NCBI GenBank assembly: GCA_020632075.1
Contig: JACKGH010000001.1
Location: 665,778 to 729,777, forward strand
From: Candidatus Nomurabacteria bacterium
GTDB lineage: Bacteria; Patescibacteriota; Minisyncoccia; Phycocordibacterales; UBA918
Reading direction: 5' to 3'
Length of the DNA stretch: 64,000 nt
Positions 1-64,000 of this stretch are shown piece after piece. The translations under genes were made by a program, and so were the position numbers. Below the pieces are notes generated by a model, which was not told the origin of the DNA, did no database searches, and saw only the letters and a list, made by a program, of their open reading frames with translations. Each line of letters starts with the position of its first letter. Within the stretch, counting starts at the first letter, position 1.

Positions 1-65
1 TGCCTTTTGACTCATAACTATGTAGACATCATAGCAAAAAAGTGACCCTTTGGAGATGACGCCTG

Positions 66-659
66 TTAATCTAACAACACCTCTATTTCCTTGTCGATTC
101 CCTCTTTCTTAAACGCTGCTTTTGCGCGATGGATCCGCGCCTTGATCGTACCAGTATTTTCACCGGTGTGCTCGGCTATATCCTGATGCGACCACCGCTC
201 GAGGTAATGCAACCGCAGTACAAGTGCAAAGTGTCCTGGTAAGCGCTCTAAAATACGTTCGATCCCATCACGCTTCTCTTCAAAGCCGCTATGCTCCGCC
301 CACTCGCCGTACATCTGCTCATACTCGGGGTCGATCGCCTGGAAACGTTCGCGTTCTTTCACCAGTTTCTGGTAGCGGGTAAAGGCGGTATTAAGGAGAA
401 TTCGGTACGCCCAAGATGAGAACTTGGCCCCAGACTGTGGCTCGTATTTGTCGGCATTGATGTAGATCTTGGTAAAGGCGTCCTGTACTACCTCTTCTGC
501 ATCACGTGGATCGCGCACTACCCCGCGCACTTTGCGGGTAAAAGGCTCTTGGTAGCGATCAACGATGATCTCAAACAGCCACGGTGAAGATTGTGACTTG
601 GCAAGCACCAACTCATCCTCCCATTCCCGCGCGTCTTCCGTTGAGCTAAATCCTAACAT
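66..659 (-). CDS. RNA polymerase sigma factor, ECF (sigma-70 regions 2 and 4)
   Basis: Region 2 motif DAEEVVQDAFTKIY and C-terminal HTH (DIAEHTGENTGTIKARIHRAK); about 197 aa, typical for ECF sigma factors. Confidence 0.8.
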   Translation of the reverse strand: MLGFSSTEDAREWEDELVLAKSQSSPWLFEIIVDRYQEPFTRKVRGVVRDPRDAEEVVQDAFTKIYINADKYEPQSGAKFSSWAYRILLNTAFTRYQKLVKERERFQAIDPEYEQMYGEWAEHSGFEEKRDGIERILERLPGHFALVLRLHYLERWSHQDIAEHTGENTGTIKARIHRAKAAFKKEGIDKEIEVLLD

Positions 660-762
660 GTCTGCATACTACCACCTCCGCCATATCTGACATCTTCCCT
701 TTTTAATTAGATTTGATATAAATATGGCGTTAATCATAACCGGAGCATAGAGCAACAATCAC

Positions 763-867
763 TGCAGCTCGCTGCCGCCAGATTGAGGACTGGGTCAAAT
801 TCCTCAATCTGGCGAAGCGCCTGCATAAATTCGTAATAGTCGCGCTTTGCGCTCCTTTACTCATTCA
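763..867 (+). promoter_or_regulatory. Structured efp 5' leader element, copy A: 12-bp perfect hairpin (ccagattgagga/tcctcaatctgg) plus a second small hairpin
   Basis: Roughly 90% identical to 24396-24503; the differences inside stems are compensatory; it immediately precedes the efp ATG. Confidence 0.5.
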
Positions 868-1443
868 ATGGCAGTCCTATCCTACAACGAGATCACCCTG
901 AAGAAAGTTATCCTCCACGACGATGAGCCGTATTTGGTGATCGCGACGCACGTATTCCGCAAGCAACAGCGCAAGCCAGTGAACATCACCAAGCTGAAGA
1001 ATCTTAAGTCTGGCCGCGTGGTTGAGGTAACCTTCCACCAAAATGAAACTGTGAACGAGGCTGACCTCGAAACCCGCTCGGTAACCTTCATCTACAAAAA
1101 GCCAGACGAATACTGGTTCCACACTGCAGGCAAGCCAGCTGAGCGCTTTATGCTAAGCGAAGACCTGATCGGAGATCAAGGACGATTTCTGAAGGAACGT
1201 TCAGATATCGATGCACTCCTCTTCAATGACGAAGTCATCAGCCTCAAGTTCCCGATCAAGGTAGAGCTGAAGGTAAAAGAAGCGATGCCAGCTGTTAAAG
1301 GCAACACCTCAAGTGGCGCCCAAAAAGAAGTCACTCTCGAGACAGGCGCAACGATCATGGTACCGATGTTCATCAACGAAGGCGACGTGATCAGTATCAA
1401 TACTGAAACGGGAGAATACTCGGCGCGCGTTGATAAGGCGTAG
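868..1443 (+). CDS. efp: Elongation factor P
   Basis: MAVLSYNE...KLKNLKSG...GEYSARV matches EF-P along its full length; the loop reads RKQQRKP instead of KPGKG. Confidence 0.9.
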   Translation: MAVLSYNEITLKKVILHDDEPYLVIATHVFRKQQRKPVNITKLKNLKSGRVVEVTFHQNETVNEADLETRSVTFIYKKPDEYWFHTAGKPAERFMLSEDLIGDQGRFLKERSDIDALLFNDEVISLKFPIKVELKVKEAMPAVKGNTSSGAQKEVTLETGATIMVPMFINEGDVISINTETGEYSARVDKA

Positions 1444-1454
1444 TTGCATGATGT

Positions 1455-1485
1455 AAAAGGCCGGCCCCTTCGGGGCCGGCCTTTT
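1455..1485. terminator. Bidirectional intrinsic terminator between efp and rpsR
   Basis: aaaaGGCCGGCCCCttcgGGGGCCGGCCtttt, a perfect GC stem flanked by A- and T-tracts. Confidence 0.7.
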
Positions 1486-1500
1486 ACATTTTATTCGAGC

Positions 1501-1701
1501 CTATCGCTGAATATATGGCATAAGAGCCATGAAGCGAGCACGCTTGATCGCACGAGCGAAATTGCGCTGTCCCTTCGCGGTCATACCAGTACGACGGCGA
1601 TTGAACATACGAGCGTGCGGGTTCACATTGCTCTTGAGACGCAACACGTCTTTGTAGTCAACGTGGTGTGCTGGTTGGTTTTTAGTTTCTGTAGTTTCCA
1701 T
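1501..1701 (-). CDS. rpsR: 30S ribosomal protein S18
   Basis: RRRTGMTAKGQRNFARAIKRARFMALMPY signature; part of rpsF-ssb-rpsR synteny. Confidence 0.9.
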   Translation of the reverse strand: METTETKNQPAHHVDYKDVLRLKSNVNPHARMFNRRRTGMTAKGQRNFARAIKRARFMALMPYIQR

Positions 1702-1857
1702 GTTTTATTTGTGAGTTTGTCACAAAGCAAATTTGATTTTAGACCTGGAAATTGCTGGCTGGCGAGGCATCGCGAGAAAATGACACGAGTGGGACACACG
1801 AAGTCCAGCAAGTGTTATTTTACGAAGCGATAACGAAGCCAGCCGGTAATTTACTGT

Positions 1858-2298
1858 CTAAAATGGGATGTCCTCTGGATTGATCTCTTCTTCAGGGTAA
1901 TCCGGTACCGCTGGCGCCTTATCATCTGCTGCGCCAGAACTCTGGCTGCCAGCAGATGGAGCACCTGCCCCACCCCCCTTCGGACCAAACTGTACTCGGT
2001 CGGCGATCACCTCAGTGCGGTACTGCTTCTGACCATCCTTGTCCCAACTGCGAGTCTGCATGCGACCTTCAACATATGCGCCATTACCCTTTGAGAGGTA
2101 CTTTGCGCAGTTTTCAGCCTGCTTTCCAAACACCACAATATTGTGATAGTCAGCCTGCTCTTGCTTCTTTCCATCACGGTCAGTGTAGACACGGTTGGTA
2201 GCAAGCGAGAATGAACAGACATTCATACCGCTTGGAAGAGCTTTCAGTTCTGGATCTCGAGTGAGATTCCCGTAGACCATTGCTTTGTTAAGATACAT
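1858..2298 (-). CDS. ssb: Single-stranded DNA-binding protein
   Basis: OB-fold N-terminus, Gly/Ser-rich linker and acidic C-terminal tail ending DIPF. Confidence 0.9.
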   Translation of the reverse strand: MYLNKAMVYGNLTRDPELKALPSGMNVCSFSLATNRVYTDRDGKKQEQADYHNIVVFGKQAENCAKYLSKGNGAYVEGRMQTRSWDKDGQKQYRTEVIADRVQFGPKGGGAGAPSAGSQSSGAADDKAPAVPDYPEEEINPEDIPF

Positions 2299-2362
2299 AA
2301 TTTCGAATCAGTTATGGGTATTAAGTGAAGCTATTATAGCGTGCACTTCCCCAAAGGTCTAA

Positions 2363-2887
2363 CTAGCTAGCCTTTTCCTCTGATTCTTCTCCTTCTTCAG
2401 TAGTTTCTTCCTCTGAAGCTTCGTCAGACTCATCTTCGGCAGCTTCTTCTGTCTTATCTGCCTCAGCAGCATCAACATCAATGGTCTCAACCTTCTTGTT
2501 CGCTGTTGCCATCGCTTCGTGGTAGAAAAATGGATTTTCTTCCTCAACGTGCGTGAGCTTTACGAGCAAGTGTCGAAGAAGTTCCTTAGTGTGCTCAAGC
2601 ACTTCAGAGATCTCTTCGATCGCTGTTGCTGGAGCTTCAAATCGGACCCATCCAAAGTACGCACTGGTGAACTTTCGATTTCGTCCCTCAAGGTACTTAA
2701 CCAGCTCGTACGCCAGATCGATCCGCGCTGGAGCTTCTTCAACTGTGATGGTGCCACCATGCTTTGTAATTGCGTCTTTCAATGATTGAAAAACAGTAGC
2801 TACTTCCCCTTCAGCAACCGTTGGAAGTACGTGGAAGGCTAACTCGTATGAGTTCGCCTCGGCTGCTGGCATTTCTGTCTTAGACAT
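2363..2887 (-). CDS. rpsF: 30S ribosomal protein S6 with acidic C-terminal tail
   Basis: S6 fold motifs (YELAFHVLP...RIDLAYELVKY); sits upstream of ssb-rpsR. Confidence 0.9.
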   Translation of the reverse strand: MSKTEMPAAEANSYELAFHVLPTVAEGEVATVFQSLKDAITKHGGTITVEEAPARIDLAYELVKYLEGRNRKFTSAYFGWVRFEAPATAIEEISEVLEHTKELLRHLLVKLTHVEEENPFFYHEAMATANKKVETIDVDAAEADKTEEAAEDESDEASEEETTEEGEESEEKAS

Positions 2888-2973
2888 TTATATATATGCC
2901 TTAACTGATAACGGCAGCACTGTACCACAGGCTTAGGTGGCAAACAAGGGGGCGGAGCCGGCCTTGTTAAATT

Positions 2974-3921
2974 ATGCTAAAATACTCCAACATGAAACTT
3001 TCGCACGACGCAGTACTGTACCTCACTGGAGCAATTGCTGTGATCGGTATCATCACCGCAACGTACTTTGGCATGCAAAGCAAGGACCGAGCGGTACAAA
3101 TTGAAAATCTCCTCCAAGAACGTAATGCTCTCCTGCAAAAAAACAACCAGAAAGATTCTGAGCTAGCGGCAGCAAGCAGTACGATCGCTGAACTACATGG
3201 CGAACTAGAAGACTTCAAGGAAGAGCTGGAGGAACTCGCCGATGACTACCGCGATGAACGAAACCGCAATGAAGAATTTGAAGACCAGATCCGTGATCTC
3301 GCCGGTACTCTTGGTGATCTCGACAAACTTGCTAAAACCGATGAAGAACTCCTGGCAAAATATTCAAAGGTGTATTTTCTGAATGAAAACTACATTCCGG
3401 CCAAACTAGAGCAAATCCCAGATAAGTACATTCTGTCTGGCAAGAAGGACCAGTACTTCCATGCTGATGCATACGACCACTTAGAGGATCTATTGAAGGC
3501 GGCCGCAAAAGACGATGTCGATCTAAAAGTAGTGTCTGCCTATCGCTCATTTGACGAACAAACTGATCTGAAAGGACAGTACACACAAGTATACGGCACT
3601 GGCGCAAACGCGTTCTCGGCTGACCAAGGCTATTCAGAACACCAGCTCGGCACCACCGTAGATCTTACTGTTGATTCTGTCGGTGGAGCCTATACCAGCT
3701 TCAAGGATACCGAAGCATACCAGTGGTTGCTTGATAATGCATACAAATACGGTTTCATCCTCTCCTACCCTGAAGATAACGACTTTTACATCTTTGAACC
3801 ATGGCACTGGCGTTTCGTAGGCACTGAACTTGCTCGCGATCTCCACCGTAGCAGTAGCAAGACGTTCTACACCATGGACCAGCGCGAGATAAACGATTAT
3901 CTCCTCAATTTCTTTGACTAG
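2974..3921 (+). CDS. D-alanyl-D-alanine carboxypeptidase, peptidase M15B (VanY-like), with N-terminal TM segment and coiled coil
   Basis: SAYRSFDEQ...GYSEHQLGTTVDL...EPWHWRF matches the zinc D,D-peptidase motifs. Confidence 0.75.
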   Translation: MLKYSNMKLSHDAVLYLTGAIAVIGIITATYFGMQSKDRAVQIENLLQERNALLQKNNQKDSELAAASSTIAELHGELEDFKEELEELADDYRDERNRNEEFEDQIRDLAGTLGDLDKLAKTDEELLAKYSKVYFLNENYIPAKLEQIPDKYILSGKKDQYFHADAYDHLEDLLKAAAKDDVDLKVVSAYRSFDEQTDLKGQYTQVYGTGANAFSADQGYSEHQLGTTVDLTVDSVGGAYTSFKDTEAYQWLLDNAYKYGFILSYPEDNDFYIFEPWHWRFVGTELARDLHRSSSKTFYTMDQREINDYLLNFFD

Positions 3922-3992
3922 AGACTGGACAAGTTAGATAAATTATTGTAATTTCCTATCTGGAAAAACAACGACACAACGAGGCAAAATAG

Positions 3993-4811
3993 ATGTCGAT
4001 TACAACCGTGCCGAAGCTCTTTGACGTTGTCAACATCGTCGCTCAGACAACAGACCTGATCCGAGACAACTTCCGCAACCATAACCACTCGCCCCACCAG
4101 CTACGCTGCATGATCGATGCTGCATTACAAGACTGGGCAACCAATCAAGACCTGGGGTACATAAGCAGTCAAAGTAGTTCATACTCAGGGCAAGACTACG
4201 TCCTTTGCACCGAACCACTAGAGAGTGCTGATAAGTATGTGTACGGCTTCGCTGAAGCGACTACCATCGCCTGTATCATGGAGCGCGCAGGTGATAAGTG
4301 GTTACCACAAGTAGCTGTGATACACGATGCGCTGCACCAATGGACCTGGGCAACAAGTACAGCAACGCTACCACGCACCAACATTTGGCATAAAGGGTAT
4401 CACCCTTCTTCATTTGCCCCGCATCAGGTGCAAGCACCCTACCGCGTGCAGCTGTCGGAAGACCCCTTCTCCCTCTTTGATCTACACGGACTTGAACAGT
4501 CACTGCGATCAAACGGCGACCTGGTCACAATGTCAGACAACACACCAGGGTTGGTCGGTGGACTTATCCGACTAGGAACAGTGCACGGCAACGTGTATAC
4601 AGGCGACAATGCGTGTATTCCTGCCGCTTCAGGACTCATCTTGCGAGACACTTCAGCAGTCATCACTGATCTGGATGGTCAACCGATAGACGGGTTCGAA
4701 CTATGTCTTGATGGTAACTCTGCAAGCTTGCTCGTGCGCAATGGCATGATCATCGCTGCAAACCATCAGGTGAGCACTGCCATCCAACAGACGATTGCGG
4801 GCCAATTCTGA
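3993..4811 (+). CDS. IMPase/FBPase-superfamily protein, degenerate paralog (metal-binding motifs eroded)
   Basis: Aligns to the downstream paralog, but DPLDG has become EPLESADK and the EE metal site is absent. Confidence 0.55.
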   Translation: MSITTVPKLFDVVNIVAQTTDLIRDNFRNHNHSPHQLRCMIDAALQDWATNQDLGYISSQSSSYSGQDYVLCTEPLESADKYVYGFAEATTIACIMERAGDKWLPQVAVIHDALHQWTWATSTATLPRTNIWHKGYHPSSFAPHQVQAPYRVQLSEDPFSLFDLHGLEQSLRSNGDLVTMSDNTPGLVGGLIRLGTVHGNVYTGDNACIPAASGLILRDTSAVITDLDGQPIDGFELCLDGNSASLLVRNGMIIAANHQVSTAIQQTIAGQF

Positions 4812-4822
4812 AAACAACATTC

Positions 4823-4856
4823 CTCGTCCAGTGAAAGCTGGACGAGTTTTTGTTTC
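4823..4856 (+). terminator. Intrinsic terminator
   Basis: ctcgtccag-tgaaa-ctggacgag followed by ttttt. Confidence 0.7.
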
Positions 4857-4860
4857 TGTA

Positions 4861-4889
4861 TTGACGCAAAATGAAATTACTTGTACTAT
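4861..4889 (+). promoter_or_regulatory. Sigma-70-like promoter for the second IMPase-like gene
   Basis: TTGACG, a 17-nt spacer, then TACTAT; the start codon with an AGGAG RBS lies about 45 nt downstream. Confidence 0.5.
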
Positions 4890-4932
4890 CCAAATCAGCT
4901 TTGTAACTTTCATTTCAACCAGGAGCGCAGCA

Positions 4933-5781
4933 ATGCAACTACCTACACGGAACGATATGATCGACGTGGTCGTCGGAGTGATGAGTGTACCGAAAGACCA
5001 TTTTCGCTCCCTCATTCTGGTCGACACGAAAGAAGACGGCACGACCGTAAGTACAGTCGACAAACAGATCAATGACCGACTGCTGGAATGGAGTCGCCGG
5101 TACCAAGATGTCGGTTTTATCGGCGAAGAAGGCAACGACTACCACGGCGAGGATTATATCCTCTGTGCCGATCCGCTTGACGGCAGTGACGCCTTCGCCG
5201 GCGGCAACGGCAATGTCGGTATTGCTCTGACTCGTCTATGTCGCATTGCACACAATCTGTGGCTACCCGAAATCACCGTGGTCGCAGACCCGCTCCACAA
5301 CATGGTATGGACAGCCAGTCAAGACGAGCAGACCGTGGTGGCACGACTAGATCGTGGTCAGATGACAAGACAACAATGTCAAACCACTGATCGCTCGCCA
5401 CGTCGCGTAACGATCTCAACCTGGCCTGGTGTCCCCTTCCATCTCGATGAAGTCCAGCGCGAAGTCATGCGCCGACGTGAACAGTACTTCCAACAGGAAT
5501 TTGGCTGCATCTTGATCCCGAGCGCACTCGTAGCCTCTTGCCTGTGGCAAGCCACTGTTTTTGCCGGTAGTGGTGCGACCGAGTCGATCGCAACTTCCCT
5601 CCTTGTACAGCAAGCCGGAGGAGTGGCAGTAGACTGCTATGGTCAACCACTGATCCACTTCAAACTGGGTGAACGCTATGGCAAGGTCGATTTCATTCTG
5701 GAAGACGGCGCCATCATGGCCGCAAATCAATCGATCGCCGATGACCTGGTGAGGCTCATTCACTCCAAACAAGCTGCGTAG
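4933..5781 (+). CDS. Inositol monophosphatase-family protein (divergent; WD motif replaced)
   Basis: IGEEG...DYILCADPLDGSDAF matches IMPase motif A; the C-terminal region is collinear with IMPases. Confidence 0.6.
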   Translation: MQLPTRNDMIDVVVGVMSVPKDHFRSLILVDTKEDGTTVSTVDKQINDRLLEWSRRYQDVGFIGEEGNDYHGEDYILCADPLDGSDAFAGGNGNVGIALTRLCRIAHNLWLPEITVVADPLHNMVWTASQDEQTVVARLDRGQMTRQQCQTTDRSPRRVTISTWPGVPFHLDEVQREVMRRREQYFQQEFGCILIPSALVASCLWQATVFAGSGATESIATSLLVQQAGGVAVDCYGQPLIHFKLGERYGKVDFILEDGAIMAANQSIADDLVRLIHSKQAA

Positions 5782-5794
5782 CAGCAAAAACCAT

Positions 5795-5833
5795 GGCCCG
5801 TCCAGCATGCTGGACGGGCCTCTTTCTTTTTTG
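5795..5833 (+). terminator. Intrinsic terminator
   Basis: ggcccgtccagc-atg-ctggacgggcc plus tctttctttttt; its stem core is shared with the 4823 terminator. Confidence 0.75.
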
Positions 5834-5849
5834 GTATTCTATAGCACAC

Positions 5850-6824
5850 ATGAACATTTCCATTGCGCTACACGAAGGCTTAGTCGACGGCATTCCAGAA
5901 AAACCAGAACGATTTGTAGAGACCGTTATGTCTGACGTATTCATCTACCCCACCGTAGTGCGCAAGGTGTACAAAGATAACCGCAAAGGCTTCTTCACTG
6001 ACCTACGCGACCTTGAAGTCCGTCGCCAGTACTACGCCGAAGACTTCGCCTGGAACCAAGGTGCTTCGAAAGATATTCACCTTGGACTGCGCGGTGTCCA
6101 ACAGACAGAAGCCGGCGCCTACGAGATCATCGCGGCCGAACTGGCGGACGAATGGTTTATTGAAATGAAACGAGTCCGTGACGACGACACTCTCTTCCGT
6201 CGTCTCAATGAAGGCACTACTACTCGTGAAGATGTCGCTGCTCTCGCTAAAGCACAGACTGAAGCCCTCGATGCTCTAACCGAAGAATACCTCCACACGT
6301 TTGAAGACCTGCTCGCCCGCGGCCTACGCGACCTCTGGCACGCTCGGCTTGATGGTGACTTGCGTATGTTTGGCAAAAACTTCAGTGATCAGATCGCGCC
6401 GGAGCTAACTGACCATCGAGTTGATACGCTCCTCAACTTTTTCCATACTCACGACTACTTCACCAATATGGACCCCGACATGGCATCGGTTGCGATTGAT
6501 AACCACGCCGGAAACGTAGTCTTCCACGAAGAACGTCCGCAATTTATTGATATCCACCTCGCCAAGCGCGACTGGCGCGTGATCGACCGCAACAACAACA
6601 TCGCTCGCATCGCCACTTGTGTGCGCGTCCTCGGTAACAATGAGCTAGCTGACGCCATGTATGAAGCCTACCAAGACCATCATGAGCTAGCACCAGCTGA
6701 AGTAACTGCCTTCCAGGAAGCCTACAATGCGTTCATCAAGGGTTACTACTACACCTATTTGAAACAGCCTGACATTGCAAAGAAATATTTTACGTTTGCA
6801 GATGCGACTTTGGCTGAGCTGTAG
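5850..6824 (+). CDS. Putative phosphotransferase (APH/kinase-like fold)
   Basis: IDNHAGNVVF...FIDIHLAKRDW resembles the HGD-x-NxxN catalytic loop / DFE of APH-like kinases; weak support. Confidence 0.4.
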   Translation: MNISIALHEGLVDGIPEKPERFVETVMSDVFIYPTVVRKVYKDNRKGFFTDLRDLEVRRQYYAEDFAWNQGASKDIHLGLRGVQQTEAGAYEIIAAELADEWFIEMKRVRDDDTLFRRLNEGTTTREDVAALAKAQTEALDALTEEYLHTFEDLLARGLRDLWHARLDGDLRMFGKNFSDQIAPELTDHRVDTLLNFFHTHDYFTNMDPDMASVAIDNHAGNVVFHEERPQFIDIHLAKRDWRVIDRNNNIARIATCVRVLGNNELADAMYEAYQDHHELAPAEVTAFQEAYNAFIKGYYYTYLKQPDIAKKYFTFADATLAEL

Positions 6825-6828
6825 AAAC

Positions 6829-6860
6829 ACAAGGCCGGCCTTCGGGGCCGGCCTTTTGTT
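6829..6860. terminator. Bidirectional terminator (GGCCGGCC hairpin family)
   Basis: aaggccggccttcggggccggcctttt. Confidence 0.7.
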
Positions 6861-6956
6861 TTCTAACTTGTATTGTCTTCGTGCGTTCTCCATTAGCTGC
6901 GCCCGGACTTTTCTGCATCTTCTCCTCGTATCTCAGCGATTTTTTATACACCTCTT

Positions 6957-7715
6957 TCACCATCCACGGCTCGGCGCGCTTGCCGCGGTGTGGCACAGGG
7001 CGACATACGGACAGTCGGTTTCACCGTGGATGAGTTCTAGCGGCGCGTTTTTGATGACCTCGGCGTAGCTGTCGGTCTTCGGAAACGTGATCACCCCAGT
7101 AAACGAAATCGTCCCGCCGAGGTCGAAAAAACGCGCCGCCTCCTCATACGTCCCCGCATAAAAATGCACGTTAAACGGCACCTTCGCGTATTGTTTCAAA
7201 ACATCGTGCACATCTGCGTACACACTACGTCCGGTCGGACTTTCCTTCCCTGGCTGCGGCCCACGAGTATGGATCATCAGCGGTAAGCCAAGCTCATTGG
7301 CAAGCTCGATCTGCGCGATAAACGCTCGCTCTTGCGTTTCGTAACTCCCCTCTGGCGTATGCCAATAGTCAAAACCACACTCACCAACGCCGACCACTTT
7401 GGTACTCTTGGCAAGCTCACGATACAGATCACTATCGAATTCCTCCCCCTTACTCTTGAACGGTTCACCACCCTCACCGATCTCATCTTCATCGTGCATA
7501 CCCGGCACGGTCTGGATCGGATGGAGGCCAATAATTGCGTAGCAATTATTGGCCTCGCTTGCCAACTCCACCGCTCGCTTGCTCGTACTCGCCTTTGTTC
7601 CGACATTGATCACTGCCACATCCTCCTCAGCACATTTCTTCGCCATTTCCAAAGCATCCTCAGCAAAAGCAGAGAGATTAAGGTGTGCATGTGTATCAAT
7701 GTATTTGAAAGACAT
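6957..7715 (-). CDS. tatD: TatD-family metal-dependent DNase/hydrolase
   Basis: IDTHAHL at the N-terminus and GECGFDYW motif; 252 aa. Confidence 0.85.
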   Translation of the reverse strand: MSFKYIDTHAHLNLSAFAEDALEMAKKCAEEDVAVINVGTKASTSKRAVELASEANNCYAIIGLHPIQTVPGMHDEDEIGEGGEPFKSKGEEFDSDLYRELAKSTKVVGVGECGFDYWHTPEGSYETQERAFIAQIELANELGLPLMIHTRGPQPGKESPTGRSVYADVHDVLKQYAKVPFNVHFYAGTYEEAARFFDLGGTISFTGVITFPKTDSYAEVIKNAPLELIHGETDCPYVALCHTAASAPSRGW

Positions 7716-7717
7716 AG

Positions 7718-9205
7718 TTATGATTCAAGTCGTGCAAAGAGATTCTCCGGTTTCTTGTTTGTAAGCACTGCTTCTCTAATAACTCTTGAGGTTTCCGGCA
7801 TGTACGGCTCCAGTTCTACTGCTTTATACCAAAGTTGAATTACCAAGAATTTAATGATTTCTTTTGCGCTCTCAATTTCCTCACCAAGTTCTGATTTAAT
7901 TCTCTTATACGGCTCAGTGACTTGGATCTTTTCGTCAACCGTTTTAATACTCAGACTCATGTACCACTCAATCTGATCATTTCCTGACCAGATGTAATCC
8001 AAGGTTTTTTGAAAATCAAAATTTTTCAATTCTGACAACCCCACTCCTTGATCGTCCAAGAAACTCACGTTTGGCACCTCAACCGGTGCATCGAGGTGCG
8101 TCTCTGCCATTTTCATAATCCGCGCTGTGAGATTACCCAGGCCGTTCACGAGGTTCGCGGTGTACCACTCATCGAGTCGGTCCCAGGTGATGTCGGTGTC
8201 TTCAAATGGATGAACGTGGCGGAGGAGCAAGTAGCGGGTCGCCTCAGTACCATACCGAGCCGTCAGCTCGTACGGACTGATCACATTGCCAAGCGATTTA
8301 CTCATCTTCTGACCACCACTATTGATGAAGCCACCAATGAAGATCTGAGTTGAGGTTGGGAGTTCTGCTGAGAGGAGCATCGCCTGCCAGATAGCGCTCT
8401 GCTGACGAAGATTGTCCTTCCCCGCAAATTGCACCCCTGGCCACCAACCACCGAAGTCGGCTTTTTCTGGCCAGCCAGTCACTGAGATATAGTTGGTGAG
8501 GGCATCGAACCACACGTACATTACATGCTCTTCATCGTCTGGCACTGGTACACCCCAGGCCATCTTGGTCTTGAGGCGCGACACACTGAAGTCTTGCAGG
8601 CCGCCTTCCACAAACTTCTTAATCTCCGCCAAGCGAAAATCTGGCACCACAAAGTCTGCCTGTTCATAGAGGTCAAGGAGTGCCTGCTGATACTTCGAGA
8701 AGCGGAAGAAATAGTTCTCTTCCTCACGCACTTCGATCTCATCATTTGGATGGAGCGGACACTTGCCATGGTCAAGCTCGGAATCAGTCTTCTCAAGCTC
8801 ACACCCCTTGCAGTACTTCACTGCATGGGTCGCCTTGTAGATATCACCCTTCTCCTTGCAACGACGCCACATCTCTTGTGCTGCATGCTTATGATGCTCG
8901 TCAGTCGTGCGCACGAAGTTTGCTTCAGGCAAAATACCAAGCTCAGGCAAAAGCTTCTTGAATTCTTCCGCCAACTCATCGACAAACGACTGCGTATCCT
9001 TCCCAGCTTCCTGCGCTTTGTCGTAGATCTTTTGGCCGTGCTCGTCGGTACCTGTATTTAAAAACACCGGATGCCCCATCAACTTAAAGTACCGGGCGTA
9101 CGCATCGGCGCGCACCAGCTCAGTCGCAAACCCAATATGCGGACTTGAGTTCACATATGGAAGTGTCGTGGTGATGTACTTTGGTGTTTTGTCTGACATA
9201 GTCAA
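7718..9205 (-). CDS. metG: Methionyl-tRNA synthetase
   Basis: Class I HIGH-like region (PYVNSSPHIGF) and KMSKS. Confidence 0.9.
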   Translation of the reverse strand: MTMSDKTPKYITTTLPYVNSSPHIGFATELVRADAYARYFKLMGHPVFLNTGTDEHGQKIYDKAQEAGKDTQSFVDELAEEFKKLLPELGILPEANFVRTTDEHHKHAAQEMWRRCKEKGDIYKATHAVKYCKGCELEKTDSELDHGKCPLHPNDEIEVREEENYFFRFSKYQQALLDLYEQADFVVPDFRLAEIKKFVEGGLQDFSVSRLKTKMAWGVPVPDDEEHVMYVWFDALTNYISVTGWPEKADFGGWWPGVQFAGKDNLRQQSAIWQAMLLSAELPTSTQIFIGGFINSGGQKMSKSLGNVISPYELTARYGTEATRYLLLRHVHPFEDTDITWDRLDEWYTANLVNGLGNLTARIMKMAETHLDAPVEVPNVSFLDDQGVGLSELKNFDFQKTLDYIWSGNDQIEWYMSLSIKTVDEKIQVTEPYKRIKSELGEEIESAKEIIKFLVIQLWYKAVELEPYMPETSRVIREAVLTNKKPENLFARLES

Positions 9206-9238
9206 AATACTCTAGCACAATCGGAGTGAAATGGAACA

Positions 9239-9270
9239 GAAAGGCCGGCCCCTTCGGGGCCGGCCTTTTG
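9239..9270. terminator. Bidirectional terminator, identical core to the 1455 hairpin
   Basis: aaaggccggccccttcggggccggcctttt. Confidence 0.7.
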
Positions 9271-9274
9271 TCTT

Positions 9275-10666
9275 CTACTTCAGTTTTTCTACCAGATCAG
9301 CAATCGCGACTCGCTCCTGCTCGCCCGTATCACGATCACGCACCGTCACGGTATCTTTAAGTGCTGGATCTTCTTCACCAAGCGACTCAAAGTCGATCAC
9401 AATACAATGCGGTGTACCGATCTCATCCTGTCGACGATAGCGCTTCCCGACATTTCCATTGTCGTCCCAAGCCACGTTACCAAATTCCTTCTTCAGCATC
9501 GTAAATACCTCACGCGCCTTTTCTACCAGCTGCGGCTTGTTCTTAAGGAGTGGTGAGACCGCGACGCGGTATGGTGCCAAGTGTGCCGACAACTTCAAAA
9601 AAGTGCGCACTTCACCTCCCATTTCGTCTTCAGTGTATGCTTCACAGAGCACCGCAGTCAGCGCACGCCCTACACCAAACGACGGCTCGAGTACATGCGG
9701 AATAAAACGAGATCCGTCTGGCTCAATATACTCCATCGACACCCCACTTGCTTCCATATGGTTCTTGAGGTCATGATCGGTGCGATATGCAAACCCAGCG
9801 AGTTCATCAAAACCTTTGCCTGGGTAATTGTATTCAAAGTCGATGGTACGCTTTGAATAGTGCGCTAGATCATTTTCTGGCACATCGTACTCGCGAATGT
9901 TTTCGTCAGCTAGACCGATATGACGATGCCAGGCTTGAATATCGAGACGGAGCTTCTCAAACAACTCTTGCCACTCCTCTTCTTTTACAAAATACTCAAT
10001 CTCCATCTGCTCAAACTCCCGCACTCGGAAAAGGAATTCACGCGGCGCAATCTCATTGCGAAATGCCTTACCGATCTGCGCGATGCCAAACGGCATCTTT
10101 GGCGCCATTGAGTCGACGACATTTTTGAAATTCACGAAGATACCCTGCGCAGTCTCGGGACGGAGATATACTTTACCCTCATCACCCGCAGTTGCACCAA
10201 CGCGAGACTCAAACATCATATTGAAATTACGTGCTTTTGAGAGCGCGTTTCCCTTCGGACTCTTTACTCCATTTTCAGTAATAAGTGCATCGATCTCTTC
10301 GAGAGTCTTCCCTTCCGCATCAAGCCCACTGTCTTCAAGCAAGTGATCAGCTCGGAAACGCTCACCTGTTTCAATATCTTCTACGAGCGGATCGCAAAAA
10401 CCAGCTCCGGTATGACCTGATGCCTCCCAGACTTTGGCATTCATTAAAATTGCCGCATCGAGTCCGTACATATCTTCGCGATCATGCACAAACATTTTCC
10501 ACCACTCACGCTTGAGATTATTGTTGAGTGCAACACCAAGTGGACCAAGATCCCAAGTGCCTTTAAGGCCTCCATAGATCTCACTTCCCTGAAACACAAA
10601 ACCACGCCGCTTACACAGCGAAACGACTTTCTCCATTGTTTCTGCAGATTTTTCCATACAAGACAC
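9275..10666 (-). CDS. glyQS: Glycyl-tRNA synthetase (single-chain, class II)
   Basis: MEKVVSLCKRRGFVFQGSEIYGGL N-terminus and class II core motifs. Confidence 0.9.
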   Translation of the reverse strand: MSCMEKSAETMEKVVSLCKRRGFVFQGSEIYGGLKGTWDLGPLGVALNNNLKREWWKMFVHDREDMYGLDAAILMNAKVWEASGHTGAGFCDPLVEDIETGERFRADHLLEDSGLDAEGKTLEEIDALITENGVKSPKGNALSKARNFNMMFESRVGATAGDEGKVYLRPETAQGIFVNFKNVVDSMAPKMPFGIAQIGKAFRNEIAPREFLFRVREFEQMEIEYFVKEEEWQELFEKLRLDIQAWHRHIGLADENIREYDVPENDLAHYSKRTIDFEYNYPGKGFDELAGFAYRTDHDLKNHMEASGVSMEYIEPDGSRFIPHVLEPSFGVGRALTAVLCEAYTEDEMGGEVRTFLKLSAHLAPYRVAVSPLLKNKPQLVEKAREVFTMLKKEFGNVAWDDNGNVGKRYRRQDEIGTPHCIVIDFESLGEEDPALKDTVTVRDRDTGEQERVAIADLVEKLK

Positions 10667-10671
10667 TTTGC

Positions 10672-12627
10672 TTACTGAACAACCTCACCGTTGTCATCTT
10701 GGTAACCCATCTCTGATGAGAGTTCTGTTGTAACAGCTCTCACACTATCTTGCAAGAGGGCGCCCGTAAAGCGATCATTGGCTTTGATACTCTGCTCGTT
10801 TATCAAAATTGGCTTCTGACCAACTTGTGAGATACTTGGTCGAATACTCACCTGGAACAGTAGTTCTTTCCGCTCACCTGCTTTGATATCTCCAATGTTC
10901 CATTGCAATTCCTTCGACACGTTGTTGTACGTCACGATACCCGGCGCATCATATTGATCCAACCAGTTCACGTACACTGGCAGACTTGTCTTCACGATCG
11001 CGTTTGCTAGGTCATTTGCACCGCCTTCAGCAACTAACGCAACAGTGTATGTCGTGGTCTCCCCAACCGTTGGAGGGATCGGACCGCTGTCACCAAACCG
11101 ACCAACATTTCGACCAACTTGCGAGCCAAGCGTAACGCTCGAGGAGTATTTTGCTTCAGCCCGCGAAGTACCGATCAGTGTTTCCTGAGCGCTTGTCTCA
11201 GCCACTCGTCGTGCATAGACATTGACCCTAAGATCAAACGACGCGGTTGAACGTTGTTCTCCAGGTGCAACAGTGAAATGCAGTTGGCGTGTATCACCTG
11301 GCAAAACCTCCTCAAACGAGTCGTTGTTTGACACTTCCCAGCGGACCGTCCCGGTATTGGAATCATAGAAACCTAACGTACTCTCGATCGAATTCTGATC
11401 AAGTGCATTTCCACTTGGCACCACCTCAACCGTCAGGTCGTACACCGTTTCGTCTAGAGTGTTTTTAATACTAACATCTACCGTCGATACATATCCTTCA
11501 GCAATGATCACTTCCCGATCCTTACGTCCGTTGATTGCCACCCCAACATCGATAAACGGGCGCTCGATCTGGAATTCGGTCGAAACTTCAGCCAGATTCG
11601 CACCAACTAAGTACTGATTATCAGGGTTGGCTGGACCAGCATCAAAATTGATCAGCAAGGTCTCTTCGGTCAAACCAGTCACCACTCCCTCAAGTTTGAT
11701 GGTGAATTCTTCTTCAGAATCGAGTCGATCGATCCGCCAGACATTCTCGCCGTAGATCGGAGCTGGATCAGCAGATTCGTAGACAAACCCATTTGGATAC
11801 TGTGCAGTGACCAAAATATTCTCAAGTGGCGTCGACGCGTTCGAAACGGCAGTCAGCGTCACATCGACCAACTGGCCAGAGGCAACCTTCTCAACACTGT
11901 CAACTCGCAATACCAAAGGCGAAGAGCTGATGCGGAGCGTAAATGGATCAGCATCCTTGTAAAACATACCGTTTGAACCGTTGATGCGATATTCAACTGT
12001 TGCCTCGATCACTTTCTCATCATTCTCCTCACCAAAGATCGCTACTTTCACCGGAATATTCTGTACTTCCCCTGGGTAAACATCATTGATCGCGATACGT
12101 TCTTCAAAGAGATTACGTGGGGAGTCTCCAACGGAGCGAGTACCAACTGGATATTTCAAAATAAGGGTTGCAGACTCAATTGCTACAGAGTTTAGGTTGG
12201 TAACTGCGATCTCAAGCGGTAGCACCTCTCCACCACCCAAAAGTGGCTGTCCATCTATTGTCAATTGGATATTGTCGTTTGAGATCTGATTCCCGCCAAG
12301 CAGCACCCAAAGACTGGAAAGGCCAGCCACAATGATGAAGATCAAAAAGCTCATCCCCAGCACAAATGCACGATAGCGACGTCGTGGCTTAGGCAGCACT
12401 GGCTCTTCCATATCTACCGGAGCAGCTGGAGCAGTGGTCTTATCAACCCCCTCACGAAGATCGGTTGTGTGCGGTCGCTCTGGGCGAGTAACGTCCCAGC
12501 TCTGCGAGACTTCGACTTTTTCATCAGTCAATTGATGTCGCGAAACTTGCTCCGCAGCTACATCACGCTGATACAGACGCTGTCGCATGTTCTCGATCTG
12601 TTCCTCAGTGTGCAAAGGTTTCTTCAT
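10672..12627 (-). CDS. Large membrane-anchored extracellular protein (hypothetical)
   Basis: N-terminal TM helix after a charged region; 650 aa of beta-rich repeats with no recognisable catalytic motif. Confidence 0.6.
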   Translation of the reverse strand: MKKPLHTEEQIENMRQRLYQRDVAAEQVSRHQLTDEKVEVSQSWDVTRPERPHTTDLREGVDKTTAPAAPVDMEEPVLPKPRRRYRAFVLGMSFLIFIIVAGLSSLWVLLGGNQISNDNIQLTIDGQPLLGGGEVLPLEIAVTNLNSVAIESATLILKYPVGTRSVGDSPRNLFEERIAINDVYPGEVQNIPVKVAIFGEENDEKVIEATVEYRINGSNGMFYKDADPFTLRISSSPLVLRVDSVEKVASGQLVDVTLTAVSNASTPLENILVTAQYPNGFVYESADPAPIYGENVWRIDRLDSEEEFTIKLEGVVTGLTEETLLINFDAGPANPDNQYLVGANLAEVSTEFQIERPFIDVGVAINGRKDREVIIAEGYVSTVDVSIKNTLDETVYDLTVEVVPSGNALDQNSIESTLGFYDSNTGTVRWEVSNNDSFEEVLPGDTRQLHFTVAPGEQRSTASFDLRVNVYARRVAETSAQETLIGTSRAEAKYSSSVTLGSQVGRNVGRFGDSGPIPPTVGETTTYTVALVAEGGANDLANAIVKTSLPVYVNWLDQYDAPGIVTYNNVSKELQWNIGDIKAGERKELLFQVSIRPSISQVGQKPILINEQSIKANDRFTGALLQDSVRAVTTELSSEMGYQDDNGEVVQ

Positions 12628-12648
12628 AGTGTCTAGTATACCACCGCC

Positions 12649-13224
12649 CTAGAGATGACTCACTGAAACGGCCTGGGTATATAACCGCTCAATTGCACGG
12701 TGCGTTACATCGTCGTGCTGAGCAGATAGTTCACTGATCGATGTGGTACGAATAGATTCTGGGATGCTTTTTTCATCAACATACCCAAGCGCTGCCAAGA
12801 TGCGCACCTGGACAACCATTTGCACGAATGCTCGCTGTTCAAGCGGTCCAGCAAGGACTTCAAGGGCACTGATCACTAGTGCATAGAGCTCTGGATCGGT
12901 TCCTTCTCCGTGCAAAAAGCGACGCAGTAGCCGCACCACACTAACCACGCTCCCGCGCGCGGACTTATCAGTCGCAGAGTGGTAGAAATTCCGCCCCGGT
13001 TCGATACTGCCGATCTTCCAGCCCGCCTTCCCCTTCACGAGTGACACGCGCAAGAGCGAAAAGTCCTGGAGCGCGTACCGCTGCCGCGAGCGTTCTTCCC
13101 GAACACTACGCGCGTCAGCGTACAGCATCCCCGCGTCACGAGTGAATAGCAAATAACTACGATCAGCCGTATTGCGGTCTTTCGTCCCGCACACGAGTGC
13201 TTCAGTGGTGTAGGTTTCGTAGGC
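12649..13224 (-). CDS. recO: DNA repair protein RecO (short form)
   Basis: N-terminal OB-fold pattern (EALVCGTKDRNTADRSYLLFTRDAGML...ARSVRE) and length/architecture typical of compact RecO. Confidence 0.6.
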   Translation of the reverse strand, partial: AYETYTTEALVCGTKDRNTADRSYLLFTRDAGMLYADARSVREERSRQRYALQDFSLLRVSLVKGKAGWKIGSIEPGRNFYHSATDKSARGSVVSVVRLLRRFLHGEGTDPELYALVISALEVLAGPLEQRAFVQMVVQVRILAALGYVDEKSIPESIRTTSISELSAQHDDVTHRAIERLYTQAVSVSHL

Positions 13225-13454
13225 CATAAAATATAACACAATCTGAGTCTCCTAGACCGAAACACTGCCAGAGGCTCAACGTCCTCGCTCCAAGTATCGT
13301 CGCTGCGGATGTTTCGCTACTGGCAGTGCTCAGTCTAGACCCACAAGGATAGAGTTGGGATTGTGTCGGCACTCAGCGAGTAGGGACTATGCGCGGGAGG
13401 GTTTGGCTGGGGCGCGCAAGGAGCGTGTGAGTCGAGTGCCGACCAATTACGACT

Positions 13455-13755
13455 CTATTCTTTTTGAATCTGGAAACTAAACACATAGTCTCCAGCCTTC
13501 ACCTCTTCTCCTTCCGCCTCTGCATACACAACTGCAGACGAGCCGACGGTTTTGGTGAGTAGCTCTTTGTTTGCGTCGATTGCGGCTTGGCCAGCTTCGT
13601 CTGTCTGGATGGTAAGCTCGATCACATCCTTCTGGCGCAAGACCTTCGGTCTTGCGCCGTCCCTGCACCGCTCGCATCAGTTCGCGCACCGCACCTTCGG
13701 CGAGGAGTTCGGGGTAAGGGCTGTATCAAGTCGAACCCAGCCAGACTCTTTTTGT
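13455..13755 (-). pseudogene. ileS: Decayed 3' tail of ileS: conserved C-terminal motifs continue past two in-frame stops (TAG, TGA) and a +1 frameshift
   Basis: The frame continues as PELLAEGAVRELMRAVQGRRKTEGL, then the shifted frame reads KDVIELTIQTDEAG...; these motifs match the conserved IleRS C-terminal segment. Confidence 0.5.
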
Positions 13756-16700
13756 CTAAATTCGCATCGGCAGCACCTGTTTTACGTTTACCTCATCAGC
13801 AATAATACTAATCATTTCTGGTTGCTTCGGGATTTCGGTTTCCGGCAGATAAAGCGCTTGCATTGGTTGACGAACTTTAACTCCAGACTTTGTTCGCGCC
13901 TCAAGCGCCGAACTCACGATCGTTCGTACGGTAACCATCTGACTTAATAATTCTTCATCCACCTCTCTCCCTTCTGGCCACTTACCAAGATGCACACTTT
14001 CCGCATCGTTATCTTCTTTCACTGCCTGCCAGAGATACTCGGCGTAGAATGGCATGGCTGGTGCCATCACGAGCGCGAGCGTACGGAGCGTGTAGCGGAG
14101 TGTCGCGAGCGCTCGGGTTTTGTCTTCAGTATCTTCGCCCTTTAGCCTGTCACGACTGCGTCGCAAGTACCACACTGAAAGATCATCAATAAAATCCGTG
14201 ATCGGCCGAGTCGCCTTATCAAGCTCGTAGCTCTTGTAGCCAGCGGTTGATTCAGCGATCAGCTGATTAAGGCGGGCGACGATCCAGCGATCAAGTACAT
14301 GACTTGAATCGTCGCCCGCCTTCGTCCCATCCGCGAACATCTCATACATTGCGAGCACGTTATGCAAACGACCAATATTCTTTCGTTGTAGCTCAAGCAC
14401 CTCCTTCTCAGAGAAGTTGAGGTCTTCCGCGCGGATCACTGGTGACGAGAGCAAGTAGAAGCGCATCGCATCGATCCCCACTCGGTTCGCCAAATCCATC
14501 GGATCTGGATAGTTCTGAAGCGACTTTGACATCTTCTTGCCGTCTTCTGCGAGCACAAGACCATTTACGATCACCTGCTCGTACGGTGACTTATCAAACA
14601 ACGCCACACCCAAAACAAGCATCGAGTAGAACCAGCCCCGCGTTTGGTCGAGTCCTTCAGCGATAAACTGCGCTGGAAAATTCTCTTTCTCAAAAGAATC
14701 TGCACACGAGAACGGATAATGAAACTGCGCGTACGGCATTGAGCCACTCTCAAACCAACAGTCAAAGACGTCAGGAATTCGCTCCAGCTTCACACCATTC
14801 TCCGCGAGTACGTAATCATCGATGTACGGTCGATGGAAATCGAGCTCGTAGTGATCATTGTGCGGTAGCGGCGCGTATACTAGCTCACGCACTTCGGCAT
14901 TAGCATGATACGCCGCCTCATCCGCAAAGTAGGCTTCAGACTCCTTGAGACTAAGCCCCTTCACAAAACACTCCAAACCAAACAGCGGACCAGCATGACT
15001 CACGATCAAGATCTTCTTGCCAGCATACGTCTCTTCGAGTGATTCGATGAATGCACCCATGCGTACCTGCACATCTCGGCGATTTTCTGAGCCTTCAAGC
15101 TTCTTGGTGAAGCGATTTTCCCATGAGGTGAACTGCGCGTTGTAATCTTTCCACTTGCCACCTTCGTAATCATCACTAAGATCAAGTTCACGAATTCGAT
15201 CATCCTCAAGCACTTCAGCTTCTGGGAATGCAGCAGCAACGATCTCTGCTGTCTCTTTCGTACGCTGAAAACCAGAGTGAATGATGATATCGATCTCTTT
15301 CGGCAAATTTGCCATAGCGGCAGCAACCTGCTCCTTCCCTTCTTCGGTCAGACCATCGACATTTTCTTTGTTGCAGCTGATGATGTGCTTCACGTTGCTT
15401 TCAGCCAAGCCATGGCGCATCGTGAAGTAGGCATTGCCGCTCGTTGGTGCGAACTCCTGCATCTCCTTGAGCGAACCAAACACCTTCACCTCACTGGTCT
15501 CCGGATTCTTCCAGATCGGCAATGGTGCACCCCAATAGCGCTGGCGACTCACTGCCCAGTCGCGCGCACCTTCAAGCCACTTGCCGAAGCGGTTGGTGCC
15601 CACATGCGCCGGTACCCAGCCAACTTTTTCATTGGCTGCCACGAGCTTGTCTTTGATGCTCGGCACATCAACAAACCACGACGTGGTCGCATAGTTGAGA
15701 AGCGGCGTATCACAGCGCCAACAGTGCGGGTAGCTGTGGGTGATCTTTTCTTTGGCGAAGAGTCGTCCCTTGGCGGCCAGCGCCCGTATCACTTCGATGT
15801 CGGCATCCATATGGTTGATCTCCTGCTCCGGCGAATCCTTTGGCTTTACGAGCTGCCCGGCGAAGTCAGTGACGAAATCTTTAAAGTGTCCGCCTTCGTC
15901 GACATGATGAATAAGCGGCAAGCCGTGCTCCTGCCCGAGCTTCATATCGTCTTCACCGTAGGCTGGCGCGATGTGTACGATACCAGTTCCCTCTTCACCG
16001 ACTTCAACGAAGTCTGCGTGGAGCACGGTCCACGCGTTTGGCGCGTCTTCGGTGAGTTGTTCAGCCAGCCACGAGAATGGTGGTTCGACTTTTTTGTCGA
16101 GAAGTTTCGAACCTTTGATTACTTCTTCGACTTTCCATTTTTTACCACCGAAACCATACCAAACATCACCATTTTCAAAAGTGTGTAGTTCTCCTTTCTC
16201 TAATATGTCTTTTGCAAGAATCAAAAACTTCTCCTCTCCTTTACTAACAGGGAAAGGGTCTACACCTTGCTCATACTGTTTTAACCCCTTCCCCATTTCC
16301 ACAACCTTCACGTACTCAAACTCCTCATTCACCGCCAACGCCATATTCCCCGGCAATGTCCACGGAGTGGTCGTCCACGCGAGGAGTGATGTATCTGGCT
16401 CATCCACCAGCGGGAACTCCACAAACACTGAAATATCCTTGATGTCTTTGTAGCCCTGATTTACCTCAAAGTTCGACAACGTCGTCCCGCAACGCGGACA
16501 CAGGTGCATACTCTTGAAGCCTTCGAAGACCAGACCCTTCTCATGAAGCGACTTGAACACCCACCACACGCTCTCAGTGTAGGTGCTATCCATGGTCTTG
16601 TAGTCGTTTTCCATATCGACAAAGCGACCCATGCGTGGAATGACCTTATGCCAATCATCGGCATATTCCATCACCGACTCGCGCGCTGCTTCGTTGAAAT

Positions 16701-17088
16701 TCTTTATGCCGTACTCCTCGATATCACGCTTGGTCGCCAGACCAAGCTTCTTCTCGATCAAGTTCTCGACCGGCAAGCCGTGGCAGTCCCAGCCCCACTG
16801 CCGCCGTACATGGTAGCCCTGCATCGTCCAAAAACGCGGGATCGCGTCTTTCATGGTGCCAGCGAGAATGTGGCCGTAGTGTGGCAAGCCGGTCGCAAAC
16901 GGCGGCCCATCATAAAAAACGTAGTCGCCTTTTGGCGCGTCGCCCGCTGGCTTCTCTAGTGATTTATTAAAAATGTCGTGTTCCTGCCAAAACGCCAAGA
17001 TCGCTTCTTCGCGCTCGGCTACTTCAGATTTGGGAACGTCGACGACTTCAACTGAGTCGTTTTCACGACCGTGCATTTTAGTATTCAT
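13756..17088 (-). CDS. ileS: Isoleucyl-tRNA synthetase (type 2, eukaryote-like) carrying an inserted histidine-phosphatase domain
   Basis: DGPPFATGLPHYGH, WAVSRQRYWGAPLPIW, DVFDCWFESGSMP and KMSKS motifs; about 1110 aa from the MNTKMHG start. Confidence 0.9.
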   Translation of the reverse strand: MNTKMHGRENDSVEVVDVPKSEVAEREEAILAFWQEHDIFNKSLEKPAGDAPKGDYVFYDGPPFATGLPHYGHILAGTMKDAIPRFWTMQGYHVRRQWGWDCHGLPVENLIEKKLGLATKRDIEEYGIKNFNEAARESVMEYADDWHKVIPRMGRFVDMENDYKTMDSTYTESVWWVFKSLHEKGLVFEGFKSMHLCPRCGTTLSNFEVNQGYKDIKDISVFVEFPLVDEPDTSLLAWTTTPWTLPGNMALAVNEEFEYVKVVEMGKGLKQYEQGVDPFPVSKGEEKFLILAKDILEKGELHTFENGDVWYGFGGKKWKVEEVIKGSKLLDKKVEPPFSWLAEQLTEDAPNAWTVLHADFVEVGEEGTGIVHIAPAYGEDDMKLGQEHGLPLIHHVDEGGHFKDFVTDFAGQLVKPKDSPEQEINHMDADIEVIRALAAKGRLFAKEKITHSYPHCWRCDTPLLNYATTSWFVDVPSIKDKLVAANEKVGWVPAHVGTNRFGKWLEGARDWAVSRQRYWGAPLPIWKNPETSEVKVFGSLKEMQEFAPTSGNAYFTMRHGLAESNVKHIISCNKENVDGLTEEGKEQVAAAMANLPKEIDIIIHSGFQRTKETAEIVAAAFPEAEVLEDDRIRELDLSDDYEGGKWKDYNAQFTSWENRFTKKLEGSENRRDVQVRMGAFIESLEETYAGKKILIVSHAGPLFGLECFVKGLSLKESEAYFADEAAYHANAEVRELVYAPLPHNDHYELDFHRPYIDDYVLAENGVKLERIPDVFDCWFESGSMPYAQFHYPFSCADSFEKENFPAQFIAEGLDQTRGWFYSMLVLGVALFDKSPYEQVIVNGLVLAEDGKKMSKSLQNYPDPMDLANRVGIDAMRFYLLSSPVIRAEDLNFSEKEVLELQRKNIGRLHNVLAMYEMFADGTKAGDDSSHVLDRWIVARLNQLIAESTAGYKSYELDKATRPITDFIDDLSVWYLRRSRDRLKGEDTEDKTRALATLRYTLRTLALVMAPAMPFYAEYLWQAVKEDNDAESVHLGKWPEGREVDEELLSQMVTVRTIVSSALEARTKSGVKVRQPMQALYLPETEIPKQPEMISIIADEVNVKQVLPMRI
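14781..15438 (-). other. In-frame histidine phosphatase (phosphoglycerate-mutase family) domain inserted in IleRS between WGAPLPIW and DVFDCWF
   Basis: Carries the RHG-x4-N, SxxxRTxETA (62-like Arg) and VSHAG motifs of branch-1 histidine phosphatases; about 220 aa with no stops. Confidence 0.7.
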
Positions 17089-17119
17089 AGAATTGTAAGT
17101 TATGTGTATCAGACATAGT

Positions 17120-17160
17120 CTCGGTGGTGCGGCTGCCTTTGGCAGCCGCGCCACCGAGAC
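17120..17160. promoter_or_regulatory. 20-bp near-perfect palindrome in the ileS 5' leader
   Basis: gtctcggtggtgcggctgcc-ttt-ggcagccgcgccaccgagac lies about 35 nt upstream of the ileS ATG. Confidence 0.4.
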
Positions 17161-17210
17161 ACGCAACGTATCAGGCTGCTTTTTTATCCTATCACCTATT
17201 CGTATTTTGC

Positions 17211-17242
17211 AAAGACCAAAAAGAGCGCCGAAGCGCTCTATT
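17211..17242. terminator. Bidirectional terminator
   Basis: agagcgc-cgaa-gcgctct with flanking A/T tracts. Confidence 0.6.
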
Positions 17243-17260
17243 TTCTGTTGGCACAAACAA

Positions 17261-17478
17261 TCACTCGAAGTCCAAGTCACCAGCATAGTTACGGTCGCAT
17301 GGCACCGAACCAGCCTGAGGTTGTTGCTGGGGTTGCGGCTGTTGTGTTTGACGCAACCAGGGGACTTGTTGTTGCATCTGTTGGGGACCTTTACCGGTCG
17401 TGGGTAAAGTGTCCAAAAAGGTCTCCTTGATAAGAATCTGATTAGGATCAGTCTCTTCGTCAGTGACACTCTCGTTAG
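17261..17478 (-). CDS. Small Gln/Pro-rich hypothetical protein (72 aa)
   Basis: ORF between two terminators; low-complexity QQPQPQQQPQ run; the ORF-track N-terminal extension overlaps a terminator hairpin, so the start is placed at MTNESV. Confidence 0.35.
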
Positions 17479-17580
17479 TCATCTCTCTGTCCTCGTTTGT
17501 TTGAGTGGGTCTACGTTGTACTACCCTACCTGAAGTATCGAACGACACTGGAGGGTTCGCAAGTGTGCGCAGTGTACAAA

Positions 17581-17612
17581 ACAAAGGCCGGGCGCTTCGC
17601 GCCCGGCCTTTG
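17581..17612. terminator. Bidirectional terminator
   Basis: aaaggccgggcgc-ttc-gcgcccggccttt. Confidence 0.65.
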
Positions 17613-17634
17613 TTTGTGCACTTAATGAGTATCA

Positions 17635-18045
17635 TTACGCAGCTTCTTGCTGTGGAGCACTTTCCTCATCTTGTGCAGCCTTAGCTTCCATTGACCGTAC
17701 CAAATCTGGCGCGTCGATTCCTTCCATGCCAGCAGCTGGAGCGCTATCTGGCTCTAGAGTATGCCGGCCCTGCACAATATCCTCGTTACTATAGTCAGTC
17801 GGTTCGATACCAGGATCGCCCGCCCACTCATCAACCGATTCCATGTCCAAATCGCCGTCTGCCGGCCCTGACTTTCGTTCTGCTTGTAAAACAATATCTT
17901 TATTTGTGAACACCCGCCCTTGCTCTACACCAGCAGCAGGATCGTCTATTTGAAACGCGTCAGGGTTCGCGCCTGTTTCAGCTGCACGTCGAGCCAACTC
18001 ATCCTTTGATGGCAATTCAGGTCCCTTTTTTCCAAATCCAAACAT
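17635..18045 (-). CDS. Acidic, likely disordered hypothetical protein
   Basis: 136-aa ORF rich in D/E/P/A; stop/start overlap with the downstream ORF; no recognisable domain. Confidence 0.5.
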   Translation of the reverse strand: MFGFGKKGPELPSKDELARRAAETGANPDAFQIDDPAAGVEQGRVFTNKDIVLQAERKSGPADGDLDMESVDEWAGDPGIEPTDYSNEDIVQGRHTLEPDSAPAAGMEGIDAPDLVRSMEAKAAQDEESAPQQEAA

Positions 18046-18094
18046 ACAATATATATTACAAAAGTTTTAAACAGTTCTCCTATGATACCAAAAA

Positions 18095-19180
18095 CTACTC
18101 AACCGTCACCTTGATATCCTTTGGTTCTCCCGTTGTATCGATCCGTACCACCTCTCGGCCGAGCACCTGGCCGCGCTTGGTCTCCACGCTACAGCGCCAC
18201 AGACCAGAGAAAAAACTGGTGTTACGAGTGTAGCCTCTATAGCCACCTTCATTAGTACCTGCGATCGTATACCCATATCGAAAATGTTCCTGCCAATCAC
18301 CATTAACATCTTTATATTCCCAACGGTGATAGATATCAGTCTCAAGTTTTGTCGGCGCATACACACGCGCATAACACGCGATCGAACTACCAGTCGGATG
18401 CAGGATCGGTCTCGTCAGCGGCAACCTGCGATACCACGGCTGTTCTTCAGTCTCGATCCGATAGATCTTATTTCCAGTTGGCGCAGTGTAGGTCTCGACT
18501 GATTGCACCATCTCAAGTTGGGTGAGTGAAAGCGGGATCGGTGGGATCAAACTTGTGAAATACAGCGCATTGAATCCGATGTAGATCGAGGCCACAGTGA
18601 AGATCACCCGCTGCGTATTGACCGCCATGAAGTTTGGCACGATCCGAAATAGCACTTGCACCACAAAGGTCACGATCATGAGTGCAATGAGTCCACTCAG
18701 AATGAAAATGCCGTCACCCATCTTCCCAGTAATGACGGGCACAACCAATACGATGTATGAAAAGACTCCGATGAAGTAAAGCGCAATATGATACACGAGT
18801 CGATCAGACCGTTTACTCACGAATTCGTTACCAAAGATCACCGCGAGGATGATGAGCAAAAACGGCGCACTCGCCACCCAATCTCCACTCCGGCCGTAGA
18901 AAATGAGCATTCCAGAGAGCAACCCACCAAATGCGTACTGCATCCCGACTGGCGCAAAACGTTTGAAGAAGCGCGTGAGGAACCCTGGACCACGCTCTGC
19001 CACCCCCACATACAGCAGTAGCAAAGCAGTGGTGGACAATAACGCGTAAAACAACAGGATGAGATTATCAACAAGATTGTCGATCTGATTGAGCAAGATC
19101 GTATCGGTAATAAACCCGAGCACGAACGCCACCGTAAGCCAGTGTCGGTGCAGTAATTTAAATGTAGAACCAACGGTCAT
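18095..19180 (-). CDS. Polytopic membrane protein with C-terminal extracytoplasmic domain (hypothetical)
   Basis: About 7 predicted TM helices, then a 150-aa soluble domain; start placed at MTVGSTF. Confidence 0.6.
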   Translation of the reverse strand: MTVGSTFKLLHRHWLTVAFVLGFITDTILLNQIDNLVDNLILLFYALLSTTALLLLYVGVAERGPGFLTRFFKRFAPVGMQYAFGGLLSGMLIFYGRSGDWVASAPFLLIILAVIFGNEFVSKRSDRLVYHIALYFIGVFSYIVLVVPVITGKMGDGIFILSGLIALMIVTFVVQVLFRIVPNFMAVNTQRVIFTVASIYIGFNALYFTSLIPPIPLSLTQLEMVQSVETYTAPTGNKIYRIETEEQPWYRRLPLTRPILHPTGSSIACYARVYAPTKLETDIYHRWEYKDVNGDWQEHFRYGYTIAGTNEGGYRGYTRNTSFFSGLWRCSVETKRGQVLGREVVRIDTTGEPKDIKVTVE

Positions 19181-19247
19181 AGCAGCATCATACCAAACAA
19201 AAAGCACTCGGACAGAGTCCGAGCGCTGCGTTTGTGTAACGAATACT

Positions 19248-20105
19248 TCATGCGACCAACGACGGTCGCCATTCGTACTCTGGCTCTTGTACAATTTCTT
19301 GGAACCGTGCGAAGAAATCGCAGTACGCATTCTTCGCATCAGGCACCAGATAATCCAAGATATCGACGTGGCCGAAATGTACGTGCGCCAAACGGTCTTG
19401 GCCAGACTGAGTGGTAGAGAGATGCCACAGCGGCTGCTTCTCACCGCGACTGACCCACAGGATCTTCACGCCAAAGAACACAAGCGCAAAGCCAGGTGGC
19501 GGTGAAACCGCCTGGTGCACGGTATCACCTGGACCTTTACACGCCAGAAGCTGTCCCCCTTCATCACCAAAATGGATAGTGAGCAGACTGCGATCGACAT
19601 GCACTTTTGCCCCTGTTTGCTCTACCCCGCTTGGGTAGTACAGACTCCGCAGGGTCGCGGTGCTGTACGGCATCGTCTGTTGCAGACAAGCCCGATATGA
19701 CGCAGCTGCGCCAAGACCATACAGTTCATCGAGCGCGTCCATGATCTGTGCACCAAGACCAGCAGCATAGGAACGCAAGCTGTCATGCAATACCAGGAAC
19801 CTGTAGTCGTCTGGCTGAGGTTTGATCTTGTCCAACTTGATAGCAGCATTCAAGGCTGGGTTACTATGGAAAAACCACTTCCGGTCGTGGTTGCCTCCAT
19901 TACGGACCACGAGTCCGACATCGGCCTCGCTCTCACCCGATAGCTGCACGTGCCACTGATCGACATCATCCAGCCTCACTCGACGAGCGACGAAATCTGG
20001 AAACGAGGCCTTGACCTGCTCGACCCGAGCCTGTTCGATCGGGAACATCGCCCAACCGTTTTCCCAAAGTTCTGTTGCAATGTCACTGAAGTTTTGTTGT
20101 GTCAC
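19248..20105 (-). CDS. 2OG-Fe(II) oxygenase-family protein
   Basis: HVDRS..LTIH (HxD) and distal WHLS...RLAHVHF match the isopenicillin-N-synthase-like 2OG oxygenase pattern. Confidence 0.6.
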   Translation of the reverse strand: MTQQNFSDIATELWENGWAMFPIEQARVEQVKASFPDFVARRVRLDDVDQWHVQLSGESEADVGLVVRNGGNHDRKWFFHSNPALNAAIKLDKIKPQPDDYRFLVLHDSLRSYAAGLGAQIMDALDELYGLGAAASYRACLQQTMPYSTATLRSLYYPSGVEQTGAKVHVDRSLLTIHFGDEGGQLLACKGPGDTVHQAVSPPPGFALVFFGVKILWVSRGEKQPLWHLSTTQSGQDRLAHVHFGHVDILDYLVPDAKNAYCDFFARFQEIVQEPEYEWRPSLVA

Positions 20106-20304
20106 GCTCTTATCTCCACGTCAAGAAATCAATCTGAGTAGAACCATACTACATTCCCCTCGGACTGCAAGGGTAATTAAATTGCCCCGTCACCGCGGTA
20201 GCGGCAACGGGGCTTGGGGATCGAGGTGTTGTGGACCTCGTTCATACTGGACGACTTGTGGTTCCAGTGGCAGCTAGTATAAACGGTCTTGGAAAATTAG
20301 CAAG

Positions 20305-21570
20305 CTAGAATGCCGCCGGTACTGGAAATGCTTCACAGAGCTTTTGCACCTCGGCTTTGATCTGCTCTTTTTCTGCCGTATCGTCCTTTGCCTTAAGCGT
20401 GCGGATCATGAGCTCTGCCAATTGCCTCGCCTCCCCTTCTTGCATACCACGAGTGGTCATTGCTGGGGTACCAAAACGAATACCTGATGGATCGAGCGCA
20501 GAGCGTGTTTCGTCCGCGATCATATTTTTATTCAGTGTAATACCTACTTCATCGAGTACTGATTCTGCTTCCTGTCCAGTGATACTAAGCGATCCATAGA
20601 CATCTGCCAACAAGAGATGATTATCTGTTCCGCCGGCAAGCAGTCTGATATCGTGTGCTTTGAATACTTCCTCCATCGCCTTGGCATTCTTTAAGACCTG
20701 CACCGCGTACTCCTTGAAGCTTGGCTTGAGTGCTTCGCCAAACGCCACCGCCTTGGCAGCAATGATGTGCATGTGTGGCCCCCCTTGAATTCCTGGGAAA
20801 ACCGTCTTATTGATACGCTTTGCAAGCTCAGCACTCTCACGCACCATGATCATACCGCCACGTGGACCACGGAGCGTCTTGTGGGTCGTGGTAGTCATTA
20901 CATCAAAACCGTAGTCAAACGGATTCTTCAGTACCCCAGCTGCAATAAGACCCGCAATGTGGGCCACATCAGCTACGGTATAGGCACCGACTTCCTTCGC
21001 GATTTCCACAAACTTTGCATAGTCGAGTTCACGACTGTACGCTGAGAAGCCAGCGAGGATGATCTTTGGCTTATGCTCAAGTGCCATCGCTCGCAAGTGG
21101 TCATAGTCGATCTCTCCCGTATCAACATCTTTCATTTTGTAACGGACAAAGTTGAAGACTTTATTGATGCTCGTGGTCGGGTGACCGTGGGTGAGGTGCC
21201 CACCGTGTGAGAGGTCCATGCCAAGTACCGTATCACCCGGCTCCATCAAGGCGAAATACATCGCGACATTCGCAGCTGCACCGCCAAGCGGCTGCACGTT
21301 TACATATTCACAATTAAAAAGCTGCTTGGCGCGCTCGATCGCCAAGGTTTCTACCACATCAGTGTACTGCTGGCCGCCATAGTAGCGTTTGCCGGGATAA
21401 CCTTCGGCGTACTTATTGGTAAGCACTGAACCCTCTGCCTCACGTACCGCAAGACTGACGTAGTTCTCACTCGGGATCAATTCGATCCCCGTTCGCTCCC
21501 GCTCTTCTTCTCCGATGAGTGCTTCGTAGACTTCTGTATCCTGCGCTTTTATGTGTTGATATTCGTTCAT
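20305..21570 (-). CDS. glyA: Serine hydroxymethyltransferase
   Basis: GYPGKRYYGG, HGGHLTHG, TTTTHKTLRGPRGG PLP-lysine motif. Confidence 0.95.
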   Translation of the reverse strand: MNEYQHIKAQDTEVYEALIGEEERERTGIELIPSENYVSLAVREAEGSVLTNKYAEGYPGKRYYGGQQYTDVVETLAIERAKQLFNCEYVNVQPLGGAAANVAMYFALMEPGDTVLGMDLSHGGHLTHGHPTTSINKVFNFVRYKMKDVDTGEIDYDHLRAMALEHKPKIILAGFSAYSRELDYAKFVEIAKEVGAYTVADVAHIAGLIAAGVLKNPFDYGFDVMTTTTHKTLRGPRGGMIMVRESAELAKRINKTVFPGIQGGPHMHIIAAKAVAFGEALKPSFKEYAVQVLKNAKAMEEVFKAHDIRLLAGGTDNHLLLADVYGSLSITGQEAESVLDEVGITLNKNMIADETRSALDPSGIRFGTPAMTTRGMQEGEARQLAELMIRTLKAKDDTAEKEQIKAEVQKLCEAFPVPAAF

Positions 21571-21666
21571 AACTATTTAAAAATTAGCTGAGTAACTGCT
21601 CTACAGAAAGTGAACGAATAGGATTAGATCATGGTCGAGTTTGTTAGTGTGAGCAGTATAGCATAG

Positions 21667-21704
21667 AAAAATGGGCGGGCCCCGAAGGGGCCCGCCCATT
21701 TTTC
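21667..21704. terminator. Bidirectional terminator
   Basis: aaaaatgggcgggcccc-gaa-ggggcccgcccattttt. Confidence 0.7.
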
Positions 21705-21713
21705 TACCCCTCC

Positions 21714-22100
21714 TTATGCATGACTCAGGTCTTCAGCTTCAATGATGTTGGCTCGTTCTACTTTCTGTATCAGCAATCGTGCGACCACATCACCAGGCGC
21801 AAACACCTTAGTCTCGGGACTATGATTGGTCACCTCAAGCACGATCTCATCTCGATAACTCGAATCTACCAACGCAGCCGTGACCGTGACCGTGTGACCG
21901 ATCGCCATACTCTTTGGATCCTTGATCCAACCAATGTACCCCACCGGAATTGCCACCGCTACCCCAGTCGAGACCGCTACCTTTGCTCCCGGTTCTACCG
22001 GCACTTCAAACTGTGAAAACAGATCAATTCCTGGACTAGCACTGCGCGCATACGCTGGCAACTTTGCTTGTTCAGTGAGACGCTTGATGAGAATTTCCAT
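21714..22100 (-). CDS. dut: dUTP diphosphatase
   Basis: SPGIDL and DSSYRDEI motifs of trimeric dUTPase; 128 aa. Confidence 0.85.
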   Translation of the reverse strand: MEILIKRLTEQAKLPAYARSASPGIDLFSQFEVPVEPGAKVAVSTGVAVAIPVGYIGWIKDPKSMAIGHTVTVTAALVDSSYRDEIVLEVTNHSPETKVFAPGDVVARLLIQKVERANIIEAEDLSHA

Positions 22101-22110
22101 AGGCTAATGA

Positions 22111-22773
22111 TTAATCGAGTAACGGTCGAACCAGTCCGTACAATTCGGTATTGATATTATCTTTGCTCCGCAATTTATCATCCATCATACAATTGACGAT
22201 GCGCCACTTCTCTAAGTCAGCAATATTTTCTGCACAGTTCTGGATGGCTGCCTGATACACCGCATCGGTCTCCGTGTGCCCAAGCTGTGGCTTCCGTTCG
22301 TCGGTCGTGAGCAGCGCGTGGCGCATTTCTGCTGGCATGTTGAGATATGCGACCATATCGGGACGCGGGATCTTGAACACATCGTACTCAAGTCGCTGCA
22401 GCCACAGCAGAAATGCGCCACGCTTATCAACATCAGATATTTTCGCCCCTTGATGCAGCATGTTAGCGGTCACGTAGCGATCAAGAATGACATGCTTCCC
22501 TTCTTCTAACCAAGACATCAATAGCTCACGTGCTTCAAAACGATCGCCAGCAAAGAGGATCGCGGACAAACGCGGATCGAGATCGACAAAATTACCGTGT
22601 GTCTCGTCGAGCCACTCACGAATGTACCCACCGAAGAAGGAGTCATCATAGCGAGGAAACTCCAACGTCTCGATCTGCATCCCCTCGTTCCGGAGTCGCT
22701 CCACGAGCATTTTGGTCTGCGTTGCCTTTCCAGCACCGTCAGCCCCTTCGATCACGATCAATTTACCTGACAT
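22111..22773 (-). CDS. tmk: Thymidylate kinase
   Basis: P-loop IVIEGADGAGKAT, DRY motif and LID region. Confidence 0.9.
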   Translation of the reverse strand: MSGKLIVIEGADGAGKATQTKMLVERLRNEGMQIETLEFPRYDDSFFGGYIREWLDETHGNFVDLDPRLSAILFAGDRFEARELLMSWLEEGKHVILDRYVTANMLHQGAKISDVDKRGAFLLWLQRLEYDVFKIPRPDMVAYLNMPAEMRHALLTTDERKPQLGHTETDAVYQAAIQNCAENIADLEKWRIVNCMMDDKLRSKDNINTELYGLVRPLLD

Positions 22774-22815
22774 AAAACTATTGAACTTTTGCTCAATAGT
22801 ACCACACTGCCAGAA

Positions 22816-23817
22816 CTACTCTGCTGCCTCTTCAGTCTTTTCGTGAATTTTTTTATTGAAACCACCGACAACTGCCATCTCTGCCTTGATCGGCGGATGT
22901 GATTCGTAGTTATTGAGCGTTACATGCTCTGGAGCAAACGTATCCAGCGACGTAACTGAATCATCAATCGTGACCGTTGGGAATGGCAGTGGCTCACGAG
23001 AGATCTGTTCCTTTGCTTGCTCAATGTGATTTTCATAGATATGCACATCACCAAAGGTATGCACAAACTCCCCGGCTTCGTAGCCCGTGATCTTCGCCAA
23101 GATCTCGGTGAGTAGCGCGTAGCTTGCGATATTGAACGGTACCCCAAGGAAGATATCTGCTGAACGCTGGTACAGCTGCAAGCAGAGTTTCCCGTGATTG
23201 ATATTCACTTGGTACATGTTGTGACAGATCGGAAAACGACACGCCTCACCAGGCTTCGCCATACCATACAAGTATTCAGGGTTCCAACTATTCACAATCG
23301 CGTTGTGGCAACTCGGATCAGCTTTGATCTCGTCTACCACCCACTGTAGCTGATCAACCCCACCACCATCCTTGCGTGGCCAGTTACGCCACATCTCACC
23401 GTAGATACGCGGCAAGTTTCCGTGTTGCTCCGCAAAGTCGTCATCGGTTTCGATCTTCTCGATGAACTCTTCTTTGGTAAGTTCAGGCCAACCCTTCTTT
23501 TCGCGCTTGTCATTATAGATACGAAGCGGATAATCGTCCCAAATATGCACTTTGTTATCTACCAAGTACTTAATGTTGGTCTGTCCAGACAGGAACCAAT
23601 ACAACTCATGCAGTACTCCACGCCAGTACACCTTCTTGGTAGTGAGGAGCGGTAGTCCTTGACTGAGATCATACCGCATCTGCTTGCCAAACAGGCTGTA
23701 GGTTACATCACCAGTATCTGCATCTTCCTGTCGACTACCAGTGTCGATGAGTTCCTGCATCAGATCTAAGTATTGGTACTCTGGGTGTTTTTTCTCCATA
23801 GTGCTATTTTTTATCAT
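22816..23817 (-). CDS. thyA: Thymidylate synthase (ThyA) with N-terminal extension
   Basis: RFPICHNMYQV...LYQRSADIFLGVPFNIASYALL, catalytic Cys present. Confidence 0.9.
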   Translation of the reverse strand: MIKNSTMEKKHPEYQYLDLMQELIDTGSRQEDADTGDVTYSLFGKQMRYDLSQGLPLLTTKKVYWRGVLHELYWFLSGQTNIKYLVDNKVHIWDDYPLRIYNDKREKKGWPELTKEEFIEKIETDDDFAEQHGNLPRIYGEMWRNWPRKDGGGVDQLQWVVDEIKADPSCHNAIVNSWNPEYLYGMAKPGEACRFPICHNMYQVNINHGKLCLQLYQRSADIFLGVPFNIASYALLTEILAKITGYEAGEFVHTFGDVHIYENHIEQAKEQISREPLPFPTVTIDDSVTSLDTFAPEHVTLNNYESHPPIKAEMAVVGGFNKKIHEKTEEAAE

Positions 23818-24361
23818 CCATTAAATCTCGGCCACTAAAGTTGCTCCCCCAATTATCCTTGCCTCGTGCTTCGTTGGCGTAGTTTCCATTTGGCTTGCTA
23901 GAAAGTTTTGAAAACGTCAGCTGCGCGATCTCCATTCCCGGACGCAAAATGATCGGTACGTTGTTGAGGTTGCAGAGTTCAAAGGTGATGTGAAGGAAAT
24001 GTCCGGGATTGATGAGACCAGCCGTGTTGTGGATCATAAGTCCTACGCGCGCGAGCGAAGACTTCCCTCCCACCTGTACGAGGTAATGATTGGAACCAAA
24101 GTATTCTTTAGAGATACCAAGCACTGACACACCAGGATGCAGTACAAACTCACCACCATCTTCCACTTCGATCTCACGTGTCTTGGCGTAGATCTTTCGT
24201 GCTGGGTCGACCATGTGCGTGGCATGTTCATCGTTCACCACAAACTTATTCCCGAGCAAAATGTCATAACTCGCTGGCTGCAAGCGTGCCTTATCAAACG
24301 GCTCGAGTGTGATCTCTTCTGCTTCAACGGCTTTTACGATATCGACGTCAGAAAGAAACAT
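23804..24361 (-). CDS. dcd: dCTP deaminase
   Basis: dUTPase-like fold with the dcd-specific C-terminal segment; 185 aa. Confidence 0.85.
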   Translation of the reverse strand: MFLSDVDIVKAVEAEEITLEPFDKARLQPASYDILLGNKFVVNDEHATHMVDPARKIYAKTREIEVEDGGEFVLHPGVSVLGISKEYFGSNHYLVQVGGKSSLARVGLMIHNTAGLINPGHFLHITFELCNLNNVPIILRPGMEIAQLTFSKLSSKPNGNYANEARGKDNWGSNFSGRDLMDDKK

Positions 24362-24395
24362 ATAAAAGTGATTTAGTAATAATTTTCAGTTGCTT

Positions 24396-24503
24396 TGCAG
24401 CTCGCTACAGCCAGATTTAGGACTGGGACAAAAGTCCTAAATCTGGCTAAGCGCCTGCATAAATTCGCAATAGTCGCCTTACGGCTCGTTTGCTCATTCA
24501 ACA
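24396..24503 (+). repeat. Copy B of the efp-leader element, including a 7-codon pseudo-start (MKVLSVP*) mimicking the efp N-terminus
   Basis: ccagatttaggac/gtcctaaatctgg stem with compensatory changes versus copy A; conserved core ggctaagcgcctgcataaattcgcaatagtc. Confidence 0.5.
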
Positions 24504-25168
24504 ATGAAGGTCTTATCAGTGCCGTAGTAGTCGGGCCAGTTTTGGTTGTAGAAGTCGAACATGCGGGCGAGGCGGTTTTGACTTAGCTCTTCAACTTCGA
24601 GCTCTGCCATCAAACTATCAAGTTCACTTCGTACCGCATCCGCCTCGCCCGCGTCCGGCACGATCTTTTCAAACTCTGCCAGGTACCCGTAGCCAGCATT
24701 ACGGTCGATGCACACATTCGCTCCTTTGTATGCGTACTCTTCTCGTTCGCGCGACCACTTGGCTTGGTAGACATAGCCAGCCTCTTGCACCAAAGCATCG
24801 AGCTCATCGAGGGTGATCGAAACTGGTTCTTCAAACTCCATGCGCTGTATGCTGTTTGAGCTTGTCCCACCATCGATCGAAGCCTTCACCACAAGCAACA
24901 CCTCATTATCACGCTGACGGGTACGTACCGAACAGTCACTACCTCTCTCTGCGATCGTCTCAAACTTCTCAAGCTGTTCACCAGTGAATAGATGCTGTAC
25001 TTTTTCAAACAACTGCTTGATATCACCGCCCTCAAAATAATGATTGAGCTGCTTGTTGGTCGATACACATGCACAAGCCGGGTCAAGCTCCTGCATCTTT
25101 TGCTTCAGTGCGTCGGCGCGCTCTTTTTCGCCAAGAAGTGACTTAACCTCGATTTCAAAGTGTGACAT
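24494..25168 (-). CDS. CYTH-domain triphosphate tunnel metalloenzyme
   Basis: N-terminal MSHFEIEVK matches the EIE(V/R)K signature of CYTH/class IV adenylyl cyclase/ThTPase. Confidence 0.7.
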   Translation of the reverse strand: MSHFEIEVKSLLGEKERADALKQKMQELDPACACVSTNKQLNHYFEGGDIKQLFEKVQHLFTGEQLEKFETIAERGSDCSVRTRQRDNEVLLVVKASIDGGTSSNSIQRMEFEEPVSITLDELDALVQEAGYVYQAKWSREREEYAYKGANVCIDRNAGYGYLAEFEKIVPDAGEADAVRSELDSLMAELEVEELSQNRLARMFDFYNQNWPDYYGTDKTFIVE

Positions 25169-25259
25169 AGGGCAAAGATAGAAATTAGCGGGTTCATTAT
25201 ACCAGGCGAAAAAGAGCGCGCTAAAAGACAAGCGTCCGCAGCTGTGTCATAATCACCCT

Positions 25260-25772
25260 ATGCAAACCGCACCCATCGTGATCGTCTCCGGCATGAGCAA
25301 AAAAGATCGTGCTATTGGCTATCAAAATCAGCTCCTCTGGCATGTGCCCGCTGACCTCAAACGCTTCAAGACACTTACCATGGGCCACCCCATCATCATG
25401 GGTCGCAAGACCTTTGAGTCTATTCTTGAAATTCTCGGGAAACCACTACCTGGAAGAACAAACATTGTGATCACTCGTGACACTGACTATCATTACGAAG
25501 GAGCCAAAGTAGCCCACTCGCTCGAGGAAGCAATTGAGGTCGCTCAGTCCGAGAACCCAACCGAGATCCATATCGGTGGCGGCGCCCAGCTATATGAACA
25601 AGCCCTGCCACTAACATCGCGACTGCATATCACTTGGTACTTAGACGAAAAAGAAGGCGATGCCTTCTTCCCTGCTTTTGAGGACGAATTTGAGATCGAT
25701 ACCGAACACCCGGCACAAGAGTTTGAAGGAGTTGCGTACCAGTGGGTAGACTACGTCAGAAAGTCTTCGTAG
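25260..25772 (+). CDS. folA: Dihydrofolate reductase
   Basis: IVIVSGMS...LLWHVPADLKRFKTLTMGHPIIMGRKTFESI...TRD. Confidence 0.9.
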   Translation: MQTAPIVIVSGMSKKDRAIGYQNQLLWHVPADLKRFKTLTMGHPIIMGRKTFESILEILGKPLPGRTNIVITRDTDYHYEGAKVAHSLEEAIEVAQSENPTEIHIGGGAQLYEQALPLTSRLHITWYLDEKEGDAFFPAFEDEFEIDTEHPAQEFEGVAYQWVDYVRKSS

Positions 25773-26461
25773 AGCACGCGAAAGGTGTCTTCCGCAAATG
25801 GGCAAAATAACTGGTCGCGCTGATTCCCTTCTGCGAATCTAAGATCCGGCACTGCTCGCACAATTGCCACTGGCGTGCACTCATCGACTTCTCCCATCAC
25901 CACGACTGCTGCAGCCGCAATACCATCGACGATATTCGAACGCTCCACTCGTATCTTACGTCCGAAGAGGTCTTCACGACCAATATGATCATGGAGCGGA
26001 CTGACCCCCCAGAAGCCGATCGCAGCACCAACGGCGCCAAAGCGGCATGGTTCAGAACGTGAGTCGGTAATGATCACACCAATGTTCTTAAGATTGAAAC
26101 GTTTCTTGAGATACGTATATACCGCCTCTGCGCTCACAAAGGGATCCTGAGGTAGCAGCGTATAGTAGCCATCACTATTGCTCTGATCCACTCCTGCACT
26201 TGAGACAAAGACATTATTGGTGATCGTGAGCGGCGCGTGCCAGTACGGACGAGGGATCATCACCTGCGCTTCGGCGGCAATGTGTGCCTCCTTATCAAAC
26301 ACTTCCTTTGCCACACAACGCCCTTCATTGATCGCAACCACTTTTGAAGAGACACAGACAACATCCCCTTCTTGGACATCAGTCAGGCTCTCATCAAGCA
26401 CCGAAAACAGATCGTCCTTGGGTGGCTGGAGCACTCGCGTCTTGATACCAATAATTTGCAT
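25751..26461 (-). CDS. CofE-like gamma-glutamyl ligase family protein (candidate non-canonical folylpolyglutamate synthase)
   Basis: Collinear with the F420-0:gamma-glutamyl ligase family; adjacent to and convergent with folA. Confidence 0.55.
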   Translation of the reverse strand: MQIIGIKTRVLQPPKDDLFSVLDESLTDVQEGDVVCVSSKVVAINEGRCVAKEVFDKEAHIAAEAQVMIPRPYWHAPLTITNNVFVSSAGVDQSNSDGYYTLLPQDPFVSAEAVYTYLKKRFNLKNIGVIITDSRSEPCRFGAVGAAIGFWGVSPLHDHIGREDLFGRKIRVERSNIVDGIAAAAVVVMGEVDECTPVAIVRAVPDLRFAEGNQRDQLFCPFAEDTFRVLYEDFLT

Positions 26462-26488
26462 CCGGCAAGTATAGCGGGTTTTGGGAAA

Positions 26489-26522
26489 AGCAAAAGGCCG
26501 GCGCGAAGCGCCGGCCTTTTGC
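26489..26522. terminator. Bidirectional terminator
   Basis: caaaaggccggcgc-gaa-gcgccggccttttg. Confidence 0.7.
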
Positions 26523-26538
26523 TTTTGAGAAGAGATGA

Positions 26539-26964
26539 TTAATCAACCACCTTTACTCCCATTGAGTAACAAGTACCCTCTACCGTCTTCATTGCAGCTT
26601 CGATAGAAGCAGCGTTGAGGTCTGGCATCTTTTCCTCTGCCACCTCACGCACTTGCGCTTTGGTGATCGTACCAGCCTGAGAGACAGTGTTCTTTCCAGA
26701 ACCGCTCTGCTTGCCGATCTTCTTAAGGATAAGGCGTGACATTGGTGATACCTTTACCACGAAATCAAAACTTCGATCGTCATAGACATTGATCACACAA
26801 GGGACCACTTCGCCCATACGCTCACGAGTTTGCTCATTGAACTGGTTTACGAATTCACCGATGTTGATACCCGCCTGACCAAGTACCGGACCAAGTGGTG
26901 GAGCTGGCGTAGCCTTTCCACCAATCGCCTGCACTTTTACCTGCTTGATTAGCTGTTTTGCCAT
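26539..26964 (-). CDS. rplK: 50S ribosomal protein L11
   Basis: MAKQLIKQVKVQAIGGKATPAPPLGPVLGQAGIN. Confidence 0.95.
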   Translation of the reverse strand: MAKQLIKQVKVQAIGGKATPAPPLGPVLGQAGINIGEFVNQFNEQTRERMGEVVPCVINVYDDRSFDFVVKVSPMSRLILKKIGKQSGSGKNTVSQAGTITKAQVREVAEEKMPDLNAASIEAAMKTVEGTCYSMGVKVVD

Positions 26965-27039
26965 TTTGTTTTTACGTTAAAACTTTTGGTAACGAGCATG
27001 TTCCATAACCACACTCATTTAGAAGCCCGCGTAGAATAC

Positions 27040-27078
27040 AAGAGAAAAGCCCGTTTTGCAAGCAAAACGGGCTTTTCT
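27040..27078. terminator. Terminator/attenuator between nusG and rplK
   Basis: gaaaagcccgttttgc-aagc-aaaacgggcttttctc. Confidence 0.6.
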
Positions 27079-27090
27079 CTGAAGTGTTAG

Positions 27091-27636
27091 TTACACTCGC
27101 TTAACCTGCAAAAAGTCTAATTCAACTGGCGTCTCGCGACCAAACATGCTCACGAGCACCTTCACCTTTCCACTTGCTTCATCAACCTCACCGACCTTCC
27201 CTTCCAGATCTTTAAATGGACCATCAGCGATCAGTACGAGGTCACCAATTGAAAGATCTACCTTATGTTTCACCGTATCACTTTCCATCTGGCGCATGAG
27301 TGAGTTGTACTCAGCTTCTGAGAGTGGCACTGGCTGGGTACCACTACCAACGAATCCGGTTACGCGAGGAGTGTTTCGAACCACGAACCACGATTCATCG
27401 TCTACGATCATGTCTACGAGTACGTATCCAGGGTAGATGCGCTCTTCTTCGGTCACTCGCTTCCCTCCCTTCACACGGATCTTCTTTTCGGTTGGCACCA
27501 CCACGGCGAAGATCTTGTCGTTCATGTTGAGCGAATCAATACGCTGCTTGAGGTTACGCGCTACCGCATTCTCGTACCCAGAGTATGTGTGAATGGCGTA
27601 CCAGTGACGCTCACCAGTGTTCTGTTGTTTAGCCAT
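27091..27636 (-). CDS. nusG: Transcription termination/antitermination factor NusG
   Basis: NGN domain (HWYAIHTYSGYE) and C-terminal KOW. Confidence 0.9.
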   Translation of the reverse strand: MAKQQNTGERHWYAIHTYSGYENAVARNLKQRIDSLNMNDKIFAVVVPTEKKIRVKGGKRVTEEERIYPGYVLVDMIVDDESWFVVRNTPRVTGFVGSGTQPVPLSEAEYNSLMRQMESDTVKHKVDLSIGDLVLIADGPFKDLEGKVGEVDEASGKVKVLVSMFGRETPVELDFLQVKRV

Positions 27637-27643
27637 ATGAAAA

Positions 27644-27826
27644 CTAGTTAACAACCATCTTCACCAATTCTGAGAAGATGAAATCGAATGCGCCAGTAAA
27701 GAGTGACACTGCAACAGAGATGATGATCACCAAAATGGTGTACATCATTGCCTGGTGCTGAGTTGGCCACGATACCTGCTTGAGTTCAGCTGCGGTATTG
27801 CGAAAATATTGAATAAGTGAAGACAT
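27644..27826 (-). CDS. secE: Preprotein translocase subunit SecE
   Basis: 60 aa with a single TM helix, immediately upstream of nusG (conserved secE-nusG-rplK order). Confidence 0.8.
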   Translation of the reverse strand: MSSLIQYFRNTAAELKQVSWPTQHQAMMYTILVIIISVAVSLFTGAFDFIFSELVKMVVN

Positions 27827-27907
27827 GTAAAGATGATTAATTTTGCCAAATTTAAAACCCCTCCCGGGGCTCTATTACGCATTATCATACTCCGAATGGA
27901 GAAAAAG

Positions 27908-27939
27908 TAAAGGGCCGGCAGCGAAGCTGCCGGCCCTTT
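27908..27939. terminator. Bidirectional terminator
   Basis: aaagggccggcagc-gaa-gctgccggcccttt. Confidence 0.7.
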
Positions 27940-27954
27940 ACTTTTCACCCCAAT

Positions 27955-28749
27955 TTACCGAACCTGGTACACCAAGGTCACCTGAGCAGTCGTAGTCTCT
28001 TCCCCAACCGGCATCTCAGCCCCACCAAAACCAGCCTCTTCCGCCATATCATCCATAGCCATTGCGCGTGACTGGTAGAACATCGGCGCATATCCACCAT
28101 TCTCAGAGTAGCCAGACAATCGTACGATCTCTACCCCAAGCTGAGCCGCTAATACTTCTGCCTTTGCTTGCGCATCAGCAATAGCAAGTGCTCGTGCTTC
28201 TGCTTGGATCGCTTCTGGCTCATCGATTGTGAATCGTAAATCACTAATGTTAGTAGCTCCACGTTCACCAACACCAGCGATGAGCGCACCAGCCTTATCG
28301 GTCTGACGAACTCTAACTGTTACTGACTGAGTCGCCTCATACCCATCTTCTACGCGCTCACCTGGAGGACAATATGATCCAACTGGACACAAACGTTCTT
28401 CATAGCGCCAGCGAGGGTACAAATTGTAGTTTTGTACCTTAACATCCTTATCCTCAATTTCTTGCTCCCGCAGGTAAGCCAAAATATCATTGATTTTTGT
28501 ACCAGAAATTTCTTGTGCTTCAGCAGCTGTCTCTCCTTGAGCAGTGACTGAAAAAGTAAACTGGCCAAGATCTGGCTTCGCTTCAACCTCACCCTCACCC
28601 ATCACCTGAATAGTAGCCGGGGCTGGATTCAAGAAATCAACTTTTGCAAAGTTCAGTATTGCATACGAAAACAATGCAAGCACTGCCATAAGCAACACAA
28701 GCATACCTAATACACGAGTATGCATTGCGTTAAAAAAACCATCGTTCAT
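27955..28749 (-). CDS. SIMPL-domain (DUF541) secreted protein
   Basis: Signal anchor, then the SIMPL pattern (...GYEATQSVTVRV...TAQVTLVYQV). Confidence 0.75.
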   Translation of the reverse strand: MNDGFFNAMHTRVLGMLVLLMAVLALFSYAILNFAKVDFLNPAPATIQVMGEGEVEAKPDLGQFTFSVTAQGETAAEAQEISGTKINDILAYLREQEIEDKDVKVQNYNLYPRWRYEERLCPVGSYCPPGERVEDGYEATQSVTVRVRQTDKAGALIAGVGERGATNISDLRFTIDEPEAIQAEARALAIADAQAKAEVLAAQLGVEIVRLSGYSENGGYAPMFYQSRAMAMDDMAEEAGFGGAEMPVGEETTTAQVTLVYQVR

Positions 28750-28760
28750 ACAGATAAAAT

Positions 28761-29705
28761 TTAAAATGCTGCTAACTTCTCCCTGATCACTCGCCGCACT
28801 GATTGGCCAAACGATTCTTCATACCCACATACTGTATAGTATGCTGCCAGATCATCTGCCGACAAGGTCGGTGTCGAGCTATTTTCTTCAAGTAAATAGT
28901 ACATGAGGGATGACTCTCCTTCAACATGATCGATACCAAGTGCATGGCCAAATTCATGTGCCAACACCGTCACCAGCTCAGCTTCTGATGAGAACTTGTA
29001 GATGTTTATTTCATCAAGCTGATAGTCTCCTTGCGTGAATTCTCGCTCAAATCCGAATTGCTGATTGTACCGAGCAACGCCCTGATTGTACGAAGAGACA
29101 AGCTGATTCCCTCGTTCACTAAGCTCATTGATACGATTTGCAAGTGAGTTTAGTTCGGTTGCAGTGGTAGACAACTGATCAGCAGATTTACTTAATGCAA
29201 CACGTTCCTCCTCAAGCGTCTCGAATACCTCTGGCGGCGCTCCCCCACGATCGTTATACTTCGTTACTTCAGCATTGTAACGAGCCAGGCGCGACTCATA
29301 CTCAGCCGCTCGATTCTCGTAATTTTTCTTTAGCGACTCATATTCAGACTGTAGCTGTGCGACGGTCGCCAAGACCTCATCATTCTTCTCCCGTTGTGCA
29401 TCGAGCGCTGCTCGTTGTGCCGCTTCTGAATCAGCTGCCGCCTGTCGCTCATCAAATACAAAGTTTACCGGAAAGGCCGCACTAGGATCATACTGGAACA
29501 AGTCTCGCCCTACCGCTTCTTCCCACACAGCTTCGGCAGCAGCTATCTGCGTCAAAGCAGCTTCTTCAGACAACTCAAACGATGGATCGAGTGTCCCCAG
29601 TCGATAGGAAAGCGGCACCGGGCACACTGCCGCTGCTGACTGATACCAGTACACCCCCACACCAAAGAAGACGATCAGGAGTGCGATGAAAAATTGGACA
29701 CGCAT
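28761..29705 (-). CDS. Membrane-anchored metzincin-type zinc metalloprotease with coiled-coil insert
   Basis: HEFGHALGIDH (HExxHxxGxxH) and a downstream Met-turn candidate (SLMYY). Confidence 0.7.
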   Translation of the reverse strand: MRVQFFIALLIVFFGVGVYWYQSAAAVCPVPLSYRLGTLDPSFELSEEAALTQIAAAEAVWEEAVGRDLFQYDPSAAFPVNFVFDERQAAADSEAAQRAALDAQREKNDEVLATVAQLQSEYESLKKNYENRAAEYESRLARYNAEVTKYNDRGGAPPEVFETLEEERVALSKSADQLSTTATELNSLANRINELSERGNQLVSSYNQGVARYNQQFGFEREFTQGDYQLDEINIYKFSSEAELVTVLAHEFGHALGIDHVEGESSLMYYLLEENSSTPTLSADDLAAYYTVCGYEESFGQSVRRVIREKLAAF

Positions 29706-29911
29706 AGGTTACCTACATAATCATATCAAAAGCAGAAATACAAACGGCGCCCAGCGGGGACTGCGTAGTCGCGATACGTAGTCCCTGGTGGGCGCCGCTA
29801 TGCGAGCGTGAAGCTCGTTATAGAAACATGTTCGCAAGAGCGTAGCTCTTACGTGCTCACATTGTACCTTATTTTGCATCCAACAAGGAAAAAGCTGTGC
29901 ACAACTGCATG

Positions 29912-30304
29912 CTACCCCAAGATATTTTCAGTATTGGCTCCTGGCGCCACATCGTACACCTCAGTCAAAGTCACTCGGATCAACCCGTGCAAGGTTCGAT
30001 CAGGAAAGCGCTCTTTCATTTGAATGATCGCTGCTTCATAGGCTGGCCCATGTGTTTCATACGTTGCAATCCCCTTCAGTTGCACGCCAACAAAATCTCG
30101 CCAACAGGCGACTGCTACCGCTTCGTCGGTCTGCACATTTTCTTTGGTCTTGTGCATAAAAAAATCATACAGAAACAATTCATTTCCGATCAGCTGCCAC
30201 ACCGAGACGGGCACCACATTGATCCCGTGCGGACCAGTAGTCGCCAACACCATCGACTGCGCCCCCATGATCACTTCTTGGAGTTTTTTCTTCATTAGAT
30301 ACAT
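29912..30304 (-). CDS. Pyridoxamine 5'-phosphate oxidase-like FMN-binding protein
   Basis: 130-aa split-barrel pattern (MVLATTGPHGINVVPVS...). Confidence 0.7.
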   Translation of the reverse strand: MYLMKKKLQEVIMGAQSMVLATTGPHGINVVPVSVWQLIGNELFLYDFFMHKTKENVQTDEAVAVACWRDFVGVQLKGIATYETHGPAYEAAIIQMKERFPDRTLHGLIRVTLTEVYDVAPGANTENILG

Positions 30305-30403
30305 TGTATTAAATGAGTAAATGAGCGCAAGCGACTATTACGAATTTAGTTCTCAATTCGCCCCTTCCCTAGGGCGAATTGCTAGAACATACGAATCCAA
30401 CGC

Positions 30404-30435
30404 AAAACACGGCGGCCCTTCGGGCCGCCGTGTTT
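30404..30435. terminator. Bidirectional terminator after nrdA
   Basis: aaaacacggcggccc-ttcg-ggccgccgtgttt. Confidence 0.7.
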
Positions 30436-30444
30436 ACATCATAC

Positions 30445-32139
30445 TTACTTCTCCAAATTCTCTCGATCTTTCTCTGCCAACTTCTTGCGCGCCATCTGCT
30501 GTGCCGCGTTCATTGAGTGTTGGTAGTACAAACTCTTTACACCTTGCTTCCACGCCTTGATGTAGAGTTGATTGATATCCTTGGCTGGAATGTCTGGTGG
30601 CACCATCACGTTGAGTGACTGCCCTTGGTCGATGTACTGCTGTCGATCCCCTGCCTGATCAATGATCTTACCCTGGTGGATTTCAGGGAACGTACGGTAC
30701 ACCGCCTTCTCTTCCTCGCTCAAGAAATCAAGATGCTGCACTGATCCGTCATTGTCGCGGATACTATCCCAGACGTGCTTCACGTCCTGCTCCTTTTCTG
30801 CGAGCAACTTCTGGAGGTTTGGATTTTTGATCGTTACCTTCATCTTCGCTACGTCCTTCACGTAGCAGTTAGACCAGATCGGTTCGATTCCCTGTGATAC
30901 CTGTCCGAGAATAAATGCAGAAGAAGTCGTCGGTGCGATCGCCAAGAGAGTCGTATTGCGACGTCCGTATCCCTTGAGGATCTCTGGCTCACCAAGCTCT
31001 TTTGCAAGTTCCTTAGTAGCTGCTTCTGCTTTTTCAAACATAAGCTTGAAGACTTCTTTGTTGAGTTCAGCTGCCTCATCACTCTCAAACGGCAAGTTCT
31101 TTGCCTGGAGGAGTGAGTGGTACCCAAGTACCCCGAGTCCAAGCGCGCGGTTTGCTTTTGCAAAGGCGTGCGCGCGTGACATGAATTCAAACGCTCGTCG
31201 CTTCTCCGGATCCTCACTATCACGCATCGCCTCAAGCTTCAAAATAAAGTCTTCCATTACTGCATCAAGGAACGCGATCATGGTCTCAATCAGATCAGTA
31301 TCTTTCCAATCGTGGTAGTGCAGCAAGTTGACTGACGAGAGACAGCACACGAATGACCAATCTTCCTTGCTTGGGAGCATGATCTCGCTACACATGTTTG
31401 AGGCGTAGATCTTGAGGTCTTTATCTTTATATACTTCCGGCCGCACCTTGTTGGCGTTGTCGGTATACATGATGTATGGATACCCCATTTCACCACGACG
31501 CTGAATGATACGAGCCCAGATCTTGCGCTTGTCCTCATCGCCGTCGATCATTTCTTCCATCCACTTGTCCCCTACCGTGACCCCGTGGGTGAGTTTCTGG
31601 ATCGGATTACCTTCGGTACCAATATCAAGGAACTCCATAATATCTGGATGTTCAGCTGGCAAGTACGGCGAGAAGTGCCCACGGCGTACTGAACCTTGAC
31701 TCACCACGTCCACGAGTGTCTCGAAGAGCTGCATGAAGTGTACTGAACCAGACGAGTGGCCATTGCCACCAGAGATACCAGCACCACGCTCGCGCACTGC
31801 ACCGAAGTACCCAGAACAACCGCCACCAAACTTACTCATCATGCCCACCTCAGCATTGGTAAAGAGGATGCTACCCATATTGTCGTCGACGTATGAACCG
31901 AAACAACTGATCGGCAGACCTTTATCAATACCGAAGTTAGACCACACTGGCGATGCGAGTGAGATCCATCCCTTCGACATATATTCGTAGAATTTGTCCG
32001 CAAAACCTTTGCGTCCAAGAATCTCTTCAGCTTTGTCAGCGATCACCTTGATGCGATCCTCTGCCGTTTGGCCTTCGGCTAAATATCCTCGGGCTAAAAA
32101 CGCGCGACTATTTTCGTTCAGCCAGTACCAGGGTTCCAT
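30445..32139 (-). CDS. nrdA: Class I ribonucleotide reductase alpha subunit lacking an ATP cone
   Basis: NMCSEIMLP, the C-terminal Tyr pair (SLYYQ), and a PFL-like barrel; 564 aa with no N-terminal cone. Confidence 0.9.
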   Translation of the reverse strand: MEPWYWLNENSRAFLARGYLAEGQTAEDRIKVIADKAEEILGRKGFADKFYEYMSKGWISLASPVWSNFGIDKGLPISCFGSYVDDNMGSILFTNAEVGMMSKFGGGCSGYFGAVRERGAGISGGNGHSSGSVHFMQLFETLVDVVSQGSVRRGHFSPYLPAEHPDIMEFLDIGTEGNPIQKLTHGVTVGDKWMEEMIDGDEDKRKIWARIIQRRGEMGYPYIMYTDNANKVRPEVYKDKDLKIYASNMCSEIMLPSKEDWSFVCCLSSVNLLHYHDWKDTDLIETMIAFLDAVMEDFILKLEAMRDSEDPEKRRAFEFMSRAHAFAKANRALGLGVLGYHSLLQAKNLPFESDEAAELNKEVFKLMFEKAEAATKELAKELGEPEILKGYGRRNTTLLAIAPTTSSAFILGQVSQGIEPIWSNCYVKDVAKMKVTIKNPNLQKLLAEKEQDVKHVWDSIRDNDGSVQHLDFLSEEEKAVYRTFPEIHQGKIIDQAGDRQQYIDQGQSLNVMVPPDIPAKDINQLYIKAWKQGVKSLYYQHSMNAAQQMARKKLAEKDRENLEK

Positions 32140-32189
32140 AGATGTACAGAAAATTTATTCGTTACTAAAGTTGCGACAGTATACAAGAC

Positions 32190-33503
32190 CTAGAAGAGGT
32201 CATCACTAGTGACACTCGCTGATCGTTTGTTGTAATTGATCGAACGCTTGTGGAAGAAGTCGACATGCTTGGTTGCGATCACTTCGTTGTCGAACCAGTC
32301 AGTCTCATCGAGCAGCGCCTCGCTTACCTCGAAGATGCGTGGCAAACCAATCGCAACCAATGAATTATTGAGACGATTCTTCACAAACTCCTTTACATTT
32401 GCAGCAGGCATAAAGTCGAGTTCGCCTTGTTCGAAGATCCAGTCAATAATCGCTTCCTCTGCTTCATATGCGTCTTCACATGCCTTGATCAGGGTCTTGG
32501 TGCACTTTTCATCAAACCATTCTGGATGCTCCTTCTTGATGATATTGATCACATCAATTCCAAAGAGACCATGAATTTGCTCTTCCTTTGAGGTTGCTTC
32601 CACTGCGTTACTGATACCCTTGAACAAGTTCTTGTGCTTGTTGAAGCTCATCATGATGAGGAACTGTGAGAAAAGCGATACATGCTCAACAAACAGTGCA
32701 AAGAGCAGGATCGCATGAGCATATTCCCGGTTTTCACTATTCTTTGAGAGCTCGATCACCTTTTCCAAGTAATCCATTCGATTCTGAATGACTGGAATGT
32801 CTTTGATCTTCTTGAACTCATCGTTGAGACCAAGGATCTCCAAGAGGTGTGAGTAGGCATCGGTGTGACGAACCTCAGACTCTGCGAAGGTAGCACCAAC
32901 TGCACCGATCTCTGGCTTTGGCAGCTTCTTGTAGATATCGCCCCAGAAGGTCTTCACAGCAACCTCGATCTGCGCAATCGCAAGCATAGAATTGCGGATG
33001 GCATTTTGTTCTGCCGGAGTGACATTCACATGAAAATCTTGGATATCGGAGGTGAAATTGAATTCAGTGTGAAGCCAGTAAGAGTGCCGAATGGCATCTA
33101 CGTATTCGTACAGCTCAGGATATTCATACGGCTTGAGGTTTTGCCGCTTGGCAAAAATATCCCGTTCGCGCATTTTTTTGCGCTCGTTACGGTAAATGAT
33201 GTATGCCTTAGCAGTATCATAGTAATCCTTTTCCATCAGGGCCTGTTCAACCAGATCCTGGATCTCTTCCACAGCAGGATTACCATCGATACACTTCTTG
33301 GCGAGTGGGTCATCGGGTGCGGCAGTACCAGCCTGCACACACATCGCGACTACTTTTTGATGGGCCAACTCCGCGACATCTTTAGCAGCGTCTCGATTCC
33401 CTTCCCCGGTCTCTGCCAGGGCCTTAGCTATCGCATTTTCAATTTTTACGATATCAAAAGGTTGGATCGAGCCGTCACGCTTTCGGATATTTTGGATCTC
33501 CAT
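32190..33503 (-). CDS. nrdB: Class I RNR beta (radical-generating, ferritin-like) subunit with N-terminal ATP-cone domain
   Basis: N-terminal IRKRDGSIQPFDIVKIENAI (ATP cone), then the metal ligands EVRH, EHVS and EEQIHG of R2. Confidence 0.85.
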   Translation of the reverse strand: MEIQNIRKRDGSIQPFDIVKIENAIAKALAETGEGNRDAAKDVAELAHQKVVAMCVQAGTAAPDDPLAKKCIDGNPAVEEIQDLVEQALMEKDYYDTAKAYIIYRNERKKMRERDIFAKRQNLKPYEYPELYEYVDAIRHSYWLHTEFNFTSDIQDFHVNVTPAEQNAIRNSMLAIAQIEVAVKTFWGDIYKKLPKPEIGAVGATFAESEVRHTDAYSHLLEILGLNDEFKKIKDIPVIQNRMDYLEKVIELSKNSENREYAHAILLFALFVEHVSLFSQFLIMMSFNKHKNLFKGISNAVEATSKEEQIHGLFGIDVINIIKKEHPEWFDEKCTKTLIKACEDAYEAEEAIIDWIFEQGELDFMPAANVKEFVKNRLNNSLVAIGLPRIFEVSEALLDETDWFDNEVIATKHVDFFHKRSINYNKRSASVTSDDLF

Positions 33504-33960
33504 AGCAAATCTTAACTAATTTCGTGTTGGTTACGAGTAATCACTTTTTCGGATGATTGCGGACAGGCATAATTGGTGGAAGACAACACCAGTCGGTATG
33601 TACCAACTGATCAATTAGGTCCACGCGCAATCAAGGTCGCGACAAACACACCGCCATGTATTTTTATGGCTCATGAACTCTTCTTGGCTTAAGAGGAGTC
33701 GGTGTGTCTTACCTCCGACACACGATACTTCGTGTGGTTACCCCATCTTACCACCCTATACGTTTTTCATCAGAGACTGACACACCGATAAATAAGGGTA
33801 TTTTCGCGGTTGCGCGCTAGAATCTGTGGATAACTAGTGCACAGCAAAAATAGAAATTATGAATACACTTTTGCCAATATATACAGGCGATTTATTTTGT
33901 TTCACATTCATGAGTTTTCTTGACAATACGTTTGTAGATACCATTTTTTACAAGGGAAAT
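33504..33960 (-). promoter_or_regulatory. Long (about 455-nt) structured 5' leader of nrdB-nrdA with ACAC...GTGT palindromes
   Basis: No ORF; it contains ACACGAAGTATCGTGT and GTGTGTC-n8-GACACAC inverted repeats. Confidence 0.3.
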
Positions 33961-33995
33961 GTAAAACCGGCGGGCCCGAAGGGCCACCAGTTTCT
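33961..33995 (-). terminator. Terminator of mscL (imperfect hairpin plus U-tract on minus strand)
   Basis: aaactggtggccc-ttcg-ggcccgccggtttt. Confidence 0.55.
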
Positions 33996-34008
33996 CAACG
34001 AAGAGCAT

Positions 34009-34401
34009 TTATCGCTTCAAACTATCGCGGATCTCACGAAGTAGCTTCACCTCTTCAGACGGTTCCGCTGGCTTCTCTGGTTCTGGTGCCTTTTCTTCTT
34101 CCATAGCACCCTGTGCCTTATTAATAGCCTTCACCACAACAAAGATCGCAAGTGCGATGATGATAAAATCAACTACAGACTGAATGAATGCTCCGTACGC
34201 AACGGTCGCATCCCCCACCATAACTGACATGCCAGAGAAGTCCTTGCCTCCAAGGAGCACTCCAACAAGCGGCATAATGATACTGTCGACAAGTGCAGAC
34301 ACGATCTTGCCAAATGCAGCACCAATAACGACTGCAACAGCTAGATCGACCACATTGCCCTTCATGGCAAAAGCCTTGAATTCATTAATAAATCCCTTCA
34401 T
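34009..34401 (-). CDS. mscL: Large-conductance mechanosensitive channel
   Basis: [34 protein letters not shown]. Confidence 0.9.
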
Positions 34402-34448
34402 ACGTATTTACCTTACGTTACTAAATATATAAAAGTATAGCTCAGTTT

Positions 34449-35588
34449 TTAGTGACTGTGACCATGTCCGTGTGCGCAGGGCGATGTTTCGGGCTCTTCG
34501 TCAACTTTATGCTTGCTGAAGTACCAGGCAGCTACTGCGGTAGTAGCAGGCACTGCAAGCATCAAACCAATACTACCTACCAAAATGCGCACGATCTCAG
34601 CCGCCACCACTTCTTGATTGACCGAAAGCAGAAGTGAACTCTCAGCGCGCACATACAATAGTATGAGTGGCAGTGACACCCCAACATACGCCAGCGCGAG
34701 CGTATTTACGAGCGATCCAATATGATCACGACCAACGGTGATCGCCCGCTGATATAGATCACTGAACTGAAATGCTGGATTAGCGTGTTTCAACTGTTCA
34801 ACCACTGACGCCTGCGTGATCGACACATCATCAAGGACACCCAAGATACCGATGATGATGCTCCCAAGAAGCAATCCGGCGAGATCAAGTGAACCATTAG
34901 TGGCGAAGTTTAAGTACACCGATGCATCTGAACCAAAACCAGACAAGCGCATGGTCGTGGTAGAGAGCCACGCAATGAGACACGTGACCACCACCGCACT
35001 AAATGTACCCACAAACGCAATGATCGAGCGTGGTGTAAAGCCATGTGTCCCGAAAAGCACCAGCGCGAGAATGCCGCCGGCAATGACCACGCTCGCGAGC
35101 ACAGGATCGTACCCTGCCAAAAGCGCTGGCATAAGCAGGAAGAAGATCGCAAAGATGCTCGCTGCGAGCGATAGCAGCGCTCGCACTCCCTGCCACCGCG
35201 CCAAGACAAGCAGCAAAATCACAAACAAACCAGCCAAAATTGCCAAGACTGGCCGCCGTTCAAAGTCTGCGTAGGTAATATACTCATCACCGGAAATGGT
35301 CACGGTACGATTCACAAAGATATGATCCCCGGCTTCAAGCGGCACAAACTCATGCTCAAAACGCACCACTTCCCCAGCTCGTTCACCTTCACGCAGTACT
35401 GCACGTACTTCCTGGACGGTTGCAAATGCATCCGTACCCGTGATCTCACGTTCATGCTCACTGACGATCTCAAGCACATCTGCTCGCACCTGTTCTTTGA
35501 AATCTTGATGCACTTCCTGTGCATCAGCACCAAACGGCAGCCACAGGAAAAGTAGTATGCACCATTTAGAAAATGAGTTTTGCCACAT
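34449..35588 (-). CDS. YibE/F-family membrane protein with C-terminal His-rich tail
   Basis: Signal peptide, a soluble domain, then about 8 TM helices collinear with YibE/F; ends CAHGHGHSH. Confidence 0.7.
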   Translation of the reverse strand: MWQNSFSKWCILLFLWLPFGADAQEVHQDFKEQVRADVLEIVSEHEREITGTDAFATVQEVRAVLREGERAGEVVRFEHEFVPLEAGDHIFVNRTVTISGDEYITYADFERRPVLAILAGLFVILLLVLARWQGVRALLSLAASIFAIFFLLMPALLAGYDPVLASVVIAGGILALVLFGTHGFTPRSIIAFVGTFSAVVVTCLIAWLSTTTMRLSGFGSDASVYLNFATNGSLDLAGLLLGSIIIGILGVLDDVSITQASVVEQLKHANPAFQFSDLYQRAITVGRDHIGSLVNTLALAYVGVSLPLILLYVRAESSLLLSVNQEVVAAEIVRILVGSIGLMLAVPATTAVAAWYFSKHKVDEEPETSPCAHGHGHSH

Positions 35589-35781
35589 AAAAACCAACTC
35601 CGGCGCCAAGCACGAAGGTGAAAAAGAGGGTTACTAGCAATGATGGCTGATCCATACTGAGTAGTATACCCGAGGTACTATAACGAGCCCTCGACTTTTG
35701 CCGAAAAAATAGGTATAAATACTGCCACCACGGCCGGCGGCGAGTGGGAGCCTCCGCTCTCCGCCGCCGGCCTCGGCACCT

Positions 35782-35854
35782 GGCGGCTATAGTATAACGG
35801 TTAGTGCATCGGTTTGTGGTACCGAAAGTTCGGGTTCGATTCCCGGTAGCCGCC
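35782..35854 (+). tRNA. tRNA-His (GTG) with encoded G-1
   Basis: G-1/C73 pairing, anticodon loop TTGTGGT, T-loop GTTCGATTCC; a GC-rich hairpin lies just upstream. Confidence 0.85.
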
Positions 35855-36052
35855 CAGCATTTTGAAGATTATTTTACAGAGCTTTTCTGGATACCCTACT
35901 GAGAGGATCGAACTAGGTTAAACATAGTCTACTCCCTGCTTAGGTATTCCTATTTTAAGAAAAGCTGGTATAGTGTAATTAATGACGTAAATCTTGTGTG
36001 GAGCTCAATGCGAGTAAGTGTCGTTGTTCCGGCATCGAAACATGAGGTGTCA

Positions 36053-36082
36053 TGAAGAAAGCCCTACGGGGCTTTTCTTCGT
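36053..36082. terminator. Terminator after the DUF3800 gene
   Basis: gaagaaagcccc-tacg-gggcttttcttc. Confidence 0.5.
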
Positions 36083-36083
36083 T

Positions 36084-36704
36084 CTACTGTCCAAAATTCT
36101 TTCTAGGGAACTTCACTGACGTAGCAATGTTTATACTTTTATACAAATTTGTTTTCCCGTATTTGTATCTTTGGAAAATTGTATTTGCATAAAAATCTGC
36201 CAACTGTATAAGCCTAATTTGTTTCGAATCATTATAGCTAAGATGTTGCAATTTGAACGGATACTGCTCTTTCTCTATTCTAAGTCTAAGGTAGTTTTGT
36301 AAATTATGCTGTGTTGTAACCTTAACTGTTCTGTCATCAAAAAATATGCAAATATCTTCGGTATTACCATTGAAAATCTCCTCAAACAAAAAACCACACA
36401 TGTAGTTAAATAATGTGTTTTTGTCTTCAAAAAGACCTCTTTTCCATATCTGTTCCTTGTCTAACACCAGATAGTGAACTTTATGGTCGTTTGTTTTAGT
36501 GAGCGTGTTTAGGAACACTTGCCTCTCTGGGAAAGACAACTTTGATGCCTTTATTTCTTCTAAAGAATTATTTTTCAGATATTCCTTTAGGAAATTTTTT
36601 ATCCTATTTTTTCCAGTCACCTCAACGGCTGAAATAACAAAGTATCTGTTTTTACTTTGGGGACCCAGATCACCAGATTCATCTACATAGAATGTTCTCA
36701 CCAC
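36084..36704 (-). CDS. DUF3800-domain protein in low-GC context
   Basis: N-terminal FYVDESGDLG and C-terminal IQLADFYAN signatures of DUF3800; the gene and flanks are markedly AT-rich compared with their neighbours. Confidence 0.75.
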   Translation of the reverse strand: MVRTFYVDESGDLGPQSKNRYFVISAVEVTGKNRIKNFLKEYLKNNSLEEIKASKLSFPERQVFLNTLTKTNDHKVHYLVLDKEQIWKRGLFEDKNTLFNYMCGFLFEEIFNGNTEDICIFFDDRTVKVTTQHNLQNYLRLRIEKEQYPFKLQHLSYNDSKQIRLIQLADFYANTIFQRYKYGKTNLYKSINIATSVKFPRKNFGQ

Positions 36705-36970
36705 CAGATAATAATCTTATGGGTGAGATAAATCAAACCTTGTGAATTCAGGAATAAAGATAGTCGTATCGTTCTTGGTCTCAAACACAGTTCGAACGTC
36801 CTCTACGACGTCGCCCATCATAAAATCTCTTTTATTTTCAATGCTTTTTATTTGTGCCTACTGTCAGTAGTGGAACCAAGTATTTACAAATAGAAATTTT
36901 CTTATATTGTTCAACCAGCTTTCGGTCGCATTTGACCAAACAAGTTCAACGAAATCTGGGGGTGAGCAAA

Positions 36971-37348
36971 ATGCCAACCGTACTCCTGCAATACCATGAC
37001 CGTAAAGAGGTCGGTATGAAAATATTACTCGATACACTTGCAGAGAACCTGCCGAGGATTGTAGCAGAACAAATGAACATTCCCGGCCGTGAGCTGCACG
37101 ACGGCGGCGTGAGTGAGCAAGAGATACTCTTTGACGCTCAACCGTACTCAAAGTACGCCCGTAACACAAACGGGTTGCAAATCACTGTGCGTGCCCATCG
37201 TTTTGAAGAGCGCTTGGCTCGTATCGACGAGATGGCTGAGGCGATCAAAGAAGGTGTTGTTAAGTTCCTGCGCAGGCGTAGAATCGAACACACACTCAAG
37301 ATCGCTGTAGAGGTCGATCTGGTCGATATGGGATACGCAACCACCTAA
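36971..37348 (+). CDS. Tautomerase-superfamily-like protein (Pro-1 after Met)
   Basis: Starts MPTVLLQYH...; about 125 aa; weak similarity to long tautomerases (CHMI/MIF-like). Confidence 0.45.
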   Translation: MPTVLLQYHDRKEVGMKILLDTLAENLPRIVAEQMNIPGRELHDGGVSEQEILFDAQPYSKYARNTNGLQITVRAHRFEERLARIDEMAEAIKEGVVKFLRRRRIEHTLKIAVEVDLVDMGYATT

Positions 37349-37368
37349 ACCCTGAAGGAGGCAATAAG

Positions 37369-37719
37369 ATGCCCGTGATCAAAGTATGGTGTCTTCCTGA
37401 ATCGGAAGAAGCAAAGCTCAACGAGCTCCATCAGGGTATCGTGCGTGCAGTCGCGAGTGTACCCGAGATTGGCGTGAGTGATGAGAAAGACATCACCTGC
37501 CTCTTCCCCACTGACATGATGAAATACGGGCTTGGCACCGAGATCATTGTGGAGGTCACTGGCCTCTACGACAAACCCGAGCGTACCGAAGAAGTCCGCA
37601 ATCAGCTCGCAGCCCGTATCGGCGAAGCGGTACACTCTCAGTACCCCGATACGGAACTGGTGGAATGCTTCGTGTCCCCATTCAATCCAGCACAGGGATT
37701 TTGGTCTTCGAGACAGTAG
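37369..37719 (+). CDS. Tautomerase-superfamily-like protein (Pro-1)
   Basis: MPVIKVWCLPESEEAKLNELHQGIVRAVASV...EIIVEV resembles the 4-OT/tautomerase beta-alpha-beta pattern. Confidence 0.5.
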   Translation: MPVIKVWCLPESEEAKLNELHQGIVRAVASVPEIGVSDEKDITCLFPTDMMKYGLGTEIIVEVTGLYDKPERTEEVRNQLAARIGEAVHSQYPDTELVECFVSPFNPAQGFWSSRQ

Positions 37720-37738
37720 ATCAGCCCTGCGTGACTAA

Positions 37739-37780
37739 TAGCCACCCTTTTCGTTTCTGTGAAAGGGTGGCTTTTTTTAT
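37739..37780 (+). terminator. Classic rho-independent terminator
   Basis: agccaccctttt-cgtttctgtg-aaagggtggct plus ttttttta. Confidence 0.8.
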
Positions 37781-37888
37781 TTCATAATAATCCGAGCCTC
37801 CTCCAACTACCCCACTGTCATCTCCTCAAACTTCGACCTCTCAAAGAAAACGGGAGGATATCAGATCGAAGTTGCCTGACTCGATCTT

Positions 37889-37917
37889 CAGAGCGCCATT
37901 TGGCGCTCTTGTTTTTA
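37889..37917 (+). terminator. Second terminator about 110 nt downstream (possible sRNA 3' end)
   Basis: agagcgcc-atttg-gcgctct plus tgttttt. Confidence 0.5.
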
Positions 37918-37956
37918 CAAAAAGACACTAATGTACTATTGTTTTGAAACACAGCA

Positions 37957-39126
37957 ATGAAAGTCGTTTACGCAAATCAAACCCCACCGGAGTCGTGGTC
38001 ATCAGCCATCTTCTTGGCTGGACCAACACCACGAGCAGAGACTACCGTGCCTTCATGGCGCCCAGATGCATTGCAGTATCTTGAGCACCTTGGCTACGAT
38101 GGCGTGGTGTTTGTCCCCGAAGATGAGAACGGAACCTGGCAGCATGATTACATCGACCAGATCGAATGGGAAGAAATGTGCCTACACTTTTCTGATGTCA
38201 TCCTCTTCTGGATACCGCGTGATCTAGCTGAGATGCCTGCCTTCACCACCAACGATGAGTGGGGGTTCTGGAAAGCGAAGGACCCAATGAAGCTGGTACT
38301 TGGCACCCCTCCCAACGCACCGAAGGTTCGGTATCAACGCTACTACGCCGATAAACTACACATCCCGACCCACGACACCCTGCAAGCCACTTGTGCTGCG
38401 GCGATCAAAAAGCTCGGCGACACGAGTAACACCACTCGCCAAACTGGTGAACGATCTGTACCACTACACATTTGGCGCACGCCATCATTCGAGAGTTGGT
38501 ACATGAATCTGATCGACGTCGGGAATCGGCTCGATGACGCAAAGGTTGAGTGGGTCTTCCGCACGAACAACGAAATACCAGTGCTCTTTTTCTGGATCCT
38601 CACCGTCGATATCTACATCAGTACTGAAGACCGTCACAAGACCTGCGAAGTGGTGATCGCCCGCCCCGATATATCGACCATACTATTATACGAACGACGC
38701 ACTCCGATTCGCGACAGTCGCATAGTGGTCGTGAAAGAATTTCGCAGCCCGGTTTCTAATGGTGCAGGTTATGTGCTCGAACTGCCAGGTGGCTCTTCGT
38801 GGAAAGCAGAACAAGATCCACTTGAGATCGCTATCGAAGAATGTCATGAGGAAGTAGGACTACACCTACCTCCCGACCGTTTCGTCACCCACCAAACACG
38901 GCAGATAGCCGCAACCGCCCTGGCCCACCGAGCACATCTATTCAGTGCTGAGTTGTCACCAGCTGAGATGGAGGAAGTTGCCAAGAACGCCCATGTGGTA
39001 CGCGGAGTTGCAGCAGACACTGAATACACCCGTGCGATCGTCATGACCTACGGCGAACTACTTGATAGTACCAATGTTGACTGGTCGATGCTTGGTATGG
39101 TCGCTTCTGTTTTTTACTTAAAATGA
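37957..39126 (+). CDS. Fusion protein: nucleoside 2-deoxyribosyltransferase/Rcl-like N-domain plus Nudix hydrolase C-domain
   Basis: N-terminal AIFLAGP...TTNDEWGFWKAKDPMKLVL (NDT-like T-x2-E-x-G...KP); C-terminal GSSWKAE-x8-EECHEEVGL, a degenerate Nudix box. Confidence 0.6.
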   Translation: MKVVYANQTPPESWSSAIFLAGPTPRAETTVPSWRPDALQYLEHLGYDGVVFVPEDENGTWQHDYIDQIEWEEMCLHFSDVILFWIPRDLAEMPAFTTNDEWGFWKAKDPMKLVLGTPPNAPKVRYQRYYADKLHIPTHDTLQATCAAAIKKLGDTSNTTRQTGERSVPLHIWRTPSFESWYMNLIDVGNRLDDAKVEWVFRTNNEIPVLFFWILTVDIYISTEDRHKTCEVVIARPDISTILLYERRTPIRDSRIVVVKEFRSPVSNGAGYVLELPGGSSWKAEQDPLEIAIEECHEEVGLHLPPDRFVTHQTRQIAATALAHRAHLFSAELSPAEMEEVAKNAHVVRGVAADTEYTRAIVMTYGELLDSTNVDWSMLGMVASVFYLK

Positions 39127-39136
39127 TCGTCTTCTA

Positions 39137-39170
39137 AAAAAGCCCACAGCTGAAAAGCTGTGGGGCATTT
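39137..39170. terminator. Bidirectional terminator
   Basis: aaaaaagcccacagc-tgaaaa-gctgtggggcatttt. Confidence 0.7.
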
Positions 39171-39184
39171 TACTTGTTGAACAT

Positions 39185-39898
39185 CTAGGGTACGAACTGC
39201 ATCGAAACCCGGAAGGCACGATTGCTCTGTCGCGTGACGCTCGGATCATCCGGATCAAATACCTCGCGAGCACAGATCTCGAAGACCGCTGCCATATCGT
39301 CATGTGACTGCTCATTCTCCCGTGCACGCAGCCGGCGGCGATATGCCGGATCGAGGAACTTCCGCAGATCGTCTTTTGCGATCAGATCGATCCGGATTGT
39401 CTTGAAGTCTCCTTCTCGTGCCAGCGTGATACACGCGTATGATTCCTTGTGAATAACCGGCAACTGATGCATTCGGCGCAAGTGACCTTCAGCCGTCAGG
39501 GTCGAACAGTTGTCGACCACTTTTTTGCCGAGTGTTCGTTGCTGTACATCAAGCGCAAGATCGATGAACGTATCATCTGCGTTGTCGGTGCTTGAGCACT
39601 TCGCGGCAGCTGCAACAGCTTTCGCAAGGATCGGGTTCGGAAACACCTGAGCGATCGGTCGTGATGCCACGACAGTCCGAGGTTTCATGAGCACTCGCCC
39701 GTCGTCGGTTGGTTCGAAGTAGTTCGAGACCATCAAGACGACGTCCGTCATGTCACCATTCTTGAATTTTTTCCTGTCTCGGAAATACAACAAGAGAATT
39801 GGTACCAAGACCATCAGCGCCGAAGGTACGGACTTGGCGACACTCAACAGCAGCTCCCGCACAAATTCAATACTCAGCAGACCTTCAAACAAACTCAT
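39185..39898 (-). CDS. Hypothetical protein with N-terminal TM anchor
   Basis: 237-aa ORF with coding-like composition; no recognisable motif. Confidence 0.5.
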   Translation of the reverse strand: MSLFEGLLSIEFVRELLLSVAKSVPSALMVLVPILLLYFRDRKKFKNGDMTDVVLMVSNYFEPTDDGRVLMKPRTVVASRPIAQVFPNPILAKAVAAAAKCSSTDNADDTFIDLALDVQQRTLGKKVVDNCSTLTAEGHLRRMHQLPVIHKESYACITLAREGDFKTIRIDLIAKDDLRKFLDPAYRRRLRARENEQSHDDMAAVFEICAREVFDPDDPSVTRQSNRAFRVSMQFVP

Positions 39899-40269
39899 AC
39901 AGCCTCCTTTTGGCTTTATGGTGAGTCACAAAAAACTGATGCAAGAATAACACGAAAATGTTATACGTCAATACTCTTCCAACCAAGCCTTTACTGAAGG
40001 GATCGAGGAGACATAACCAAAAACCACCGCTTACGCGGTGATTTTCTAACGTTCAAGTAATTTCGATCAGCTGACAGCTGAGCATACTCAGGACCACTGA
40101 TGAAAGAGGCGTACCGCAGCAATACGTATGATGCAAGCTAGATATTGTGATTGGTATCGTGTACCTAAAGTAGCAACGATTGCATATAATGCTTGCTTGG
40201 TGCTGCGGGCAGGTCTGCCTCACCCCTGCTCACTTGTTACTACTCTTCACTCGCAAAAATATTTCATCA

Positions 40270-41349
40270 CTATTCCGCCGGCACCAAGTTCAGCACCGTT
40301 ACCTGATTCCTTGAGCCAAGCCGCATTGGCGGACCCCAGGTCCCGGTGCCGGGTGTGACATGGAGCGACTTTCCTTCCTCGGTGTTGAGGCCATTGATAT
40401 ATGGAAATGCGAGCTTCACAAGCAAGGTAAACGGCCAGATCTGGCCATTGTGCGTGTGCCCAGAGAGCATCAGCCCGACACCCTTCTGCCTCGCTACTGC
40501 CCAGTCTGCTGGTGAGTGATACATGAGAATAGTCGGCATGCCTAGCGCAAGCTCGAGCGAGTCGAGTACCTCGGCGAGCGATGTACCGCGGAGGCTCTGA
40601 CGGTCATTCACTCCGATGAGCTGGATGCCTTGCCAGTCGATCTTCTCATTTGCGAGCAAAGTGAGGTCAAGCGGTGCGACTGTGTCGGCCACTAGCTTCA
40701 GCCCTTCGTACTCTTCGTGATTACCATTAGAAAAATAGCTTGGCGCCTCAAGGTCGTTTAGTGGCTCGAGGATACTCGTATCGATCGGCGCCGAGCCGTC
40801 AAAGAGATCTCCCGTGATCAGCACCAAGTCTGACTTCGCGGCATTGGTCGCTTCAACCACGCGGCGCAAGTACTCACTCTGGTGCACCGTCCCCACATGG
40901 ATATCGGCGAGATGCACGATGCGTACCGGCTGCTCGAGATGCTCCACTGCCACGGTGTATTCCTTGGTCGTGAGCGCGTGTCCGGCAAAAAGCGCATGGA
41001 CCGACGCACCTGCGACCAACACCACCAAACCGATCACCACTCCCCGCGACTCAAAGCCGGTCACCATGTACTGGAGCTGATACACCAGCATCGTCGAAAA
41101 CAGCAAGAACACCACCCCGAGCCACGTCGCCGCGGCGAAGTATAAGTAGTCGGCCCAGAGCCCGCCGATGGTCCGCACCGCTGCACTCGCAAGCAGGTAC
41201 GACGACGCCAACAGCCCCAACCACACCGGCCAGTATGGTAGCGTCAGTCCAAACACCCTCGACAGCGGCACCCACGCGATCACGTGCATCAGGAACATCA
41301 CCGCCCACACGATACTGATAAAGATGATGAAGGAAAATATGCCGGTCAT
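40270..41349 (-). CDS. Membrane-bound calcineurin-like metallophosphoesterase
   Basis: N-terminal TM helices; HLADIHVG...GDLFDGS...GNHE phosphoesterase motifs. Confidence 0.8.
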   Translation of the reverse strand: MTGIFSFIIFISIVWAVMFLMHVIAWVPLSRVFGLTLPYWPVWLGLLASSYLLASAAVRTIGGLWADYLYFAAATWLGVVFLLFSTMLVYQLQYMVTGFESRGVVIGLVVLVAGASVHALFAGHALTTKEYTVAVEHLEQPVRIVHLADIHVGTVHQSEYLRRVVEATNAAKSDLVLITGDLFDGSAPIDTSILEPLNDLEAPSYFSNGNHEEYEGLKLVADTVAPLDLTLLANEKIDWQGIQLIGVNDRQSLRGTSLAEVLDSLELALGMPTILMYHSPADWAVARQKGVGLMLSGHTHNGQIWPFTLLVKLAFPYINGLNTEEGKSLHVTPGTGTWGPPMRLGSRNQVTVLNLVPAE

Positions 41350-41440
41350 GATAGTAGTATACGCAGTGTTACCAAAGTTGAATACATAAATTTGTCAGAC
41401 TAAACCTTCCTTCTTCCTTAACCAGGTATATAATGAACTC

Positions 41441-41632
41441 ATGTTTCGGATCATTACAGGAGTCGCGGTCATGGCATTCGGACTATGGCTCATATATATG
41501 TATTCCGCGGGGATCTTTGCCACCCTCTATGGGTTGGTCATAACTGGCGTTGGCGTAGCGATCCTGCTGAACAAAAAAGAAGACGAGATCGAGAAAATTA
41601 CCAAAGATACACATAACAATCAGCAACCATGA
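41441..41632 (+). CDS. Small two-TM membrane protein, translationally coupled to ybjQ-like gene
   Basis: 63 aa with two hydrophobic helices; ATGA overlap with the next ORF. Confidence 0.45.
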   Translation: MFRIITGVAVMAFGLWLIYMYSAGIFATLYGLVITGVGVAILLNKKEDEIEKITKDTHNNQQP

Positions 41633-41952
41633 GCAATATCATTGTCACCACTTCCATCGACGTACCCGGGCGCGAGATCAGCGAAGTATTAGGGGTCGCA
41701 AAGGGTAACACTGTTCGCGCACGAAACATCGGCCGTGATATTGGCGCCGGCCTTAAGAGTATCGTCGGCGGCGAAGTGAAGACTTATACCGAAATGACCA
41801 CCGCTGCACGTGACGAGGCATACAATCGCATGGTCAATCACGCAATCGAGATGGGTGCCGATGCGATCATCGCCATGCAATTCTCAACTTCCATGGTCAT
41901 GGCCGGCGCAGCTGAAATGCTTGCGTATGGCACCGCAGTGAAACTTAAGTAA
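41629..41952 (+). CDS. YbjQ/UPF0145 (DUF74) family protein
   Basis: MSNIIVTTSIDVPGREI...GADAIIAMQF matches the family along its full length. Confidence 0.8.
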   Translation: MSNIIVTTSIDVPGREISEVLGVAKGNTVRARNIGRDIGAGLKSIVGGEVKTYTEMTTAARDEAYNRMVNHAIEMGADAIIAMQFSTSMVMAGAAEMLAYGTAVKLK

Positions 41953-41963
41953 GATTATGATTT

Positions 41964-41998
41964 AAAACGGGGCGCTCCCTTTGGGAGCGCCCCGTTTT
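41964..41998. terminator. Perfect palindromic terminator
   Basis: aaaacggggcgctccc-ttt-gggagcgccccgtttt. Confidence 0.8.
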
Positions 41999-42046
41999 AA
42001 ATCACACACATTGCCAGCGTCATTCAGTACGGTATAGTGCAATCAT

Positions 42047-42505
42047 ATGAACAGCAAGAAAATTGGCATCATTCTGTTTGTGTTAGTGGTACTCATTATC
42101 ATTATTTTCATGACCACCAACAAGCAGACCTCCGAGGCGCCAGCCGTGACCGATAACACATCTCCGGCACCTGCAGAACAAAGCGACCAAGGTGAACTAT
42201 CATTCATCGAATCACTCACCAACATTGGTACTGATATCAGCTTCGTACACGTAGTGCCTGGCGAATACAGTGAGGTGTACTTACTCATTCGCGGCGGCAC
42301 CCCGGGAGAGACCAAACTTGTGACCCTCGAAGGTCCAGGAATGGTTAGCGACAACGATCAGATGGCCACTTTCGATGAGAATGGTGAAGCTCGTTATACT
42401 TGGCGGATCAATCGCTACGGTGAATACAGTGCGTACGAAGACCACTACAACCCAGTCACTGAAGAAGATGAACCTGAATTTATTCGATCAGTAGTGGTCA
42501 ACTAG
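42047..42505 (+). CDS. Secreted/membrane-anchored hypothetical protein
   Basis: N-terminal signal anchor; 152 aa; acidic. Confidence 0.55.
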   Translation: MNSKKIGIILFVLVVLIIIIFMTTNKQTSEAPAVTDNTSPAPAEQSDQGELSFIESLTNIGTDISFVHVVPGEYSEVYLLIRGGTPGETKLVTLEGPGMVSDNDQMATFDENGEARYTWRINRYGEYSAYEDHYNPVTEEDEPEFIRSVVVN

Positions 42506-42552
42506 AATTCTAGTTACTAAACCGAGTCAGGAAACATGACATAATAAGCATC

Positions 42553-43308
42553 ATGAGACAACGATTCTCGTCACTCTACTTTAAGCAAGGCTCTATTCCA
42601 CCAGCCCTCCTTACCGCCTCAGCACTAGTGGGGTTACTCACTATATTGAGTATAAATATCCTCCCCATCGAAACAACCCCAACAGCTGAAATGCGCATCG
42701 AGCCAAGAGAAAAAATCCTACTTAAGGGGGACACTTTTACTGTCAATATTGTTGTGGAATCTTCAGAACCAACCAACGTCTTTGCTGGAGAAGTTCATTT
42801 TGATCCTGAAATTCTGTACATCAAAGGCATTGACTATAACACCTCCATCGCAGATCTTTGGGCAGAGCTACCTTGGTACAGCAACGGTGACGGTACGCTG
42901 AAGTTTGCTGGCGGCACCACAAGAGCCGGCGGTTTCTCTGGCTCAGACACACTCATCACCATCGAGTTTGAAACGTTGCGCGAAGGAGATGGGATCATAT
43001 CCATCCACACACCACGCGTCTTGCGTCATGACGGACTCGGCACCGATATAGAGCTAGCCCAGTCACGAGACGCCCTCTTCACCGTTGCAGAAACGATGCC
43101 TAACCTCATCACAGAAAAAAGTGAGGAATCAACATACCGAGTAGCAGAATCAGCTCCTTCTACCGACCTCAACGGTGACGGCAAACAATCCTTAGCTGAC
43201 ATCAGCATTTTCATGCTCCACATCACTAGTGATGATCCGCAGTATGATTTCAATCTAGACGGTGACGTGACCATTAAGGATCTTAATATTCTCCTTGATG
43301 CAGAATAG
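42553..43308 (+). CDS. Cohesin-like domain protein with C-terminal dockerin repeats
   Basis: C-terminal DLNGDGKQSLADISIF...DFNLDGDVTIKDLNILL (two Ca-binding dockerin segments); cohesin-like beta-sandwich region upstream. Confidence 0.65.
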   Translation: MRQRFSSLYFKQGSIPPALLTASALVGLLTILSINILPIETTPTAEMRIEPREKILLKGDTFTVNIVVESSEPTNVFAGEVHFDPEILYIKGIDYNTSIADLWAELPWYSNGDGTLKFAGGTTRAGGFSGSDTLITIEFETLREGDGIISIHTPRVLRHDGLGTDIELAQSRDALFTVAETMPNLITEKSEESTYRVAESAPSTDLNGDGKQSLADISIFMLHITSDDPQYDFNLDGDVTIKDLNILLDAE

Positions 43309-43318
43309 TGCAAGAAAA

Positions 43319-43347
43319 AGAAAAAGCCGCTTGATAAGCGGCTTTCT
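43319..43347. terminator. Bidirectional terminator
   Basis: aaaaagccgc-ttgataa-gcggcttt. Confidence 0.65.
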
Positions 43348-43349
43348 CT

Positions 43350-44021
43350 TTATAGATTCCGCAACATAATACGCATCTCATTGATCTCCTCTGACTGAGT
43401 CTTAATGATATTCGCAGCCAGGTTCTTGATCTCGTCATGTTCGATGTGCGGCTCGACACTGCGTGCCATCATGATCGCTCCCATATGGTGCATGATCATA
43501 TCGCTGAGGAACGCACGATCGATCGCTTCCCCACTCAAGCCTTCGAGCTCACGCATCATCTCGTGATACGAACCATTATCCTGATACGCTTCACCGTACC
43601 AGTTTTGGTACCACTCCTTCATCTCAGCGATCTCTCGCTCCTGCGCCACGATAATATTTTCTACCAACGCTTTGATCTCTGGTGTGGTGGCGCCCCGTGC
43701 GAGCACTTCCTTCGCCGTATCCACCGCTTCCTGATGATGTGGGATCATACCAGCGAGAAACTCTTTTTCTGAACTCACCGTCATGTCCATCATGCCCATA
43801 TGCATAGAATGATCAACCTCATCATTCCAAGCACCCATCATACCCATGCCACCGTACTCCCAATCATCTGCTTCAAGGTCACGGCGATCGTCGGATCGAC
43901 CATACTTCTCATGCCCATACCGGTCACCATCATGCCAATCGGCAGCTTGACCCACACAGTAGCCAAAAATACCACCCACCAACAGTGCGATGATGCCGAT
44001 CAAAATTGTGTCTTTTTTCAT
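43350..44021 (-). CDS. DUF305-domain protein (secreted four-helix-bundle, HH motifs)
   Basis: Two FLxxMIPHH / FLSDMIMHH repeats characteristic of DUF305; signal anchor. Confidence 0.8.
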   Translation of the reverse strand: MKKDTILIGIIALLVGGIFGYCVGQAADWHDGDRYGHEKYGRSDDRRDLEADDWEYGGMGMMGAWNDEVDHSMHMGMMDMTVSSEKEFLAGMIPHHQEAVDTAKEVLARGATTPEIKALVENIIVAQEREIAEMKEWYQNWYGEAYQDNGSYHEMMRELEGLSGEAIDRAFLSDMIMHHMGAIMMARSVEPHIEHDEIKNLAANIIKTQSEEINEMRIMLRNL

Positions 44022-44074
44022 GCTTTCTAGTACGCAGAATTGAGCAAAACCTTGCAGCTGCTATACTGCAATTC

Positions 44075-45466
44075 ATGACCAAACCATACGCCCGATCACT
44101 CTTCATCTTCCGTCGCGACCTGCGCCTTGAGGACAATCTCGGACTGCTGGCCCTGCTCGAACAAAGTAAGGAGGTTATTCCGGCGTTCATCTTCGACCCA
44201 CGCCAGATCGACACCACGCAAAACGAATACTTCAGTGCCAATGCGTTTCAGTTTCTGCACCGCTCTCTGCTCGAGCTTGAAGCAGCCCTCCAAGCGCGCG
44301 GATTGAAGCTGTATGTCTTTCATGGTGATCCGGCTGAAGTGGTCGAAAGCCTGATCACGAGCGACGGCGTACGGGCGGTCTTTGTGAATAAAGACTACAC
44401 ACCGTTTGCGCGCACCCGCGACAAGCAAATCGCCGATATCTGCGAAACACACGACGTGGTGTTTGAGCGACATGACGACATCGCCCTTTCACCACTTGAG
44501 GAGATCCGCACCAATGAAGGAAAATTGTATTCGGTATTCACACCGTTTATGAAAAAAGCCATGACGTATGAGGTAGCCAAGCCGCGGAAAAATAATTTTG
44601 ATAATTATTTTTCCGCGGCTTTAGAGACACACACGCGTAACCTCAATGACTTCGCACCCAAAGAACCAAACGATCAACTCCTCATCAAGGGCGGGCGCGC
44701 TGAAGCACTTGAGCTGCTACGCGGCGGCTATCTCCCGCAGTACAAAGACCGGCGCAACCTCCTCGCTGAAGACGGAACCTCCAAGCTATCGGTACATCAT
44801 AAGTTTGGCACTCTTTCGATCCGCGAAACGTTCCACCACGCAATCGAACACGCAGGGGCCCACAGCCAGTTTATCTCCGAGCTCTACTGGCGCGACTTCT
44901 ACTACTACATCGCCTACCATTTCCCGATCGTCTTCAAAAGATCATTTCTGCCCTGGGCCAACAACCTCAAGTGGATCAATGACAAAGCACAGTTTGAAAA
45001 ATGGTGTGCCGGCCAAACCGGCGTGCCCATGGTCGATGCCGCCATGCGCGAACTCAATACCACCGGTTGGATGCACAACCGCTCCCGTATGATCGTCGCA
45101 TCGTACCTCACGAAAAATCTCCTTATCGATTGGCACTGGGGTGAGAAGTACTTTGCGCAAACGCTCGTCGACTACGACCCGGCACAAAATAACGGCGGTT
45201 GGCAGTGGAGTGCCTCAACGGGTGCCGATCCGAGACCGCTGCGTATCTTCAATCCATACACCCAAGCAACCAAGTACGATGCTAATGCTGCGTACATATA
45301 CAAATGGATTCCCGAACTACAGGACGTCCCCACCACCAAACTCACCGATGGTAAAACCCAAGACTTCAGCACGCTCGCGCCCGACTACCCTGCTCCCCTA
45401 GTAGATCAAAAAGAAAGCTATCACCGCGCCCTGGCGGCGTACAAAGCAGCAAAACAAACAAACTAA
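44075..45466 (+). CDS. phrB: Deoxyribodipyrimidine photolyase
   Basis: N-terminal alpha/beta domain; FAD-binding GWMHNRSRMIVASYL...DYDPAQNNGGWQW. Confidence 0.9.
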   Translation: MTKPYARSLFIFRRDLRLEDNLGLLALLEQSKEVIPAFIFDPRQIDTTQNEYFSANAFQFLHRSLLELEAALQARGLKLYVFHGDPAEVVESLITSDGVRAVFVNKDYTPFARTRDKQIADICETHDVVFERHDDIALSPLEEIRTNEGKLYSVFTPFMKKAMTYEVAKPRKNNFDNYFSAALETHTRNLNDFAPKEPNDQLLIKGGRAEALELLRGGYLPQYKDRRNLLAEDGTSKLSVHHKFGTLSIRETFHHAIEHAGAHSQFISELYWRDFYYYIAYHFPIVFKRSFLPWANNLKWINDKAQFEKWCAGQTGVPMVDAAMRELNTTGWMHNRSRMIVASYLTKNLLIDWHWGEKYFAQTLVDYDPAQNNGGWQWSASTGADPRPLRIFNPYTQATKYDANAAYIYKWIPELQDVPTTKLTDGKTQDFSTLAPDYPAPLVDQKESYHRALAAYKAAKQTN

Positions 45467-45495
45467 AAAAAGCCGTGGTATACCACGGCCTTTCG
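45467..45495. terminator. Bidirectional terminator
   Basis: aaaaaaagccgtggta-ta-ccacggcctttc. Confidence 0.65.
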
Positions 45496-45505
45496 TAAGG
45501 AACAC

Positions 45506-46975
45506 TCAGAAACGTTCCACGAAGTCTGCCACTGCTGACCGCTCACTACCCTGCAAGATAACGTGCGCACCAAGCGGACTCGGCATGAAACGATTCGCCC
45601 ACACGGACAGCCCATTGTCTGTTTCGGTCAGGTACTTCGCATCGATCTGCTTCACATTCCCGAGGACGACTATCTTAGACCCAAAGCCGACCCGCGAGAT
45701 CAGAGTCCGCATGTCTTTTGGGGTTAGATTCTGGCCCTCATCAAGAATGATATACCGCTTGAACAGGGTCCGACCACGCATGAACGAGGTCGACTTCAGA
45801 TCAATGCGGCTACGCAACATCTCCATACTAGCACCTTTCATACCGGTTGCATGGAGTCCATCCGCACACTTATCATCCTCCCATTCATGCGTGATAACTT
45901 CTAAGTTATCGGTTACCGCACCCATCCATGGTTGCATCTTCTCTGCTTCAGTACCAGGCAAGAAGCCAATATCCTCTCCAGACGGCACAGTGGCACGGGT
46001 CGCGATCATCCGAGTGTAGATCCGCTCATTAAAGATCTGTTCAAGACCGCAGACTAGAGCAATGAGGGTCTTGCCCGAACCGGCAATCCCGTTGAGAAAC
46101 ACCACTGGCAAATGCGGATCAAGACACAAGTGCATGGCGTATGCCTGATGCATGTTTCTTGGGTGAATACCGAAGGCTTCGCGACGCTGACGTTGCCAAT
46201 CCGGGATCTGCAACACTGTCGCTCTCGTACCACTCGTTTCCAGCACACGATAGAGTTTCCCTGATTCGAACTCCTCTCCAATGACCAGTCCCTGATTGGG
46301 ATACCAGCTTCCTACCAGTTCATGCTCAAACGTAGTGACAGATCCATAACGGCTATCCTGTTGCGACTCCGCAAACTGTACTTCTGACCAAAAACCTTCT
46401 GGCAAGTGTTGCATACCAGTGGTCGCAAGGACGTCGATATCCTCAAGCGATACTGCTTCATTTCGATAGTCCTGTACCTCGATACCTAACATACGCGCTT
46501 TGTTACGCAAACTTATATCCTTGGTGACCAAGATGACAGGTCGAGGACCGCCACCACGCCCATTTCCTCGCCGATCTTTCTCAGCCAATGCGTAGCGCAA
46601 GATCGAGTTGTCATATTTGTCATCATCAAAGACAAACGGTAACTCGATCTTTCTTGCCTCTTCCGTCTGTAGGTACAATTGTCCAGTTGCGCCATACTTC
46701 TCGGTCAACTCACACAGACCATCAAGTTGGATCTGAGCCACTAGACCTTCATGATTGGCAGCACCGTTGTAGTTTTGCATCAGTCCATCAAGATTTCGAA
46801 TGGCTTGCCGCGTATTACGATTCTTTTCGAGCACGCCACTCTTGTGATTATCAAGCTCTTCCGACACCTTGAGCGGAATCGCCACAATGTGGCGACCAAA
46901 CTTGAGTAGTGCATCTGGGTCATGCATGAGCACGTTGGTGTCGAGGATATACTGCTTCTGTTGTTTGTGTCCCAT
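45506..46975 (-). CDS. PhoH-family ATPase with N-terminal PIN domain (YlaK-like)
   Basis: PIN acidic residues (ILDTNVLMHD); Walker A GIAGSGKT and the PhoH core. Confidence 0.85.
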   Translation of the reverse strand: MGHKQQKQYILDTNVLMHDPDALLKFGRHIVAIPLKVSEELDNHKSGVLEKNRNTRQAIRNLDGLMQNYNGAANHEGLVAQIQLDGLCELTEKYGATGQLYLQTEEARKIELPFVFDDDKYDNSILRYALAEKDRRGNGRGGGPRPVILVTKDISLRNKARMLGIEVQDYRNEAVSLEDIDVLATTGMQHLPEGFWSEVQFAESQQDSRYGSVTTFEHELVGSWYPNQGLVIGEEFESGKLYRVLETSGTRATVLQIPDWQRQRREAFGIHPRNMHQAYAMHLCLDPHLPVVFLNGIAGSGKTLIALVCGLEQIFNERIYTRMIATRATVPSGEDIGFLPGTEAEKMQPWMGAVTDNLEVITHEWEDDKCADGLHATGMKGASMEMLRSRIDLKSTSFMRGRTLFKRYIILDEGQNLTPKDMRTLISRVGFGSKIVVLGNVKQIDAKYLTETDNGLSVWANRFMPSPLGAHVILQGSERSAVADFVERF

Positions 46976-47104
46976 AGGACCTCCTGTAATAGAACATTCG
47001 TACTGCCCACAGCATACTGACCAATGGGCGTTCCGCAACTACACAAACCGTCAGATGTTTGCTGTTATACTTTACATATTTATTCATCTAATCATTCATT
47101 ATCC

Positions 47105-47548
47105 ATGAATCAAGCACAACTTCGCCAAACGATCATCGACTTCCTCAACCAACACCGTAAGGCAGTCTTCTCAATTCTTGATGAAAAGGGTCTTCCGACC
47201 ACGTCCCTCATGCTCTATGTGATCGACGATGAGCTCAATGTCTTCTTCGGTACTCGCAAAGCATTTTCAAAATATCAGCACATTATCGATAATCCAGTCG
47301 TATCACTTTCGGTGATCGAAGAAGTGGTTGACCCACTGAAGGTCGTCGACATTCGCGGTGACGTTACACAACTTTCGCCAGAAGACCAAGAAAAGGTACA
47401 CTCGTTTTTCAAAGAGAAGAATCCAGCGAAGTACTACGTCGAAGGAGCCGAAGATTTTGTCATGTTCAAACTCACGCCTCATTTCGTACGCTGGCTCGAT
47501 GCCGCCAGTGGTGAACTATCGATCGTTGATCTGAGTGAGATCAGATAA
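47105..47548 (+). CDS. Pyridoxamine 5'-phosphate oxidase-like protein (general stress protein 26-like)
   Basis: FMN-binding split-barrel pattern; 147 aa. Confidence 0.7.
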   Translation: MNQAQLRQTIIDFLNQHRKAVFSILDEKGLPTTSLMLYVIDDELNVFFGTRKAFSKYQHIIDNPVVSLSVIEEVVDPLKVVDIRGDVTQLSPEDQEKVHSFFKEKNPAKYYVEGAEDFVMFKLTPHFVRWLDAASGELSIVDLSEIR

Positions 47549-47558
47549 CATACAGACA

Positions 47559-47588
47559 CAAAAAAACCGGAGCGTTTGCTCCGGTTTA
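47559..47588. terminator. Bidirectional terminator shared by the PNPOx-like gene and the Ubl operon
   Basis: aaaaaaaccggagc-gtttg-ctccggttt. Confidence 0.75.
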
Positions 47589-47611
47589 CTTCTGTTTAGG
47601 AACTTGAGGAA

Positions 47612-47830
47612 TCAGGAACCCTGCGGACGTTCCGTCAGGGTAAGAACCGCGTCGGGCGGAACGTGTGCATCCAGCGACACCTCCTTACCGTTCATGGTGA
47701 CCTTCATGTTGTTCGGGTCACGACCAGCCGCTTGCAGCACCGCTGCTACCGATGCGCCGGAGTCTTCGACCGACACGACTTTCTCACTACTCTCCCCGGC
47801 ACGGGGATGAACTTTCACGATCACTTTCAC
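47612..47830 (-). CDS. Ubiquitin-like beta-grasp protein (ThiS/MoaD-like) ending Gly-Ser
   Basis: 72 aa, MKVIVKV...VTMNGKEV...PDAVLTLTERPQGS; last gene of a 3-gene operon with an E1-like gene. Confidence 0.55.
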   Translation of the reverse strand: MKVIVKVHPRAGESSEKVVSVEDSGASVAAVLQAAGRDPNNMKVTMNGKEVSLDAHVPPDAVLTLTERPQGS

Positions 47831-47848
47831 TACACTTCACCTCTCTGG

Positions 47849-48511
47849 TTACAGTTTAACCACCTCGAACGTGTCAGACTTCAGCGGCCGACACGTGACT
47901 TTTTGGCCAGTTTGCCAATACCGCGCTACCGTCGATGCAACACACGCTGCAACGTGCAGTGACGCAAAGATCACACCATGGAATCCGCAAGTCTGCGGTG
48001 CCGCCTTATCTTCGGGCGGTAATGAACGCTCGTACTCCTCACGGTCTCTTCCATTTTTAGGATTCACCGCGTAGACCTCAGCATACGCAGCCGAGGTACG
48101 CGTGTCAACGAGCAGATCGTGTGAGAACCTCTGCTGCAGCAGTTGCTTCCAGATCAACTTGCGTGCAGGGATCGTATCCACCGAAGCAATGACGGTGACC
48201 CCTTTCGGCAGTGGACCACCTGAGTACATCTCAGGCACCACTTTGATCTCGACGCCTGCCAACTCCCTGACTCGCTCTCGCAACACTTCCACCTTTAGGC
48301 GGGCAGTGTCGGCACCGGTGTAGAGTGACATCGATCCATTGTGTGACGCGACCGTGTCACCGTCGATGACCGTGATGTCGCTGACACCCATTTTCGCGAG
48401 GGCCAAAGTGACCCAACTACCTATCGCACCAGCCCCGATCACAACCACCGGCCGTGCCAGGCGTGGATCGAACAGGTTCATTTGATGAGCGAAGTTTTCT
48501 GCCATTGTCAC
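47849..48511 (-). CDS. Minimal E1-like (ThiF/MoeB-family) adenylyltransferase
   Basis: VVVIGAGAIGSWVTLALAKMGVSDITVIDGDTV Rossmann nucleotide-binding motif; 220 aa, no CxxC zinc module or rhodanese domain. Confidence 0.7.
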   Translation of the reverse strand: MTMAENFAHQMNLFDPRLARPVVVIGAGAIGSWVTLALAKMGVSDITVIDGDTVASHNGSMSLYTGADTARLKVEVLRERVRELAGVEIKVVPEMYSGGPLPKGVTVIASVDTIPARKLIWKQLLQQRFSHDLLVDTRTSAAYAEVYAVNPKNGRDREEYERSLPPEDKAAPQTCGFHGVIFASLHVAACVASTVARYWQTGQKVTCRPLKSDTFEVVKL

Positions 48512-49953
48512 TCCTTTATTTCCAGCAATCCAAGTTGCACATCGCCTTCGTATCCTACAAAGACCCCCTCAAGATCATGAACCTGCTTCGAATCATCTCC
48601 GAACACAGGCCATTCTTCGATCTTCGCGTCAGCCAATGATTCATCATAGCCATTCTGCAGCCAATCAAGGATAAGGCAAATGAGATCTTCGTCTTGCCCA
48701 GAGGTCAGCAACTCATCAACTTCATTTGTGACGTTGCCGAAGCAGACCGAACCGGAGGCACCGATGTGCGGATGCGGAACGAGCGTCGGATGCGGCAAAC
48801 ACTTGGACCAAACGTGCACCTTCTGATACCGACTGATCCGAATGATGAACCGACCGAGATATCGCTCTACCCCTGCAGCATCCTGCACGACCACGTCTTT
48901 GGTATGCACATGCAAATACGTACTATCGGGGTGCTCAAGGTAGTCGATCAAAGGGTGTGTGCGGAGCACTTCCCAACCCTCCAATGCTGACTGATCAACA
49001 ACCTCAAAAATGCCTTTGCTTTTCTGCGCCAGCATCAACCGACGTTCGAGCAACAGTTCAGCAATAATGCGTCGATAATTGGCGATCCGCTCATCGACCC
49101 GCTTGACCTTGGCGTCCACATTATCGTGCAACCTTTGGATCATGCTCACGAGGTACTGTCCGTACTCTTCTGCGGTCTCAAGGCGTTTAGTCAGCAACTC
49201 GACCTTGTCTCGTGCGGTAAAAACTCGCCAGGCATATCCAAGCGCTACGGCAAACAAATCGGTGCCATTAGCTGCAAGCAGATGCAGAGAGTCATCATCG
49301 ACCGGCACGAATAGATACAACGTTGTACCGACCACCTGACCGATCCGCTGATTAAAGCGGTCGTGCACAACCAATCCATATCCGTGAGCAACTCCCGGTA
49401 CAGCCACTTCGTGTCCTGACGGTTGTAGGCGCACATCATCAACGTGGGTTGCAACGAATTCCTGATTTTCACCAGGTGGCACTGCGCCCAAAACGATATG
49501 CACGGTGTCAGAATCATTGTACGGATACTGCACTGAACCATGCGAACACAGATGTAGGTGCACGTGCTTACCCGAAACAAATGCCAATTTCAGTAGCGTA
49601 TCTTGCATCGCTTCCAAGATCGGTTCGTACGTCATTCGCTTGAATTCTGATCCGTGATCGATAGCTGTCTCGACATGTGGTGCATCGCCCTGGTCAAAGA
49701 AATACGCCTCGCGATCTGTCGAGATCAATCTATTATCGACACGTTCACGCACCAATAACCGAGCCACCACTTCTGGACTACATTCGAGCAGTCCATTCAG
49801 AGTTTCACTATCGAGGTCAAGCGGATATCCCTTGATCGAGAATCCATTGATGTACACGATCGTAAGTGGTACCGGCAATCCTTCAAATGCCGACCCCACC
49901 CAGAACTGTTCTGGGATAAAGATCTTCTTCATATTTTGATTCCTCACTATCAA
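48508..49953 (-). CDS. Multidomain protein with C-terminal E2-like (UBC-like) domain and unassigned N-terminal domain
   Basis: C-terminal HPHIGASGSVCFGNV resembles the E2 HPN-x3-G-x-C active-site motif, with a downstream ICLILDWL helix; 4-nt overlap with the E1-like gene. Confidence 0.55.
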   Translation of the reverse strand: MIVRNQNMKKIFIPEQFWVGSAFEGLPVPLTIVYINGFSIKGYPLDLDSETLNGLLECSPEVVARLLVRERVDNRLISTDREAYFFDQGDAPHVETAIDHGSEFKRMTYEPILEAMQDTLLKLAFVSGKHVHLHLCSHGSVQYPYNDSDTVHIVLGAVPPGENQEFVATHVDDVRLQPSGHEVAVPGVAHGYGLVVHDRFNQRIGQVVGTTLYLFVPVDDDSLHLLAANGTDLFAVALGYAWRVFTARDKVELLTKRLETAEEYGQYLVSMIQRLHDNVDAKVKRVDERIANYRRIIAELLLERRLMLAQKSKGIFEVVDQSALEGWEVLRTHPLIDYLEHPDSTYLHVHTKDVVVQDAAGVERYLGRFIIRISRYQKVHVWSKCLPHPTLVPHPHIGASGSVCFGNVTNEVDELLTSGQDEDLICLILDWLQNGYDESLADAKIEEWPVFGDDSKQVHDLEGVFVGYEGDVQLGLLEIKE

Positions 49954-50064
49954 AGTTCAAAGGTTCAAATTCGAGTGTGAAAATACTTCATAAAACGCAC
50001 TATGTCAATATCAAATAAAACATTTGACAGCGTCTATTTCAAAATAGTCTGTTATCCTTACTGC

Positions 50065-51192
50065 ATGATACGAACTGAAATTGTCATTGCCTTTTTAACC
50101 CTGATCGTTATTGGCGCATCGCTGATGCTCTTTTTTCACTTGCATCCACAAAACACACCAATACCTGAACCAGCTCTTGCACCGAGCAGCACTCCCGCAG
50201 TAGCAGCAAGTACAACTGGGCTGATTCTGCCTGCGGTGAGCCTGGAAGAAAAAATTGGCCAACTCATAATGATCGGTCATTGGGCTGATCAACCACTCGC
50301 AAGCACAACGGACCTGATCGCCAACTACCACCTTGGCAGTGTGATCATCATGAGCGCACCGGAAGTAGCAAGTACTACTCGGGAGTGGGTCGCAACCTGG
50401 CAAGCAGTATCTTCGAGCACACTGTTGATTGGAGTCGATCAAGAAGGCGGCCCAGTCACTAGGTACAAAGATGGCTTCATACAAACAAGCCAGAGGGAGA
50501 TCAAGGATACCGCCACTGCATACGAGGTTGGAACACTGCGTGGAGCAGAATTATCTGATCTTGGTATCAATCTAAACTTTGCACCCGTACTCGATAGCGC
50601 AACTCACCCTGAGTCATTTATGTACTCTCGGGTCTTCCCGAACAGTTCCCTTAGCGCAGAATTAGCAGCGGCAATGATCGAAGGCATGAAAGAAAATGGT
50701 GTTGCTGCAGCTCCAAAACACTTTCCTGGCCACCCAGATACAAGCGATGACTCACATACTACGTTACCCACCGCAGACATTACCCTGGAAGAACTACCCG
50801 AACACACTGTTATCTTTACTGAACTCTTTGCCGCACACACACCGCAAGCGCTCATGACCGCGCACGTCCTCTTCCCAAAAATAGACGGATACCCTGCGAC
50901 ACTCTCACCATTTTTCCTTAGCACCTACCTGCGCGACGAACTTGGCTACCAGGGGGTCGTGATCACTGATGATCTAAGTATGGATGCGATCGACAACACT
51001 TGGACCGTCGAAGCAGCAGCCGTGCAGGCGATCAAGGCCGGCGCCGACATAGTGCTCTTAGCTGCAGAGCCTCAGTCAGTGTCATCGGTAACTCAAGTCC
51101 TTCTCGATGCTGTCGGCGCCGGCACCCTTCCCCAAACTCGCATCGACGAAAGCTATGACCGAGTCCTAAAGCTCAAACAAACTATAGACTGA
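50065..51192 (+). CDS. nagZ: Beta-N-acetylhexosaminidase, glycoside hydrolase family 3
   Basis: GH3 N-domain motifs (KHFPGHP...D) and a TM/signal N-terminus. Confidence 0.8.
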   Translation: MIRTEIVIAFLTLIVIGASLMLFFHLHPQNTPIPEPALAPSSTPAVAASTTGLILPAVSLEEKIGQLIMIGHWADQPLASTTDLIANYHLGSVIIMSAPEVASTTREWVATWQAVSSSTLLIGVDQEGGPVTRYKDGFIQTSQREIKDTATAYEVGTLRGAELSDLGINLNFAPVLDSATHPESFMYSRVFPNSSLSAELAAAMIEGMKENGVAAAPKHFPGHPDTSDDSHTTLPTADITLEELPEHTVIFTELFAAHTPQALMTAHVLFPKIDGYPATLSPFFLSTYLRDELGYQGVVITDDLSMDAIDNTWTVEAAAVQAIKAGADIVLLAAEPQSVSSVTQVLLDAVGAGTLPQTRIDESYDRVLKLKQTID

Positions 51193-52078
51193 CCTCGATC
51201 TCATTTTTGATCGATCGCAAGTATGCATACTGATCAAAGAAATCAACCTTCTTTGAAGCGATGGCACCTGAGACAGGTTTATTCAAGATGTAAAACAAGA
51301 ACGATTCAGCAAAATCCTCTTCTGGATTTTGCGCGGCATAGTCAGACACAAATGTACTCTTGTGAATCTGGTAGTAATCATACCCCGATCCGAACGGATC
51401 ATCGGAGTGAGCATAGCGCTCTGCCCTGTCTAGATCTGCACTTGACCAAAATGTTTTAGCGAAGACTGCTAAGTATGCATTAGCCTTTGGACAGCCATGA
51501 ATCTCAAAGTAATCGACACAGTGAGCCGAGGCGGGCTTAGCGACACCAGGAATCTCTTCGTATGCCACGAGATGTGCCAGCTCATGAATAATAAGTTCTG
51601 CATTGGCCTCCGAAGTTGGATCATCGAGCATATCCTCATGCACCGCATATGACCAGTACTCATGACGTGGCGGGATCGTCTCTACAAACGCATCAAAAGT
51701 TGCTTCGTCACCCCCAAACACAATCGCTCGTTTAATGAATGAGTCGTACGCACTCGGAAACAACGCAAACATCTGTGTGAAGTACGCACGATGAGCCGCA
51801 TTTGGAATAGATGTCACAACACTTTGATCAGGCAATTCGTAAGCCGCCACCACGTCGACAGTGGCAGAAAGGCCCGACAACTGCTGGGGCGCTTCAACTT
51901 CAACTTGTTGACGCGAAGCTAACTCCGCCTGCAAAACAGCGATCTGCTGCTGCAGCTGCTCAATAAGCTGCAAGAGTAAGGCTCGGTACGCAGCATCTGT
52001 GGTCTGTGCATGGGTAGCAGTTGGCACGAATACACAACCGAGCAATGCGACTGCAATTAGAAATGTTCGTTTTTTCAC
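51182..52078 (-). CDS. Secreted zinc-metalloprotease-like protein (HExxH)
   Basis: Signal peptide; HELAHL motif; otherwise unassigned. Confidence 0.55.
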   Translation of the reverse strand: MKKRTFLIAVALLGCVFVPTATHAQTTDAAYRALLLQLIEQLQQQIAVLQAELASRQQVEVEAPQQLSGLSATVDVVAAYELPDQSVVTSIPNAAHRAYFTQMFALFPSAYDSFIKRAIVFGGDEATFDAFVETIPPRHEYWSYAVHEDMLDDPTSEANAELIIHELAHLVAYEEIPGVAKPASAHCVDYFEIHGCPKANAYLAVFAKTFWSSADLDRAERYAHSDDPFGSGYDYYQIHKSTFVSDYAAQNPEEDFAESFLFYILNKPVSGAIASKKVDFFDQYAYLRSIKNEIEVSL

Positions 52079-52087
52079 CTCACCATC

Positions 52088-53374
52088 TTAGCGGATTTCG
52101 CCGTATGACACCACCTGCACCGGCAAGATGATCACAAACCGAGCCCCTTCGTTCTCTTTTGAATCAACAGTGATCGTACCTCCAAGCAGCTCAACTGACT
52201 GCTTCACCACATACAGACCAAGTCCCGTACCCTCAGTCTGATGTGACCGGGCGTTGCTGGCTCGAAAGAATTTTGTAAACAGATTATCAAGTTCAGATTC
52301 TGGAATACCGATACCATTGTCCGCTACAACGATCTGGAGCTGCTCCCCAATGAGTTGGTATGAGAATACTAACGTACCGTTTGGCACCAGGTACTTCACT
52401 GCATTCGAAACCAAGTTACTCACAATGATATGGAACAATCGACTGTCAGTCTTAATGACCAAGTTCGGCGGATCATCCTGTCGATTAACAGTCAGTTGTT
52501 TGCTGGTGATCTTTTCCGCAAATTCATCTTCGATGCTCGTGAAGAATTCTGTGAGATTTGTATCTTCTGACTGCGCTGCAAACGTGCCCATTTCCAATTT
52601 TGATACACTCAAAAAATCATTGATCAGACTGATCATACGGAAGACATTCCGTTCGATCTTATCCAGATACCTTCCCTGCTTTTCGGTCCGTGCTGTTAGA
52701 TTTTTACTCAACAACTCAACATTCCACCGGATCGCTGCGATCGGCGTACGCAACTGGTGCGTCGCAAGAGCAACGAATTCTGACTTGGCGGTATCGATCC
52801 GCTTCTGTTCGGTCACATCAACCAGCTCCATCAGTCGCTGCCCTTCAACCCGGTGGTTGTACACCGAGAGTTCCACCCAAAGTGGAGTACCAACAAATGG
52901 CTGTATCACTACTTCGACTCCTTTCATGGTCAGTCCCGCAGCCACCTTTCCTTGAACGATCCCCGGATCGATCTCATCAGTGCCCTGCATAAGACTGAAG
53001 ATATTTGAACCTTCCATGGTACTGACCTGTCCGCCAAGCAGTTTCACTGCCGCCGGATTACTATCAATGATCGTTCCATCATTAAGGATCGAAAGATACG
53101 CTACCGGACTGTTCTCATACAGAGAACTAAAGACGTCATCTTGAAGATATCCCGCTTGCGAAATCGAGATCTCGACCATAACGTCGATCTTATGCTGCAC
53201 AAAGAGGAGCATCATGAGGAGTAAAACAAGTATGCCGATCCCGCCGAAGACGGCATACCACGCAAGACTGTTCGTCACGAACAACCATACAAAAACGCCA
53301 GTGAATCCAAGGGCTAGAAACAAGAGTATACGCTCGATCCAACGAAACTGATGTATTTGACTATCCGACGGCAT
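52088..53374 (-). CDS. Sensor histidine kinase (two TM helices, PAS, HisKA, HATPase_c)
   Basis: H-box ATHQLRTPIAAI; N, G1 and G2 boxes (DNGIGIP...GTGLGL). Confidence 0.85.
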   Translation of the reverse strand: MPSDSQIHQFRWIERILLFLALGFTGVFVWLFVTNSLAWYAVFGGIGILVLLLMMLLFVQHKIDVMVEISISQAGYLQDDVFSSLYENSPVAYLSILNDGTIIDSNPAAVKLLGGQVSTMEGSNIFSLMQGTDEIDPGIVQGKVAAGLTMKGVEVVIQPFVGTPLWVELSVYNHRVEGQRLMELVDVTEQKRIDTAKSEFVALATHQLRTPIAAIRWNVELLSKNLTARTEKQGRYLDKIERNVFRMISLINDFLSVSKLEMGTFAAQSEDTNLTEFFTSIEDEFAEKITSKQLTVNRQDDPPNLVIKTDSRLFHIIVSNLVSNAVKYLVPNGTLVFSYQLIGEQLQIVVADNGIGIPESELDNLFTKFFRASNARSHQTEGTGLGLYVVKQSVELLGGTITVDSKENEGARFVIILPVQVVSYGEIR

Positions 53375-53459
53375 GATAGCTATATAGTACCAGCTTCAGA
53401 TCAGTAATCGCTATGCAATTTGTCGCAATTGAGCATAATCATGCTATTATCAGGCTACT

Positions 53460-53831
53460 ATGGAAAAGAAAATACTGCTCGTAGAAGACGAACCCGACAT
53501 CCGAGAAGCAATGGCTGAAGCGATTGCAGACGCTGGCTTTGCGGTTGTTACTGCCGAAAACGGCCAAGCTGGACTTTCTACTGCGCTTGCAGAACATCCA
53601 GACCTGATCTTGCTCGATATTGTGATGCCAATCATGGACGGACATAGTATGCTCGAACAACTCCGACAAGACCCTTGGGGCAAAACCGTCAAAGTCATCA
53701 TGCTCACCTCAATGGATGATGTGCAAAATATCGCCGATGCACACGAAGGTTCGATCACCGACTACTTGATCAAAGCACACAGCAGTCTCGACGATATCGT
53801 CGCTAAAGTAAAACTTGAGGCGTACGTCTAA
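53460..53831 (+). CDS. Single-domain response regulator (CheY-like receiver)
   Basis: ILLVEDEP...LILLDIVMP with the phospho-acceptor Asp; no output domain. Confidence 0.85.
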   Translation: MEKKILLVEDEPDIREAMAEAIADAGFAVVTAENGQAGLSTALAEHPDLILLDIVMPIMDGHSMLEQLRQDPWGKTVKVIMLTSMDDVQNIADAHEGSITDYLIKAHSSLDDIVAKVKLEAYV

Positions 53832-53844
53832 CAACAAATAAAAA

Positions 53845-53881
53845 GCGGCCAAGGAACAAGTTCCTTGGCCGCGTTGTTTTT
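53845..53881. terminator. Bidirectional terminator
   Basis: gcggccaaggaac-aa-gttccttggccgc plus gttgttttt. Confidence 0.8.
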
Positions 53882-54514
53882 CTACCGACGATCCCAATCT
53901 CCCGGATGTTCTCGACCACGCATTTCGCCAGCATGATGATGATCAGGTGTCCGTTCAGGTCGCACCATCGGTGCTTGTGCGCAAAACTTTGCCTGCCAAG
54001 CATCTTCGACATTGCCGAAGCTCAGCTGGTGGCCGTAAACACGCACGTCATCTTTGCGCGTGACGCGCTCACGGCAGATGCGATGTGGCTCAGCTTCTTC
54101 GACCGGATACAACTTCCCTGCTGTCCAGTGGACCTGGTCGCCCATTTTGGTCAGTCGTCCCCGGACCCGGATCTGCTCATCAGGGTGTGCAACGCGCCAA
54201 ACTTCGACCCAAAAATGCTTGGTCTTGAGAAACCCCCAGAAACCAACGTCGTGGTAACCCCAGACACCACGACGTGCAGCTTCAGCCGCGTCGTAGATGA
54301 AGGTCCGACCCGGATCCATGATGAAACAACCGTATTCGTCTTTGACGATGTCACTGCCTGTGTTGAGGTTGTAGATCTGCATCACGTTGGTGACCCGATC
54401 GAGCGTGTGCTGCAGATTTTCGAGTTGCGGGCACGAGAATCGACTGTTTGGCGTATCAAGTGCCTGAGCACCCGATGCAACTAACAGCAAAATCAAACTG
54501 AGAATGTAACGCAT
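53882..54514 (-). CDS. Secreted hypothetical protein (GC-rich, Trp/His-rich)
   Basis: Signal peptide MRYILSLILLLVASGAQA; no recognisable domain. Confidence 0.5.
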   Translation of the reverse strand: MRYILSLILLLVASGAQALDTPNSRFSCPQLENLQHTLDRVTNVMQIYNLNTGSDIVKDEYGCFIMDPGRTFIYDAAEAARRGVWGYHDVGFWGFLKTKHFWVEVWRVAHPDEQIRVRGRLTKMGDQVHWTAGKLYPVEEAEPHRICRERVTRKDDVRVYGHQLSFGNVEDAWQAKFCAQAPMVRPERTPDHHHAGEMRGREHPGDWDRR

Positions 54515-54616
54515 GACGCGTCCTCCGTGGCTATCAGATGAAGAAAAGATCGAACGAACGTAAGATCACTTTTTATGATTACAACATGAAAAATAAAAAT
54601 ATGCAATGTTTGATCA

Positions 54617-55060
54617 CTAGAGCGATTCTATGAAACGCTTAGCCTCAACAAACATCTCTTTGGTGTCCCGATAGTCCAACCGATCGATCACTGACGCCAG
54701 TGGATACCACCCTGCTTCTTTGACCTCCTGCATATCAAGCACTGGCGTAACAGTGGTGCCGATGACGCCGATAAAGAATATCACTCGTTTCTCTATCTTT
54801 TCACCGTCGTGCACAAATGAATATGCGACAGTGAATGTCGGTTCCGTTAAGAATCGTTCCGCCTCCAATCCTGTCTCCTCTTTGAGCTCTCGCTCTGCGG
54901 TTTGGCGAGGCGTCTCGCCTTCTTCCGGATGACCCTTTGGCAGTATCCAATACGAGTTATTGCCGATACGACTAAACTGGTGGATCAGAAAGACCTCCCA
55001 ACTGTTCTCCTTTGGTCGAATCGGGATGATCCCATATGACACATCTTGTTTGGTTTTCAT
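54617..55060 (-). CDS. Nudix hydrolase
   Basis: Canonical Nudix box GHPEEGETPRQTAERELKEETGL. Confidence 0.85.
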   Translation of the reverse strand: MKTKQDVSYGIIPIRPKENSWEVFLIHQFSRIGNNSYWILPKGHPEEGETPRQTAERELKEETGLEAERFLTEPTFTVAYSFVHDGEKIEKRVIFFIGVIGTTVTPVLDMQEVKEAGWYPLASVIDRLDYRDTKEMFVEAKRFIESL

Positions 55061-55075
55061 GTGCATGCAGTATAG

Positions 55076-55110
55076 CAAAAGCGGGGCCGACTTCGTCGGC
55101 CCCGCTTTTG
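55076..55110 (-). terminator. Hairpin terminator following the duplicated tRNA-Leu 3' segment
   Basis: aaagcggggccgac-ttcg-tcggccccgcttt. Confidence 0.6.
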
Positions 55111-55115
55111 CATTT

Positions 55116-55134
55116 TGTGTCCAGGACTGGAGTT
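55116..55134 (-). repeat. Direct repeat of the last 19 nt of tRNA-Leu (att-like scar)
   Basis: gtgtccaggactggagttg is identical at 55116-55134 and 55311-55329. Confidence 0.55.
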
Positions 55135-55266
55135 GGTCACTCTCATGGATTTTTATTTCACAAGCTCATAAAAATCTCATTCGCTCGACCCCCACTCGGC
55201 GACTCCGACTCACTTTGTTTCGTCGGGCTTCGCGTCGCCTCGGTTCAACCCCAATCCTGTCCGCAA

Positions 55267-55307
55267 AAACAAAGACGCCGGAACGGTCGTTCCGGCGTCT
55301 TTGTTTT
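55267..55307 (-). terminator. tRNA-Leu terminator
   Basis: acaaagacgccggaacg-gtcg-ttccggcgtctttgtttt. Confidence 0.7.
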
Positions 55308-55311
55308 GCAG

Positions 55312-55395
55312 TGTCCAGGACTGGAGTTGAACCAGCACGGGAAAACTCCCACTACCCCCTCAAGGTAGCGCGTCTACCAATTTCGCCACCTGGAC
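55312..55395 (-). tRNA. tRNA-Leu (GAG), type II long variable arm
   Basis: GTCCAGGTGGCGAAATTGGTAGACGC...CTTGAGG anticodon loop...GGTTCAACTCCAGTCCTGGACA; close to E. coli tRNA-Leu. Confidence 0.85.
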
Positions 55396-55455
55396 AGAAG
55401 ATGTATACATCATTGAGGTCGGGCCATTATGCCTGATGTTGCTTGATATTTCAAG

Positions 55456-56316
55456 CTACTTGGTCGCCCAAGCCCGCGGATCACCCACAAACGCACAAAG
55501 CTCATCGTGCACCGCTGGAGTGGAGACGAGGATCAAATGACGAGCTGTAAGGTCTTGGTATAAGTCTCTGATCGCTCCATCGTACCGCTGCCACCGTCCA
55601 TCTATATACAGGCTGATCGGTGCCCCAGCTGCCTTGGCGAGATAGAGACCCGCAGCAGTATCCCATGGACTACTAAGAAGACTGATCACCCCGTCGAGTC
55701 GGCCGGCCGCGACATACGCAAACTCCAAGAGTCCGGCGCTGAACGAACTACTTTTTCCATACTTGATACCAAGCGCTTGAATGAGGTTGTACTTCGCTGG
55801 CAAGATCCATGGCTCAGCTTTTGAAGACAGTACGTTGATGGCAAGCCGACCACCCACCTTCCCTTCGCGAAACGTCGTCAGTCGCTGATTTTCATAGACA
55901 CCATCTTCCATGATCGACGCAAAGGTCTGACCAGAAATTGGATTATGTACGATCGCAAACGACCCTTCTGGGCCAGCGCCAAGTCTCGTAGCTGTAATAC
56001 TAAAAAGTGGAATCTTCCGCACAAAGTTTTCGGTCCCGTCGATCGGGTCGATGTACCATACATAGCCAGACGTACCAGACACATCATCACCTTCCTCCCC
56101 CACGATCGCATCATATGGAAAATACTCTGCCACAAAATCACGCAAGAGCACCTCGGTATCCGTGTCGATCTTTGTCACCACCGAGCCATCAGACTTTTCA
56201 TCAAAGTCGGCAGCATCATTGAAATACGTGCGAGCTGACTGACCGGCAGCTTCTATCGTCTCAATAAGTGACGCAAATTTTTCGTCCGTTTTCATAGAGT
56301 GAGTGCAGTGTAGCAC
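55456..56316 (-). CDS. suhB: Inositol monophosphatase family protein (canonical motifs)
   Basis: IVGEEGDD...YIDPIDGTENF...WDTAAG. Confidence 0.85.
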   Translation of the reverse strand: MLHCTHSMKTDEKFASLIETIEAAGQSARTYFNDAADFDEKSDGSVVTKIDTDTEVLLRDFVAEYFPYDAIVGEEGDDVSGTSGYVWYIDPIDGTENFVRKIPLFSITATRLGAGPEGSFAIVHNPISGQTFASIMEDGVYENQRLTTFREGKVGGRLAINVLSSKAEPWILPAKYNLIQALGIKYGKSSSFSAGLLEFAYVAAGRLDGVISLLSSPWDTAAGLYLAKAAGAPISLYIDGRWQRYDGAIRDLYQDLTARHLILVSTPAVHDELCAFVGDPRAWATK

Positions 56317-56455
56317 AGTCGGGGCGCGGGCTTCGCCCGCGCCCCGACTGTGCCCTAATCATAAAAAATGTAAGGCTTTCATTTTTGCTGCGTCATAATA
56401 AGTGTAGGAAAGGTAATACCTACGTTTAATTACCTGTAACTAATACAGAACCACC

Positions 56456-58372
56456 ATGAATATAACAACCCTTAGAAAGGGCATGGTTGGTGGTGTCATC
56501 GCGCTTTCGCTCGTGTTCATCACCATCCCTGTCCCCCGAGCTGAAGCTGCGACCTATGCAGAACTGCAAGCTCAAATTCAATCATTATTAGTACAAATAA
56601 CCAAACTCCAAGCACAGCTTCGTGCCATGCAAAATGGGGGTCTTTTGTGTAGTGTGCCACAATCTGATCTCGCGATCGGTAGTCGCGGTGCAGACGTTAC
56701 TGCGCTGCAAAACTTCCTGATTAGCCGTGGCTACACGATCCCTGCTGGAGCCACAGGCTACTACGGTACACAAACACAAAGCGCCCTGCGACTGTTTCAG
56801 ATCAACCAAGGGATCAGTCCGGCCTTGGGATACAATTACGGACAACAAACCCGCGCTCGTGTGACAGCACTATGTACACCAGTATCAACCCCACAACCGA
56901 CTCCAACACCAACCCCACAGCCTGAGCCAGAACCACCACTTAGCGGCGAAGCGTCACTGGAACGCTTCACGGTAAACGATGGTAATGACACTGACCTTGA
57001 AGAGGGTGACAAAAACGCTGAGATCATGGAAGTATCATTCCGAGTCGAAGATGGTGACGCAAGACTCAATCGTCTGGAAGTGGGCTTCACCCCAGACCCA
57101 GCAAATGACGAGATGGATCCATGGGATACCTTCGATACCGTATCTGTCTGGAGCGGCAACACCCGCATAGCGAGTGTCGATGCTTCTGATGAGGACAACT
57201 GGAACGAAGACTCTCCAAACGATGGAGATTACACTCTTCGCATTCCAGGAATTGACTGGAAGATGCGTGAGGGTCGCGAGATAGAACTTACCGTCCGCGC
57301 TAGTGTACAAAATAGTGTACGCGGCACCGACAATGGTGAGATCTGGACCACCTTCATTCCAGATGATGGCATTCGTGCCCTTGATGCAGATAAAGCTGCA
57401 CTCTACATTGGCGACACTGCTGACGCAGTAACCCTCAACATCGATGAAGCAGGTGCTTCAGATGAGTTGATCGTACGACGCTCTGATGAAGACCCAGACG
57501 CTTCAGTCCTGCGACTTGAAGATGACCGAAACTCTGGGTACATGGAAGTATTCGCCTTTGATCTCGATACTGATGACAGCGAGAATGATATCGATATCTA
57601 CGAACTTCCAATCGAGTTTACCGTCAACAACGGAACCCTCAGCGACTTTGTTCGCAACGCACGACTTATCGTGGATGGTGAAACCTACACTGACGAAACC
57701 ATTACCGATGGCGCCACTGGTCTTATCACCTTCAACTTCGATCGTGGCGATCTGACTATCGATGCTGGTGACCGCGTCACTGCTTCTGTCGAGATCGAAT
57801 TCCGTGCCCTTGATGCAATGTACGAAGGCACAACTATTGTTGGACATGTGAATGCTGACGATATCGACGCGGAAGGGGCCGATGATCTAGACACAAACCA
57901 GCTCCAAAGTGCAGCTACAGGCGAAATGCATTTGCTCTACACTAAGGGATCTGATGTTGAGAGTGACTACGCCACAGCGGTAGTAACCACTCAAGATGGC
58001 TCAACTAACGATTATGTCACCTTTAGTATCACCGTGAACGTGACCGCCTTTGGACAGGATGTGTACATTCCAATCGGTGCAAGTGGTGTCACCTATCAGC
58101 TGCAAGACGCGATCGGCAACGCACTATCTGCCTCAGGTACTCCAGTTGTGACCTCGAGTACTGACGAGGAAGGAAGTTACTTCTACATTCCAGAAGGCAG
58201 TACAGAATCACTCACCCTAACGGTAACGTATATTCCAGGTGTCGCGAACACCAATGCTCGACTCCAGCTCATCAGCGTCAACTACAATGACACTGCTGCA
58301 GCGCCAGATCAAAGCTGGATCGCGCTTCCTAAGAATGCATACCGCACCCCAACTAAGACGATCGTAAATTAG
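56456..58372 (+). CDS. Secreted Asp-rich surface protein with putative peptidoglycan-binding (PG_binding_1) domain
   Basis: Signal peptide, a coiled coil, then the GSRGADVTALQNFLISRGY...GYYGTQTQSALRLFQ PGBD-like pattern, then about 450 aa of acidic beta-rich sequence. Confidence 0.65.
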   Translation: MNITTLRKGMVGGVIALSLVFITIPVPRAEAATYAELQAQIQSLLVQITKLQAQLRAMQNGGLLCSVPQSDLAIGSRGADVTALQNFLISRGYTIPAGATGYYGTQTQSALRLFQINQGISPALGYNYGQQTRARVTALCTPVSTPQPTPTPTPQPEPEPPLSGEASLERFTVNDGNDTDLEEGDKNAEIMEVSFRVEDGDARLNRLEVGFTPDPANDEMDPWDTFDTVSVWSGNTRIASVDASDEDNWNEDSPNDGDYTLRIPGIDWKMREGREIELTVRASVQNSVRGTDNGEIWTTFIPDDGIRALDADKAALYIGDTADAVTLNIDEAGASDELIVRRSDEDPDASVLRLEDDRNSGYMEVFAFDLDTDDSENDIDIYELPIEFTVNNGTLSDFVRNARLIVDGETYTDETITDGATGLITFNFDRGDLTIDAGDRVTASVEIEFRALDAMYEGTTIVGHVNADDIDAEGADDLDTNQLQSAATGEMHLLYTKGSDVESDYATAVVTTQDGSTNDYVTFSITVNVTAFGQDVYIPIGASGVTYQLQDAIGNALSASGTPVVTSSTDEEGSYFYIPEGSTESLTLTVTYIPGVANTNARLQLISVNYNDTAAAPDQSWIALPKNAYRTPTKTIVN

Positions 58373-58389
58373 TAACCAATAAATAAAAA

Positions 58390-58420
58390 GAGCGGGGCCC
58401 AAAGGGCCCCGCTCTCTTTC
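58390..58420. terminator. Bidirectional terminator
   Basis: aagagcggggccc-aaa-gggccccgctctt. Confidence 0.7.
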
Positions 58421-58429
58421 TTGAAAGAC

Positions 58430-59032
58430 TTAGTCCTTCTTCACTTCAGTTGCTTCTTCAGCTGGAGCTTCTTCTGAAGTCTCCTCAGCTGGAGCGGCGT
58501 CTTCTGCTGGAGTTTCCGCTGCAGCTGCTTCAGCAGCTTTTGCTTCCTCCTCAGCCTTCTTGGCAGCTTCTGCTTCCGCTGCCCTAGCAGCCTCTTCTTC
58601 TGCCTGCTTTGCTTCTGCTTCAGCACGTGCTGCAGCTTCTGCTTCAGACTCAGTAGACATAGAAACAAGGCTCATTCGACGCATCTGACGCTTGATCTCA
58701 CGATTTACCTTCTCGCGGATGTAATAGAGCTTCGCGCGGCGCACCTTCGCACGCTTCACGATCTCGAGCTTGTCGATAAGTGGTGAGTAGAGCGGGAAGA
58801 TCTTTTCGATCCCAACACCACTTGATGCCTTACGAACCGTAAAGGTAGCACCTGCTTCATCACCGTGCTTTCGAGCCAATACGAGGCCCTCAAAAACCTG
58901 GATACGGGTCTTCCCCTTTTCATCCACGATCTTTTGGTGAACGCGCACAGTATCACCAGCCTTGATGCCAAGTGACTTACGTTCTTCCATATTTACGGGT
59001 GACACTGTCACTCCTGCCATTGCTGCTTTCAT
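58430..59032 (-). CDS. rplS: 50S ribosomal protein L19 with about 85-aa Ala/Glu/Lys-rich C-terminal extension
   Basis: L19 core ([26 protein letters not shown]...[10 protein letters not shown]), then a low-complexity [16 protein letters not shown] tail. Confidence 0.85.
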
Positions 59033-59198
59033 AATATGTTTCTTTAATAAATTAAACGAATGAGCCGTTTAAAACGTGCCACAATCTACCATAAACATCC
59101 TTGGTTCGCAACACTTTCGGCCAGGTCTTACGATATTGCGTTTATGCGCAACTATGGTACGGTCATGGTGAAATTGTTCCACTTGGAGTTCTCTACAA

Positions 59199-60275
59199 AT
59201 GCATAGAAATATTCCGAAGATCGTCATTACTGGCGGACCTTGCGGCGGCAAAACCACCGCCCTCGCCAAAATCGTCGCCTGGTGTCTTGAGCACGGGTTT
59301 TACCCACTGCTCTCGCCAGAAGCAGCCACACTCCTGATGGAGTCTGGTATCGAACGGGACCACCCGCGATTCCAGGAATTCATCTGGCGCGAAACACAAC
59401 ACGCCATGCAGCTGCGACTCGAAGCAGCACTGCTGTACAAAAACCCCGTACTCATCTTCGACCGAGCCTTCGCCGATAGCCTGGCATACATGTCGACTGA
59501 TGGAGCAAAACAGCTCATGGACGAATTTGGCTTCACGATAAAGGACGTGCGTGATCAGTTTTCCGGTGTCATCTTCTTGCGTACCGCAGCCAACGGCGCT
59601 GCTGAACACTACACCACCGAGAACAACGCGAAGCGCAGCGAAAGTGCCGAAGAAGCCTGTGCCACCGACTGGCGGACTGAGATGGCTTGGACCGGCACGC
59701 CACACCTGCATCTCATTGAAAATGTACCTGGTCAAACATTTGATCAGAAGATCAACCGGGCGCTGCAGGCACTCGCTCGCACACTTGGCGTACCCGAACC
59801 GCTGGAGATCGAGCGCAAATTTCTCATCCACGATCCACAGTCGATTATTCTGCCTGAGAGCGCCACACCGATCACTATCATCCAGCACTACCTGGTCGGC
59901 AATGGATCAAACGAGCGGGTTCGCGCGCGTGGTCAGGATGACAACTACCTGTACTTCCACACCATCAAGGAAGAAGTAGCGCCAGGCACCTTCATCGAGA
60001 CCGAGCGGCACATCAGTCGCCAGGAGTACGACGACCTGATGGTCCGTCGTGACTATGGTCGGCAGCCGATCATCAAAACGAGAAACTGCTTCTCATATAA
60101 TGGGCGATACTGCGAACTTGATGTCTTCCATGGCCGCCGTGAAGGCTTGGTCATGCTTGAGATCGAAGTCGCTAGTATGGATGAGACCGTCTCGGTACCG
60201 CCATACCTTGGTGAGTACACTGAAGTGACCGGTAAGAGGGAATATTCAAACTATGAACTGTCGCTGGCTGCGTAA
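59199..60275 (+). CDS. Fusion of P-loop NTPase/kinase (AAA_28/NadR-like) and C-terminal CYTH triphosphate-tunnel domain
   Basis: Walker A ITGGPCGGKTT; C-terminal half begins LEIERKFLI (CYTH signature). Confidence 0.7.
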   Translation: MHRNIPKIVITGGPCGGKTTALAKIVAWCLEHGFYPLLSPEAATLLMESGIERDHPRFQEFIWRETQHAMQLRLEAALLYKNPVLIFDRAFADSLAYMSTDGAKQLMDEFGFTIKDVRDQFSGVIFLRTAANGAAEHYTTENNAKRSESAEEACATDWRTEMAWTGTPHLHLIENVPGQTFDQKINRALQALARTLGVPEPLEIERKFLIHDPQSIILPESATPITIIQHYLVGNGSNERVRARGQDDNYLYFHTIKEEVAPGTFIETERHISRQEYDDLMVRRDYGRQPIIKTRNCFSYNGRYCELDVFHGRREGLVMLEIEVASMDETVSVPPYLGEYTEVTGKREYSNYELSLAA

Positions 60276-60287
60276 GCACCAGAACGC

Positions 60288-60316
60288 ATCGCGCGCCTAC
60301 CCGGCGCGCTTTTTTC
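60288..60316 (+). terminator. Intrinsic terminator
   Basis: gcgcgcc-taccc-ggcgcgc plus tttttt. Confidence 0.6.
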
Positions 60317-60377
60317 TTGACAATCACCTGCCCCAGACTATAGTGACGATTGGCTCGAATCGCATAGGAGAAATCAT

Positions 60378-60695
60378 ATGCCAAACAAAATGACGTTCGA
60401 AGGCTACCTGGAAGTATTCAAAAGCGAACACTTATCAGACCTGCTCATTCTGTTTTTCCTGATCAAAATGACCGACGATGAAACTGGACTCAGGCTGTCT
60501 GACGCCCAGACAGACGTGATCCGTGACACCGTCCGAGAGCATCACCCCGAAGCATGGATTATGCATCGAGCGATGATGCTTGAATGGTTTGATCTTGGCA
60601 CCAATCGAGAGACTATTGCTCATGAACTCGAACTATCCGAAAGCGCAAGCTATCTCGATATCGCACGAGAGCAAGAACGAGTCGAGTGCACCTGA
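60378..60695 (+). CDS. Small hypothetical protein
   Basis: 105-aa ORF with a GGAG RBS and a terminator directly downstream. Confidence 0.4.
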   Translation: MPNKMTFEGYLEVFKSEHLSDLLILFFLIKMTDDETGLRLSDAQTDVIRDTVREHHPEAWIMHRAMMLEWFDLGTNRETIAHELELSESASYLDIAREQERVECT

Positions 60696-60699
60696 CACA

Positions 60700-60728
60700 A
60701 AACCAGCGCCGAGCGCTGGTTTTTTATT
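60700..60728. terminator. Bidirectional terminator
   Basis: aaaaccagcgc-cgag-cgctggtttttt. Confidence 0.65.
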
Positions 60729-61497
60729 CTTGAATCCGATCAACTGCTTGTTCGATCTCAGGCGGCACCGGCGCGATAAAGCGCTGTTCTTCCCCACTTG
60801 GTAGTGTTAGCTCGAGCACATGCGCATGGAGTGCAAGTCGCTCAAGCTCCAGATTATTTGAACCGTCGATCTTATGCGACGCGTAGAGCCCATCCATCAC
60901 GATCGGTCGATCGATCGCCCGTAGGTGTACCCGAAGCTGGTGTGTCCGGCCGGTCTTTGGAATGAGCTTCACATATGAAAATGGCTCGTCTTGATATTCC
61001 CCCATGCCGATCCGCTCGAAGTCAGTGATCGCTTCGCGCCGCACTCCCTTCGCACCACGCTCGGCGCTCCGCCGGCGCGAGTCTTTGGCGCTGCGCCCGA
61101 TCGGACGATTGATCGTACCCCACCGATCATTCATCCGTCCGTACACGAGCGCACGATACTCCTTGTATACTGCACGATCTTTAAAAAGCTTTTTCAAATA
61201 CTGGTGCGCTTCTTGGGTCTTGGCGAGAATGAGGATGCCTGATGTCTCGCGATCGAGGCGATGCACCACACCTGAGCGATTGAGCTCGGTACCTTGTGGT
61301 GAGTAGCCCGGTTCACCGACGCTGGCAGCCGAAGGCTGCCAGCGAAGAAACCACTCGACCACCGTCGGTGCTTCGGTCTTGCCGTCTTCGTGAGTCAGCC
61401 AGCCATACGGCTTGCTGATCACTAGCACTGCGTCATCTTCATAGATGACTGTTGGCTCTAGATTATTTTCCTTTCCGTCGTTCACGAGATTCATATT
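60724..61497 (-). CDS. RluA-family pseudouridine synthase
   Basis: HRLDRETSGILILAK catalytic Asp motif. Confidence 0.8.
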   Translation of the reverse strand, partial: NMNLVNDGKENNLEPTVIYEDDAVLVISKPYGWLTHEDGKTEAPTVVEWFLRWQPSAASVGEPGYSPQGTELNRSGVVHRLDRETSGILILAKTQEAHQYLKKLFKDRAVYKEYRALVYGRMNDRWGTINRPIGRSAKDSRRRSAERGAKGVRREAITDFERIGMGEYQDEPFSYVKLIPKTGRTHQLRVHLRAIDRPIVMDGLYASHKIDGSNNLELERLALHAHVLELTLPSGEEQRFIAPVPPEIEQAVDRIQE

Positions 61498-62158
61498 CGC
61501 CCAGTATGTCGTCAAAGTCATCTTTCGTCAAAGCCGGCCAATGTTTGTCGAGAAACATCAGCTCACTATAGACCGACCGCCAGGTCATAAAATTTGATAG
61601 ACGGTGCTCACCGCCTGGGCGCACGATCACGTCTGGATCTGGCATATCGGCAGTCCAAAGCAATTTTTCAAAACTCTCTTCTGTCACCGTTTCCCCAGCA
61701 GCGATTGCAGCATTCACTGCTTCAACGATCTCTGCTCGCCCCCCATACGAAAGCGCGATCCAGATAGTTGTCTTGGCGTCAGACCGTTCAGCGTTTTGTG
61801 CTTCCAAGCGATCCATTTGCTGCTGTATGTCTTCCGCAAAATCTTTTCGGCGACCAACGATCCGTACCTTTACCGGAGCTTCGTTCTCAGCATTTGCTTG
61901 TTCACCCACCTGTCGTAGCCATTCTCGAAAGAGATCCATGAGGTACTCCACCTCCTCCTCGCTCCGCTTCCAGTTCTCAGTCGAGAAGGCATAATACACC
62001 GCGTGAGCAATCCCCGCGTCGCGAACCCAGCGGATCGAGTCAGACATTACTTCTCCACCGCGCTTATGCCCCTCAAAGGTCGGCAGCCCCTGCTCCTTGG
62101 CCCAGCGACGATTGCCGTCCATGATAAAGCCAATACATGTAATGGTCGTTTGTGACAT
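61463..62158 (-). CDS. uppS: Undecaprenyl-diphosphate synthase (cis-isoprenyl transferase)
   Basis: IGFIMDGNRRWA and YAFSTENWKR motifs. Confidence 0.9.
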   Translation of the reverse strand: MSQTTITCIGFIMDGNRRWAKEQGLPTFEGHKRGGEVMSDSIRWVRDAGIAHAVYYAFSTENWKRSEEEVEYLMDLFREWLRQVGEQANAENEAPVKVRIVGRRKDFAEDIQQQMDRLEAQNAERSDAKTTIWIALSYGGRAEIVEAVNAAIAAGETVTEESFEKLLWTADMPDPDVIVRPGGEHRLSNFMTWRSVYSELMFLDKHWPALTKDDFDDILGEYESRERRKGK

Positions 62159-62163
62159 AGCGC

Positions 62164-62433
62164 TTAATGTAACACAGAAAACTCGTCGTAGGTTTTGGAG
62201 ACACTTCCCCATTCGACTGCCACACTTTCCACCTGCGACATAAGCGAGCCTTCGTGCAAGTACTCAACAAATGCCTTCAGTACGTCTGCCTGTCCTTGTG
62301 CCACCACTGTCACTGATCCATCGGATTCATTTCGCACAAACCCGACCAACTCCAGCTCAGTCGCAGACTCTTGCGCGTACATTCGATACGCAACTCCTTG
62401 CACGGCACCTGTGATCACTGCTCGCATTTCAAT
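62164..62433 (-). CDS. acyP: Acylphosphatase
   Basis: VTGAVQGVAYR...GFVRNESDGSV motifs. Confidence 0.75.
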   Translation of the reverse strand: MEMRAVITGAVQGVAYRMYAQESATELELVGFVRNESDGSVTVVAQGQADVLKAFVEYLHEGSLMSQVESVAVEWGSVSKTYDEFSVLH

Positions 62434-62516
62434 CATGCGCAGTAGTATACATTGCATTCATACATGATACGAGGTATAAATCTGTCCTTACCAAAGACAA
62501 CGAGAGGAGGAAAGGA

Positions 62517-62684
62517 ATGAAACACGGTAAGAATGCGGCACCTGCAAAAGCACCCAGCTATCGCGCACCCCAAGGGCCAACGATCGTCATCGACATGAGA
62601 CAGCATCATTCCCCGGGAGCTGCTCGACGTGCACAGCTTGAAGAGGCAGCACACCAAAACACTGCTCGCTATCGCCCACGGTAG
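62517..62684 (+). CDS. Unlisted small basic protein (55 aa)
   Basis: AGGAGG RBS 7 nt upstream of the ATG; ORF MKHGKNAAPAKAPSYR...; a terminator follows at 62706; below the 60-aa cut-off of the ORF track. Confidence 0.4.
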   Translation: MKHGKNAAPAKAPSYRAPQGPTIVIDMRQHHSPGAARRAQLEEAAHQNTARYRPR

Positions 62685-62705
62685 CGAAGCAGCTCAACCC
62701 ACATC

Positions 62706-62738
62706 AGCCGGTCTACTAACGACCGGCTTGTTTTTTTC
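62706..62738 (+). terminator. Intrinsic terminator
   Basis: agccggtc-tactaac-gaccggct plus tgttttttt. Confidence 0.7.
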
Positions 62739-62774
62739 TAAAAATTGGGTACGATAGTGCCTACATTCAAATAT

Positions 62775-62847
62775 GCGCGATTAGCTCAGTTGGTAGAGCA
62801 GCTCGTTTACACCGAGAAGGTCGGGAGTTCAAGTCTCTCATCGCGCA
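62775..62847 (+). tRNA. tRNA-Val (TAC)
   Basis: GCGCGAT acceptor, D-arm GCTCAGTTGGTAGAGC, anticodon loop TTTACAC, T-loop GTTCAAGTC; one G:A mismatch at 27:43. Confidence 0.8.
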
Positions 62848-63004
62848 CTACGAAAATGAGCTTTTACCGGGCTCGTTTTTTGATACATATACAAAGCGGC
62901 AACTTTAAAACAACTATTTACAAATTGAAGTTTTGCTATATTGTGCAAACAGCCTTGGCTTCTTTGCCGAGAGTTCTACATCAAACAAACTGAGGAGATA
63001 TAAA

Positions 63005-63580
63005 ATGAAAGTAGCTCTTTATCCTGGACATCACTCACTGCCATTTTGGCACCGTCCTCAACAGCCAGAAGTACTTTTTGACGAAAGTATGGCTGACAAA
63101 AACGTCGTCTTCGAAGTTGTTGAGAGGATCGATGAAGACCGAGGAAGATATGTAACAAATGAGGTGCCGGCTAAAGATTTTTGGATCTGGCCCATCCTTA
63201 AAGGATTGTCGGATGTTGACCTACCACTACTGGCACACGTATCCTTTCCTTTTGATAAAGGTACGGAAACGTTTTCTTTACCGAAGCGAGTCTGGATACA
63301 AATCTCAACCTTACCTGATGAGGTTGATCAAGACGGAATTCCAGTGGTGGTGGTAGACGGCGAAGTACAAGTTGCACATCTCTGGGGTGGAGACAACAGA
63401 ACGCACACCCCCTACCAACTACTCGGGAAAGAGCCTGTCGATAATGAACAGACACCCGAGTTCTGGACACAATACATCTTAGCGCGATTGGTGGAAGCGA
63501 AACACGCCACCATAAGAGAGGCGGACGAAGCTTGTAAAATAGCCGCATCTGCTGCAGAAAAGTATGCTGTAGTGCCTTGA
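63005..63580 (+). CDS. Hypothetical protein
   Basis: 191-aa ORF with a GAGGAG RBS; no recognisable motif. Confidence 0.5.
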   Translation: MKVALYPGHHSLPFWHRPQQPEVLFDESMADKNVVFEVVERIDEDRGRYVTNEVPAKDFWIWPILKGLSDVDLPLLAHVSFPFDKGTETFSLPKRVWIQISTLPDEVDQDGIPVVVVDGEVQVAHLWGGDNRTHTPYQLLGKEPVDNEQTPEFWTQYILARLVEAKHATIREADEACKIAASAAEKYAVVP

Positions 63581-63602
63581 ATACACAGACGGTGCTTAAC
63601 TG

Positions 63603-63640
63603 GACCCAAGGAAACTTGGGTCATTTTCTTTTAGAAAATC
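63603..63640 (+). terminator. Intrinsic terminator
   Basis: ggacccaag-gaaa-cttgggtc plus attttctttt. Confidence 0.55.
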
Positions 63641-63659
63641 TAACGTCGTCCCTCATCGT

Positions 63660-63700
63660 GCATTAAAAAAGCGCGCCCGAGGAGGACGCGCTGCGACTGC
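63660..63700. terminator. Bidirectional terminator
   Basis: aaaaaagcgcg-cccgaggagga-cgcgct. Confidence 0.6.
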
Positions 63701-63712
63701 ACGATGGCAATC

Positions 63713-64000
63713 TTACGGATGTGCGTTGGTCAGCAGATAGGCGCTATCGACGACGCGAAGCTCACCTTCCGGATCATTCACCTCCACTTCGAACTTCACT
63801 CCTTCACAGTGACCAGGCTTGAAGCGGGAAAACTTGGAGGCAGTCTCTTCCCCGATGTTTTCATAGACCGTAGCATCCTTGCCAACAATCAAGATGTGAC
63901 GATGACCTGCGGCGATCGCCGAGACAATGCTCTGCAGCACTGCTTCCTTTTCGGCGGCGATCACCTCGCCGTTGTCGCCAGCGATGATCTGTGCTGTCTT
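63713..64000 (-). CDS. C-terminal part of a gene continuing beyond the window (possibly YfcE-like phosphoesterase)
   Basis: The ORF runs off the window edge; IIAGDNGEV...GHRHILIVGKDA weakly resembles the C-terminus of MJ0936/YfcE phosphodiesterases. Confidence 0.35.
   Translation of the reverse strand, partial: KTAQIIAGDNGEVIAAEKEAVLQSIVSAIAAGHRHILIVGKDATVYENIGEETASKFSRFKPGHCEGVKFEVEVNDPEGELRVVDSAYLLTNAHP

What the first reader, a model, noticed from the sequence alone, without database searches (positions are those of the whole stretch)
47612..49953. Compact operon encoding an E2-like fusion protein, a minimal E1-like adenylyltransferase and a 72-aa Ubl ending Gly-Ser: candidate ubiquitin-like conjugation system
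Seen in sequence: three co-directional, translationally coupled genes. First, a 481-aa protein whose last ~100 aa contain HPHIGASGSVCFGNV followed by the helix ICLILDWL, closely resembling the UBC/E2 HPN-x-G-x-C catalytic motif. Its ~330-aa N-terminal domain is unassigned and contains a His-x-His...Ser...Asp cluster (HVHLHLCSHGSVQYPYNDSD). Second, a 220-aa ThiF/MoeB-fold E1-like protein (GAGAIGS...DGDTV) lacking zinc-ribbon and rhodanese modules. Third, a 72-aa ThiS/MoaD-like beta-grasp protein ending ...PDAVLTLTERPQGS, with one residue beyond the Gly. A bidirectional terminator closes the operon. Established knowledge: E1/E2/Ubl operons (Bil, Bub, 6E-type, Cap2 in CBASS) are antiphage or signalling conjugation systems. 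E1 enzymes adenylate a C-terminal Gly, and Ubl precursors with extensions need proteolytic maturation. Inference: this is a complete conjugation cassette with no separate JAB/DUB gene, so the N-terminal domain of the E2 fusion may supply the peptidase or target-recognition function. The gene order (E2 fusion, then E1, then Ubl) and the Gly-Ser terminus do not match the described families I can recall. It sits in an otherwise housekeeping neighbourhood of a streamlined genome.
Basis: partly seen in the sequence, partly recalled or inferred. Interest (0 to 1): 0.85.

Follow-up and report, generated by a model that had tools for sequence, protein, structure and literature searches.

The report
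Peptidase-less bacterial E1–E2–ubiquitin-like cassette
A Candidatus Kaiserbacteria genome carries a conserved three-gene set that looks like a minimal ubiquitin-type protein-tagging machine (activating enzyme, conjugating enzyme, small tag), belongs to a sizeable family missing from the family libraries I searched, and has a tag that always ends in glycine-serine instead of glycine.

Summary
The three co-directional minus-strand genes are real, and the trio recurs in 11 independent loci at 20-58% identity.

- **Middle gene:** a minimal ThiF-type E1 (Pfam 5e-19) with an invariant crossover-loop Cys.
- **Small gene:** a SAMP2/ThiS-like beta-grasp protein (profile vs PDB SAMP2, E=7e-6).
- **Large gene, N-terminal half:** The His-x-His...Ser...Asp cluster is not conserved and no conserved nucleophile exists.

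No locus has a JAB, DUF6527 or sulfur-transfer partner. All 13 distinct tags end in Gly-Ser, with varying stop and Ser codons.

Sister modules (E2-like, JAB, E1) sit on phage- or plasmid-like contigs.

Verdict: a new variant of bacterial E1-E2-Ubl conjugation systems, distinct from Bil, Bub and CBASS-Cap2. The fate of the terminal Ser and the biological role remain open.

The parts
48508..49953 (-). Large gene: 481-aa ORF from TTG 49953; the likely real start is ATG 49932 (474 aa). An E2-like fusion protein.
   Evidence: ORF. RBS and ATG read. 100% identical public protein of 474 aa from a Candidatus Kaiserbacteria MAG. Family of 1348 representatives at E<=1e-3 and 150 at E<=1e-30. No Pfam, NCBIfam, PADLOC or PHROGs family.
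49216..49674 (-). N-terminal alpha/beta domain (residues 94-246), function unassigned. It contains the non-conserved HVHLHL...DSD cluster and the conserved PPG, G-x-G, Q206 and Y213 positions.
49018..49173 (-). Single long helix (residues 261-312), probably a coiled-coil or dimerisation stalk between the two domains.
   Evidence: AF2 secondary structure. A comparable helical stretch precedes the E2-like domain in the phage-type relatives (sequence inspection).
48589..48993 (-). UBC/E2-like domain (residues 321-455): helix, beta-meander, HPH loop, Cys, then two helices and the W-L-x-x-G-Y-D...K-I-E-E-W-P tail.
48733..48774 (-). Catalytic-type motif H394-P-H396-x7-C404-F-G406-N407.
   Evidence: H394, H396, C404 and G406 are invariant in 92 homologs. 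137 of 147 representatives carry HPH-x7-C-x-G-N. C404 aligns with UbcH7 Cys86.
47849..48511 (-). Minimal E1-like adenylyltransferase (220-aa ORF; likely start ATG 48505, 218 aa).
   Evidence: Pfam ThiF 68.8 bits against a 28.1 cut-off. About 50 relatives. No CxxC zinc motifs and no extra domains. G26, G28, D50, N58, K73, D112, R117, D136 and R138 are invariant in 36 sequences.
47987..47989 (-). Codon of E1 Cys175, the candidate thioester-forming cysteine at the end of the crossover loop.
   Evidence: Invariant in all 36 aligned E1s, including the phage-type clade. Its position before the strand after the crossover loop matches ThiF C184 and UBA5 C250 (my knowledge of those families, plus PMC11601596 for UBA5).
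47612..47830 (-). 72-aa SAMP2/ThiS-like beta-grasp Ubl ending ...TERPQGS-stop.
   Evidence: Profile of family members vs PDB: P. furiosus SAMP2 5lda_B at E=7e-6 and 1rws at 1.1e-5. Pfam SAMP2 at 1.2e-4, below the cut-off. Individual members give only weak hits, among them the beta-grasp families SAMP2, ThiS, TGS, RnfH and DUF348.
47615..47620 (-). Codons of the invariant C-terminal Gly71-Ser72.
   Evidence: 13 of 13 distinct family members end in GS. Stop codons TAA, TAG and TGA and four different Ser codons are used across loci.
47564..47587 (.). Hairpin that scores as an intrinsic terminator on both strands and closes the operon.
   Evidence: 10-bp stem with 6 GC pairs and T-runs on both strands. 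Sequence read.
49980..50008 (-). Promoter-like site upstream of the large gene (TTGACA-17-TATTTT).
   Evidence: Consensus scan, 10 of 12 matches. The number of such sites in the region is not above the shuffle expectation, so this is only suggestive.

Best explanation
This is a self-contained three-gene ubiquitin-like protein-conjugation cassette that works through a cysteine relay.

Proposed steps (all inferred by analogy):
1. The minimal ThiF-type E1, presumably a homodimer like ThiF, MoeB and UBA5, binds the 72-aa beta-grasp Ubl.
2. It adenylates the Ubl C-terminus with ATP and takes it onto Cys175 at the end of its crossover loop.
3. The Ubl passes to Cys404 of the UBC-like domain of the large protein. 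There the HPH-x7-C-x-G-N loop plays the role of the eukaryotic HPN-x7-C active site.
4. The large protein acts as an E3-independent E2. Its N-terminal alpha/beta domain and long helix supply oligomerisation and target or partner recognition rather than peptidase activity. The Ubl ends on a target amine.

Shown here: the folds and families of the three proteins, the invariant residues, the strict synteny, and the absence of any peptidase or sulfur-transfer partner.

Inferred: every chemical step, the E1 nucleophile, and the role of the N-terminal domain.

Unresolved:
- Whether the invariant terminal Ser is removed first, is itself the activated residue, or takes part in the chemistry.
- The biological role. 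I lean towards an accessory conflict or antiviral system (about 45%) over a regulatory or housekeeping modification (about 35%).
For: Synteny:
- The trio (large protein, ThiF of about 220 aa, 72-100-aa protein) occurs in the same order in 11 loci with otherwise unrelated neighbours.

E1:
- Pfam ThiF is above its cut-off.
- Nine residues of the adenylation core (G26, G28, D50, N58, K73, D112, R117, D136, R138) and Cys175 are invariant in 36 sequences.

Ubl:
- The family profile hits SAMP2 structures at E=7e-6.

E2-like domain:
- The family profile hits E2 enzymes almost exclusively. It aligns from helix 1 to the catalytic Cys in register with UbcH7 (E=0.0026).
- H394, H396, C404 and G406 are invariant in 92 sequences.
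- HPH-x7-C-x-G-N is present in 137 of 147 representatives.
- The only Pfam families that single members touch in a meaningful way are UQ_con, E2-ntca and Prok-E2_B, all sub-threshold.

Accessory or conflict role:
- The nearest E1 and E2 relatives form E2-like/JAB/E1 modules on contigs with phage or plasmid replication genes.
- The large gene is split by an IS200-type transposase in L003 and frameshifted in L004.
- The flanking genes differ in every locus.
Against: - There is no biochemical evidence of any kind.
- Canonical E1s need a C-terminal Gly. Here the encoded end is Gly-Ser in every member, and no peptidase is encoded in the cassette or found by a JAMM-motif scan of the window.
- The E1 crossover region also has a Tyr (Y160) conserved in at least 90% of sequences. 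Bub E1s use such a Tyr (PMC11601596), so the E1 nucleophile is not settled.
- H388, H394, H396 and C404 could in principle form a metal site.
- The window neighbourhood is housekeeping: photolyase, PIN-PhoH, PNPOx-like, GH3. PADLOC recognises no defence system there. No cassette-type homolog was found in GenBank phages, plasmids or IMG/VR.
Confidence: 0.65

Rival explanations
1. The cassette performs non-canonical chemistry centred on the terminal serine. One version: the E1 adenylates the Ser carboxylate directly, as MccB adenylates a C-terminal Asn, and the tag is transferred with its Ser. Another version: the Gly-Ser bond undergoes an N-to-O acyl shift, so the Ser acts as a built-in leaving group or handle. 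Either way the product would not be a standard Gly-Lys isopeptide.
For: GS is invariant in 13 of 13 members, with synonymous Ser codons and all three stop codons in use. A residue that is merely trimmed off would normally vary. No peptidase gene occurs in any of the 11 loci. The best PDB sequence matches of the E1 include MccB and PaaA, which act on non-Gly C-termini, although only over the Rossmann part. The paper searches found no description of a Ubl ending in Gly-Ser.
Against: The rest of the machinery (Cys in the E1, an HP-x7-C E2) is what a standard thioester relay needs. Single-residue or short conserved extensions that are trimmed do exist (from my knowledge: yeast Atg8 Gly-Arg, UFM1 Gly-Ser-Cys). 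A housekeeping carboxypeptidase could do the trimming. No structural model of the E1-Ubl complex could be made.
Confidence: 0.15
2. It is a sulfur-carrier system. The E1 adenylates the small beta-grasp protein. The conserved Cys of the large protein delivers persulfide sulfur, producing a thiocarboxylate for a cofactor or for tRNA thiolation.
For: The E1 is a ThiF/MoeB-type enzyme. The small protein is SAMP2/ThiS-like, and SAMPs and Urm1 are dual-function (PMC9574740, PMC2948915).
Against: No ThiG, ThiH, MoaE, CysM, NcsA or rhodanese gene lies next to the cassette in any of the 11 loci. The partner is always a UBC-like protein. The C-terminus is GS, not GG.
Confidence: 0.06
3. The C-terminal domain of the large protein is a catalytically inert UBC/RWD-like or metal-binding module, with H388, H394, H396 and C404 as ligands. 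In this reading the E1 alone attaches the Ubl, as in E2-independent SAMPylation or urmylation, and the large protein serves as adaptor or target.
Against: In the phage-type relatives only H394, C404, G406 and N407 persist, which is the UBC pattern. The H388 position is not His in three of the four, and H396 is Tyr in two. The His-to-Cys spacing is exactly that of active E2s. RWD and UEV domains lack the Cys.
Confidence: 0.07

Closest known systems
Bil (BilABCD) antiphage ubiquitination-like operons
   Same: A bacterial operon with separate Ubl, E2 and E1 genes. It uses cysteine chemistry and an E3-independent E2 that is thought to pick targets itself (PMC11601596, PMC11354881).
   Different: [quoted passage not shown] Here there is no JAB. 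The E1 is a single 220-aa domain, the E2 motif is HPH-x7-C-x-G-N fused to a ~320-aa N-terminal region, and the Ubl is a single beta-grasp ending in GS.
Bub (6E / DUF6527) operons, especially Type II, which lacks a JAB
   Same: A compact Ubl/E2/E1 set with a homodimer-type minimal E1 domain and, in Type II, no JAB peptidase (PMC11601596).
   Different: Bub works through oxyesters (a crossover-loop Tyr in the E1 and a Ser in the E2). Its E1 and E2 lack catalytic Cys, it always carries the BubE/DUF6527 serine protease, and it fuses E2 to E1 or Ubl to E2. Here both catalytic positions are invariant Cys, there is no DUF6527, and the fusion partner of the E2 is a different domain.
CBASS Cap2/Cap3 (E2-E1 fusion plus JAB)
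   Different: There is no CD-NTase or effector and no E2-E1 fusion. The substrate here is a dedicated Ubl rather than the C-terminus of a cyclase.
Eukaryotic and archaeal canonical UBC E2 enzymes (e.g. UBE2L3, UBE2F)
   Different: Asn of HPN is replaced by His. An invariant G-N follows the Cys. The C-terminal helices are replaced by a W-L-x-x-G-Y-D...E-W-P tail. The domain is fused behind a 320-aa N-terminal region. The Pfam UQ_con threshold is not reached.
Archaeal SAMP2 / UbaA and bacterial TtuB-type systems
   Same: A small ThiS/SAMP2-like beta-grasp modifier activated by a MoeB/ThiF-type E1. SAMP2 is the closest solved relative of the tag.
   Different: Those systems have no E2, end in Gly-Gly, and are linked to sulfur transfer and JAMM peptidases.
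UFM1-UBA5-UFC1 (eukaryotic)
   Same: A minimal homodimeric E1 with its Cys in the crossover loop (PMC11601596). The modifier precursor has Ser directly after the activating Gly (UFM1 ...VG-SC, from my knowledge).
   Different: UFC1 lacks the HPN-type motif. UFM1 processing uses dedicated UfSP proteases and its extension is not invariant. No sequence relationship was detected here.

Membership tests
ThiF/MoeB/E1 adenylyltransferase superfamily (middle gene) | Pfam ThiF (PF00899) above the gathering score; Rossmann GxGxxG plus conserved Asp/Arg adenylation residues | tested here: met
   68.8 bits against a 28.1 cut-off. G26, G28, D50, N58, K73, D112, R117, D136 and R138 are invariant in 36 sequences.
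UBC/E2 fold superfamily (C-terminal domain of the large gene) | Helix, four-strand meander, HPN-type loop, catalytic Cys 7 residues after the motif, then a crossover helix | tested here: met
UBC/E2 fold superfamily (C-terminal domain of the large gene) | Recognition by a curated E2 model (Pfam UQ_con, or Prok-E2_A to E) above threshold | tested here: not met
   No hit for the window protein at E<=1. Among 34 domain sequences, UQ_con hits 2 (best E 0.028), E2-ntca hits 1 and Prok-E2_B hits 1, all sub-threshold.
SAMP2/ThiS-like beta-grasp Ubl (small gene) | Beta-grasp fold family signature | tested here: inconclusive
   Pfam SAMP2 gives 22.9 bits against a cut-off of 27. The family profile against PDB hits SAMP2 5lda_B at E=7e-6, which supports the fold.
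SAMP2/ThiS-like beta-grasp Ubl (small gene) | C-terminal Gly-Gly (or a single exposed Gly) | tested here: not met
   All 13 family members end in Gly-Ser followed by a stop codon.
Bil (BilABCD) | JAB/JAMM peptidase BilC in the operon | tested here: not met
   None of the three proteins hits a JAB model. No ORF of 90 aa or more in the window has an HxHx7SxxD motif. None of the 11 loci has such a gene called.
Bil (BilABCD) | Multi-domain E1 (inactive plus active adenylation domains plus a Cys domain) and an E2 with a CEHH motif | tested here: not met
   The E1 is a single 220-aa ThiF domain. The E2 motif is HPH-x7-C-x-G-N. The Bil features are taken from PMC11601596 and PMC11354881.
Bub (6E/DUF6527) | BubE (DUF6527/PF20137) gene present | tested here: not met
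   The cassette has only three genes, and none hits DUF6527. The neighbours scanned by Pfam are photolyase, PIN-PhoH, PNPOx-like, GH3, a weak metallopeptidase-like protein, a histidine kinase and DUF305.
Bub (6E/DUF6527) | Oxyester chemistry: E2 with an invariant Ser in place of Cys, and an E1 crossover loop without Cys but with an invariant Tyr | tested here: not met
   E2 Cys404 is invariant in 92 of 92 sequences. E1 Cys175 is invariant in 36 of 36. A Tyr (Y160) conserved in at least 90% also exists, so a role for Tyr cannot be excluded.
CBASS type II (Cap2/Cap3) | E2-E1 fusion next to a CD-NTase, an effector and a JAB | tested here: not met
   The PADLOC 'E1-E2' hits cover only about 40-80 residues of the Rossmann region. 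No CD-NTase or JAB is present in the window locus.
PRTRC system (ParB-related, ThiF-related cassette) | NCBIfam TIGR03736 PRTRC_ThiF above its cut-off | tested here: not met
   37 bits against a cut-off of 144.75.
ThiS/MoaD sulfur-carrier pathways | Linkage to ThiG, ThiH, MoaE, CysM or rhodanese partners | tested here: not met
   None of these appears among the called genes of L001-L005 and L015-L017 or among the window neighbours.
E1-E2-Ubl thioester conjugation (functional class) | ATP-dependent Ubl adenylation, E1~Ubl and E2~Ubl thioesters, and isopeptide products | not testable with these tools
   This needs biochemistry or mass spectrometry. Only the presence of the required residues could be shown.

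The most novel reading that the evidence does not exclude
A large, undescribed family of peptidase-less E1-E2-Ubl systems in uncultivated bacteria, including CPR/Kaiserbacteria. In this reading the modifier is activated or processed through an invariant C-terminal Gly-Ser, which would be a new C-terminal chemistry for ubiquitin-like proteins. The E2 also carries the most eukaryote-like HP-x7-Cys active-site geometry so far seen in a bacterial operon, which would bear on how UBC enzymes arose.
Probability: 0.25. Interest if true: 0.85.

Novelty: new variant of a known kind. Interest (0 to 1): 0.68.

Why it matters
Bacterial ubiquitin-like conjugation has recently become a field of its own (CBASS Cap2, Bil, Bub). 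Each new operon family has brought new chemistry or a new antiviral mechanism.

This cassette would add a fourth, minimal architecture of three genes with no deconjugating or processing peptidase. Its E2 keeps the canonical His-Pro-x/Cys spacing but is fused to an unknown recognition module.

The invariant Gly-Ser terminus poses a sharp, directly testable question: can an E1 activate a non-glycine end, or is there a hidden maturation step?

The family is not small. There are 150 clusters at 50% identity with E<=1e-30 and more than 1300 at E<=1e-3, yet no Pfam, NCBIfam, PHROGs or PADLOC model covers it.

It occurs in a roughly 1-Mb Kaiserbacteria genome, where every retained gene set is informative about the biology of CPR bacteria.

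Tried and rejected
Rejected. The HxH...S...D cluster is not conserved, there is no Pfam or NCBIfam hit, and the resemblance to the amidotransferase/ThuA fold is weak and lacks a conserved nucleophile.
2. **First AF2 run on a 3-sequence alignment.** It gave pLDDT 48 and was discarded. The 92-sequence alignment gave pLDDT 85.
3. **Word-index homology search with the large protein.** It found only 2 relatives, which wrongly suggested an orphan. The exhaustive HMMER search found 1348.
4. **The search for related loci.**
   - The 14-sequence alignment gave only 1 genome locus and 2 metagenome loci.
   - Both viral-contig scans (the 14-sequence alignment and the L010 phage-type protein) found none.
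5. **tblastn.** The large protein against GenBank phages and plasmids, and a phage-type E2-like protein against phages, gave no match.
6. **Foldseek.** Against PDB and BFVD there was nothing significant. The afdb50 library was unavailable.
7. **Taxonomy of other family members.** The cluster look-ups returned no names. Only two Kaiserbacteria are named.
8. **Stop-codon recoding as an explanation for the GS end.** Rejected, because TAA, TAG and TGA are all used.
9. **Literature searches.** Searches for a described Gly-Ser Ubl, a CPR E1/E2 system, or the PDB entries 9EGB-D found nothing relevant.
10. **P0150, a 202-aa 'stand-alone' E2-like hit.** Its context looked like a degraded copy and was uninformative.
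Full report
**1. The observation**

The window is from a Candidatus Kaiserbacteria (CPR) genome. The large protein is 100% identical to a public hypothetical protein of that organism, which lies on a 1,004,653-bp contig.

On the minus strand there are three consecutive ORFs: 48508-49953 (481 aa), 47849-48511 (220 aa) and 47612-47830 (72 aa). Reading the DNA refines the starts:
- The large gene probably starts at ATG 49932 behind a GAGGA ribosome-binding site.
- The E1 probably starts at ATG 48505. Its AAGGAG site lies inside the end of the large gene, and that gene's TGA stop is 3 nt upstream of the ATG.
- The small gene starts at GTG 47830, 18 nt after the E1 stop.

The small ORF ends CAG GGT TCC TGA (Q-G-S-stop). 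A 10-bp hairpin at 47564-47587 follows, flanked by T-runs on both strands.

The flanking genes are ordinary: DUF305, photolyase, PIN-PhoH, a PNPOx-like protein, a GH3 glycosidase and a histidine kinase. GC content is unremarkable.

**2. The trio is a conserved unit**

A word-index search found only two relatives of the large protein, and both sit in the same three-gene arrangement.

An exhaustive HMMER search against 1.84 billion cluster representatives showed that this was a sensitivity problem. It found 1348 representatives at E<=1e-3, 271 at E<=1e-10 and 150 at E<=1e-30, mostly full-length proteins of 430-550 aa.

I retrieved contexts through E1 homologs, pattern scans and distant family members at about 20% identity. 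All show the same order: large protein, ThiF of 215-233 aa, small protein of 72-100 aa.

That makes 11 loci including the window. Their neighbours differ completely and include GroEL, tRNA synthetases, PPDK, threonine synthase and TPP enzymes. No fourth gene is conserved.

**3. The E1**

- Pfam ThiF scores 68.8 bits against a 28.1 cut-off.
- NCBIfam and PADLOC give only partial Rossmann-region hits, far below family cut-offs: ThiF, a Cap2-type model, and PRTRC_ThiF at 37 against 144.75.
- PDB sequence matches are likewise confined to the N-terminal half (TcdA, MccB, PaaA, ThiF and an unnamed ThiF-type protein).
- The protein has no CxxC zinc motifs and no extra domains.
- In an alignment of 36 relatives, the nucleotide-binding glycines, D50, N58, K73, D112, R117, D136, R138 and Cys175 are invariant.
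- Cys175 lies at the end of the crossover segment, just before the next strand. From my knowledge, this is the position of ThiF C184 and UBA5 C250 (the UBA5 position is also given in PMC11601596).
- A Tyr (Y160) in the same segment is at least 90% conserved. This matters because Bub E1s use a crossover-loop Tyr (PMC11601596).

**4. The small protein**

Single sequences give only sub-threshold Pfam hits, but the recurring ones are to beta-grasp families: SAMP2, ThiS, TGS, RnfH and DUF348. A profile of seven family members hits the solved structures of Pyrococcus SAMP2 at E=7e-6 and 1.1e-5. I accept it as a SAMP2/ThiS-like Ubl.

All 10 complete cassette-linked sequences end in Gly-Ser, and so do three further homologs. 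The consensus is (T/S)-E-R-(P/A)-x-G-S. The last search may be biased towards shared C-terminal words.

Across loci the stop codon is TAA, TAG or TGA, and the Ser codon is TCC, TCG, TCT or TCA. The terminus is therefore genuine and under selection, and stop-codon recoding does not explain it.

**5. The large protein**

No Pfam, NCBIfam, PADLOC or PHROGs family matches it.

In a 92-sequence alignment the strictly invariant residues are H394, H396, C404, G406 and Y436. Near-invariant residues include H388, P395, N407, W431, L432, G435, W448 and P449. All of these lie in the last ~135 residues.

AlphaFold2 with that alignment gave pLDDT 85.3 and pTM 0.69. The model shows:
- a small N-terminal beta/alpha unit (residues 8-63);
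- a disordered linker;
- an alpha/beta domain (94-246);
- one 52-residue helix (261-312);
- then a helix, a beta-meander, a loop and two helices (321-434).

Three lines of evidence assign the last module to the UBC fold:
- **Sequence profile.** A profile of 34 domain sequences searched against all PDB sequences returns E2 enzymes in 55 of 57 hits. The best is UBE2L3 at E=0.0026. The alignment runs from helix 1 to the active site and places UbcH7 His-Pro-Asn and Cys86 on H394-P-H396 and C404.
- **Motif spacing.** 137 of 147 representatives contain HPH-x7-C-x-G-N, the same spacing as eukaryotic HPN-x7-C.

The scores are moderate, but the three lines are independent and agree.

**6. The N-terminal half is not a recognisable peptidase**

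H132 occurs in 13% of homologs, H134 in 67% and H152 in 61%, and the Ser and Asp positions vary. The only strongly conserved polar residues are Q206 (98%), Y213 (92%) and D198 (79%).

I therefore read this half as a scaffold, oligomerisation or recognition module. That is an inference.

**7. Relatives on mobile elements**

More distant E1 relatives (33-42% identity) lie on contigs with DUF5906/Toprim primase-helicase genes and many small ORFs, and on one archaeal contig. There the E1 is preceded by two genes:
- a JAB peptidase with EVSGLG...HSHx7SxxD (weak Prok-JAB hit);
- a 355-402-aa protein with a helical region and H-P-[HY]-x7-C-W-G-N. This aligns with the E2-like domain of the window protein.

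No small Ubl gene is adjacent in those loci.

Cultured Flavobacterium phages (FpV4 and relatives) have a comparable block. It consists of a protein whose N-terminus looks like a Ubl ending ...KSGG followed by a long tail, a 421-aa protein, a JAB, and a ThiF annotated as a 'thiamine biosynthesis protein'.

The cassette's enzymes therefore belong to a wider clade that also circulates on viruses and plasmids. In one population the cassette's large gene is interrupted by an IS200-type transposase (L003) or frameshifted (L004), which shows it is dispensable there.

**8. Mechanism**

The best-supported reading is a cysteine-relay conjugation system:
1. The E1 adenylates the Ubl.
2. The Ubl moves onto C175 of the E1.
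3. It transfers to C404 of the E2-like domain.
4. It is discharged onto a target, which is selected by the N-terminal module of the same protein.

No E3 and no deconjugase are encoded. The protein identities, the invariant residues, the synteny and the absence of other partners are shown. The chemical steps are inferred.

The main difficulty is the Gly-Ser end. A canonical E1 needs an exposed Gly, yet no peptidase is encoded in the cassette, and a motif scan finds no JAMM ORF in the window. Three possibilities remain:
- trimming by an unlinked enzyme;
- direct activation of the Ser carboxylate, for which E1-like MccB and PaaA provide precedents with non-Gly ends;
- participation of the Ser hydroxyl in the chemistry.

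**9. Rival explanations**

- **Sulfur carrier.** This is disfavoured. No ThiG, MoaE, CysM or rhodanese partner appears in any locus, the partner is always UBC-like, and the end is not Gly-Gly.
- **Inert or metal-binding E2-like domain.** Three His and one Cys are invariant within 17 residues, so this cannot be excluded. It is disfavoured because only the UBC-type subset (H394, C404, G406, N407) persists in the phage-type relatives.

**10. Comparison with known systems** (definitions from PMC11601596, PMC1779556 and PMC11354881)

- **Bil:** requires a JAB, a multi-domain E1 and a CEHH-motif E2. None of these is met.
- **Bub:** requires BubE/DUF6527 and Ser/Tyr oxyester residues. Neither is met.
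- **CBASS Cap2/Cap3:** requires an E2-E1 fusion with a CD-NTase and a JAB. Not met.
- **PRTRC:** fails the NCBIfam cut-off.
- **Operon types 6a-6e of Iyer et al. 2006:** all contain a JAB and/or fused E1 and E2. Their E2-like domains either lack the classical His or lack the Cys.

The cassette works like these systems but is not a member of any of them. The paper searches found no description of a Gly-Ser-terminated Ubl or of a CPR E1/E2 system. That library is incomplete, so prior description cannot be excluded.

**11. Verdict**

The finding is real, and the E1/E2/Ubl reading holds. The peptidase inference for the N-terminal domain does not.

I class it as a new variant of a known kind, namely bacterial ubiquitin-like conjugation operons. 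One feature is truly odd and testable: the invariant terminal Ser in a peptidase-less cassette. The family behind it is large and unannotated.

The biological role is open. I lean slightly towards an accessory conflict or antiviral function because of the mobile-element relatives, the patchy and variable contexts, and the IS disruption. However, the window locus itself shows no defence-island signature.

Noticed in passing
L007:3906-6669, L008:3881-6696, L010:3536-6176, L006:1016-3501: A sister module sits on phage- or plasmid-like contigs (with DUF5906/Toprim primase-helicase genes) and on one Methanomethylicaceae contig. It comprises a 355-402-aa helical protein with an E2-like domain (H-P-[HY]-x7-C-W-G-N), a JAB peptidase (HSHx7SxxD) and a minimal ThiF with the same invariant Cys. 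No adjacent small Ubl is present. Two of the E2-like proteins carry Cys-rich C-terminal tails.
   Followed up: partly
L018:625-4636 (Flavobacterium phage FpV4, NC_041872.1, gp53-gp50): A cultured phage carries gp53 (N-terminal Ubl-like region ending ...VKSGG, then a long acidic tail), gp52 (421 aa, with HSH...FCIGS), gp51 (JAB, HSHNTMAVFFSGTD) and gp50 (ThiF, annotated 'thiamine biosynthesis protein'). This looks like a phage-encoded Ubl/JAB/E1 module that is mis-annotated as thiamine biosynthesis.
   Followed up: partly
L003:4187-6017 and L004:4772-6017: In one metagenomic population the large E2-fusion gene is interrupted by an IS200/IS605-type Y1 transposase (L003). In a sibling contig it is split into 121-aa and 304-aa pieces by a frameshift (L004). 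The ThiF and GS-Ubl genes stay intact in both.
   Followed up: partly
window:51182-52078 (minus strand): A 298-aa protein with a signal peptide and an HELAH (HExxH) zincin motif gives a weak Peptidase_Mx hit (E 3.6e-4). It lies two genes upstream of the cassette. It looks secreted and is not conserved next to other cassettes, so it is unlikely to be the missing Ubl-processing enzyme.
   Followed up: partly
window:45506-47038 (minus strand): A PIN-PhoH fusion protein (PIN_4 plus PhoH, 510 aa) lies convergent with the PNPOx-like gene next to the cassette. It is ordinary in small genomes but is sometimes linked to stress or phage responses.
   Followed up: no
window:36084-36704 (minus strand): A 206-aa ORF begins VVRTFYVDESGDLGPQSKNRYFVISAVEV. 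From memory this resembles DUF3800-type proteins. I did not check it against any library.
   Followed up: no
window:47849-48511 (E1 residue Y160); alignment A8: Besides the invariant Cys175, the E1 crossover segment has a Tyr conserved in at least 90% of sequences (D-x-E-x-Y-E). This recalls the catalytic crossover-loop Tyr of Bub E1s.
   Followed up: no
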